A model generated the notes under the pieces. It saw only the letters and a list, made by a program, of their open reading frames with translations, searched no databases and had not been told where the DNA came from. The translations under genes were made by a program, and so were the position numbers. From positions 46,196,862-46,260,861 of the forward strand of contig CM074511.1 in the NCBI GenBank assembly GCA_037379345.1: a DNA stretch of 64,000 nt, written 5' to 3'. This DNA comes from Perna viridis (lineage: Eukaryota). Shown one piece after another: positions 1-64,000 of the stretch (position 1 is the first letter of the stretch; each line of letters starts with the position of its first letter).

Positions 1-621
1 TACCAGCAGCTGAAAGTCAAAACTTAGGTGACTCACCATCAGTTAATAGAGCTAAGTGCAAAGAACATCAGCCATTTCAGCTTGATTTGTGTAAAAATGA
101 CTCACTTCTTATGCTGGAAATAAAGAAAGCTTTGCCTCTAATGAAAAGCAAACAGATTAATTTGAATGATTTAGTTAAAGACTGCATCAAGAACCACAAA
201 CTTCAGAAGAATTCTAGGGAAGGTAAACAACAGAAATGTGCCTGCATCTTCTGTGTTATGGAGAACTCTACTTTCATTTTGTCTCCTGAGATGTTGTTTA
301 AAGCTTTTGTAAAATTTCTTTTCAAAGTTTTTTCTTGTATGGATGTTAAGTTTTTCCATAGTTGATTTGTTTGTAATTCAGTCGTTTGTAAAAATGTGAA
401 CCTGAAATCCAAAGGCTTGTAAATTTCAGTATGCTAATATTCAAATGAAATATAAAATGATTTATGGTGCTCAATCATTAGTGCTTTAGATGAATTGATT
501 GGTTTTGCTGTGGATTTTATATATGTTGTAAGAATGATTTGTTATTACTAAATAAAACTGTGATACATTTACAAACTTTTATTCATTTCATCTTAAACTA
601 GTTTGATTAACATGTATAATA

Positions 622-774
622 CAATGAAACCTGTGTAAACTGAACCCCTTATGATTTGTCCAGTTTAAACAGGTGTTTGGTTTACCAAGGTTAAATGTAC
701 ATTTAAGTGGGACTTTAAAAAATGTTTGGTTTAGACAAGTGTTTGCATTATTCAGGGTTAGATGGGTTTCAATG
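622..774. mobile_element. TA-flanked Tc1/mariner(pogo)-type MITE
   Basis: TA|CAATGAAACC...GGTTTCAATG|TA imperfect terminal inverted repeats. Confidence 0.55.
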
Positions 775-1794
775 TATATGATAAGCTGTTTATTGGTTCT
801 TAAGATGATTACAAGAATAAATTCCAAAGAAAATGACAATTTTGTATATAAAGTACTGATACTCTACCGTTGAATCAAATCCTTATATTTTCATCTATTT
901 AAAACAACATTATCCAGTAAAACAAAACCACATAGTAAACAAACCAGTAATAATTTTAAGAATTTTTGTGTACAAAAGGTTCAAACTGACATATCTGCCA
1001 AAAGTGGATACCTTGTCAAAGAAACAATACAAAGGAAAAGAAGGGAATGTACACATATTTGCCTTAGACATAGCTGTGATATGAATTACAGTTAGAATTT
1101 ATTGTGTAAACAAATGGATTAATTTGATTTGCAGTATAAGCCCCAAGGGATAGGAAGTCATATCAATGTTACATGTCTTTGATGTTTTGTATTACAATTA
1201 TTGGCTGTTTACAGACACTATTATATAATGGCTAGCATGTTTACTTAGCCCTAATGGGCTTAGTTTTTCACAAGGATGTCTGAATGTGACAATATGGCAT
1301 AGATTTATTCTTTCGTGGTGTTTATTTTAAATGACTTAACTGGGGTTTAAATGGCAGATGTAGAAGAGGGCCAATACATAAGAATAAATGTACGTAGATA
1401 CATTTATCTATGTCAGTCGCACAGACATAGAGAATTTAGAAATGGTACGATTATTCAAATGGGGCGATATGTACTAAAGTTTGTTATCGGGTGTTACCGT
1501 TGATCATAAGGTGAAGTCAGAGAGACTTCCTCATATAATGCAAAATGGCACATTTTCAGGCAGGAACGGCAGTTGCACCGTCTACGCAAGTTGAAATTAG
1601 TGTCTCATGTCGGTAGGGTATTACTGTGTCATCACATAACACACCCAGAATTACTTAAAGAGAATACTAGTAAGTTGTTATCTATCACCATAGATAGTCT
1701 AATCAAATTTTAAGAGATATTGTTATAAAAGGATAAACTATTTCCCTAGTTTCTAAAGTATGGAGATACAAGGTTTTCATGGTTATTATAAATA

Positions 1795-1975
1795 TAAAAA
1801 TAGGATGTGGTATGATTGCCAATGAGACAGTCATCCACCAAATACTAAGTAATGAACAGTTAAACTTCTACAGGTTACCATACAGTCTTTAATGATGGGC
1901 AAAATCCATACCATAAAGCAAGCAGTAAAAGGCCCCAAAATGAATGCAGTGAAACTATTCATTAAAGACAAAAAC
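1795..1975 (+). repeat. Abundant mussel-type interspersed repeat fragment
   Basis: GATGTGGTATGATTGCCAATGAGACA...CCATACC...AAAAGGCCCC, recognised from memory as a common Mytilus repeat; not checked by search. Confidence 0.5.
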
Positions 1976-2951
1976 ACACCTAAAAATAGGGGTTAAATGC
2001 CCTTGTGTTCTATTATTAAAGCAGTGTATGAGCTTTCTACACAGTAAAATTTCTCTTTTTACTAATTTTTTCATGAAAGCAAATTTCTGATAAGTCTTAC
2101 TGAGGAGTTATCACTTGGCCTAAATAGAATTTAGCTCTTCAATATATCAACAGAAATGTAATAGATGATGGAAGATTGGATGTATACTTTCTTCTTTTTT
2201 TAATATTATCTTTTTCTGTTATATATCATTAGCCATGCTTTACACATACTGTAAGATAGCTCAAAAACGCTTTGAGGGATTTTCATGATATTTTCAATCT
2301 GGTCCAATGTTAGATTACATGGAAGCAAGTACATTCCTTTTCATTGTTTTCCAATGTGTCTCAGAGTCATTGTACACAAAAAAGGGGTAACAGGCATATA
2401 ATGTGCTTAAGTAAATCTATTTAATATTCTTTATCTGATTATATATACAATATCTACTTGTTTACAAACTTGGTGAGTGAAGTTCAGGATTTTCAGCAAT
2501 TTTTAACCGATTAAGAACTAATGCTGTAAGCGTTGATGTGGATTTTCATGCTCAAATCTTTAATAAGATAATAATTTAATCTGATTTTAGTCCTAAGCTG
2601 GGAAGAAAAAAGGAGATTAAATGATATACAGTGTTTTCATAGACAGATAAAGAAAAAGCAGATGAGAAATTTTAATTGTGTTATTATAATTACATTTGTG
2701 AACTATAATATTGTCCTAAACCTTTGACAGACTTGAACACAACAGTAATATTTGTTTATCAATTATCCTTCCATTACGTAATTCTACTGGGAATAGAAAA
2801 ATATGATAAAATGTTTTTGACTAAATTAGAATAAATACATTTAGCAGTGAAGATTCCTGGAACTAAGACTAGTTGATTAAATGTGTAAAACTTTTGTAGA
2901 CTTATTTCAAGTTCACATAGTTAGTTCTAAACAGTTGTCTTTCTTTTGTAG

Positions 2952-14767
<11,816 letters not shown>

Positions 14768-15735
14768 TGAGTTTAGGTGCTATGAACTGAATCTAGTCAT
14801 TGGATTTTTAAGGATGTTGTGAGGTTTAGAAATACTGATCAATTGTTTGAAAGATTGTTATTTGTAAGTTAATCGACCAAAGTATATCATTCTGTTAAAA
14901 ATTGTTATTAGTTGTTTACATGTAGCTCAAAAAGAGGTTTTGGACCAATGCAATGGTATATTGAAGACTATAAGTTCAGTGACAAAATAATTTGAGTAAT
15001 GACTTGGACCATGATTGATAAAGTGATGAAGTTTTTATCAGGTTGTTTTTAAGTTTGATTTTTTGTTGGAGCGCTCTAAGTGTAAAGCCATCTTGTTTCA
15101 GTAATGTCATCTACACCTCTCTTAAAATATCTTTTTTGAAGATGATTTTATTATTAAAGTTTTCAAGTATTAAACAATGCAAATCACCATCCTTTAAAAC
15201 TGTTTGATTGATTTGTGATACTTGAACTGAATGTTCATGTATCTGTGATGACAGTAATACTACAGTATATTTAGGGGTATAATGCGATCAAATGATCAAG
15301 TATGCATGAAAGGCATACACTGTTAGCATGATACATGTATTTTCATTGAAATTTTATGGATGTTATTATTTTTCCTAGGGTAAGACTGGGTTTGGCATTG
15401 TGTGTTACAAGATTTTTATAAATTTGGTATTAAACAAATTTTCAGAAAATAAGTGGGGTTAAGTCAAAATTTACAACTATCCTTGAAAACAACACTAATT
15501 GAAGAGTTTATTCATGTAGAAGATGTATCCTCTGAACCTCTATAATGTGCAATGGTTGTGTATTGAGGTTATATCATTTAATTCCATACAATGTACATAT
15601 TTTCCCATGGTTCATTTATAGAATCTCATCTTACTGGAAATGTTATTGTTTTTTATTATTGTTTTTGTAAATATGTATCCTAAGAGATATGAAATGTGAT
15701 ATTCTTTTATTTATTTGAAAAGAACAACAAAGACA

Positions 15736-15741
15736 AATAAA
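15736..15741 (+). terminator. Probable polyadenylation signal of DDX43
   Basis: AATAAA about 970 nt after the stop codon, followed by T/GT-rich sequence. Confidence 0.5.
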
Positions 15742-15890
15742 ATGTATCACTAATTTGTATGGTTTACTTTTCATTTTGGGTCTATACGCTAATGAATGAT
15801 CTTCCCCAAATTTAACACTCAGTAATGAATTTCCCTAATGGATTTTGAATGAAATCAGTACCTGTTTTTTCTTGAAAGTATTTTGATTTT

Positions 15891-16743
15891 TTTTAGCTCA
15901 CCTGGACATCATTATAAACATTTATAAACAAATTTTCCCTTCTGACAACACTCATCAACTTATCAAAAAAGATAAGAACTTTCATGATCTTGCAGGGAGG
16001 CTTATATCAATCTGGATTTGGTTTGAGTTGCATGAAGGCTTCTTAATTAAGTTTTTGCCTTTGAAAGGTGAAAAATGATGTTTTTTTTTGCCAATATCTT
16101 GAAAACCATAACAGATAGAAAGTTTTATTTGTGAAATGATCCTTATGATATGGTGAACAAATGATTCATTTGAGTTGAAGTTGTAGAACAACTCCTTAGT
16201 TATTGTCCATGAAAAGTGAAAAATGTTTTTTGCAGATTTTAGCTAATATCTTGAAAACTATAATACGTAGCCAAATTCTTTCAATTGCTGAAATGGTCCT
16301 TATTACAAGTCTGGTGGGGATCAAAGTTGTTGGATGACTCCTTGTTAGATTTAGTGCCCTGAAAATGTAAAAAAGGACATTTTTTAAACATTTTCAGCTA
16401 ATATCTTGAAAACTATGATAGATTATATAAAAAGAAACTTTCATTTGCTGAAATGATCCTTATAATAAGGCCTACAAAAGTCTGTGGGGTCAAAGTTGTC
16501 TGATGACTCCTTGTTAAGAGTTATTGCCCTTGAAAGGTAAAAAAAAATATTTTTAGCAGTTTTTAGCCAAAATCTTGAAAACTATAAAAGAAGCTTTGAA
16601 TGGATGAAATGATCCTTATGATAAGACCTATCAAAGTCTTCTTGGAGTCAAAATTATCGGACAACTTCTTGTTAAGAGTTATTGCCCTTGAAAGGCAAAA
16701 ATTGAACCAGGTGATGAATTCAGGCTCCTAGAAGCCTTTTGTT
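15891..16743 (+). mobile_element. HINE-like element with internal ~158-bp tandem array
   Basis: TTTTAGCTCACCTG start, CAGGTGA...AGGCTCCTAGAAGCCT end; GAAATG(A/G)TCCTTAT at 16133, 16290, 16450 and 16606. Confidence 0.8.
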
Positions 16744-18369
16744 TCATTTTAGGTCAAATTTTTAAAAAATTGTTTTTGTTTTTTGTTGTTTTTTTTTTTT
16801 TTGCTTCCTTTGAAAACCCCTGCCTTCATTTGTTAATCAGATATGTTTTACTATTTTTGAGTGATAAGGGGTCAAAGGGGCCACACCCAAAATAAACATT
16901 TGAATTTTTGGTCTTGATATCAAAAATTTTTAATTGAATTTCAATATTGTGCTATATTGTGTCCAAACCAGTTGTGTCTATAATGAATTGTAGGTCCCTG
17001 TGCTTAAGTGTGTTAAAAACTTACAATGTGTCCACACTTGCCAACTGTTCAGGGTTTTACCACTGCAGTTGTATCATGCTGGGCTCTGTAAAGCTCTTTA
17101 TTTCATTTGAATAATTTGAAATTTGGTATGCAGCTTTCATTTAATGGGTTTTAAAAATGGAAAAGACTTACAGCTTGATTGCCCATCAACTTCCTGTTCT
17201 ATGTAACATCTTTATTACTAATTCTACCCCAATTGCCTTGTCCATCCATGTAACTGTTACACTTTTCTGTATCAGATTTGTCAGCTTCAATTGGAGGAAA
17301 TATTTAGATAATTAGAATTTTGTTTTTGCATGATGACTTCTACCATGGTTTAGGTGATACAGAAAGATAATTTGTATAACAAATTTCTTTACTTCTATCG
17401 GAGGAAATGCTTCGATATTTTGGAATCTTGCTTTTTCATGATGACTTCTACATTGTCTACCTTTTATAGGTTTGACAGGCACTGTTGAGTGGGGGTAGGT
17501 ATTCTAAGCAGGATGTAGCCTGCAATATCTTAGCACCTTTAATGATTAATATTTTAAATCTGTGTCCCATGTGTCAACCAGTATCACATATTTGCCATAC
17601 TTCTTTTATGCTTCTTTGGGTTTTGTCATTTTTTATTGCAAAAAACTCTGCAAACCTTCAAGAGAACATTTCACAAAATTTGGTATGTAGCTTCAGTTTT
17701 GATAAAATGTACTATGGACAAGATTTTCAGTTGATACCCTAAACTCATCATCTACCAGTGCTTATCTTTTGGAAGCACAGAATTGTTGAAGCCAATGACC
17801 TATACAGATAATACTTAATTGGCTATGGTGACTCTAAATACATTGATAATAGTGTTTTGGTTTATATATTGCATAAACACTTCTCAGATTTGAGATCTCT
17901 GAAGGCACTTGTATTCATAAGTTTTTACTTATGTCAAATAATTAGTGACTCGGTATGTGAAACCTCCACTAGCCAATTTGCCCAAGGCATGCAAAAACTG
18001 CATTTGACTAGTGCTAATAATATCCTACTTAGTATTGTAATGACCCTAGACTATACAGCTTTTTTTCTTCTAAAATATCCCTGAACATTATGCTAACCTG
18101 ACATGTCATGTTCAATTTTTAAGGGTTGAACTTAACCATGATTGCTAGTGAAATTTTATTTTACTGAGGTAACTCGGGTTGCACAATATGTTTTTGCTGA
18201 TTAATGTGTCCTCTTTAGCGTTTACAATCAGGCTTAAACTAATCAGATTGTCTTATGGGTAATTTTGCATGTATTGTTCCTTAATATGCTACTTCAAACA
18301 CCTGCTGATTTGACTGGTTGAAAGTAGGGGGAGATAACTACAGAAAAATAATCATAAGTTGATTTCACA

Positions 18370-18375
18370 TTTATT
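18370..18375 (-). terminator. Probable polyadenylation signal of ARFGAP1 (about 2.4-kb 3' UTR)
   Basis: TTTATT on + (AATAAA on -) at the end of a long A-rich (+ strand) UTR-like stretch downstream of the stop. Confidence 0.4.
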
Positions 18376-19506
18376 CCTCACTTTCAATGAATACAATTAA
18401 CAACTTTTAAAACATTCTTTCATGTGTTATATACAATGATTTTACTGTTAAAAGAACAATGATTCTATTAGAAATTTCTGATCTTTGGGAAACATAAAAC
18501 AACCTCTAATAGAAAAAAGAATGAATAGCCAATGAAGGTGTAATAGACCAATTTCAAAATAACTTCTCAGTCTATTGAATTTCGTTTTTCAACAAAATCT
18601 CTTTCTAATGAAAATATGTTTACATGTAACAACATAACATGTGAAACACTGAATTATGACCACCATTAGAGAAAGTATGTTTAGCCATCAATTAATGAAA
18701 CATGCTGTAAAAGTGCAGTAACAAAAAAAAAATTAATGAGCTAGTATACAGACTTTTTCTATTTTAAATTTTAATGAATAATGAAGAAATTTTCTCTCAT
18801 GAACTTCTTCCTTTTATTATGATATATGTTCCCACAAATAAAATGGTTCAATGAAGTACATGCATTAATGATTCATACATACAGCTTGTACCACTAGCAC
18901 TTATAACACATTCACCAAAAATAAGTACATCTAAAACCATAAAACAATACTGTACTGCCAGCAGAGCCCAGTGATAAACACAAAAATAAATTTTGTAGAC
19001 ATACATATTGTATAAGAGGGGGAAAAAATTCCTAATTTTAATGCTGGATTTTTTTTTCTTTTTTTTCAAATCAAATTTACAGTAACTCATGTACTAGACA
19101 TAATTTTCCACAATAACTAACAACTGAAAAAAAATATGAGTGACATGACAGCATTTTTAAAGAATTTAAACAAAGTAAGTAGATTGATATTAATTCATGT
19201 AGCCTGCAAAACAAAATACAACAAAAAGAAAACCTGCAGTACAGGTATATAAAGTCAGTGTAGAGTGAATCTAGAATTCATGTTAGTAAGCACACTAAAG
19301 GATACTAGCCCCTATCAACTTATGAACAAATATATACATGTAATGTAGAGTTCCCATTAACTAATTTAATCAATCCATTAAAATTGAAAAAAAAAAATTA
19401 CTCGTTTACCAAATATGGACAAAACTAGTACCTCATTTCTGTGGATGGCAAACTCCAGGTAAGGGTAAAGAAACCCAAAATCAATAGGTTAAACTAGAAA
19501 AAATGT

Positions 19507-19613
19507 GTACATTAAAGTATACTCCGTAACCTCCCAAGAAACCATATCATCAATAATAGTCAGTACACTAAAGTATACTCCCTAACCTCCCAAGAAACCA
19601 TCAGTAATAGTCA
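19507..19613. repeat. Two-copy ~57-bp tandem duplication
   Basis: GTACA(T/C)TAAAGTATACTCC(G/C)TAACCTCCCAAGAAACCAT...AATAGTCA occurs twice. Confidence 0.8.
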
Positions 19614-19827
19614 AACAGGAAATTGTTTAATGAGGCCCAAGTTTAAAATTAAATTCCACAATAGAACTTCTTTATAAAAAGCTTCTGTCCAAATTTCAAA
19701 TATTTGTGGTGAGAAAACTACCCTCTTGATTGACAAATGATAACGTCTATGTTTTACATCAAGAAAACCCCAGAAATCTTTCAAACGAAAAATTGAAAAA
19801 TAAGCAATGCACAATGGGATCAAGATC

Positions 19828-20044
19828 AATGGGTGACAAGACAAATGGACATCCTGATCACTGTGTCCTGCTTATACTAAATGGGTGACAAGACAAATGG
19901 ACATCCTGATCACTGTGTCCTGCCTATACTAAATGGGTGACAAGACAAATGGACATCCTGATCACTGTGTCCTGCCTATACTAAATGGGTGACAAGACAA
20001 ATGGACATCCTGATCACTGTAACCTGTCCTGCTTATACTAAATG
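19828..20044. repeat. 4 x 52-bp tandem repeat in the ARFGAP1 3' UTR region
   Basis: AATGGGTGACAAGACAAATGGACATCCTGATCACTGTGTCCTGC(T/C)TATACTA at 19828, 19880, 19932 and 19984. Confidence 0.95.
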
Positions 20045-20734
20045 TGAGTACAACATATCACAACTATAAGATATATTTTGGCATCAATGATGACAATATA
20101 GTCTTGGTACCTGCTACTGAATACTACATAATGCTTAACAATTTTTTTATACCAATGTTAAGTTAAAATGACACGAGCATCTAAGTTTCCGTCATAAAAT
20201 CATGTGTCGATTTCATCAATCATACAACAGGAATGTGAAGTTCACAAAACACAAACATCAGCACCAGTCATATCATCTCCAAACTAAAATCTTTCAATTT
20301 TGTTATTTACAAATAAAACATCCACTATATGACCTTTGCTGAGAAGCCATATGATGTACTTGTCCTCTTAGCTTAAGTCTATATAAAGCTTATTGCACAT
20401 GCTAACACAACCAGCAAACTATCATGAATTTATCATCAATAGCTAGCCGTACTACTGGCCATATCAAGATATTTCAATAGTTGGAAATAAAGGTAACATT
20501 TCAATTAATTTCATAGCCCTTCTCTGCTAATAAAAATGAGTTATAGAATATTAAAATCTGGAGATAATCTGTTGGACAATTAAATCTATTACATTGATTT
20601 ATTTCTTTTTGTAAACAAACAGAATTGATCCATGGTATTGGACATTAAATCCTTAAATTATTTGTCCAGTGTAAAGAATGGATGTACTGGTAATGTATGC
20701 ACATTAAAACATCAATTGGCGAATTTTTCTTCTT

Positions 20735-23700
20735 TCACTTAAGTTTCCTATTATCAGATGCTGTATCTAGACTTTGCCAATCATCATCCTCATCTTCATT
20801 TGCCCATACTTCATTGTCCCAGCCAGAATTTCCGTTGGTTGTTACTTCAGAGTCCTCACCAAGGTCCAAAAGATTTCCCACTAATGGTTGTTTCTGTTTT
20901 TGTTTATCACTAGAACTGAAGCCAGTATTCCAGTCCACATCTTCCCAGCCATCACTTGATTTACCTTTAGAAGATTTTTTTACTTTTTCATTTGTATTGT
21001 CACCCCAGTTGTCCCAATCATCTTCAGTTTTCTTTGGTTTAGGTTTAGAACTAGATTTTCCAATTAAGGAATCATCGTCATTATTCAACCAAGATTCTAG
21101 ATCATCATCAGCTTGTTTTGTGTCATAGCCCGAAGAGGAGCTTTCTGATTTCATTGCTCCTTTAGATCCTTTACTATCCCAATCATTACCCCAGCCCCAG
21201 GAATCATCATCCTCTTCAGATAACAGTCTGTTTTTACTGGGATCTCTGTCAAAATATATAAAATGATTGTTTTCTTCATTTAATGAGCATTAGCACCAAC
21301 AGTATTCAAGTATCCAATCCATATAACATATAGATTTGGTCTCTACAGCACAGGATGGAATGATTTTACATGAGATCTTTTTCAGCACCATTACAATTTA
21401 TTTTTAATTAAGAAATAAATCACATAAAACTCCATTTTATCATTGTTTTACCATGGGCTGGCCTTTTATGTTGCATTATTTTACCCTGAGCAATAGCAAG
21501 GGGTTAAATAACAACATAAATGGCCAGCCCGTGGTAATACAATGATAAAAGCAGTTTCCGTGATTTATTTCGATTCTAATAGGACTAGTTTCTTCATATT
21601 TTTTAATAGAAGCAGCCTATGAGCACAAAATGTTGGTCATGTTTATCACTTTTTTTACATGTCTATGATCTAAAGAGCTTTGAAGCACATCATATTAGAA
21701 TTTATCCATACGCATTACCATATAGTTCTCTAACACTGCATTATGTTTCATGGTATTCAACAAGTAATAAAAGAACACTTGCACACAACAGATTGACATA
21801 CAGAGGGACACATGGACAAAATCCTACCCCTCCCCTAAACTTCATTTGCAGGTAATGATATAATCAACATTGAATGTTCTTATCATTTTGAAACTTGTAT
21901 TGATTAATGTGATAATTTATTTTCTGTATAAATTTTCAAACTTTCACTTACTTATCTGGAGATGAGTTTCCACTCAACAAAGTCGATTTTTCTCCAGGAC
22001 TGGTATCTACTGATGACAAAGTTGTCTTAGGCTCTCCCCAAAGTGACTGAAAATTATTCCAACCCTTGGAGCTGGCACTAGACAGCTGAAATATTTACTG
22101 ATACTGTTACATTACCATGGTCATACTTAATACATTGATAATGGTACGATGTACTATACATAATTTTGTCACTGATATTTTATACAAGCCTTGTCTAACA
22201 ATGGCTAATCTCAATTTGATATTTTTGCCATGTCAAAGTAAAATCTATAAATCTATAATGTGTAACAATGAGTTGACACGTTGATACATCGAAGTAGCAG
22301 ACAAAAGCTGATATGCTTAAAACAAGAGGCTCCCAGGAGCCTGAATTGCTCACCAGGTTAAATTCTGTCTTTTAAGGGCAAAAAATTGAACAAGAAGTAG
22401 TCCAAAAATTTCAACTCAAGAAGACTTTGGTAGGATTATCATAAAGATCATTTCAGCAATTGAAAGTTTCTTTCTATGTATTATAGTTTTCAAGATATTG
22501 GCTGAAAACTGTAAAAAAAACAAAAAAACAAAAAAACATCATTTTTCATCTTTCAAGGGCAATAACTCTTACAAGGAGTCCTCTGACAACTTTGATCCCT
22601 CGAAGACTTTTGTGGGCCTTATAAGGGTCATTTCAGCAATTGAAAAAAATTGGATAATTCTTACGCTTTTGTAAATATGGCTCACCTTGTTAAATTTTTG
22701 CCTTTCAAGGCCAATAACCCTAACAATGAGTTGTCCGACAATTTTGACTCCATTTGATTCATTGGAGACTTTTGTAAGCCTTACAATAAGGATCATTTCA
22801 GCAAATGAAAGCCATTTGCTAAACCTAACAGATTTGGAGAGGTATGTAAAAATCTGCTGTCTGACCCCACTGTTCTATTTTTATAAACGACAGCCATGTT
22901 TTTTAACCAATCAAAAATCCAAAGTCATTTTGTTAAGGATACCCTATAAAACAAAAATGTCAACTTTCATTGAATTTTGTAGAATGGTTTCTGAGGAGAA
23001 GATTTGTTAAAGTAATAACATCAAAAATAGCAAAAAATGTCCAAAAAGAGCAATAACTCCAACATGGGTCAACAGATTTTCACCAAAATTTGGCCACAGA
23101 TAGATCTCATCATGCTGAATACTTTTACCCCATCAGAAACCTAAATGTTATAAAGATATATGCAAAAATCTGCTGTTTGACTCCTATGTTCTATTTTTAG
23201 TAATGACGGCCAAGTTTTCAAACAGATCAAAAATCCAAACGGTCCTTCGTGCAGGATACCCTAAGGAACAACTATCATGAGTTTCCTCTAAATCCAATCC
23301 GTAGTTACAGAGGAAAAGATGTTTGAAGAAATTGTTAACGACGATGACAACAGACAACGACGATGGATGCCAAGTGTTGGCAATAGCTAACATGGCCTAC
23401 AGCCAGGTGAGCTAAAAAGTGCAATAACTCCAACATGGCTGAACATATTAAATTGAAAATTTTTACCACAGATTGATCTTATCATACTGAACACTTTTAC
23501 TATGTCAGAATTTGGCTTAACATAATGGTTTTGGAGATATAAATGTGAAAACTACTATCTGACACCTATGTTCTATTATTAATAAAGGTGGCCATGTTTT
23601 TTGACATAACTTGACCAAGTTGTGTCAGAGGAGAAGAGTTTTGAAAAATTGTTAACAACAACAACGAATGACTATAAAGACAAATGCCAAGTGATGGCAA

Positions 23701-26700
23701 TAGCTCAACTGGGCGTTGGCCAGGTGAGCTCATAAAGGAAATTGTATATTGTATTACTACAGCTCTCACTAAAATCATGTCTATAGACATACATTCACAA
23801 GTTCAATTAGCTAGTCCAACCAAATTTTGCATTAATTATTCAATGTTACTGTGTATTACAATATCAGTCTAGCATTTCCTCAAGCACATTTCTGCAAGGC
23901 TCAAATAAAATGTTTTCATTTCACAATAATAACCAGAATGATATATTTGGATAATATGATCAATTTAATCTGAGGATTTCCAATACTATTATTAATATGG
24001 CAGCATGTTATAGATATCAATATTTACACATTGATTAATGTCTTATTACTCCATGGTATTACAGCTGTTCACAGTGCAAAGGTTGTGATCAACAAATATT
24101 CCATTACAGAGGGATCTTTATGTGTTATAATCAATTTTTCGGAACAAAAAATACGTTTCAATAGTTCTACTACAAAAACTTAAGAAATGTACATCTCCCT
24201 ACAATCCACATCCATCACATAAAGCATTGGCATATCCAGATGGGACACAGGGGGTTGGCACCCTTCCTTTTTATTGGAAAATTTGTCATTTTTATGTGTA
24301 AAATAGACAAAAAAAATGGTAAATAATGTCTTAGCACCCCCTTTTTTCTAAGTAACCCTGGCTGGCACCCTTCCTTTTCTAAGTGTCCGGATCTGCCTCT
24401 GTAATGTTATATCCGAATTAATTGAACAGTTGAGGTGGAGGTGCATTACAAGATCCATGAAAGAACAAAATGACAGACAGACAGACATGATGATTCATGT
24501 ATATACCCAAACCTTATTCACAGTTTATATAAATATATGTTACACTGTGGCCATACCTTGGATGCAAAACCACTCATTGAAGAGCCGACGTCATTCATTA
24601 AAGACCCTTCCTTCACCTAAAACACATATAATACTGCATTTAAATCAATGAATTTGTATAGATCAAAAACAATCTGAAACTTCATCCATAACCAAACAAA
24701 TAAGAGCATTCATAATATACAAGGGAGACAGATCACCAATACACAAATTACATCAGAAAATACTGTAACAAAAATTCAAGCAAAGTTAAACATGCATCTA
24801 TCTAATTATACAACATCATAAAAAAGTCATGCAAAATACCATAAAATATTTTTGTTCATCAAGTTTAAAAAGTTTAAAAATTATCCCCTGAATGCCATGT
24901 ACCTGCACCTATAACTCTGTAAAGGTTACTTCATAATTTGGTGAGAAGGAAACGAAAGAGGATCTTTTAATAAATGTTTTAAAAAGATGTCCTTCAAAGA
25001 AAATTTCACTATAATTTTATAATTAAATCTCTCCTATAGCTTCTCTGGAAATGATTAAATGTCAGTCTCTGTAAGAATCAGGGAGTGGGTATGAAAAGAC
25101 CCTCATTTTGATAGTGTAATTTGACTACTTGCACCATCAGAATCAGGGAAAAAAGGCAATATTTTCCATATCATGTTGGTGCATTGAATTATAATTTCAA
25201 TGAAATACACTGAAAAAATGAACATTTCAAGGACAGATAACTCTGTCAAAAACCTCATTTTCCTAACATTCTACTGAAAAATTTCTGAGCAAAGCCAGTG
25301 ATGCAGAGACCAAATAATTGTCTTTTAAAATAGAGAATGTATCCTTGAGTGATATAACATTGTCAGATCGATGGGGTTTTGACATTTATGTTTCTGATTT
25401 TTCCCATTTTGTCTGATTCTTACAAACACTTACATTAAAGCATTATTGGTAACTTGTGATGTCATGGAATATTGGAAACACTTTACATACAATGTTTTAC
25501 ATGAACACACTAAAAGGTAAATACTGAAAAAAAGAAATACCACAAAATACTATTATACAAGTAAAAATTCTGTAAAATTCATCTTTAATTCGCCATAAGT
25601 ATGTAATAATAGCTGATATAATGACATGACAGGAATGACTGTTTACAGCTGACAACCTTTACGTTATTGTATCTATGCAGATACTTACTTTATTTGCCAA
25701 CCCTGACATTGATGATTGTATACCATCAAGTAAAGTTCCTTCTTGAACCTAAACAAGGCAAAATCATACACATTTCATCCAAATATAGATGCATTTAAAA
25801 GAAAATTCCATTACAGTGGATTTTTTTGTTAATTTTGATACATTGTACACGAAAAGCAGAATATGTGAAATCTACTACAAAATTACAACACCAAGGGATG
25901 GGATAGCATGCACTACAACATACAGACTGTCACCAAGTTTACATTGAAGTTTCTTTAATCATATAATATTATAATCGCTAGTTGATGTATAATATTTACA
26001 ATTTTACAATTTCTCAAACTTTTCCGTAATCATTTACAGGGAAGGGTCTAATATTTCCAAAAAAATTGCAATTGTTTCTTTTAGGGAAAATCTAATACAT
26101 ATCTGGATAAAAATACCACTATGAATTACAATATTAACAGGAGTAGGTGGTTAGGTGTCAGACTCCTAAGCTTATCAAAAACACTAAAAACTTGTATACA
26201 TAAGAGAATTAAGTTTCTATATTGGTCCACCTTAAAATAAGTTCTGAAGTAATTATCAAGTTATAAACAGTAACCTCAGGATTACAGTAAATCTAGTCAG
26301 TAAACTGTGACATTACCTTATCCTTAGTTGGTTTAATAACACTTTCATTGACAGTTGTGCCCAATTCTTTTGTCTTTTTAGAAGCTGCAGTGGCTACCTT
26401 TGCAGCCTACAAAAATCAGGAAAAAAGTATATAATCCTTATTATTGCCTTTAACATGAATAATAACATTCAAATCAGCATGTGTAAATAACACTATTTAT
26501 CACTATTCTATATTACCATGACATTCAATTTCTCCATCACTCACTGTCATCAACTATTATGTTGTGAAATTAAATTAACACCTAAAATGTTAGAAAATAG
26601 AACACTGTAGGTAAAATACTCATGTATTTCATTTACAGTATATATACTTTATATTACCACACTAAGAGATTACAGATTATCTCTCTAGACACATCATAGT

Positions 26701-29700
26701 TATAATGCTTTATTCTTGCAAACCTCATGTAAAACTATAAAGGGTAGATTTAATCCCCACTTTAATGACACAGGCCATCCAGCTTTTCATGGAAAATACC
26801 ACAACAGGATTAATTTAATATATGTATGCATTTTGTGTATTGGATTTTTCCTAATCCAGCTAATATTGTCACTTATTTATCCTCATGGCCTTTGTATGCT
26901 AATTAACTTACCATGGGGTATGCATTTATCACATCTTTATAGAATTGGGAAATGTCATTAAAATACACTGTTTGATCTTTCCTTGCTTTATTTTAAATTA
27001 AGAAATCTGATAGTAATAAACTCTTATTAAAAGTCAAATGAGTTTGCAGGGAAATTTCTTGCCAAAGCAGTCAGTGCTTTTCAAGGGTTTTCTGTAAAAA
27101 TGTACTCTCACTCATCACAGACATGAGGCAATTGTCTTTGATGGGCTTAATATCTAAGGCTGGCAAAAATATGTTACAGCATGCATGATGCAACAACTTT
27201 CCTTTGCATTACAAAATGAAAAAAATTATATTCGTACATCTCCATATAGCGATCTAACACTGCAAAAATGTTCATCAGAATCCAACAACTAACACAGGAC
27301 AAAATGTGTAACAGTAAACTGAAAATAGCCTAAGTCCATAGCTACATCTGTTACCAAAATCGATTAAACTGACAGACATACTAAATCCAGCATACCAGTA
27401 ACCCTCTAACTTACCTTATAATATTTGTAATAATAGAGGCAGTAATTTCAAAAAGCTATTCATATTATTTAAGAGAAATAACAGCATCAAACTAAATGAT
27501 CTGGTGATCCCCACATTAACAAGATTGTTATGTGTAGCCCTATGTCCCCCACCGCCACAAAAAAGTTATAGTGCATAAGCCCAATAACTTCTGTAATATT
27601 TAAAATTTGTTGAAACAAAATTGTGGGGCATTTGATCAATAACAATCCTACAAAATCTGTTCAGCGGTCTCCACGAAATTGCGTCCATAAAGTGTTCCTA
27701 TATTAATAAAGAGCTGCACTTTAAACGCATGATACGCCCATTGCCCTTTTTACTTGTACTTATGCTGTTAATGAAGTTATATGATAAACTAGAAATAATG
27801 TGAGCCCTGTCAAATACCCTCCCCCCATCATCCCCCCTCCTAAAAATAAAAAATGCACAAAAAATTTGGCACTATCATAACAAATGGTCTGTTTTGAAAG
27901 ATTTTTCAATGAATAAATTTCCTTGGCCGTTACTACCGTTTTTTAAAGAGTAAAACTTCATAACACCGAAACGTAAAATTTGTTATTTATACAAATCGGA
28001 CTGGAGCTTACTTAAATATATAAGAACAATTCACCAAAGTTTCATAAAAGTTAGTGAAAGTGCTTTTGAGTTATTGTGCAAAAAACTTGAAAATCCCCCT
28101 TTTTTAAGTATAAAAAATTCATAACAAACGAAAAATCTGAAATTTATAAAAAATTTAAAGGGAGCTTACCTCAATAAATATGAACAATTCACCGAAGTTT
28201 CGTAAAGTTGGTGAAAGCGTTTTTGAGTTATTGTCCGAAGTGTTGACGACAGACGGACATCGGTATACCATAATACGTCTTGCCTTAGACAGCATAAAAA
28301 ATACGGCGTTAAGATATGACCAACTACATATTGTGACTGACAATCCCACCAAGTTTTAACAATACCCATTCCGTGGTCTCTGAGTAGTGGTTCAGAAAGT
28401 GTTCCTATAGTGAATTAAGGAAAAAAATCAACAATGTCCCATAACTCCCATAAAATATGCCAGATCAAAATGATGGTTGAATATGATCAACTACATATAG
28501 TAACTTACAAGCCTACAAAGTTTGATAAAAAAAAATCCACTCAGCTGTCTCTGAGTAGTTGCATCCACAAGGTTTAGACGGATGGACCTATGGACACCGG
28601 TATTTCTAAGTCAATCTAAGTGATTCTATTACATCATCTGGAATCCAAAAGTTTGACAAAGGGAGAAAGGGACAGTCAGACATGAGTACTGTACATCAAG
28701 CAGGGTATAATTTGGTACCTACATGTCAAATAATACCTACTCTGCAGTGTACAATTGGGATTCACAGATAACAAAATTAACACCATCAACATCATAAATA
28801 GGTATTAGGAAGATACCCCAATCTTTCATAATGAGAAAATACAGTACCCACCTAATGTAACTATTACGCAATAAGAAAGCTCATATTTAATGTCATTTTT
28901 CAGTTGCACTTTGCAGAGTAAACATTTCAGTGTTACAAGGCAAATTATAAACTGATGAATGCTTATTTCACCGAAGATTGATGATCTTTGTGGGATGGAG
29001 TCAAGCTTTTAAAGTTTGAAATTATCAAAAGCTTGTATAACAGGTCATGCTGAGGAAATTAATATTATCTTAATCAAATAAGAAATAAAAAAAGACAGCC
29101 ATGGTCACAATGGAGTTTTTTTCTTCTACTTATTCTATGAAGTACTATATTGTAAACTATGTTTTGTAGGGCTTTATCTGTAAGACACCGGGTCATGTAT
29201 ATAGTCATTTCACTTTAAAAATAAGTTTTTATGTACCATTCTGTGCAAGAATCAGGCAATGTGTGGCACATAATTACTGGGGAGGTATTCTCAAATTGGT
29301 CTTTTTTTGCCTTCAATCACTGGCAATATAAATACAAAGACTCAACTAGGAAAAAAAACATGTGAAAGCAGTAGATTTCATGCTTCTGTCAAGTCAGAAG
29401 TCAAGTATGAAATCAATATCTTCACACATGTAAACTGCAAGTTTTTTCTCTATCAGTATCAATATACACAGCAAATGAATTAAGCCAAAAATATAAACAA
29501 CTGAAATATTCAAAAAATGCAACCTGTTACAAAGTATGAAGATTAACTGTAGAAAATAATGTAATAAGCTATATAAATCACATTACTTAATATATTACAA
29601 GCAAATAAACAAACATGTTAAGCAAATCATGAATACTGGTATAAAGAATGGACAAATCTCTGTTGTGTCCTATTAAAATCAACACCCTTTTAATAAGGAC

Positions 29701-32700
29701 TCAATACAAAGCTTTAAAAACTATCGCTATTTTCAACAAGAAAAAAAATCAATTAAAATCAAATTATGCTGAAATTCTAAAAATATTAACTGATTAACTG
29801 AGTCAAAACAAAATACAAAGCAGCAAGCAACTTACTGTCCTATAAACTTAAGACAATATTAACCTCTTTTTTGCCTATCTGCTGGTAGTGATGTTTCATT
29901 GATGATAAATCCAATACATTAATCAATTTCAAAAGAAATATTTTCCTATGATGATGGAGAGCTACGATTACAGGCCACTGTATGGACACAATACAAAGTA
30001 TGTACAGCAGTGTAACATCTGTCACAAGCAGCTAACGAAAAATGTAAAGAGAGAGGATGACTAATGTCTTTATTAGATCACAAAATCAATACTTTCTAAA
30101 TGACTCTGTCTGCACTTTATCTCGGAAGATAAGACCTTAATAAATGTGAAAAGGAACTAAGAGATTGACAATTTGTCTTTATAAAGACAATGTTAAGACA
30201 ATGGTGTCAAATATTGTGTGAATTTATGAGCTAAGGAAATGTTATGTATCCAGAAGTAAAATGAAAAGACTAGTATACTTGGAGGATAATAAATGGATTC
30301 TAGGAAGTCTCATTAACCATTCTATAAGTTCTTATTAACCAACATAACCCATATCCATAGACAGGGGGTAAGGGGGAGAGAGTTGACAAATCCACTTTGG
30401 AGTCAAAAACATGTTAAAAACTATTAAAAATTAGCTTAAAATTGGGAAGAAACAAGAAAGTCTGGAAAATTTTGTCCAAATCCCCCCAACCACCTTCAAA
30501 CATTTCAAGCTACTGGCCTGTTACACTATTCAGATTTACACACCAGAATTTATCAAGATTACCTTGAAATACTAAATTAAAATATAGAAGCTTTAAGTTC
30601 ATTACTTTGTCCGAATGTTCATCTTTTTTTTTTGTTATTGTGCATCACACAGAATAATTTTCAGCAATTATTTCGAAGAAGAAAACAATCAAATGTGATG
30701 GAACAAAACTTAAAAAAGGAAAGAACATGGAAAGACATACTCTCTAATAGTAGTAACAACAAAATCTATTGTCTATCTAGGTACATGTATGTATTTATTT
30801 TACTGTAGATACAAAGCATACCAGAAGGCTTTCAAAGGTTATAGTAATTAATTTTTTTGGGTTAAAAATTATCATGAGTATGTGTGTAATTCAATGTAAG
30901 GTCAAGACCCAAAAAGAACTGGCTAATAATCAAAAGTATTCAAATAAATGACCTTTAAACATAGCGACTATTCAGTGTTCTAGGATTCCTACTTCCCATT
31001 ACCTGTGCAAGTGAAATTTACGTCAGGGAAAGTTAGGTACTTAGTTACACTTTCCTGTGGCAAGTTGAAAACTTCATATGCTGTAAGGATTTGTTTTGTT
31101 AGGAAAGCAGTCATTAACTGTGGGAAAGTTGATTTTATATGGATTTTTCCCCGAGGAAACCTGAATTTCTGAAAAAATCCTAGAACACTGCTATTGACCT
31201 TCAAGGCCTGAAAAATTGCAGCAGAAACAAACTGAAATTATTCTGCAGACCATTCCATTAATATTAATAGGTATCATAGCATATCATTTATGGTATCAAT
31301 TGGGAATATTCTCCTTTACTGCCATTAATAAATATGTAATCAATAATAGAGAATTACACATGTTCTACTGAATTAGGCATCTTAATTTTTTATAGCTTTA
31401 TACTATATGACATGTATAAAATTCTCTTTACTATTAACATTAACTTGTTGTAAATTACTTATTTTAAATGTATGAATATCAGTGCAATGTCTTTCAAACC
31501 AACAGGATGAGGATAAATCCCTGTGAAAAATGTGTTGTTTCTCTTCTTGGTAGACAATCACTACTAAAACCACATCAAACTGTGACCATGTCCTCATTTG
31601 GAACATATAAAATAATGTGTTTTCACTGATTTTATTTTTGTTACCCTCTGAGGGCTCTGACCTGTTTTCAAAGGTTATTTTATGTTCATAGCACTTTTTA
31701 CTGACTCACCTGTTTTGATTTAGAAGTAAACTAATTCCACCAGATATACTATGAGAAATCACACAAAAAGGAAGCATTTTGTTTCACTCAGACTTAAATT
31801 ATATAAAACCAGGAGACAAGATAATTTCAAACCCACAGGATCAGACAACAACATTTTTTTTCTTTTTGGCGCACCTACATATGATGTCTAACCTTACTAT
31901 AATGATACTCTTATATGACCATATAATTTTTGGGGTCATATGAAAAAAAATTAATTGTAACATTTGAAGCAGTTAAAGAGGAATGGACTATCGAGCACAA
32001 GATGCATGTACCAAAATCTTTTATTTAGATAATCTCCCCTAAAAGATTTTGAGCAGTTGTCATCTTCCACATTAATAAATACATGATACCTAACTTTCCT
32101 ATAAATCTAACAACTGATTTACTAGCAGTAGTAATTATAAAATGTGAAAATGCAATTGTTTCACTGACAACTTCTAATGTTTCCATTACTTTACGTGATA
32201 AATAATGCATTTTCAAAATTGCATGCAGTGTGAATTCTAACAATGAATGGTTTCTAAAATATACACATCATTGCAAAGCTTAGAAAATAAAGATTTCAAA
32301 TTTATAATAGTAATGCAAAAAACTAGTTAACATTAAGATAGAAACAATCACTGAGACCATGCTTAAGCCTAAATAAGGTGAATTATGAACATTATGGAGG
32401 ATCAAAATTATACAGACTAAAGCTGATCTATCATAATGCTTACACCAAAGGACAATAAAGTTACAGCCCAAACACAAATCTGTATCACAAAATTATTAAT
32501 TGGACCTTAAGGTCAAAGTTCAAGGTCAAATATCATCAAACATGGTATGTATTACATCATATTTAGCTAATCCACTCCCATGCCAAATTTCAAAAGCATA
32601 TACCAAAAGACAATAATGTTACAGCTTAGACATGACATGATGTGTTATGAAATGGATGAAGGGACTAACAGAGAGCATACACTACATAGTGATGGGGCCC

Positions 32701-35700
32701 TAATAACCCACACAACTCTATGACAGACATGCAACTATTTTGATCAGATATTTCAAATAAGCACAAAAGTTTCCAATGTAGAATTGATATAACTGAAGTC
32801 AGTGACTAAGTGGAAATACATTTGTAAAATTGAAAGACACGCCAAGTTGATTCAAACTGAAAATCAAAAGAGAAACTGCTCATCAGCATTACCTAACAAT
32901 CATTTCTAGAAAAAAAAGAATCCATTTCTTTTACATTAAAGAACTGTAGATACAAATATAAAATTATATGTGTTGTCCTTTCAGTCATACAAAGACTCCA
33001 ATATGAAGTTGACATCTTACACCATACCAAATATAAATTTAATCTGTCAAGTGGGAGCTGAGATTTTTATGAAGAAATTTTTCTGTATCATTCCAAATAG
33101 TGAAAAATTGGAAAGTCCCAAAAAAGGATGTTAACATCAGCCATCAACCAAAATTGCTAACAATGTACTCCCTACTTTTATTAACCAACATACCACATTT
33201 CAAATCAATCTGTGCAGTGGAAGCTGAAAAATTTTGAAAATTTTGACGGACGACTGAACAGCCTGACAAGTTGTTTTCAATATACCAACCACTTGTTGAG
33301 TTGGAATATATTATGGTAACCCCTACCATTCATATAGGCTAGTGTCCAATTTTTTATCTAAATTGAAACCCCTAATCTATTCAAATCAAATTCAATAAAA
33401 TGCTTCAAGGAGAGCAGCATGATATAACTGCAGCCAGTTGAACACTGTTTACTTCAGAACAAATGTAAACACAATTTTAGTTTAAAACACACATAGGGAC
33501 TTACAATTCATTATTGTCACACCAATTGGTTTGGATAAAACATTGCATAATATTATGAAATTCAAAACATGTAAAAAGTCCTGCTTACAGAATGTTTTCA
33601 TGACTCTCTTTGTATCCCATTATCTCAAAACAGATGACAGAGTAAATTTGCTGCATACTTCCCTTGTTAATTGGAACAGATAACAAAAACAATTAAAATT
33701 AGGTAAATAATTTAAAAAAAAACTGCATTTCAAAAAAATGATGTTAGCAGCACCTTTGACCCCTTTTTACCAATAAAAACCTGATGAGAAATATTCCAAT
33801 ACAGATTGAAAAATGCAGGTATGGACTTCCAGAAAGAATTTAAAAAATTCAAAATTGAACCCAAAAAAATTTGATTTTTTTTTTTTGGTATGTGATCCTC
33901 TTGGTTTCTTATAACTGGAAAACCATTGGAGATATCAGAAATTTGAAAATGTGGGCAGGGATTTTCATAAGAAATCTAAGAAAAAATAGATTTTTTTCAA
34001 AATCGGACCAAAAATAAACTAGAGGCTCTAAAGAGTTTTTTTTTAGTAACAGCTGCCATTTTTTTTCAAGAAAAATCCCCATACCAAGTTTGGCTCTAAT
34101 GAGTAAAGAAGTATCAGAGGAGATTGCTAACAATGACTGACAAGGACAATACCAAGTGATGGCAACAGCTCATATGGCCCTATGGGCAAGGTGGGCTAAA
34201 AAGTTTATTTTTAGAATGTGGCCCCACTATGGTTTTATGCTATTTAAAATTTGTTAAATATTCATAAAGTAGAATTTCAGAAGAAGCAAATTAAAACAAA
34301 GAATTGTCCAAATAGAATGAGAAATAAACCCTCTACATTAATTTTAAATAAACACCTATATAACCATTTGGCCCTGGCAGGAGCCAATGACCCCATTTTC
34401 AATAGCATGTTTACTCAAGCAGCAAGTAACAATACATCAAAATTTCCAGACATCTGGTTCACAACAACTTAAAGTTATCACATGTAAACAAAAACGTTAA
34501 CAATGACGATGGCAAGCATCACAACATGATACGACTGCATTTTTTGCAGTCCTATAAAAATCAAAAGAGCTGATGCATAATGAAAATACCTAGTAATTAT
34601 TTCTAGAAAGTTTTATAAAAATTATATGGAGAGGTTTATGAAGAGTTTTTGGACATAAAATGGGTACCCCTACTATCCATCTAAGTTAACAGCCGGTTTT
34701 GCTAATGCAATCCCCATTTTCATTCTATGAACATAATAGAAGTAAAAAAAAAGCAATATCAGTCTGAAAGCGAAATACTGAGGAAAAACATGAGACAAAA
34801 CAATTTATAGTTCAAATAAGACTTCATTTGCCATAAGTCAACAGTTCTTAGAAAAAACATTTATCATGTCAAAAATTATGATGAGAAATGATACCTACAA
34901 CTAAGAATGCAAGTGCGATTTTCACACCAAGAAGTTGTAAATAAATAGGTTAATGAGAGACAACAAACCATAGAATACATCAGCACACTATGATCAATTC
35001 TGATCAATAGGCTCTTAGGAAAAATGTAGAAAAAATATAATTGAACAACTGGGATTTTCACTAAGTAAACATTCCTCCAAACAGGAAGTATGCCTTATGG
35101 AATGAATCCATTTATCATTATAAATGACAAACAAATGCCATGCATAAGCAAGATATTGAGCATGGAATTAGTCTGTTTAAAGATGCTGAGATATAGCATC
35201 AACAGAAAGAGTGAGCTCAAAATTACTGAATATGTGAGAAACACATGATGTAAAAACAAAACATAATTTGGGAAAAAAAGCTCAGCAAAGTGCTATAGAC
35301 AAAGGTATGATCATGTAAAATGCAGCCTCATAACTCATAAACCTTTTTGTTTTATATAGAAAACCCTTCACCTATAAATATTCTTTATCTTGTTTTTTTA
35401 AGTTTTATACAGGGTTACAATATACTGGCACATTTAATTACCTTGTAATAATATATACTTAAATGAAACTCATGAATAATTATGACCATTTTGAACCTTG
35501 GCCTTGATATCTAACTCCGAGGATATAAATCAAACTCAAAAGTCTCCACCAATAACAATGTACATGAATTCACACTTGTCATTTTTTTCCCAAATGAACC
35601 TCATAATGTCTCCTAATGACCTTTCATTGTCAGAGAAGCAATGTAACTTCCATTATGATGTCATTGATCTTTCGGCTGAAGGAAAGTTCAGCAAGAAAAA

Positions 35701-38700
35701 TAACAGGAAAATTTTTAGTTTTCCATAGTGGCCATTGACATCTACAGAAAATACTGGTATTTTGAAGGGAGTTTAACAAAATGTCATCAACACCAAAACT
35801 ATAACTATAAATCACATGAATCATATATATCAATTTATATAAAGAATTGGTCGAAAGCAGACTAAAAGACAATTAAAAGTACCTAAAAATCAAGCCAGTT
35901 AGCACAGAGATAAGGTGTGTATCCCACATGGTTAAATGGGATTGTCAGGCCATTAGAGGAAAATGTAACCATGTACCACAGCAAGACATGTGGAAAGTGA
36001 AATGCTTGATGCAAGTATCAGACAAAATCTTCAGAATTCTTCCAGAGAAAGGGAGATAACTACCCATACCTATTCCTACCATCTTTTGCTGACAGTTATA
36101 TTATGTCTTGTTTCCTTAATATCTTTAATATTCGTTTCTTTGTGTTCAATGGATGATTAGCAATAATGAATAAAAAGTAATTCAACCTCTACAAATTCAT
36201 TGTTATTAAGTGTTTTTACTCAAATAAAAAGAAAAGTGATTACTTACCTTCTCAGAGGCAGCAGAAGCAAATTTAGTTGCTCCAAGTGCAAATGTAGACC
36301 AGCCCTGCAATGAAATATCAATACAATCAAAGAAATAAACTATCACTTATACTAACTGCCTTATTCATAACAATTTCATATTACATTAATTCTTGATGTT
36401 GTTGAGACAACGAATATTTGACTTGTTATGTAATTTGATATTAAGACATAATAAATGGTTAATCCTTTAAAATTCATATTATGGGTATTGGTTATCATTT
36501 TTTTCTAGAAATGAAATAGCATGACACCCCTGTTTGATTTTTTTCCTAAAAAAACATAATCAGATATATTATAGGCATGTTCTGGAAAGAACTAATTTTA
36601 CAATTTGCCCATCTTGCCAGCATTCAATTAAAACATGATCACTTTAAATACATATGTCTATGATACAAGATCACTTACAGAACTCAATGAAGATAATGTA
36701 CTGTCAAAGAAATCATCTTCCTTTTGAGGCATTGGGCTACTACCAAATCCTACATACTTCCCTCCTTGGCTTGGGGGTAAATTTCTGAAAATATCAACAA
36801 TAAATTTGCAGCAACATTTATAGATTCAACTGTTTTTTTATCCGGTCACAATGAACACTCACAAAAAATCTTAAAAGGCTAGTTCAGCTAGGTTGAAGTC
36901 ACGAGTTAGCTAAATGTATAAATCTTAGTGAAGACTTGAATACTCTGCACACCTTCATACTAACATTGTAACAGATTTCCAATAAAGTCAATCAAATCCA
37001 AACTTTCATTGTTACTAACACTTCACCAAGGTTTGAAGACAATCTAACAAAAATGTAGGCTGTATCTCAGCAACAATAAAGCAAAAATTTATCTAATTTA
37101 TATCAAATATATACAAAAAGTGAAAATATATCAACATTTTGCATCAAACATTTTATACTAAAATTTTTAATTCACTTTAAAAATACATACTCAGGTCTAC
37201 TTGCATTTTCTGCTTGCATCCTACTAAAGAAGTCTTCTTTCTGTTTCTTAAAACTATCACTGCAAAATTTGTTAAATGGATTAAAACAAAATCCTACAAT
37301 TTTTTTTTTTATTTTAGGTAATTTTTCAATGGAAAGAAAGAAAATTAGGTACTTATTTTACATGTTTTGACATATTCTTACTTCTAATACTTATAACTGA
37401 TCACTGTTTACTATGTGGATTACTATATATAAGATAACTGCTGCAGGAAGAAATTATTCAATATTTTCATAAAGGGGAAAAAATCAGCTGTTTTGTCACA
37501 AATGTTGATCTGGAAATATTCTTACACAATGAAATTTAAGGGTCCTTGAATACATGTACCTGTTTGTCAATTTATAGGATGAGTAATTTTATAGTGTGAT
37601 TTTATATTGTGTCAAAATGCTGACTGCTTATACAGGACAAAATGGAATACCCCATAAATACAACTGCATACTGTTTCACCAAACCAATCTGCTCAGTTTA
37701 CCTGACTTATAAAATTTAAAAGTGTCAAGATTCTATCATAATATTAAAAATTATACGTAGATAATGTAAGCCTACCTTTTAATGTCTATATTTCCATCTT
37801 GATAACTGTTTAAATTGCTATCAGAATAATTTCTATTAAAATTTTCTGATGACGAGGTTTTACTAAAACTAGAGGATGTTTTCAGACCAGCTGATGGTTT
37901 AAAAGGGACATAATTCCTAGCAGATGATGTTTCTATACTCCATGGTTTTCCTTCAGCTTCCGTTGATATCTAAAATGAAAAAAATATCAAAGCATTTTAA
38001 ATCATAATAACTATTTATAATGTTGGTCATGGTATATTGTCCTTTACCTGTGCGGCAATATACCTTCACCTCCTGCATATGGTGATTTCACAATTGATTT
38101 GCTAAGCTAGAGCAAGTACTAACTACTCTAATTTCTCTGAACACCCTAAATATCTGGATAACAGACTCCTGAATCAGGGGTATGAGGAAATGCATCTCGA
38201 AATAAATATCAGACCTGGTTGAAAAATACTCAGATTCTTCTCGGTTTTCGTAATTTGTTCTTTGTACTGATGTGACCACTGATTTACCAATTAGGATGCA
38301 ATTTAATCACCACTAGTATATTCTAGAGGGAGGTTTAGCATGCTGTAAAACCTTGATTTAACCCACCATTTCGTTTGAAATGTCTGTACCAAGTCAGAAC
38401 CAATGCGGTACCAGCTGCTCCGGTGGTGTAATATCTATGCCAGTTTTATTTTGGACTTGACTGCATGTACAATTAGTTCATCAACTTCCTATACATAAAT
38501 TTGTCCCATTCCAAGCCAGTGATTAAAATAGCACATTACTTTTTGGTGATTTACATTTTACATTATCTACAGATTTCATGGGAGGAACCAACTCTCCGTC
38601 AGCCCATTGATGATTTAAACTATCTTTTCTCACAATGGTAAAGCTCACATAATGCAAATCTTAATTTTACCATTTTGAATGGATAAACAATTTAAACCAC

Positions 38701-41700
38701 TTATTGCTGAAGTATATATTTCTCCCATTCTAAGCCTGTAATTAAAAATGCACATGAGGTTTAAACTACCGGGCAGTGGTTCAATTTATGCGAGAGTTTT
38801 CCAGCCAGCTTATATTTCCATGCTTTCTATAGATTTCATGGGAGAAACAGATTCTCCTTCAATACTCCCAGGGATTACAAGCTCATGGGTTGATATCTAC
38901 AATTTAACTATCTCAAGCAGCTAAAATCTTGTAATCCCCTTGAGACTGAGGGAGAATCTTTATATACAAACCTTGTCTTTGTAAAGAGCTGCAGCTTTAG
39001 AGTTATATTTTTCTTGTAGAGTCATGCCAGGATCATAGTCTGGTTGAGATTGAAAGAAATTTTTGGCATTTCTGTTTCCTCCTACTTTCATTTTCTCTAA
39101 TTCTATATCTTTCCATTTATCCATGGACACAGATCTTACAAAGCTACAATTAATTTATTAACATTTAGTTTTACACGCAAGTTTAATCATTGTTCTGTAG
39201 TGCAAATTACATAAGACATGCAAAATTTCAAGTATTTAAATGAAGGACATGAATTATAGTTGTAGTATGATTTATTTAAAATTGTATTTTGTTTTTTAAA
39301 TCATGCTATAACAGATTAATGTCAAGTCTGTTCATAAGTACTCAATAAAAAGTATAATTTTCAAAGAGTATTGATTTACTACAATCTGGCCATTCATGAC
39401 AACTATTTTACCACTGACCCTCATCCAGGGTAAAATAATAAACATAAATTGACAGTCGGTAAATCAATGATAAACTATCTAGTCTCAGTGAAATAGGATG
39501 GTTCAATAAACTTTGACAATTATAGTTTCATTTTCATATTAAAAAAAAAGGAATGATAAAATAACATTGACCTGAAATGTGTTGGAATCATGTGATATAT
39601 ATTTGTGACTGGATCAATAAATTTGACAGAAATTTAATTGAAAAAGACCTAAAATACTTTTCATTTCCAAACCAAAATTGGGGTTAATATTAGAATATAT
39701 ATTTAGCCACTTATCTCAATACAATGATTTCCGATGCTGCATATTAAAATCTATTTACATGTAACTTACATGTGAAAAGAGTGTTTCATATCTCAGTACC
39801 AGTATATAAATTTTGTGTTTAAGCATGTACCTTAGATGCACACCAAGTCCTCTGTGTTTCCCGGAACATTCCAAACAAATCCATATACCATAAGTTACAC
39901 TAACCCACTGCGGATTGTGTCCACCACATTCAAAACATGTCTATAATACAAATAAAATTTAAATGATAGTACAATTGTGCGTAATTAACAATTGTCAATT
40001 TGTCAACATACATATTAGATTAATTCAATATCCGTATTATTATTATTATTTTTTTTAAATCCTTAACAAGTTGTCATGTTTGGTATACCCTGACTCGTAC
40101 AAGAAAGTGATACCTAACAGTCACTAAAACAGCTTATAATGTATGCCCCATCTATATATAGCCACTTACAAAATTTAAAATAAATCGGGAGTCCAGATAA
40201 TTGTGACGAAATTCTAACAGATGGAATGATAGACAAGCAAACTAAAAACTCATTGAGTGTGATTATAGCAAGACATTATTTTCTAAGATGGTAACCCTAT
40301 ACTTGGGCTAGTAATTTCTGCTTAGTACAGTTCCTCATGCACTTCTTTTTTATATTGCTTGCTGACTGTCAAAATTTCACTGACATATATAGCCTACTTC
40401 GTATTTTTGACATGCCCTATTTCATTTTATGTAAAATACATTCCCAAAAATCCCCACATAATTTTGATGCAGAATACCCTAAGGCACATTCAAACCAAAA
40501 TTGGTTCAAATTGGTTGAGTAATTAGTAACAGCGGCCAAGTTTTCTGATGGGTCAAAAATCCAAAACTCATTTCTATGCAGGATACCCAAAGGAACATTC
40601 ATACCAAGTTTGATTCCAATTGGTCAAGTAGTTTCAGAGAAGAAGAATTTTGAAAAATTGTTAATGACAATGACAGATGCCAAATTATGACAATAGCTCA
40701 CATGGCCTTTGGCCTGGTGAGCTAAAAAGGAGTTGACTGAGGTTTTCAGATGAAAAAAACATCTTACATTTTTGTAAAAAAAAAAACATTTCAACCTGAT
40801 AAACTTTAGTAACCAAATAACATCACAAATTGAGCTTTACAAAACATTTACTCAGCATACAAGCTTAACCTTTTTACCAAAATTGTCAATGAAATACCAG
40901 GGAGTTTATATAACTATTAGTATAATAATAGTCCCTGGAATCACTTAAATCATTACAGGGATTTTTTTTATTTATGTGAAGCCAAGAATATATAAGCTCA
41001 TCTTCAAAAATGTGCACTAATTTTGAGATTCATAATCCATAAATGCTCCATGATATGAGTGTAATGATGTGTTGATCAATCAAGTGACACTCTACATCAT
41101 GATCTATTGAAGCCATGAAAGAGTCAAAAATACAACCTAGAAAAAATATTTCAAAGATACAGGATAGGTAAGATTTTTTTTGCCAATGTGACTATGGCCC
41201 CTTACTTGCATGACCATATGAATGGGCCATTTTAATTGATGATAAATCATTTCAATAAAGCAATGGGCCAATATAAATCACTTAAACGAATGAACCATAT
41301 GGGTCAAACACTGGACCAATATGTAACATTTTGTAAAGGGTTAATGAAATAAGCACTGTGACACATTTGATTTTAATTAACATTATTAACTTTGAACAAT
41401 ATCTGTAACATGAATTCACAATTTCGATTCAAATGACAGTGACAGTGAGTTACTTTATCAAGTCAAAAAAGCAAGAATCTATGTAGAAATATTAAACGTC
41501 CTCCTTTTTAACAGTCTGTTTTTAGCAAATTTCCGCCTACTTAAACCAGCATCCTTGCATGATTGTTTTGCTTGAAAATGTAGCCTTTGTTGTCCTGTTT
41601 CCAACTTCAGTCATATTTCAGGTGTCATTTTTTTTCAAATTTTGCACCTTTACAAACTTTATTTGAACTAAAAACCGAAAACAATAGAGAATAGACAAGC

Positions 41701-44700
41701 ACTTGTATACAAACATTGTATTCTATATTGGTCCTAGAATACTTCTAGTATATTTTTAAACTATGCCTTCTGGTTATTGTTGGTCTAATTGGTATTAAGC
41801 TTTTGCTATCGAGTTTGTCAGTGTTATTTATTATCCTATATGTTTCCACAATATCTGATCTTAACCTATGGTATTGAAGTAATGGCAAACCTAGATACTT
41901 AAATCTCTCACTATAGCTCAGGTGTTGCATATTTTTAATTAGTTTTGTTGCCCTTCTTTGGGCATTTTCAATTTTCTTTTTTATAAATGACTGACCATAC
42001 GTTACTCCCATATTCTAGATGTAGACGTACAATACTTTTGTAAAGGTTGAGAAATATTTCCTTGTCCATATATGTGAAGCTTCCTTCAATCATCCCTATT
42101 TGCTGGTTTGCTTTCTTAGTTGATTCGTTAATATGTTGCTGAAAGGTTTTCGTCAACAATAATTCCCAGGTATTTTTCTTCCTTGGACTTGGATATTACC
42201 TCACCTTCCATTGTGTACTCTATATTGGTTGGAGGGCCGAAGTGTACGTGTTTACATTTTGTTGGGTTGAATTTAATAGCCAGTCATTGGACCATTTCAC
42301 AAGACTATCAATATCTCCTTGTAAGGTTTGACCTTCTCCAGCATTGTTAACTACTGCATACAATTTGGTGCAGTCTGCAAAAAGTTTTGCAACATTTTTA
42401 ACTACATCAGGTAGGTCATTTATATAGATGGAAAACAGGATTGGTCCCAGATCATTTCCTTGAGGTAAACCACTAGTGACTTGTGACCATTCTGAGTGGC
42501 TTCCATTTAGAACTACTTTTAGTTTTTTGTTGATAAAAACAATTTTTATCCACCCCAATAGATTCCCAATGATACCATAACTTTCTAACTTTCTTATGAA
42601 CCGTTTATGTGGCACTGTGTCAAATGCCTTTTGAAAATCCAAATAAATTGTATTTATTGCATGTGAGCTGTCCAGTTTTTCTGTCCATTCATCAAGTACC
42701 TCTATTAGTTGAGTAATGCAGGACATGCCATTCCTGAAGCCATGTTGATGGTCAGTAAAGAGATTGTTACTCTCCATGTATTCCATTAGTTCGTCTCTCA
42801 CAAATATTTACCATGGTTGTGCAGATTACAGAAGTCAAATTAACTGGATGGTAGTTTGATACTGTACTTTTCGAGCCCTTTTTTGTGGATAGGAGACACA
42901 TTTGCCATTCTCCAACTAGCGGGTATTTTCATAGTTGCTACTGACTTAGCAAATATTAGGTTGAGGGGTTCTGCTAGATTCCTAGCTGTCACTTTCAGAT
43001 ATTTTGGATGTAATTGGTCTTGGAGATTTGGATTCCTTCATTCTTTTTAGGTGATCTTGGATTTTATATTGAATATTATGCTATCGATTCTCTGGTCAGT
43101 TCTATTGGGGAATGGTGGTACCACTTGTTCCGTATCTTCATTTGTAAATACACTTTTAAAAGAACTGTTAAGAAACTCTGCCTCTTCTTGGTCATTCGTG
43201 TGTAGTTCTAAGCTTTGTTATTACTGACTCTTTTGCTTCCTCGTTCATCCAAGGAGTATCGAAAGATAATGGTCTAGATTTGCGCTCTGGTATGTTTTCT
43301 TTGTAAGTATTTGATATTTTATTGGCAAATCCATCCCAAATTTTATCAATATCTCCATTTGCCAGTTCTAAATCCCAGTTCCTATCTGCTAATTGGTTGT
43401 TTATAGCATCATAGTTGCTTTTGAAAAAACATACATGTAGCTTATCTTTTTTTGGTAATACTTTGGTAATTTCAAAGTTAAATTCAAATTGTAGTGCTTC
43501 ATGGTCGATGTTTCCTCAGGGAGTGTTGTGTATTATTTGATCAATCATAACTTCTTCATTTGTGAATATAAGATCTAGCAGGCTAGGTTGGTTATCTGAT
43601 CTAAATCTGGTTGGTTCTCTTACATGCTGATACAAGTATGTGTCCATTACAGTTTCCAGAAATTCAGTAGCTGTATGTTCTAGCCCCACGCTGGTTCTGT
43701 TATTTTTCCAGTCAATATCTTTGAAACTGAAATCTCCTAAATGCAGCACGTAGTTATAGTTAGTATTCATTATTTTCGACATCTCCAGAATTGTCGAGAG
43801 TTCTTCAATGCAATCTGGATTTAGTGTGCTGGGACTTCGATATATGCATGTAATTAATAGCTTGATTCTTAGTGTTCCAATTATTCCATCCTGTACATAT
43901 TCAACAAATTTGTTTGATCTAGTTTCTATTTGGTAGGCTTGCAACTCTTCTTTGGCATAAATAAGGCAACCTCTTCCTGTACATATGTTTTTTGGTGACA
44001 AGATCATGTCATATTCGTTTATTTTCCATTCATTTGCATCAACATTTGAGTCAAATTGGTTTTTTGGCATCATCTCTGTGATACATACATATCACATCGA
44101 ATTTTTCTGTTGTATTTAGTGCAATTAGTTCATCCATTTTATCATTAAAACCATCAACATTACAGTATATAATCTTTAAGTGCCCTTTATTTACAGTGCT
44201 TGTTAAAATGTTAAAACTGTTTGTCTATGATTAGCTCGTGCCTGGTATCGGACTTGTTACTTCTCTTGTTTGTCCCACATCAAAACCACCAATAATAGTG
44301 TGGTCTCCTAAAGTGGATTCTGATAAGAGACCCATATTGTTCAGGAGTGCGAGGATGTCCTGTGATTGTGAGTATTGTCCATTTGTAATAATAATCTCAT
44401 CAATATAAGCATTCGGTGTTGGCCATTCTTCTGCCATTGCATGTGTTAGGTCAGTAAAAGGAGTTGTTTCTCTGTGATCATCTCTTACGTTCCTTTTTAA
44501 TCTATTTTGGGGGTCACCTTGGCCTCTTGCTCCTGCTCTTTTCTTTTTGTTCGTGGCTCTTTGTTGTACTGTCAGGTCCTTGGCAATGACACATCTTGCC
44601 AAATAATGGGTTTCAGGAATATTTTTTTAAGTTTATTAGCATTGTCTAATATATCTTTCCTTTGTTTTTTGTTGTTGATGGTCTCGGGCTGTTGCTTGTT

Positions 44701-47700
44701 TTATCACCCAATCTAAAGTTTGTCTTAATATCAGGAAACTCAACATTGAGGAATGTGCAAAGGTCTGTTACCATTTTAACATCATAGTCTTTACACATTT
44801 GGCTTTGTTCATTACAGCTTTCTGGAACATTGAAAAGAATGAGGTTCATAGTGCCTATTATCTGGTCCTCAATATCTCTTATTTCTTTTTTTACATCGTC
44901 TTGCAATATATTTTTTACTTCCCCTTTTATTGTTTCTATGAGAGAAGATTTTATACAAGTTATTTCTTCTTGTACTTTTTCTTTGATCACGCTACCAATT
45001 GTACCCATTTTATATTCTATTGTGTTAGTTGTTTCTTCTATCGATTTAAGTTGCTGTTTCATACCTGTTAAACTAGGGAAATTTTGTTTTGCAGCCATTG
45101 CAAGTCCACATAAACTTTTGTGTTTGATCCTCTTTAAGGGCCATAACCAATACTGTGGATACATCTGTGCATTCTACACAGTAGCAAAGCTCACATATAT
45201 TACAGGTAAGTTTATCTTCGCACCCATCTAAGCTTTTGTCACATCTTGGACAGGAATTACTTCCCAGTCTTGCCCTTTTATCTATATGAGAAGTTGTTAT
45301 TGGTGTGAAACAGTTATAAGGTACATCCTTTATATTAAATTCAGTCATGTTTAAAGCTGTCCTTGTTTAATTTTCAATAAGTTGTACTTTGTTGGTTAGG
45401 AGACAAAGCTTCATTGTTCCACATCTAGTCACTTTTTTTAGTCCTTTTTTTTTTGCTTACAAGGCTGTCCTTGTTTTCGTTTTTGTAGTACTATAAGTAT
45501 AATTGGTTGGAAACAAGGCTCCTTGCTTTGCTTATAAACGGAATGAACAAGGCTGTCCTTCTTTTTACTATGTTTATTAATGACTGGCTATAGTTATTCT
45601 TTAGGTGGAAACAAACTTCTTTGCTTCAATTTACCTTATGGCTGTCCTTGTAGCTTTTTTTGCTATATTTTGATTATATGGAGACAAAGATTATTTGTTT
45701 CACTTTTTAATTATAATGTTAACTAGTCTGCCCTGTCTTCAGTATCAAGTTTTAATTAATTCTTTTCCCACTTAGGAAAGCAGAGCTTCTCCATTTCACA
45801 GTTTATGATTACCACTTACTTGGTTTCTTCTCTCAAAACAGTCTGTTTTAAAAGATAATTCCACAAGCAGTCTTGCGTATACACACAGATCGCAAATTTA
45901 AGTCAACACTTCAATAACGCATGTACAGTACACAAATATATCTACACAAAATCTAGCATCTACTTATCACCTCTAGTTATTTGTATTAGGTAATGCTATT
46001 ATTGGTCAATAACCAGATATAGTTTTGTTAAAATGGGAACAAAGCTTCTTTGCTTCTCCATTTCAGTTTGTGATTACCACTTAGATGATTTCTTCACATG
46101 AACTTGTCTATTCTATTTTAAATGCTTATCCCAAAGCAGTCTTTCATATACACATTGAAGACAATTTAATCAATCAATAACACAATGGAAATTTTAATTC
46201 AAATAACGCATATACAGTTCAAATATCTACACAAGATAGCTATGCTTGATTAGTGGTAGTCTACTCTTTTTCTGCCCCTTTCAGTTTTTCTGGTCTCTGA
46301 CCTTGGGTACAGGGTGTCTAGCCTTAAAGCTACTTTGATAATTTTGTTGGCCCAGTGTTTTGAAAGTGGTCTGGACGGGTAAATACCGTTGTGGTATAAG
46401 TTATAGTTATAGTTTTTACTGTATTTTACTCTTTTGCAACAACGGGTTTTGTGGGATGCTATTACATCTTAGGAAAGTCTTAGAGTTATATTGTTAAGCT
46501 TCCTTATTTCTTTGTTGTAGTAATCTACCGCCTTACTGAGTTCCTTTTTCCTCAGACACTGGTTTTTGTTTAATGTTGTATTGTTATTTTCGTCACCAAT
46601 TTTCACTTGTACATGTATCTCTCATGGACTCGATTCACAATTGTTTCCTGGAATCTGAACAAGGCTTCCTTGTTCCTCAGACTTATCTTGAAGGTTGTGA
46701 GGGTTCTTAATCAAATTGTACTTTGAGGAGGAGTAGTAGGGACACTCAATAAATGCTATTTTTGCATTTTTGTTCACATTTAGTATCTTATTTTTAAAGG
46801 TCCTAGCATCAATAATGTGTTTTTGTAAGGTCTATCCCTAATATTATTTATACTTCTTTCTTTCTTCGTGAGTTCACAGGTTCCTAACCACAGAATTATA
46901 TTGGGGTTAATTCTGTCCTTAATTTCAAAATAACTTGACTCAGTAGGCCCAGTGATTTTTCTAGCTCTTGTTATTTTCGTCAATGACAAAAGACTTTTAG
47001 GAATGACAAAAATAATCAAGTCTCATTTCGTCACTTGAAATCTTTGAAAGTCAAAAAAAAACATTAAGAGCTGCAAGCCCAACATTGGTTCAAGTGGTAA
47101 AAGTGACACAATTTTGTTATCCCAACCTAATTACAACTCTCAACAGGTGTCAAAATTTTGTGTTAACAATCACCTAATTTGCCAATTACACTGATCATGC
47201 ATGTGAAGTAAATGTCGATCTCTTGACCACTCAAGCATGAAAGTTCAAATGCCGGTAAAAATTGTTGCTGGGAAAATTCTTTTACTTCTCATTAACTTTG
47301 TATCAAAATGGCATAAGAAGTTATTTATCATTCATTTTTGTACATAAAACTTCAGTGTAAACCAAATGTGGGCAATTTTGTCACTACCTTGTCACACTTT
47401 TTACGATCTTAAAAATATAATTTATGCTATCAATGAATTCCTGAGGGACCAATACTGAATTTATTAACTGAAAAATAAAGACATGAATTTACCATTAACT
47501 TGGTCTGGATCCCATAAGCACAGTTGATAATTTTGCTAAAAAATAGAATCTCATGAGACAACAATAGGGAAATACCTATTAGAAAATATTTATATCTGTC
47601 CAATGTACATGTAGCACTGGTGCATGATAAGGCAGTTCTATATCTACACGGTGCTAGATGTATTACTGTGTTTCTATAATGTGTGGCAGTGAAGAAAACA

Positions 47701-48992
47701 GCATTTTTATTATATGAAATACATTTATAATTATGCCAGGGATGTGTGCCCCTGATTAATGTATAAGAGTGTAAAGGGATTTCTATTTTTGATTATTCTT
47801 GAAAGCTGGGGAGTTTCTTTTTTAATTAAATCTCTGGCATGCTATTTGGATTCTCTGCAAAACACGCTTGCATGACAGCGGAAGAAAATTATGTACTTTA
47901 TTCATATGCAATGTACATGTACATTTAAGTATTATTTCATGTCTTCACACTTTATCAAAACATTATACTTGGTAATCCCATGCTATTTTCCTGTATTCTT
48001 TTTCAATTTTTAATAGCAAATGTCATAATGTTTATACTCCATACAAACTTTTGTGAGTTTGATCAAGATTCATCGTTCAAAGATGGAGACAGATTTGGAA
48101 AAAGTTTAAAACTTGAACCACTCACAAATATATAGATGCAATATGAAAATTCAGGCACCAATACATAATAATTCCAATATTACATAATACTACTAGTTGA
48201 TGCTTGAAAACAGAATAAAACATGATAATTGAAACAGATTTAGTTTTTCTTTCACAACTAGAAAAATGTGCACAACCACAACCGGAAGTTTCTGTTATCC
48301 ACAGAAATGTTAACAAATAAATAAGACGTTGAAAATGGACTTTTCACAATTGTGTAATATTAATCTTTTTCCCAATGGAAGAGTTCATGGCAGAATTTAC
48401 AAGAGGTGCACTAGGGTGCAAACATACTTGACTTAAATGTGCCATAATGACTTTCAATGCACAAATGGGCATGGCATGTAGCTTTCCCAATCCCTGATGT
48501 TATTAGATCATAATTAGTTGCTTCTGATTGAAGTGATCGTCATGAAACTTTACACATCAAACCCAGAACCATTTGGCTGATAATATACAAATATTTGGAA
48601 TGTATGTTACAGCTAGTTGAAATAGACCAGTTTCAATTTCAATACAAATCTAGGTAGGCTACCAAGTAGTTTAAATACCTCTCTATATAGGTAGAAATCT
48701 GCCTTACATTATACCATTACCATTGTGTCTTACTTAATAATTACCAATGAACAGTAACACGTCTACTTCATTTCAAAAGGAACTTAGTACTTTATACTTA
48801 GCTTGAACTTAAGGCTATACTTTCTAATATCAACAACATATATCAGGCAATAATGGACGTACGCAGTAGTACAACTAGTTGAAAAACATTATGGTGTGAT
48901 AATTTTTAACAATTGAAATGTTCAATTCATACATTATTGTCATCTTTCAGCCTTAAATCTTTCATAACACGCCTGGTTCTTGGACTAGCCAT
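20735..48992 (-). CDS. ARFGAP1: ADP-ribosylation factor GTPase-activating protein 1, complete multi-exon CDS
   Basis: Minus-strand GT-AG exons: 48933-48992 ([20 protein letters not shown]), 39831-39940 ([36 protein letters not shown], ArfGAP C4 zinc finger), 38972-39143 ([10 protein letters not shown]...), 37776-37969, 37191-37259, 36679-36784 ([12 protein letters not shown]), 36248-36304 ([17 protein letters not shown]-like), 26317-26406, 25689-25748 and/or 24557-24616, 21952-22085, 20735-21245 (acidic Trp-rich tail, TGA). All phases are consistent. Confidence 0.96.
21412..21571. repeat. Near-perfect 160-bp palindrome
   Basis: GAAATAAATCAC...TTTTATCATTGTTTTACCATGGGCTGGCC pairs with GGCCAGCCCGTGGTAATACAATGATAAAA...GTGATTTATTTC. 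Confidence 0.85.
22321..23735 (-). mobile_element. Composite of HINE-like copies (reverse orientation)
   Basis: AACAAGAGGCTCCCAGGAGCCT...GCTCACC at 22321; CAGGTGAGCTAAAAA near 23404-23418; a second 5' end CAGGTGAGCT at 23721; reverse complement of the 6045-8317 family. Confidence 0.8.
24230..24401. mobile_element. Degenerate MITE-like repeat
   Basis: Repeated GGCACCCTTCCTTTT; 3' end CCGGATCTGCCTCTG with a weak inverted match at the 5' end. Confidence 0.4.
24557..24616 (-). CDS. ARFGAP1: ARFGAP1 duplicated exon, copy B ([20 protein letters not shown])
   Basis: 60 nt, phase 0-0, flanked by ttttag and gtatgg; paralogous to copy A. Confidence 0.85.
25689..25748 (-). CDS. ARFGAP1: ARFGAP1 duplicated exon, copy A ([20 protein letters not shown])
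   Basis: 60 nt, phase 0-0, flanked by tag and gtaagt. Confidence 0.85.
27700..28300 (-). mobile_element. Second dispersed repeat family copy (reverse orientation)
   Basis: Two internal units GAACAATTCACC.AAGTTTC.TAAA.GTT.GTGAAAG.G.TTTTGAGTTATTGT; GACAGACGGAC microsatellite near its 5' end. Confidence 0.6.
34016..34202 (-). mobile_element. Short, internally deleted HINE-like copy
   Basis: AGAGGCTCTAAAGAG hairpin remnant; CCAAGTGATGGCAACAGCTCATATGGCC...GGTGGGCTAAAAA. Confidence 0.6.
38045..38400 (+). mobile_element. Penelope-like retroelement fragment (RT C-terminal region) with adjoining repeat tail
   Basis: Translates with a frameshift and a stop to [13 protein letters not shown] / [16 protein letters not shown]...RLLNQGY, matching the PLE-type NIPxxPAYGVYISQLIRYARA...LLxQGY block. 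Confidence 0.7.
38849..38959. repeat. Inverted repeat next to the ARFGAP1 exon 3 donor
   Basis: AGATTCTCCTTCAATACTCCCAGGGATTACAAG pairs with CTTGTAATCCCCTTGAGACTGAGGGAGAATCT. Confidence 0.7.
40440..40727 (-). mobile_element. Partial HINE-like copy
   Basis: ATACCAAGTTTGATTCCAATTGGTCAAG...AATAGCTCACATGGCCTTTGGCCTGGTGAGCTAAAAA. Confidence 0.7.
41745..44190 (-). pseudogene. CR1 ORF2 remnant (apurinic endonuclease + reverse transcriptase)
   Basis: APE motifs [46 protein letters not shown] motifs [39 protein letters not shown] (mutated FADD). Multiple frameshifts and stops. Confidence 0.92.
44231..45348 (-). pseudogene. CR1 ORF1 remnant (PHD finger, coiled coil, RRM-like)
   Basis: CPRC...[12 protein letters not shown]...WTCNGC PHD-like pattern in 45073-45348; coiled coil and [10 protein letters not shown] in 44646-45164; [10 protein letters not shown] in 44231-44602; frameshifted. 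Confidence 0.8.
45354..45700 (-). repeat. Diverged ~90-105-bp repeats upstream of CR1 ORF1
   Basis: (G)GCTGTCCTT...GGA(A/G)ACAAAG recurs at about 45354, 45461, 45549 and 45638. Confidence 0.65.
45780..46240. repeat. Diverged direct duplication (~265-bp period)
   Basis: GCTTCTCCATTTCA...TGATTACCACTTA and AATAACGCAT...TATCTACACAA each occur twice (about 45786 and 46052). Confidence 0.65.
46300..47065 (-). pseudogene. SGNH/GDSL esterase-like ORF remnant upstream of CR1 ORF1
   Basis: Fragments across frames: [35 protein letters not shown]...LSKHWANKI (degenerate DGxHP-like block). Confidence 0.55.
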
Positions 48993-49264
48993 CGCTATCA
49001 CTTCAGGAGTACTCTACCGACTTCCTTATGCTGATCTTTCACTGAATTTCAATATATTACAACCACTCGTGAACTTGTGAGTTGTCAATTTTTGACTGAC
49101 GTAAATGTCAAGAAGTTTCGAATTTGACGAATTATATTTTTAACGCATAATACATTAAATATGTTTTAAAAACATTCTTAAAAATATATAGATGTATTTC
49201 TAACGATTTTTAATTCGCTCTTAAGGCGATAATTTGAATATACTTTACGAAACTTCCATAAGAA

Positions 49265-49494
49265 GTCTCATTAATTAACAACAAAAGGTAATAGAGAGCG
49301 TCAAAACTCATCAAAAAGTTTAGACAAAGCCATTCATCAGCAGCATTAAAAAATCATTCAAGAAATTAAGTCTAAATTCTGAATATAACAAATATGCTGA
49401 TATGAATTAAAAAGATTAATAGGTAAAAAAGTGAAAATATCGATGTAGTTTTTCTAGACTTTTCTTAACACTTTTTGTTGTTAATTAATGAGAC
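49265..49494. mobile_element. Small inverted-repeat element (MITE-like)
   Basis: GTCTCATTAATTAACAACAAAA at 49265 pairs with TTTTGTTGTTAATTAATGAGAC ending at 49494; imperfect pairing extends about 50 bp. Confidence 0.6.
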
Positions 49495-49514
49495 CGTCGA
49501 TAAATAAAATAGCG

Positions 49515-50344
49515 GGTTCCGGGTCGTTTCGCCCTTTTTTCCCTTCACCCTGGGTTCTTTCGCCCTGAGTTGTTTCGCCCTTTATGTGAGTTGTTTCGCC
49601 CTTTATGGTGGGTCGTTTCGCCCTTTCCTTATTAATGAGGAATTTCTCCTTATAAATATTATTTACTACTATTTTAGCCTTCGTTCTCGATTTATTTATT
49701 TATTTATTTATTTATCTGTTTATTTATTTATTTATTTAGAGAAAAAAAAAGATCGAAGATTTTGCTCTCTCTCGCTTTTATAATTCCCATGATCATGTTG
49801 TATTTTTAACCCTGTCATTTACTATGTAAACAGTTTGTTGTAACAATGTGCTAGTAATTGTGCTCTTATACTCATGAATTATTTAAATAAATGTTCAGGA
49901 CTTATATTAATCTCTTCTGTCATCACCATATATCACATTTATTCTCGAGGCCCTGCCGAAAAAGATATATAATGACATAATTGGTTATCAATATCTTCCA
50001 ATTTTCTCATTTCTCAATAAATATCTCTTGTGACATTGCCTCAGAATCAGCAACTGATGGGCTTTATCTGAAAGAAAAAGGAATACCAGTACAAGTATCT
50101 ATCAATTTAACAATTAGATCAACCCCTACTATACAAACATTCAAGTTTTTTTCACAGAATAAACATGTATTCTTACCTGTCACAACACAAGCCAATTAAA
50201 CACATGTATATCCAATGAGGGCGAAACGACCCTACAATAAGGGCGAAACGACCCTGCAGTAAGGGCGAAACAACCCGGACGAACGGGATAAAGGGCGAAA
50301 CAACGAGAGGGCGAAGGGGGAAAAGGGCGAAACGACCCGACGCC
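49515..50344. mobile_element. Foldback-type MITE (Mutator/Rehavkus-like) with subterminal tandem motifs
   Basis: About 110-125-bp terminal inverted arms built from repeated GTCGTTTCGCCCT / AGGGCGAAACGAC; GG...CC termini; 8-bp target duplication AAATAGCG (49507-49514) vs AAATGGCG (50345-50352); AT-rich non-coding interior. Confidence 0.8.
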
Positions 50345-50427
50345 AAATGGCGGCGCCCATGAAATTGTTTTGAAAAATCTGATACAGATTGAAAGATACA
50401 ATTTTTTCATAATATAAATGAAAAACT

Positions 50428-53400
50428 ATGAAAAAGGAAGGAAAACTTGAAGGGCAACGACCGTTTAAATTAGGTAACTTTCATAAAATGCGTGGTAAAT
50501 ACCATTTGAAAGGTTGGCATGTAAATTGTAACGGTTTTGAAAACTGAAGTGTCTTGGCTTACCGTCCGTGCGAGACCTGACAGGGTAGTCAAGGACGTTA
50601 AAAAAACCCTTAGTAGTAGTCTTGTCTTACTCAAGAAATATTGACGGAAGGTCAACGACGTCCTATATATGCAGATGCTCTCCAATAGGTATAACTCAAA
50701 ATAGTTCCAACAGAAGTGACGCATTTCAGATATGATGTAGTTAGGATACGTCCCCATGACTGGCGTGAGGGAATGAGAATATATGGAGTGTTACATTAAC
50801 ATTACTATGATGATGTATAGAGTTTGTTTTAACATTTAAGGCAGTTGCACAGCTTCCTGTGTTTTAGGAAGTCTTACATAATCCTGTTGATAGAAACAAA
50901 ATTGATATATAGAGTGCATTATCAACAATATCAATTACTTTTGTTATAAAAAAAAATTGTACTTGAGTGAAAATAGGTCTGTCCCTCATGGGCTTAGCCT
51001 AAAATTGTATTAGCTGCAGAACCATAACTCTTATGGTTCTTGGTCTGCAAAAAAACACCATAAGGTCCCGGAAAGGTTTATTCACAAGTCATAATAAACT
51101 CATAATAACAAAAAAATAAGGATTGGACTCCCATTATCTCATTCAGCAGTTGAATTTTACCATTTCATAGATAAACTTGTAAATTTTTGTAAATTATAAA
51201 AAATCATCCATTTTTATGCTGGGTGTAAAATGAATTACACTGTCAGGCCTTTCATTAAAAGGTGGTTCTAGGTTCTTTCAACCTTCTGTACTACTGAAAG
51301 GTACCTCCAGAATACAAAATTTCATATTATGTTTATAAAAAAAAATTTTGAAAAGTACAATGTAACTCCTACAAAACCATAGTATAACCATAGGTACCAA
51401 TACTGGAAAAATTAATGAAACCTCTGCATTGTACTCAGGATAGAAGTAAAATTTCAACAAGTTAAACAGTTAATATCCAGTATTTATAACTCTAGGTGCA
51501 GAGAAAGTTAACTATCAGGAAAGGCCTCCAAATTTTGTCCAGATATTGGTACATGTAAATCATATTGAACAATGATATGTATACAGTGCTATTCATTTTC
51601 CTCATTTCGTTGTGGTGATACATGTATTTTGTAGTGTGCTCTTGAAATGTGTTGGCCTTAAAAATCCACTGAAAATAAGTAACTTTAGGAACTCTTTCTA
51701 CATAAAGACCTTATCTGTACTTGTGTTTAATATGAGATCAGGCTTGTCTTAAGAGGGACAGCAGCTTAAACATCATAAATATTGATAATTGTCAAGTTCT
51801 GAATTAGTTACTTATTCTGAATATTGTTGCTCTCAACGTTGAGCGTACAGTCTATTAAATTAGTATTATTGTCATCTAAGTCTCATAGGATTTTGCTTGC
51901 CTTTAAGAATTAATTTTAACGAGAGTGCCTGAGCCTTCTTCCACCAAGGTTACCAAATGTTAATAAAAGATATAGAAAATAATTGTATATTGACTAGAAA
52001 TAAAAACAATATATGGATGAGGCTTATAATTGGTGGAAAATGCAAGGCTCGCTGAGATTTGTGCCAAATTTGTACATCATTTTTATTTCTAGTCAGTATA
52101 CAGTTTTATTTTCTTAATACTTGAATCCTTATCATTTTTTAATCAAGTAATATTTTTATACGACATGTTTTTTTATATTTCTTCCCTACTTGTGGCCTCC
52201 GATAGTGACTCTACGATTAACAGGTATTTCATGCAAAGGTAGGAAGTTCCTTGGGCCCAAAGTGTTATATACTGTCAGTGACCGTATATCACCAATAAAT
52301 ATAGTCAACACGTTTTTGTTGCTCAAATAGAACAATTGCAGTATAAATATGAGTTGTTGGTTACCAATCTCAATAGATTTAAAGGGAGCTTGCTTACATA
52401 GCATATAGTCAAGAAAACTTGTTTATCAGTATGGCATATGATGATTGTGTAGATAAAATTAGAGTATGGAAAATTTGTTGCTATGATGTATTGCATATCT
52501 TTCCTTTAGAATTACAAGTATTGCTGAATGCTCACATAAAAATTGCATGAGTTTTTTAGACCTACAATGGAAATTTTCCATTATTATATGTCAACAAGTA
52601 AGGTTGGGAAAAAAATAGAATTTTCAAATAGACATTTTCATTATTATGACCTATCAAATAATATAACCTTTTTGTTTAAACATCAATGAAAATACTGTGT
52701 TACATTTTATTATTATTGTAGCTCACCAAACATTATGTATTAGGGCTATCAACTTTAACACAAGATCAGTTGCGGTAAGTATTATCATTAAGAGTGGCAA
52801 AAAGCTTCATGTTGATAGAAGTTATGGAATGGAATGATTTATTGTAATGACATACACCTCTTCAGTAAAACAAACGAAGACCATCAGATTGGATATTAAA
52901 TTGACTAAATTTGTCTTATGATAGAAACTTTTTGGAATGAATGAATAAGGCGTGTTTAATCTTATCAAATGTAACTCTTGTATCATTGAAAATGTATGCA
53001 TCTGTGTATAATGTATCAAACAATTTGTTTACAGGGCTATGTAGAGTTAGCTTTGCATCCATTGGTTCCTAATCTAAGAAGAGTTAAGATCAACAGTAGG
53101 CAATGCAATATCCTTTATCCGTACAATAATTGTACATATTCAGTGTTTTTAAATGTTTCCATGGGAAAACCGCTCATAAAGATTAACTATCCCACCAAAA
53201 ATTGCACTTACCCTGTGTGACAGGAAAATGAAATCCTAGAAAATTGGCAATGTTATCAAGAATTAAATTCTATGGGAAAAGATGAGATCAGTCAAGAAAA
53301 GAACACCATACATTTAATGTGTATGAACAAACAAGACTATTGATTGGTCAGGTTTAGGTAAGCTTTCATGTTTTTCTTAATCTTCTTGCTTACTTGCTTA

Positions 53401-56400
53401 TGCTGTGTTAAATTACATGAACTTCAAAAGAGCTTGGTAAGTAAAAGTTGTCAATTTTATCTTTAGTACTGATATACAAAGTATTTTATAGTTTGTGTTC
53501 TGTGGTCTCAATTTTCTTTTTTCTTAACTGGTTCTAAGAATTTACCATGTTAGTATCAATGAGCAATGGGAGGCCAGGTTTCTGTATAATGATCCATCAC
53601 TAGAGGTGTGTCAGGGAGATGGCAAACAGTAAGTGTAACATGAAAAGTGAATAATCAAGTAAAAACATGAAACTTAAAAATTGCTAAAGTCATCCCTCAG
53701 TGTCACTTCTGTAGCACACATAAAAAAATACAATTATAACATTAACTAATATAATAACACCTCAGTATGATTATCTACTCAAATATAAATAAATCTAGTA
53801 CAGACAAGTGATTATCAAATATCTTTTCAAAACCATTTTAGTTTACAGACATAAAGATATTTTGAATACCGGTAAATAAAGATAAAACCAAGTTCTGGTA
53901 TTCATTTTAGACGTAATCTGGATTATTTCCAAAACTTCCATTTAACATCAATGACATCAGTTGATCCAGATACTGGGAATGGAGAAGTTACCATCAGACT
54001 GCCACCTGAGACACACTCATTATTAGCAGGTAATACATTAGGTATTAGTCCATCCAAACTCTTAACATTCAAGATAATGTAAATCATTTATAACTTAGAA
54101 AAGGGACAGACTTGTTTTTTATCAGCTAAGGAAAGTTGTTTAAAAGAGTAATCAAGGGAACCAAGGTTATAGCGGTAATCAAAAGAATGTAATCCAGGGA
54201 CAAAGACCAGACATGGAAAACAGACATACACAACAAAGAACATAAAGTAACTAAAATCATACATACAAAGTAACAAAAGCAAATGAGCAACTTGGACTCC
54301 ACTAAAAACTGGGAGCAAAATATCATAATGTTTTTGCTTGCAGCCTTGTACATCTGTGATCAGATGAAATGAAAAGGGAAAACAGCTGATTGTGTTTCAG
54401 TATAAACTTTTAATTTGAATTTTATTGTTTACATTAATGTTCTCTTATGTTTATACTGTTTTAAAATACAGTGGTTGAATATTCTTTGTCAACTGAAATT
54501 ATGTTTAAGTCAATGTATAACTTATCTATAAATTGTTTGTAGAAATGCGTCCAATCAAACTATGTATAGAGTTTTCTCTGGAGCAACCAAAAGGAGGTAT
54601 CCATTTTGTTACACCAAACATGGAGGGTACCCCAGCAGAGAGATGCTGTCATTTGTTTACATACACCAGTCTGTTTGAAAATTCATCCAGGTTTGTATGC
54701 AACTTCTATTTTGGCTTACCTTGACTAATGGTCTATATGAACTTTCATCGTCACTTGGCATCCATCATCATCATTGCCCTTTGTTGTCAACTTAAAAAAA
54801 TAGTACTCTAAAACCAATGTTAGAATTACTATGAAACTTTACATATTTATCTTCATCCCGTCTAGTATAATTTTGCCTTGTTTGACCAATTGATTTCCAT
54901 TTACATTTGTATATAAATTTTTAAAATAAGTATCTCATTGGGAATTCCTGGTTTAACCACTTTAAAGAAAACCCTGACAATAGGGATATACATGTAGGAT
55001 GGCCACCATAGCTTAAATGGAATATAGAGATTATTCAGCAGCTTTTATAAATTACTTAAATTTGAACTAGAGTGAACATACCTATTTGGTTACTAATTTT
55101 CGAAACATTTTATGTACCAATTTTAAAGTTATGCCCCTTGAAACACTGTTTTTTCATACCACTGATTGATTTTTTGGAGGTTATGACACCTGCTGTTTTG
55201 GAATAATGGGAAAGTAGCTTTAATACAAGCATTTTTGATTCACCAGACAATAAGTGGAGTATGAATGTATTGATGTCTATGAAGTTGTAACATAAGGTTC
55301 CATGTTACAAAGTAGGTTAGAGTTGATTTTGTGGATAATGGCTTTAACTGTAAAAACAGGCAAAAAAATTGTTTTTGTTACTTGTTATCAATAATTTAAT
55401 TATAAAATGAAATAGTATCACAGTTGTGCCAAAAAAGAAAGGTTGGAATTTGCATTAAATGTGTAAACTAGAACTAGATAAATGATAAGTATATATTAGA
55501 AGAATTATCTAGACTACTGCAAAGGGATTACTTTGCATTTATTAATCACATGGTAATTACTTTGTGGTTATTGTACATGTACTATTAATAGGTTGTCTTT
55601 ATAATTTACCCAGGATGTGGTTCCCTTGTGTAGACTCCTACTCTGAGCCATGTACATGGAAGATAGAGATAACAACAGAAATGAACATGACAGCTGTATC
55701 ATGTGGTGACCTTATAGAGGTCGTACAGATGCCAGACAGAAAGAGCAAAACATTTCATTACTTCCTGTCGACTCCAACAGCAGCTCCTAACATTGCCATG
55801 GCAGTTGGGTAGGTTTATTTTTTTCATTATGTAGACTTTAAAAGAATTTTGCCTTTAACCATTTTGGACTGCTTACTTGTCAAAGTTGTTTTTACTATAA
55901 CATTACAATCTTCAATGCAAAATATTTTTAATATTATAAAAAACACACATTAGTTAATACGAAGAAACTAAGAAATCCAGAAACTCCACACTAAGCAATC
56001 ATCTTACATACCCTGGATTTTATTATTCTCACTGCTTTTAGAATAGGTACCTACATGTAACATATATTGTATTGATAAATGAATCTTTTTTGTAGTTTCT
56101 AGTAACTAAGAACAATTATTCAGCATATAAACTGACAGTGAATCTTAGTGAATGATTAAATATCAAAATATGAAGCCTTTGTTTCTTTTTATAATGTTTT
56201 TTGTAAAAATTTCCAATATAACAGAAGGGTTTTAAGATTATTTACATGTATAATAACTATATGCCCCAAAAATCAGTTTCACATATTTAAAAATTAACAT
56301 GGAACTACAGTTAACAAAAAGAGAAAACTCCGTGCTATTTTTGTGCTAGTTTTCATATATTTCAGTTATGCTTAGTTGAACTTTTCTTTCAGGCCATTTG

Positions 56401-59400
56401 AGATTGTAGTGGATCCTAACATGCATGAAGTCACACACTTCTGTTTGCCCCACCTAACAGAAATTCTAAGGCATACGACAGGATATATCCACGAGGTAAT
56501 TGTTGTTAACTTTAAAATGTTCTACATGTGACCCTAAGTCTGGTATTGATATGTAAAGGGTTGTTACTTAAGAAAGAAAAAAAATCTTGCAAATATTCCA
56601 AAGTCAGATTAGTATTAGGCTCAATTAGAAAGCTGGTTTTGACCTATTATGTACAAGAAACCTGGCATCAATTGCACAAAAGTCATAAGTGTAGAGTTGA
56701 TCGTAAGTAATGACATCATAACAGAAATAGCATTGTTACATCATAACTTATGATCAATTTTACACTCACGACTTTGTGTGAAATTGACACCTGCTGTATT
56801 GAAAAACATTTTTGCTTAGGGAGGTGAATGGTTTTGCCAAATTAGGAATCGATTTTTAAAAAATTATCTGTTTATCAAATAAGTTAATCTGCAAGACTCC
56901 TTTATAAAAACAAGTCAGGATTTAAAATCACCACATGTCATCACTTACTACCTTTTTCCAGGCCTTTGAGTTTTTAGAAGAATCAATGTCAAGTAGATAT
57001 CCGTACTCGTGTTATAAACAAGTGTTCGTAGATGAAAGTTTCCAGGATGTTTCACCATTTGCCACAATGACAATATTTAGGTAAAATTTCATTGCATGAA
57101 CTTAATTTCACATTGAAGTTGTGTTAAATTTGAAATACAAATACATAAATATTTTGAGATAAAATTCACATAGGTTGGTTCATTTGCATTGCCAATATCT
57201 TCCAGTGTGCAAGAAATATTTTTTTAATGGAATATTTTGATGGAACCAATCTAGACCAGCAAAAACATGATAACATTTTATGTTTATGCAAGTTTCTTAT
57301 ATCATTTTAACAAAAAAATATTTTAAATATACATTTTATCATTGAACCATGTACTTATAGTGATGGAATTATGAATGCAATTTGCCAATGTTGTGATTTA
57401 ATGTTAAATCTGAGTACACCTATGATTTAGAACTACTATATTGCAGCACTAATTTACTCCACTCTTCACGGATCATTGACCAGACTATTGAAACTCGATC
57501 TCTCATGTCAGCAGCTGTTGCCCATCAATTCTTTGGTTGTTTTTTATCCATTGGAAGCTGGTGAGCTTGATTTGGATATTTGAATTTGATGCAGTATTAT
57601 TTTCGTCTGTGAATAGTGAAAATTAAAAATGTAGACCAAAACTTTACTAGATTAAGTTACAATGATATGACAACATTTGTCAATTTGAGTAATCTTTTGA
57701 TTCCATGAAGCTCTGCCTAATGTGCTAGAATTTTTACAGACTTAAGTATTATGCATTTTCACTATGTCAAAGTATACTATACTTGTTTTTTCTATACATT
57801 ACGCCTAACTTATATTTGCTTGTTTTGTTTTACTTGATTTTGCACTCTTCTACATTTTTACCAGGGCTGACGCATGGCTGACATTGGGGATATCAAGTTA
57901 TTTATCTGGTTTGTTTGTCAAGAGCAAGTTTGGTAATAATGAATACAGATATATGATGTCTAAGGTACATTTTTGTGATTCACTTATACATAGTTAAAAG
58001 AATTTAAAATTTAAGCGAAGCTATTTTTTTATTATTATTTTGGTAGATTACAAGGTTATGATCCTAAAACCTTGCTGTGAATTGACTGGCTACAACTTTA
58101 CTATTGATTTTAGGCACCATGTACAACTATTAAGATAGTAAAAACCATGTTGTCAGCTAGTTTGTTTGTTGTAAGTTTTAGGGTTTATTGTTGAAGAAAT
58201 TAATTTGAAATAAATACTGTAATCTGATTGGTTAAAATAATTTTGTTATATCTCAATGGATAAAAAAATATTGACATGCCCCTATTCAGTTAAATTCAGA
58301 GCTACTTTTCTCATTTTTAAAGATAAAAATATGTTTTAAAATTAATTTATAAGAATTGGCAATAATAATTATTTTGTTTATTGAATAATAACATAGATTC
58401 TCTATGTGCATATTTTGTTTATTGCATTTCGTGCAATAAACAATATCCACATGGAAAATTTATGTTATTTTTCAGTAGACAAAATTTTTATTATTGCCAA
58501 TTCTTAATTGATGATTCTTATATAATCATTTGAAGTAGATTTTGTAGTGTGTTTAGTATTAATTATTGAATGTTTTGTATATTTCGGAAAAAAAAACATG
58601 CAGTATATGTATTTGTACTAGGTATAAGTCTTTAACAGAATCTGAAAATATAAACAACAGTACATGTTTTACAGATGATGAAAGAAGTACAAGACTATGA
58701 ACATAGAGTTGGTGGTATAGTACTAGATCCTTCAGCCAAACAAGGAACACATCATTTCTCTGTCTGGCATAGACAGCTACTTTCTCCAAAATACTTTGAA
58801 ATTTTCCAGAAGAAGTCTCATCTTATTATGAGAATGTTTGAAATGAGAATTGGACAGCAGCTTCTCATTCAGGTGTATATTACTTGTGTTTTTATGACAG
58901 ATTAGGTTTTTTGGGCATTAATTTGAGGAACTATATAATTTCTATTCAAAACCTTAAAAGAATTTTTCTTCTTTAAAAGAATTAAGCAGAATGTAACCTG
59001 TATAATATTTGATAAAATGTGTGCTTTCAGGTGCCAGTAGGATTAGTCATATTTTTTTTAAAAAGATTTAAACTTTTTGAAGTGGTACAAAAGTAAATGG
59101 ATTATTTTTCAGGTACTGAACAAGTTATTAGCTCTAGCTATATCGTCAGCGCAACAGAAGTTCCTTGCCAACACTTGGGGAAACATGTTACTGTCCACAG
59201 CTTCAGTATGTATTCAGTTTGTTGTCATGATGGGTTGTATTAGGGTTTTATGGATTTTCTACCATTCAAAACCAGACATGCAGTAGTTGGCTACTTCAAA
59301 GTTCTACAATATGATGCATAGTTATCTGAACTTTCTATTTTGTGGTATATTCAAAGTTCTACAATATGATGCATAGATATCTGAACACTCTATTTTGTGG

Positions 59401-62400
59401 TATATTCAAAGTTCTACAATATGATGCATAGTTATCTGAACACTCTTTTGTGGTATTACCAAACTTATTATAGTATAAAAAGTAATTTTTATACTTTTGA
59501 AGTTGGGAACCCATTCTTATGAATTTACAGAATCGCACCATTAGACTTATAAGCCCCTTGTATACCATGTTATTATGAACAGTTTTAAGTTTAATTGAGG
59601 AATGACTATTACTAATATCATTCTCATAGGTGTAGGACTTTTATTTTGGTTATGCCTATTATGTATATAGTCTACATTGTGTAAATGCGAAAAACCAAAA
59701 TTAATGAGAAATTTGTTTATTGAAGTCATTACTTATAAATAACCTTAAAACAAATTTATATATTTGTTTCTGTTATTAACAATAATGGCTAAACTACTAA
59801 TTGTGAAGGACATACAGAGTAACTTAAATAAAGAAGTATCAACCCACGTTATATTTTTGTTCATTGACAAATGAAAACTTTTTCGACCAATCAAATAACA
59901 CATTTGTTGAATTTATGTTACTCTTCTGTTCATTATGCACCATGTGGTTACATAGGTTGCTGTTTATACTCAGTGAGTACAACATATAACATAAGAAACG
60001 TTTGACTTTCACTTTTATTACAGTTCACCAAGATAATATCAACAGTCACTGGGAAAGACATTCAGCCATTTTTAGATTTGTGGGTGTATCCTTATCTTAT
60101 CAATGAACATTCAGAGGAAATGCACTGGTATTTGAGATATTTGTTATCTTGATTGGCTGTAACTCTAATATTGTATACAAGTAAAATTATGTTAATGACG
60201 ATATATTTTGATCTAATTTCCAAATAGTTTTCTGGTTAGCTAGGTCTCCTTTAGCAAATTAGGTTACTTTGTCTAACCTGGTTTGGTACTGTCAGTTTTT
60301 ATCCACATGCCCAATTATGGTCGGCAAAGACACAACAAAGTATTCAGCTTCAAAGAAGTGTCACTATACATGTACCTTAACTTTATCCCAGATCACAGAG
60401 TGGATGCGCTCGTTTCTTTGGAAGTTTTATTTTTAACAGAAAGAGAAATGTGGTTGAGTTAGAAATCAAACAAGATCTGAGTGCCAAGGGAGCTTTAAAA
60501 TATGTGGTGAGTTCACTTGTATTTTTTTTTTTCTGACAGCTGAAAGATGGTTAAAAAATTAAGTATATCAGAACATAATAGTGAATACTCTACTTGATTT
60601 GTGAGGTTCACTGTAAGATAGATTTCTGTACATGTAGTTTGTTCTAATAGTAGGGTCAAAAGTAGAACATGTTGCAACAGTGAAAAGTTATAGACTTATA
60701 TTTTTGTAAGTATTTAATACATTCAGTTCACTCAGATTAGTATCTGCTTTACTAGGATATGGATGTGAATGTACGAACCAGTTTAAGACTTTTTTTCTAT
60801 AAAAATTAAATGATCAGAAAATTCTCATTTGAAAATTGTGTTGAATATTTTATTGCAGGGTCCTTTGACAGTCACCATTCAAGAACTTGATGGCTCTTTC
60901 AACCACACTTTCAAGATAGAGGAAAATAAAACCAAGTTTGACATTACATGCCATTCCAAAAGCAGGAGGTAGGAATACTGTGTTGTTCATACATATAATC
61001 ATTTGTTGCACTGTACAGACAAAAATTAATTTTATTTAGTTAGAGATCATCTCAGAGATGTTCTAGATGAAACCATTATTCCTAATCATTCTAAATTTTT
61101 ATCATGGTGAAGTAAGTTCCTTCATGTCTCTGTGGAATTTAAAATTTATATCTAATGAAGAATGTACTGGGCATAACTATTGGCAGCATGCAATCTTATC
61201 TATGCATTATACACATTGTACCTACCTTAAGCTATTATAACTTTGTAGGAACAAGAAGAAAAAGATACCTCTTGTGACAGGTGAAGAAGTGGATATGGAT
61301 CTGAGTGCTATGGAGTAAGATATTTCCTGTTATGTGTTAAGTGTTAATTATGTTTTATAGTTAGTGGTGCAGTGCTAATTTCTTTCTTTAACCGACTTAT
61401 TCCAATTATATTGCCATTAGTATGTGAATGTTGCAAGAATTAGAGCTTTTACTTTGATTTTGATTCATTTTTTATTTATTTCTTATCTTCATGTTGCATT
61501 ATGGGTATTCATTTTTTTTACTGGATCTTTCATTGGATTATTTTCAGTGCTGATTCTCCAGTGTTGTGGTTACAGATTGATCCAAAATTAGAACTTCTGC
61601 GTCAGGTGACATTTGAACAACCAGACTATATGTGGCAATATCAACTCAGATATGAAAGGGATGTTGTTTCACAAAAGGAGGTAAGTGTTTTTGCCAACTA
61701 CCAAGTTTTTTTTACAGAATTACTGATTCTTTTTTCTATTTGACACTAATACATACGGTTAGATGTAGTATAATAGTATTTAATATCATAAATTACATGT
61801 ATTTATCATACTTTTACCATATACATTTTCTTGTATTTCACCTTAGTTTGCCAATTTTTAGCTCTGATTGAAGGTCAATGTGATGAGAAAGTTGAACAAA
61901 ATACACTAACTTTACATTTTGGTTCTTTAGAATAACAATTAGTTCTCTACACAGGTATCAGTTTTAGATACATTGTAGGTTTCTTCAAGTGAAACAGCAT
62001 TAGATGTACTTCTATTTACACAGGGTACATATTGTGTGTGTCCTTAAAGGCTTATATTGTGAAATTTTTGTAGGCTATTGTTGCTTTGGAACATTACCCT
62101 TCACCAGCCACAAGGAAAGCATTGACTGATGTACTAGAGAATGAGCATTGCTTTTATAAAGTTAGAATTGATGCAGCTAGGTGTTTGGCAAAGGTAAGGC
62201 AATGTTAACTTTGTTCTATCATAATAGAAAAAGTTAGAATGGAGGGCAACATATTGAATACTGTGAAAATACTTTAATTCATGGATACCAATTTTCGTGG
62301 ATTTAGGAAGAAACACATGCTCGTGGGTTCTTGAATTCATTGTTAAGAGGTTTTCAGTATACACATCAATGGAAATCTCCTTTTTTTGTGGAACCAAATT

Positions 62401-63579
62401 TCGTGGTTTAGGTTACCCACGAAAACCCCAAAAATTGGTGACCCACAAACAAGAGAACTTTTACATTTATCAAATATAAAATGGACAAAGACATATGATT
62501 AATTTTTGCAATGCCATGGAAATTTTCAGTCAAGTAATATTATATAGTTATTGTGATAACAATGCAATCATATTGTTTGCAGTAGTAAACATTGCAATAA
62601 TTTCTGGATAATGTAATGTGTCACTCATTGAGTATTGCAATACAGCCATGAAAATAAGGTTTAACTTTCAGTAGCTTTATCAGGTTACCCTACTGGTCAA
62701 TACTAGAATCGAAATAAATCATTGGTGCCAATATCTATGCGTATCCTTGCAGATACAGTCAAACCTATCTTTAGTGAACTTCCAAGGGAGCACAAACTCA
62801 CGGTCACATAAGACAGGTGGTCTTTAGATACAGATTAATTTAACATGAAATGCACAACATAGGGATATTTTAATCATAGTCTTTTAAAATAGGTTTTGCT
62901 GTCTACAGACGGTTGCTAAGACAGGCTATATTGTCCTAAAAATAGTTGAATTATGATGTAAAAGTTCCTTGGTTTAAGTAATAAATTACAGAAACTCAAT
63001 TTTATCATTGTTTTACTGCAGTCTAGCTATTTATGTCCCTTGAAAAAATGAAGTTTCAGTGTTTTATTTTGATTCTAATAGCACTAGTGTCTTAATTATT
63101 TTTACGAAGCGCAGCCTGTGTGTTGCAAGTTATAGTGACTGCTATGGGGCAAAATAGTGACGCTTGTAAAATTAGGTAAAACTTATCTTTGACATCAGAA
63201 TTAAGACTGTCATACGATGACATAATCACATTGGTCACATGTTAATTAAAGTTTTAGCACAGTTATGGTCTAAAGACCCTTTAAGCATGTAATATTAAAA
63301 TTAAACATATTATTTTGAGGTATAGTAGCTTGGTTTGGTGTAGCAACAAAAAAAAGAAGTAAAGCAGTTTTTTACGACTGAGTTCTCTATATTTAACATT
63401 TGAAAAAAAATCTAACAGTCAATAATTCATTTTTACAGGTTGCTAACTCTATGGTGACTTCCTGGGCAGGACCCCCAGCCATGATGACAATTTTCAGAAA
63501 GATGTTTGGATCTCATTCTTGTCCAGCTATTATAAGACAAAACAACTTTACAAATTTCCAGCATTACTTTCTTCTGAAT
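50428..63579 (+). CDS. TAF2: TFIID subunit 2 (TAF2), 3'-partial, 20 coding exons
   Basis: Exons: 50428-50473 ([15 protein letters not shown]), 52722-52774, 53035-53107, 53538-53628, 53911-54029, 54543-54690, 55614-55808, 56393-56495, 56962-57080, 57447-57560, 57865-57964, 58675-58872, 59113-59205, 60024-60085, 60392-60506, 60859-60968, 61249-61314, 61548-61680, 62074-62193, 63439-63579. Translation gives TAF2 signatures [83 protein letters not shown]. The gene continues beyond the window. Confidence 0.96.
51973..52113. repeat. Palindromic element in TAF2 intron 1
   Basis: AGAAAATAATTGTATATTGACTAGAAATAAAAA pairs with TTTTTATTTCTAGTCAGTATACAGTTTTATTTTCT. Confidence 0.7.
53108..53537 (+). other. 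U12-type intron of TAF2 with AT-AA termini
   Basis: 5' site ATATCCTT; branch site TTCTTAAC at 53521-53528; only a 3' boundary after ...TTCTAA restores the frame (QC-R-IYHV). Confidence 0.8.
54140..54320 (-). repeat. Nin-domain SINE-like fragment
   Basis: Reverse strand reads CCCAGTTTTTAGTGGAGTCCAAGTTGCTCATTTGCTTTTG, resembling the mollusc Nin core (recognised from memory). Confidence 0.4.
54707..55150 (+). mobile_element. Degenerate HINE-like copy in a TAF2 intron
   Basis: TTTTGGCTTACCTTG...TCACTTGGCATCCATCATCATC...TTATGCCCCTTGAA resembles 6045-6120 and the internal unit. Confidence 0.5.
59295..59457. repeat. 3 x 55-bp tandem repeat in a TAF2 intron
   Basis: TTCAAAGTTCTACAATATGATGCATAG(T/A)TATCTGAAC at 59295, 59350 and 59405. 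Confidence 0.92.
60086..60391 (+). other. U12-type GT-AG intron of TAF2
   Basis: 5' site GTATCCTT; branch site CCTTAAC at 60375-60381, 10 nt before the intron end; restores W-V-SQSG. Confidence 0.9.
62261..62465. mobile_element. TA-CTGT type MITE fragment
   Basis: TA|CTGTGAAAAT... with repeated ACCAA(A/T)TTTCGTGG and inverted CCACGAAAA...AAAATTGGT. Confidence 0.55.
62756..62933. mobile_element. Tc1/mariner(pogo)-type MITE
   Basis: TA|CAGTCAAACCT...AGACAGGCTATATTG imperfect terminal inverted repeats. Confidence 0.5.
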
Positions 63580-64000
63580 GTGAGTTAATTGATCGTATAA
63601 TGCCTACTGATCAAAACTTTCTGTACAATATATTTTTTATTTATACACCCAACCCACTTTATATATCCACTCAACCAAACTTCTGTAGCATCAGGGTGTA
63701 TCTAGTATGACAACATGTGCAACTTTGTGTTAGTATTTACAACTACAAAAGCCTTTACGGTAATGAAAGATTGTGTTGTATCTTTCATGCTGCTTGATTA
63801 AATAACTTTTTACACCTTGGCGTAAAATTAGGGGTATTAATTTATTTTGATATTCTTCCATTGTTTTTCAATCCAGTTGATTTGTCGATTTATCAGTACG
63901 CTTCCAAAACTACATGATGGATTTTTTTGAAACATGTAGGACATGATAATTAAAAATGATATTGTACACCTTATTTTTTTTTCTTGTTTTTTTAACATGT

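Follow-up and report, generated by a model that had tools for sequence, protein, structure and literature searches.

On the minus strand of the 64,000-nt stretch of DNA analysed here (the window), exon-by-exon tblastn with Mytilus trossulus X1 maps an ARFGAP1 gene, whose features are collected in Table 1. Searched alone, each of the two ArfGap-domain exons scored above the PF01412 cutoff of 28.7 bits (39940-39824: E 2.8e-15, 56.8 bits; 39145-38975: E 1.8e-09, 38.1 bits), and together they represent the N-terminal ArfGap zinc-finger catalytic domain by which an ArfGAP1 is recognised. Two central ALPS motifs follow, homologous by alignment to rat residues 199-234 (ALPS1) and 264-295 (ALPS2), the limits being those given in the available text of PMC13139335. 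The ALPS1-like motif of the window aligns with rat GWSSFTTGASKFAS, and the rat 199-223 segment used for comparison stems from Table 1 of PMC4569407, in the portion available. The non-GAP exons match one locus in the genome only. Judged by homology, this is the single ARFGAP1 of a mytilid-like bivalve, with predicted Arf1 GAP activity and predicted curvature-dependent membrane binding; the identity proposed in the initial annotation is borne out by the Pfam ArfGap matches on two exons and by tblastn with Mytilus ARFGAP1.

Table 1. Features of the ARFGAP1 locus in the window, in order of transcription
Feature	Position	Strand	Length, phase	Remarks
First coding exon	48888..48992	minus		borders approximate; tblastn with Mytilus trossulus X1
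Two ArfGap-domain exons and the intron between them	38975..39940 (39940-39824, 39145-38975)	minus		Pfam PF01412
Exon with ALPS1-like motif	36242..36334	minus		borders approximate; corresponds to rat 199-223 FLNSAMSSLYSGWSSFTTGASKFAS
Upstream exon U	26317..26406	minus	90 nt, phase 0	joints to A (4/4 runs) and to B (3/4 runs); tblastn match
Third sense-strand TGCATG	25907-25912	minus		about 160 nt upstream of exon A
Exon A	25748-25689	minus	60 nt, phase 0	optional (cassette) copy of the ALPS2-start exon
Intron between A and B	24617..25688	minus	1072 nt	GT..AG joint in 4/4 runs
Two sense-strand TGCATG	24791-24796, 24828-24833	minus		175-215 nt upstream of exon B
Exon B	24616-24557	minus	60 nt, phase 0	copy kept in every contig path seen
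Downstream exon D	21952..22085	minus	134 nt	joint to B in 4/4 runs; predicted to continue the ALPS2 amphipathic helix
Last exon, coding part	20738..21245	minus		acidic, Trp-rich C-terminal region; tblastn E 1.3e-55 to Mytilus ARFGAP1

The adjacent exons A and B are homologous and share length and phase, and each has ...ttag immediately before it and gt immediately after it. They are identical at 11/20 amino acids and 35/60 nucleotides, the latter distributed as 12, 16 and 7 of 20 over codon positions 1, 2 and 3. Their ungapped BLOSUM62 score of 57 compares with a second-best score against B of 20 among the 33,618 stop-free 20-mers from the six frames of the window (mean -18.2, SD 8.9), and their similarity is therefore not due to chance. 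No third copy of the exon was present among these 20-mers, and a search of the genome revealed neither a third copy nor a retrocopy elsewhere. When the two loci were compared with 400 nt on either side, colinear DNA similarity extended no more than about 4 nt beyond either end of the exon, and a high-copy repeat lies inside the intervening intron at about 24934-25524. The coordinates, peptides and borders of both exons are as the initial annotation described them, the neighbouring borders at 26317 and 22085 are correct, and the flanking introns are indeed unrelated. Its view of A and B as old duplicates under selection likewise holds, with identity at third codon positions (7/20) far below that at second positions (16/20).

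Splicing was followed in Logan contigs, rather than raw reads, from 4 of 24 listed runs representing 4 of 7 studies; the RNA status of these runs is presumed, and is backed by the spliced joints themselves. Five introns are spliced out in the contigs, all with GT..AG ends. The junctions from U to A (26317>25748), from A to B (25689>24616) and from B to D (24557>22085, within the main contig of about 1.45 kb) were each recovered in 4/4 runs, as was the joint between D and the last exon (21245/21952). The junction from U directly to B (26317>24616), which skips A and retains B, was found in 3/4 runs, from three studies. The joint from A to D (25689>22085), which the initial annotation had listed beside the others, was absent among the joints listed for the contigs of these four runs, 28 further joints lying outside that list; contigs drop rare variants, and a rare A-D or U-D junction could have escaped. 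Contig depths over the A-B and U-B junctions were 29.2 and 20.6 in run X1, 15.6 and 15.2 in X2, 48.9 and 0 in X8, where the A-B path was the only one assembled, and 40.8 and 14 in X10, values that serve as a rough hint only, contig depth being unsuited to ranking. With A-U, A-B and B-D in all four runs, B-U in three and A-D missing from the list, B behaves as a constitutive exon here and A as an optional cassette: inclusion and skipping junctions are both present, the frame is preserved by a 60-nt, phase 0 exon, and the protein carries the unit once or twice.

The initial annotation also drew attention to TGCATG hexamers on the sense strand at 24791, 24828 and 25907. The three sites are where it placed them, but they do not exceed what chance would supply, with 3 in 4.2 kb against about 1.3 expected from the density in shuffled sequence (Poisson P about 0.14). 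Rbfox-type regulation through these hexamers was set aside on this count. Over the entire window 71 were observed against 39 expected, an excess due to an array with a 55-nt period at about 10.8-11.8 kb.

The same event appears in predicted 'ARFGAP1-like' X1/X2 isoforms in RefSeq/GenBank from Mytilus, Saccostrea, Haliotis, Babylonia, Littorina, Gigantopelta, Liolophura, Octopus and Tubulanus, the long form carrying an extra 20-residue unit directly upstream of a conserved VK[DE]... unit; those isoforms are automatic gene models, whereas in this genome spliced contigs back the event. Among 17 isoform pairs compared, all gene models, 15 differ by exactly the upstream 20-mer with B kept (four Mytilus, two Saccostrea, three Haliotis, Babylonia, Littorina, Gigantopelta, the chiton Liolophura and two Octopus). 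The X1/X2 pair of the nemertean Tubulanus shows the same upstream-unit difference, and both copies are present in a model from the annelid Owenia and in a Logan-derived Crassostrea gigas protein. Exon A of the window is identical at 17/20 residues to the unit exclusive to Mytilus trossulus isoform X1, and exon B matches the B unit of Mytilus at every residue. Since neither unit occurs in one Octopus vulgaris model, B may not be used constitutively in all species, and the B-only models of many bivalves (Pinctada, scallops, heterodonts, Solemya, Potamilus) may reflect loss or unannotated cassettes. Since annotations place the upstream cassette in four classes of molluscs and in a nemertean, the description of the pair as lineage-specific has to be given up. 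The literature on ArfGAP1 ALPS2 isoforms yielded nothing on invertebrates, and no paper calling the extra unit a duplicated ALPS2 half was found in the literature on ArfGAP1 exon duplication and splicing, on ALPS motifs in molluscs or on ALPS2 isoforms, as far as main texts go. Exon duplication and alternative splicing as a general subject were reportedly treated by Kondrashov and Koonin in 2001 and by Letunic, Copley and Bork in 2002.

Across 17 taxa, pairwise identity averaged 15.8/20 in B and 9.3/20 in A, compared with 12.5/20 in the final 20 residues of U. By this measure B is strongly conserved and A is faster-evolving, yet A retains its hydrophobic positions: 6, 7, 10, 14 and 17 are hydrophobic in 17/17 taxa, in all of which A also measures 20 codons, preserves the frame and is free of stops. 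The ancestry of the two units was judged by identity tables and diagnostic columns, 20 columns being too few for a phylogeny. G11 marks 16/17 B units and N8 marks 14/17, and neither occurs in any of the 17 A units, a pattern that disfavours repeated recent duplications of B. The A units are assigned as orthologues on position and splicing behaviour; those of mytilids and oysters share 10.6-11.3/20 residues with B units and 9.3-10.2/20 with other A units, being at least as B-like as A-like, so that gene conversion or separate origins may have played a part. We take the tandem duplication to predate the divergence of molluscs and probably also the split between molluscs, nemerteans and annelids.

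Several other readings of the pair were weighed against these data. The initial annotation had favoured mutual exclusivity, in which each mRNA would carry either A or B and ALPS2 would have two alternative starts. Equal length and phase, homology and intact splice sites are all what such a pair would show, and the available portions of PMC8373072 and PMC5740500 describe exclusive use as a frequent fate of tandem-duplicated exons. Exclusive exons should never be spliced together, with exactly one included; A is joined to B in 4/4 runs, the form that skips A retains B, no A-D joint is listed and all 15 annotated pairs differing by 20 residues differ by A alone. We therefore reject mutual exclusivity, which is extremely improbable, and the additive use that the initial annotation had mentioned in brackets is the pattern seen in the A-B junction. 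A and B thus resemble the exclusive exons derived from tandem duplication (PMC8373072, PMC5740500 and PMC6071210, as far as their available text goes) in origin, in equal length and phase and in conserved splice sites, and differ from them in being co-included, with the upstream one alone optional, yielding an insertion isoform rather than a substitution isoform. At the opposite extreme, both exons might always be included as a constitutive internal repeat, the B-U joint being assembly noise, as run X8 taken by itself would suggest. This was one of the outcomes that the initial annotation had set against its own proposal, and it too is highly improbable: the skipping joint has GT..AG ends and was assembled separately in three runs, each from a different study, the gene models of many species include an isoform without A, and far more contigs of the C. 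gigas cluster carry the listed A-less form of 512 aa than carry that of 532 aa.

The history and usefulness of exon A can also be read differently. Recurrent lineage-specific duplication or ongoing gene conversion, with the mytilid A derived from B relatively recently, would account for the 11/20 identity of the window's A to its own B, for its averages of 10.8/20 to non-mytilid B and 8.2/20 to non-mytilid A, and for the G16 that mytilid A and B have in common. We consider this unlikely, given that A and B are close to saturation at third codon positions, their introns are unrelated, the A units of all 17 taxa are without N8 and G11, and position and cassette behaviour are alike in four mollusc classes and a nemertean. 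That A evolves about twice as fast as B could, for its part, suggest that the exon is functionless splicing noise that is tolerated. Noise would hardly be expected to keep an open, frame-preserving unit of constant length with five fixed hydrophobic positions in every taxon compared, or a similarity to its Mytilus counterpart comparable with that of the neighbouring constitutive exon U; the depths of the junction contigs, rough as they are, also put inclusion of A on a par with skipping in 3 runs. We therefore find this reading very unlikely.

Both exons align with residues 259-278 of rat ArfGAP1 (NP_659558.1), VKEGRIFDDVSSGVSQLASK, and D aligns with rat 279-295, ...GSKGWRDVTTFF, which upholds the initial proposal that the pair encodes the start of ALPS2 (264-295 in the available text of PMC13139335). 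The hydrophobic faces point to 192 degrees in A, 52 in B and 67 in D, so that those of B and D are in phase. The hydrophobic moment of 18-mers is 0.30-0.53 across the B/D joint and 0.08-0.16 across the A/B joint, with peaks of 0.51 within A and 0.47-0.53 within B-D; moments taken over the whole 20-mers are not significantly above those of shuffled sequences (fractions 0.13 for A and 0.17 for B). The peptide of exon A is 35% Ser, Thr and Gly and has a net charge of -1, with two acidic residues and one basic. In an AlphaFold2 model of Mytilus trossulus X1, built from a 26-sequence alignment chosen from roughly 290 proteins, mean pLDDT was 53.6 and values over residues 283-334 were mostly below 50, which makes the model uninformative there, as expected of a region that folds only on membranes. 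The ALPS motifs of ArfGAP1, GMAP-210, Nup133 and Kes1 (PMC4569407, portion available) are rich in Ser, Thr and Gly, low in charge and have bulky hydrophobic residues on one face, features that the peptides here may share; unlike them, exon A alone spans only about 18-20 residues with three charged ones, and its membrane binding is putative.

Taken together, we consider it likely that an ancient tandem duplication left B as the constitutive start of ALPS2 and A as a cassette that adds one further unit. Two proteins would be made, U-A-B-D and U-B-D, differing by a single 20-residue Ser/Gly-rich amphipathic unit. B and the following exon D would form one continuous amphipathic helix, ALPS2 proper, and in a single continuous helix the hydrophobic face of A would be rotated by about 140 degrees relative to that of B-D. 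Because of this offset, A most likely forms a separate short helix sensing lipid packing, which the V-K-E-G start of B could set apart from B-D; judging from helix register, A probably adds a separate amphipathic segment. The extra helix may then make ArfGAP1 bind loosely packed or curved Golgi membranes with greater avidity, or alter its curvature threshold.

A tissue-specific mammalian variant at this very spot, invoked by the initial annotation, is on record: the available text of PMC5730162 describes a rat brain isoform without 22 aa after residue 259. The mammalian brain isoform ArfGAP1B (Parnis et al. 2006, as cited in the available text of PMC5730162 and PMC4944158) is, like the event described here, a product of splicing at the ALPS2-start exon. 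Mammals have one copy of that exon, toggled between 1 and 0, plus a 10-aa insertion after residue 239, as far as these sources go, whereas the gene described here, with its exon duplicated, switches between 2 and 1. The idea of an added sensing unit parallels the mammalian brain isoform lacking the single homologous exon. More speculatively, exon A could be the orthologue of the exon skipped in vertebrate brain and be tissue-regulated in molluscs, B having arisen by duplication in lophotrochozoans alone and assumed the constitutive role, a reading we regard as unlikely. Alternative use of A would then date to the bilaterian ancestor and the pair would exemplify subfunctionalisation at exon level; the copy number of the first ALPS2 half would be an ancient regulated variable of ArfGAP1, and inclusion of A, for instance in neurons or secretory tissue, would determine at what curvature or lipid packing COPI uncoats. 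Rat 259-278 does not tell these origins apart, sharing 10.3/20 residues with the A set and 9.9/20 with the B set.

Among sensors of lipid packing and curvature, the ALPS motifs of ArfGAP1 are the founding example. On our preferred reading, of an ancient duplicate kept as a cassette beside a constitutive copy, the entry for this pair changes from 'mutually exclusive, lineage-specific' to 'conserved cassette copy of a duplicated exon', and one spot of the protein would be a splicing hotspot both in mammals, with 0 or 1 copy, and in lophotrochozoans, with 1 or 2. Natural isoforms that have been conserved for hundreds of millions of years and differ by one extra ALPS-like unit alone would provide ready material for testing how membrane avidity and curvature threshold depend on the number of weak amphipathic helices and on their register.

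Pfam and tblastn searches delimited a multi-exon ARFGAP1 gene on the minus strand, in which two 60-nt exons (A and B, in transcript order) lie between exons U and D. Two exons of the gene, each searched alone, match the ArfGap domain (PF01412; E 2.8e-15 and 1.8e-09), and the annotated ARFGAP1-like isoform X1 of Mytilus trossulus, searched against the window by tblastn, recovered the gene exon by exon, A and B included; window searches used single exons, never a joined spliced model. Across the whole assembly, this locus was the sole match to the non-catalytic exons of the M. trossulus protein, the remaining matches being ArfGap domains from other genes. A second ArfGAP-family gene lies nearby, seen as two adjacent ArfGap-domain matches (E ~1e-7) on the opposite strand at assembly positions 46152727-46153064 (+), ~44 kb before the window start.

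Of the 24 sequencing runs listed for the window, 20 contain part of it; none is recorded as RNA, and RNA status was guessed for 14 of these 20 (17 of the 24). Junctions were read over 20600-26500 from Logan contigs of four runs (X1, X2, X8 and X10) belonging to four studies, and the presence of spliced joints, all GT..AG on the gene strand, indicates that these runs contain RNA. In the three runs having both continuations, the upstream edge of B is exactly where the main contig stops; in run X8 it continues into A. Transcripts are thus of two forms, U-A-B-D and U-B-D, B being constitutive in these data and A a cassette. The initial annotation had favoured a mutually exclusive pair, which is rejected since A is joined to B in every run and the form skipping A keeps B; permanent co-inclusion is likewise rejected by the B-U joint, and it is the additive use, mentioned there in brackets, that is observed. 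The borders it gave for the flanking exons (U ending at 26317, D starting at 22085) were correct, and of the junctions it named, U-A, U-B, A-B and B-D are present in the Logan contigs. Neither an A-D nor a U-D joint occurs among the 15 joints listed (28 further exist), although contigs drop rare variants, so that rare forms are possible. In the last coding exon, G>T at window position 21037 was found in three of the four runs (X1, X8 and X10) and looks like a common allele differing from the assembly.

Features of the ARFGAP1 locus and joints read from four sequencing runs (window coordinates)
Feature	Position	Strand	Observation
ARFGAP1 gene, multi-exon	~48,992 to ~20,738	minus	Pfam and tblastn
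Exon A	25748-25689	minus	60 nt, phase 0, ...ttag before, gt after
Exon B	24616-24557	minus	60 nt, phase 0, ...ttag before, gt after
Joint, last exon to D	21245/21952		4/4 runs
Joint, D to B	22085/24557		4/4 runs; within main contig, 1449 nt (1477 nt in X8)
Joint, B to A	24616/25689		4/4 runs
Joint, A to U	25748/26317		4/4 runs
Joint, B straight to U, A skipped	24616/26317		3/4 runs (not X8)
Colinear border-crossing contigs	25721-26344, 25399-25716, 24589-25174		contigs of four runs
55-nt-period tandem array	10799-11794	+	TGCATG every 55 nt, ~19 times

Contigs colinear with the genome also cross both exon/intron borders of A and the one upstream of B in all four runs. One contig spans the entire U-A intron in three runs, while the B-D intron outside repeats yields just short low-depth pieces. 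Slow or regulated splicing around the cassette, or retention of introns, may account for these unspliced contigs; if retained, the U-A intron would reach a stop after 7 codons. In each of the four runs, contig depths over three intronic stretches (22176-23751, 24146-24342 and 24934-25524) add up to thousands, and rearranged joints are numerous there; these stretches are transcribed high-copy repeats, probably transposable elements.

The initial annotation placed its three TGCATG sites of the sense strand correctly, but their number is compatible with chance: the 4.2 kb from 22085 to 26317 contain 3, against ~1.3 expected from shuffle density (P ~0.14), and the whole 28-kb gene holds ten. The window-wide excess of the motif stems from the 55-nt-period tandem array at 10799-11794, whose GC content is the highest of the window (0.40).

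Rat ArfGAP1 (NP_659558.1, 415 aa) reads VKEGRIFDDVSSGVSQLASK at residues 259-278, followed by VQGVGSKGWRDVTTFFS. Excerpts of PMC13139335, citing Bigay 2005 and Mesmin 2007, place the amphipathic lipid-packing sensor motifs at residues 199-234 (ALPS1) and 264-295 (ALPS2); given this alignment and these limits, A and B are, judged by sequence, homologues of the exon that begins ALPS2, the rest of which is encoded by D. Some properties of ALPS motifs are confirmed in excerpts of PMC4569407. The initial annotation took it as established that mammals have splice variants in this region, and two papers bear this out: in the major rat brain isoform, 10 aa are inserted after residue 239 and 22 aa are missing after residue 259 (PMC5730162), and the brain-isoform modification alters ALPS2 (PMC4944158). 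It follows from the deletion that mammals, too, splice their single homologue of A/B alternatively.

The peptides of A and B share 11/20 residues (ungapped BLOSUM62 score 57). Otherwise, scores against B over the 33,618 stop-free 20-mers in all six frames of the window reached 20 at most (mean -18.2, SD 8.9); the A-B similarity therefore exceeds chance, and the scan found no third copy of the exon in the window. At the nucleotide level 35/60 positions are identical (12, 16 and 7 of 20 at codon positions 1, 2 and 3), and colinear similarity ends at most ~4 nt outside the exon borders. Saturated third positions, unrelated introns and conserved second positions point to an old duplication with protein-level selection on both exons, as first proposed.

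We then looked for the same cassette in other animals, whose isoforms all come from gene models or assembled transcripts. With one ArfGap exon (57 aa) as query, phmmer gave 150 representatives, 67 of them at least 250 aa long; two of these, an isoform from Octopus sinensis and a protein from Owenia fusiformis, had two adjacent 20-residue units. The upstream unit is the sole difference between Octopus isoforms (584 vs 564 aa in O. sinensis; 365/345 and 364/344 aa in O. bimaculoides), and neither unit is present in one O. vulgaris model. A region-restricted search with a Pinctada protein gave 61 matches, and 38 proteins (the query and 37 matches) were scanned: 7 have the upstream unit and B (Mytilus-like and cephalopod-like Logan proteins, Pomacea, Nucella, Argonauta, Haliotis and Saccostrea), 29 have B alone, a Candidula protein appears to run into an intron, and one Mya 'ARFG1-like' model gave no match. 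Isoform partners were taken from cluster look-ups, and 17 pairs, then five more, were compared. In 15 of the 17 (four Mytilus, two Saccostrea, three Haliotis, two Octopus, Babylonia, Littorina, Gigantopelta and the chiton Liolophura) the upstream 20-mer is the exact difference and B is kept; two scallop pairs differ by the 30-aa U exon. The upstream 20-mer also distinguishes a nemertean Tubulanus pair, and in Crassostrea gigas a 532-aa Logan-derived protein has both units vs a 512-aa X2 form; pairs from Glandiceps, Ruditapes and Exaiptasia differ elsewhere. In these models and transcripts, the same optional unit is seen in Polyplacophora, Gastropoda, Bivalvia, Cephalopoda and Nemertea, and both copies occur in an annelid, so that the event is not lineage-specific, contrary to what was initially supposed.

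Other changes affect the same linker. Cnidarian proteins (Exaiptasia, Xenia) tandemly repeat a U-type unit, ...G..VNE.V.KPT..K, one 19-aa copy of which is the Exaiptasia X1/X2 difference, and in the scallops Pecten and Argopecten the annotated cassette is the 30-aa U exon; the ALPS1-ALPS2 linker thus seems to have a general tendency towards exon duplication and alternative use. Ruditapes philippinarum X1/X2 differ by a 6-residue micro-insertion, VYGWSQ, between the ALPS1 exon and U, roughly at the site of the 10-aa insertion in the brain/heart isoforms of mammals.

Conservation was compared across 17 taxa (the window and 16 two-copy proteins). Mean pairwise identity is 15.8/20 for B, 12.5/20 for the last 20 residues of U and 9.3/20 for A. 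Unit A has 20 residues in every taxon and is hydrophobic in 17/17 at positions 6 (ILV), 7 (FLVY), 10 (IMV), 14 (LMV) and 17 (FLW); at polar positions it varies freely. The window A is identical to that of M. trossulus at 17/20 residues and the window B to Mytilus B at 20/20; the exons flanking A/B differ between the two, which suggests that the genome is from a Mytilus relative and not from Mytilus. Had A arisen by repeated recent copying of B, the hallmarks of B should recur in it, yet G at position 11 (16/17 in B) and N at position 8 (14/17) are missing from all 17 A units, and G at position 16 (15/17 in B) is found in three, mytilids only. Together with the conservation contrast, this argues for one old duplication, after which the constitutive copy stayed conserved and the optional one evolved fast; the one unit that Capitella has resembles B (13.4/20, vs 7.7/20 for A). 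Partial gene conversion or convergence between A and B would fit the mytilid and oyster A units, which resemble B units no less than they resemble other A units, 20 columns being too few for a tree.

Hydrophobic-moment directions (Fauchere-Pliska scale, 100 degrees per residue, exons indexed in one hypothetical continuous helix) are 52 degrees for B, 67 degrees for the first 20 residues of D and 192 degrees for A, whose face thus lies ~140 degrees away from the B-D face. The 18-residue moment holds at 0.30-0.53 over the B/D joint, as expected for one ALPS2 helix, and drops to 0.08-0.16 over the A/B joint, A itself peaking at 0.51; for whole 20-mers, the moments do not significantly exceed those of shuffles (fractions 0.13 and 0.17), and the AlphaFold2 model of the Mytilus isoform X1 protein has pLDDT < 50 across most of the region. 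The divergent face and the collapse of the moment suggest that A probably does not lengthen ALPS2. We infer that it would instead place a short Ser/Gly-rich amphipathic segment of its own before ALPS2; this segment could act as a third weak membrane-adsorbing unit. As ALPS binding is weak and additive, such a unit may increase the avidity for membranes or make the curvature threshold less strict.

Alternatively spliced exons that stem from tandem exon duplication are well known, and for related species the public annotation already lists isoforms with and without A as automatic X1/X2 models; in the open-access literature searched, we found no paper on these isoforms or their relation to ALPS2. 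Whereas the outcome usually discussed for such duplicates is mutual exclusivity (PMC8373072, PMC5740500), in ARFGAP1 it is an optional extra copy, a finding mainly for those working on ALPS motifs and the evolution of splicing.

Follow-up and report, generated by a model that had tools for sequence, protein, structure and literature searches.

Intron 3 of the Perna viridis TAF2 gene is a real intron that is spliced at AT..AA ends, as confirmed by RNA reads across its junction. It spans positions 53108..53537 on the + strand of the window, the 64-kb stretch of DNA analyzed as a whole, and is a phase 1 intron of 430 nt with U12-type signals. That this real, in-frame AT-AA intron is removed constitutively by the minor (U12) spliceosome is very probable, and the intron most likely belongs, as an ordinary example, to a rare class of minor introns that is already known. 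With two rival acceptors within 3 nt, this read-confirmed natural AT-AA intron offers a small and clean case for testing whether the minor spliceosome chooses a 3' end by distance or by the base at -3. No new mechanism follows from it unless data obtained with NMD blocked show regulated use of the adjacent AG.

The TAF2 gene sits on G000:C1 of the 723-Mb P. viridis genome. Its first 20 exons extend over 50428..63579 (+), and the gene continues beyond the window. A 20-exon model using the AT..AA junction has 733 codons, is free of stops, and matches TAF2 of Mytilus galloprovincialis in a gapless alignment with 658 of 732 residues identical; Pfam TAF2 domains are present in the aligned Mytilus protein. 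TAF2 is single-copy because exon 7 has one match in a search of the whole G000 genome, and a pseudogene or second TAF2 copy is ruled out by the same single match. Exon 3 (53035..53107, +), supported by joints and contig pieces, encodes GYVEL...SRQC plus the first base of an Arg codon and ends CAA TGC A at 53107. Exon 4 (53538..53628, +) starts with GAATTTAC at 53538, and its protein ends in ...GKQ.

Splice signals and RNA support of intron 3

The donor ATATCCTTT at 53108 agrees with the U12-type 5' splice site consensus RTATCCTT. The full 5' splice site, ATATCCTTTA (53108..53117, +), is recognized from sequence and pairs with the U6atac and U11 RNAs of the same genome. The branch site TTTTTCTTAACT (53517..53529, +) contains the motif TTCTTAAC at 53521-53528, with the predicted branch A at 53527 (or 53526), and the intron ends in TGGTTCTAA at 53537. 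Only TGGTTCT lies between the branch site and the acceptor, with no polypyrimidine tract, as in U12-type introns. The G000 genome carries minor snRNA loci for U12 (two), U11 (two), U6atac (two), and U4atac (one), all above Rfam cut-offs. If one A is bulged, base pairing of the branch site with the U12 snRNA of L005 extends over 11 contiguous pairs, one of them G-U. The U12 donor and branch site named in the preliminary description are thus borne out by the sequence and by pairing with the mussel's own U11, U12, and U6atac, and removal of intron 3 would be expected to depend on these three RNAs. Within the intron, the stretch 53176-53250 is matched at 80-87% by six further sites in G000 and is a small repeat remnant.

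Removal by the major (U2) spliceosome or by a hybrid, in the manner of the U2-type AT-AC intron 1 of human TAF2, is very unlikely. Human and fly TAF2 carry a U2-type AT-AC intron, and a T-rich run lies directly upstream of the intron 3 branch site, both of which would suit such a pathway. The donor ATATCCTTT, however, is unlike the ATAAGT of intron 1 at a fish-like locus, 11 positions of the branch site pair with U12, and a pyrimidine tract is lacking between branch site and acceptor. U2-type introns of the AT-AC II kind have an ATAAGT-like donor and an AC end, as in intron 1 of the fish-like locus L022, whereas intron 3 has the donor ATATCCTT and ends in AA.

RTATCCTT occurs six times and TYCTTRAC five times on the + strand of the 64 kb, which corresponds to a chance rate of about 9e-5 for a single position and 7e-4 for a span of 9 positions. 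A genome-wide search for donor, branch site, and AA end with a spacing of 60-90 nt gave 42 matches versus 39 in a reversed control. Because this pattern is at chance level, it cannot be used to count AT-AA introns across the genome. The motifs alone are insufficient, so the claim for intron 3 is carried by its exon context and by the reads.

Two raw stranded RNA runs from one study, X21 and X22, of which 19% and 24% of the reads were covered, contain the joint 53106>53537, which has a one-letter ambiguity and equals 53107>53538. It is present in 13 reads of X21 (7 starts) and 12 reads of X22 (11 starts). Contigs from three other studies, X1, X5, and X13, which are presumed to be RNA, carry the same 430-nt joint. 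Two placements fit this joint equally, AA..TA and AT..AA, and AT..AA is chosen because the U12 donor fixes it. The AT-AA ends and the exact junction that had been proposed from sequence are therefore confirmed by 25 raw reads and by the contigs of three more studies. Read depth is 0 at 53141-53490 in both runs, giving a rough bound on retention of 3% at low depth. Introns 2 and 4 likewise have depth 0 in X21 and X22; these neighboring GT-AG introns are spliced out.

The preliminary description had also called for raw reads against an assembly error. That the AA comes from faulty assembly, or from a private allele at what is otherwise an AT-AC site, is extremely improbable. X18, the only DNA-like contig, may be the source of this assembly, and the last intron base lies outside the RNA read coverage, which would allow such an error to pass. 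Against this, X18 has a depth of 103.5, agrees with the window at both splice sites, and differs from it at two other places (52709 and 53121).

The intron position in relatives and its effect on protein models

An exon-4 peptide pattern was used to collect relatives, and 26 loci were found in metagenome contigs. Of these, 23 have a GT-AG intron whose 3' end falls precisely where exon 4 begins, in the identical codon and phase; this same-position GT-AG intron with minor-like signals is newly found here. The 23 loci (L011, L012, L014-L021, and L024-L036) are called annelid-like because the longest ones score best against Lamellibrachia and Capitella, and they probably represent one lineage. They hold 16 distinct acceptors, and both intron ends are visible in 14. 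Every visible donor (14/14) starts with GTATC, as GTATCTTT in six, GTATCCTT in five, and three single variants. The motif C[CT]TRAC is found in 16/16 distinct acceptors, 14-18 nt from the end and followed by an A-rich tail, and in 0/14 intron-2 acceptors used as a contrast set. The CTTRAC core stands without the upstream TTC. Together, core and A-rich tail may be a minor branch site that is specific to one lineage or in decay, and because the branch sites are weakened and lie 14-18 nt from the AG, the intron may be converting to the major type. The annelid-like intron thus resembles mussel intron 3 in its GTATC donor, its CTTRAC branch core, and the absence of a pyrimidine tract, whereas it differs in its GT-AG ends, its weaker donor and branch site, and its longer branch distance.

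Intron 3 is missing in 3 of the 26 loci, namely L022 (fish-like), L023 (invertebrate), and L013. The first two keep introns 2 and 4, and L013 is intronless in the matched stretch. A second protein search with 25 matches added no cnidarian, plant, or vertebrate sequence. From these loci and the human tables, the position appears to be old, common to at least two phyla, present in G-type and A-type forms, and missing in some lineages. A switch of subtype in an old intron is the probable history of intron 3, with the terminal dinucleotides changed in one lineage. This adds to TAF2 an apparently old minor-intron position that has no entry in human lists, and it occurs in animals as both G-type and A-type.

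AT-AA introns had been described beforehand as rare. Rarity is a matter of scale here: among non-canonical minor introns, no subtype is commoner than AT-AA, which makes up 1.117% (823) of conserved animal minor introns in the available part of Larue and Roy 2023. The accessible text of Sheth et al. 2006 (PMC1557818) lists 8 AT-AA introns, including human minor introns in RASGRP4, FLJ21106, and MSH3. According to the same text, splicing with AT-AN pairs is productive, mapping errors are frequent for such introns, and 14 of 24 human-mouse non-canonical pairs have switched subtype. Human AT-AA introns (ABHD18 and PIGB in addition to RASGRP4, FLJ21106, and MSH3) are like mussel intron 3 in having the ATATCCTTT donor, a U12 branch site, and a YAA end; they differ in belonging to another gene and another lineage. 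In the table rows available, human ABHD18 (NM_001319307.1) reads GTTCTTAAC...CAA/G, with the slash at the junction, and thus has the same branch core and the same AA/G layout with an AG one base on, and the PIGB intron has a similarly short branch distance. Retention of human AT-AA introns in these rows is 0.14-0.53, whereas none was seen for mussel intron 3, although the libraries are not comparable. The A-type (AT-AN) introns that require CENATAC, as given in the available part of de Wolf et al. 2021 (PMC8280824), are also alike in their AT-AN termini and U12 signals. No earlier description of mussel TAF2 intron 3 was found in the openly accessible papers searched.

Most TAF2 protein models of Mytilus have a faulty N-terminus, and intron 3 accounts for this. 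Nine of the 15 named models are broken at the intron 3 junction, and 0/15 are broken at intron 14, a minor intron with GT-AG ends. Four of the nine have an 8-residue deletion and five start downstream at a Met; they come from 5 of 7 annotation sets. The expectation that gene predictors would mis-annotate this intron is therefore supported by the Mytilus models. The pattern suggests that Mytilus intron 3 may also have non-GT-AG ends. On weaker evidence, models of Capitella, Saccoglossus, Tegillarca, and Pomacea also break at this junction. Among 33 named lophotrochozoan and deuterostome proteins surveyed, 5/32 were broken at the intron 3 junction versus 0-3 at 17 other junctions, a weak comparison in which some breaks come from generally poor models.

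Acceptor choice and the proposed control of TAF2

All acceptors from 53530 to 53549 were translated. The acceptor in use is TAA (53535..53537, +), which lies 10 nt from the second A of the branch site, the predicted branch point, and 11 nt from the first. Joining at the AA ending at 53537 gives QC-R-IYHV in frame, as the preliminary description had stated, and both the translation and the stop-free 733-codon model agree with it. The adjacent AAG (53536..53538, +), 11 nt from the branch A, shifts the frame, also as described, and leads to a stop at codon 79 (window position 53601). The one AC nearby ends at 53545 and was rejected because it lies 18 nt past the branch A and is out of frame, which upholds the earlier statement that no suitable AC exists. 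A second in-frame AA, in GAA (53538..53540, +), had been missed earlier; its use would drop the Arg, and it was rejected with no joint listed there.

A comparison of reads at 53107>53538 and 53107>53539 had been suggested, and only the former was found, in the 25 raw reads. Joints were listed from three reads up, so that two or fewer reads per run could stay hidden, and at this threshold no other joint across intron 3 was listed in X21 or X22, the AG junction included. With 25 junction reads, use of the AG is below about 11% (95%) if there are none and below 29% if two reads per run are unlisted; NMD would remove the AG-spliced product, so these bounds may miss it.

The following order of events is proposed. 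U11 and U12 would bind ATATCCTT and TTCTTAAC, and the branch A would then set an acceptor window about 10-13 nt downstream. Within this window, TAA would likely be preferred over AAG and GAA because only TAA has a pyrimidine at -3. The accessible text of PMC3584512 describes U12 3' site choice as error-prone, with an optimum branch distance of 11-13 nt. Distance alone does not favor the AA because it lies at 10 nt and the AG at 11 nt. The 14 human A-type rows that do not end in AC (5 AT-AA, 5 AT-AG, and 4 AT-AT), which are among the first 26 and first 15 matches listed from the A-type table of PMC8280824, all have C or T at -3 (14/14). The pyrimidine is not absolute in AT-AC introns, where XPO4, IPO5, and E2F1 carry A at -3 in the same partial table. 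These rows suggest a role of the -3 pyrimidine in acceptor choice.

The preliminary description went further and proposed that competition between AA and AG could be a rate-limiting or NMD-coupled control point for TFIID. A regulated switch of this kind, in which AG splicing causes a frameshift and NMD and so tunes TAF2 levels, is decidedly unlikely. Its appeal lies in the AG itself, which is 11 nt away from the branch A and leads to termination at codon 79, and in the error-prone choice of U12 3' sites. Human A-type introns also have high basal retention in the available part of PMC8280824 (0.14-0.53 in the AT-AA rows), and the five Mytilus models that begin at a downstream Met could be explained by a frameshifted transcript. 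These models, however, are equally explained by aligners that force canonical ends. The two raw runs have neither a listed AG joint nor intronic depth, and the contigs of three more studies show the AA only, although contigs lose rare variants. AAG also lacks the -3 pyrimidine that is found in 5/5 of the available human AT-AG rows. Alternative splicing coupled to NMD would be expected to keep its pair of sites across species, and the AA/G layout is not found in the 23 annelid-like introns, which have a plain AG. The proposed control thus has no support in these data and is weakened by the lack of conservation and by the human precedent for the same layout, although NMD may hide a small share of AG use.

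A broader scenario is decidedly unlikely. It holds that an ancient TAF2 minor intron was lost in vertebrates and became AT-AA in mussels, where it gained an out-of-frame AG, and that regulated decay hidden by NMD ties the TFIID supply to the accuracy of the minor spliceosome. On the favored reading of constitutive removal, drift plus the Arg codon is the simplest account of the AA and of the G after it, rather than a regulatory device.

Other TAF2 introns and features of the locus

Mussel TAF2 has two minor introns, 3 and 14. Intron 14 (60086..60391, +) is U12-type with GT-AG ends and reads GTATCCTT ... CCTTAAC ... CAG; its predicted cDNA distance of 464 equals that in the X13 contig (464). 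The human TAF2 minor intron (chr8:119788905-119789591, GT-AG), in which AGCAGTGGGT is followed at the junction by the donor GTATCCTT, has the same position as mussel intron 14 and not that of intron 3. The human tables searched contain no A-type minor intron in TAF2, only the GT-AG minor intron and the U2-type AT-AC intron 1.

Intron 1 also differs between the species, being U2-type AT-AC in human and GT-AG in the mussel. The mussel intron (50474-52721) reads TTA G/GTAACT...TGTAG/CT CAC, with slashes at the junctions, and the annelid-like loci look alike. At the fish-like locus L022, intron 1 has AT..AC ends, TT/ATAAGT...CAC/A ACT CAC, and is displaced upstream by two bases, as if the intron had slid by 2 nt between the known U2-type AT-AC form and a canonical one.

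Several minor observations were made along the gene. At position 50427, directly 5' of the TAF2 start codon, the RNA reads have A (7/7 and 8/8) where the window has T, and the X5 contig likewise has A. The mismatch may be an allele, an assembly error, or an upstream splice joint. Upstream of the start, clusters of the short repeat TTTCGCCC and its reverse complement GGGCGAAA face each other (49508-49630 and 50215-50345), which suggests an inverted-repeat element. A repeat in intron 5 (54139-54317) has an RNA depth more than 1000-fold on both strands, with a common loose end; it is likely a short element of high abundance, with transcripts arising from many copies. In intron 13, a unit of about 55 nt is repeated imperfectly in tandem, with three copies at 59287-59450.
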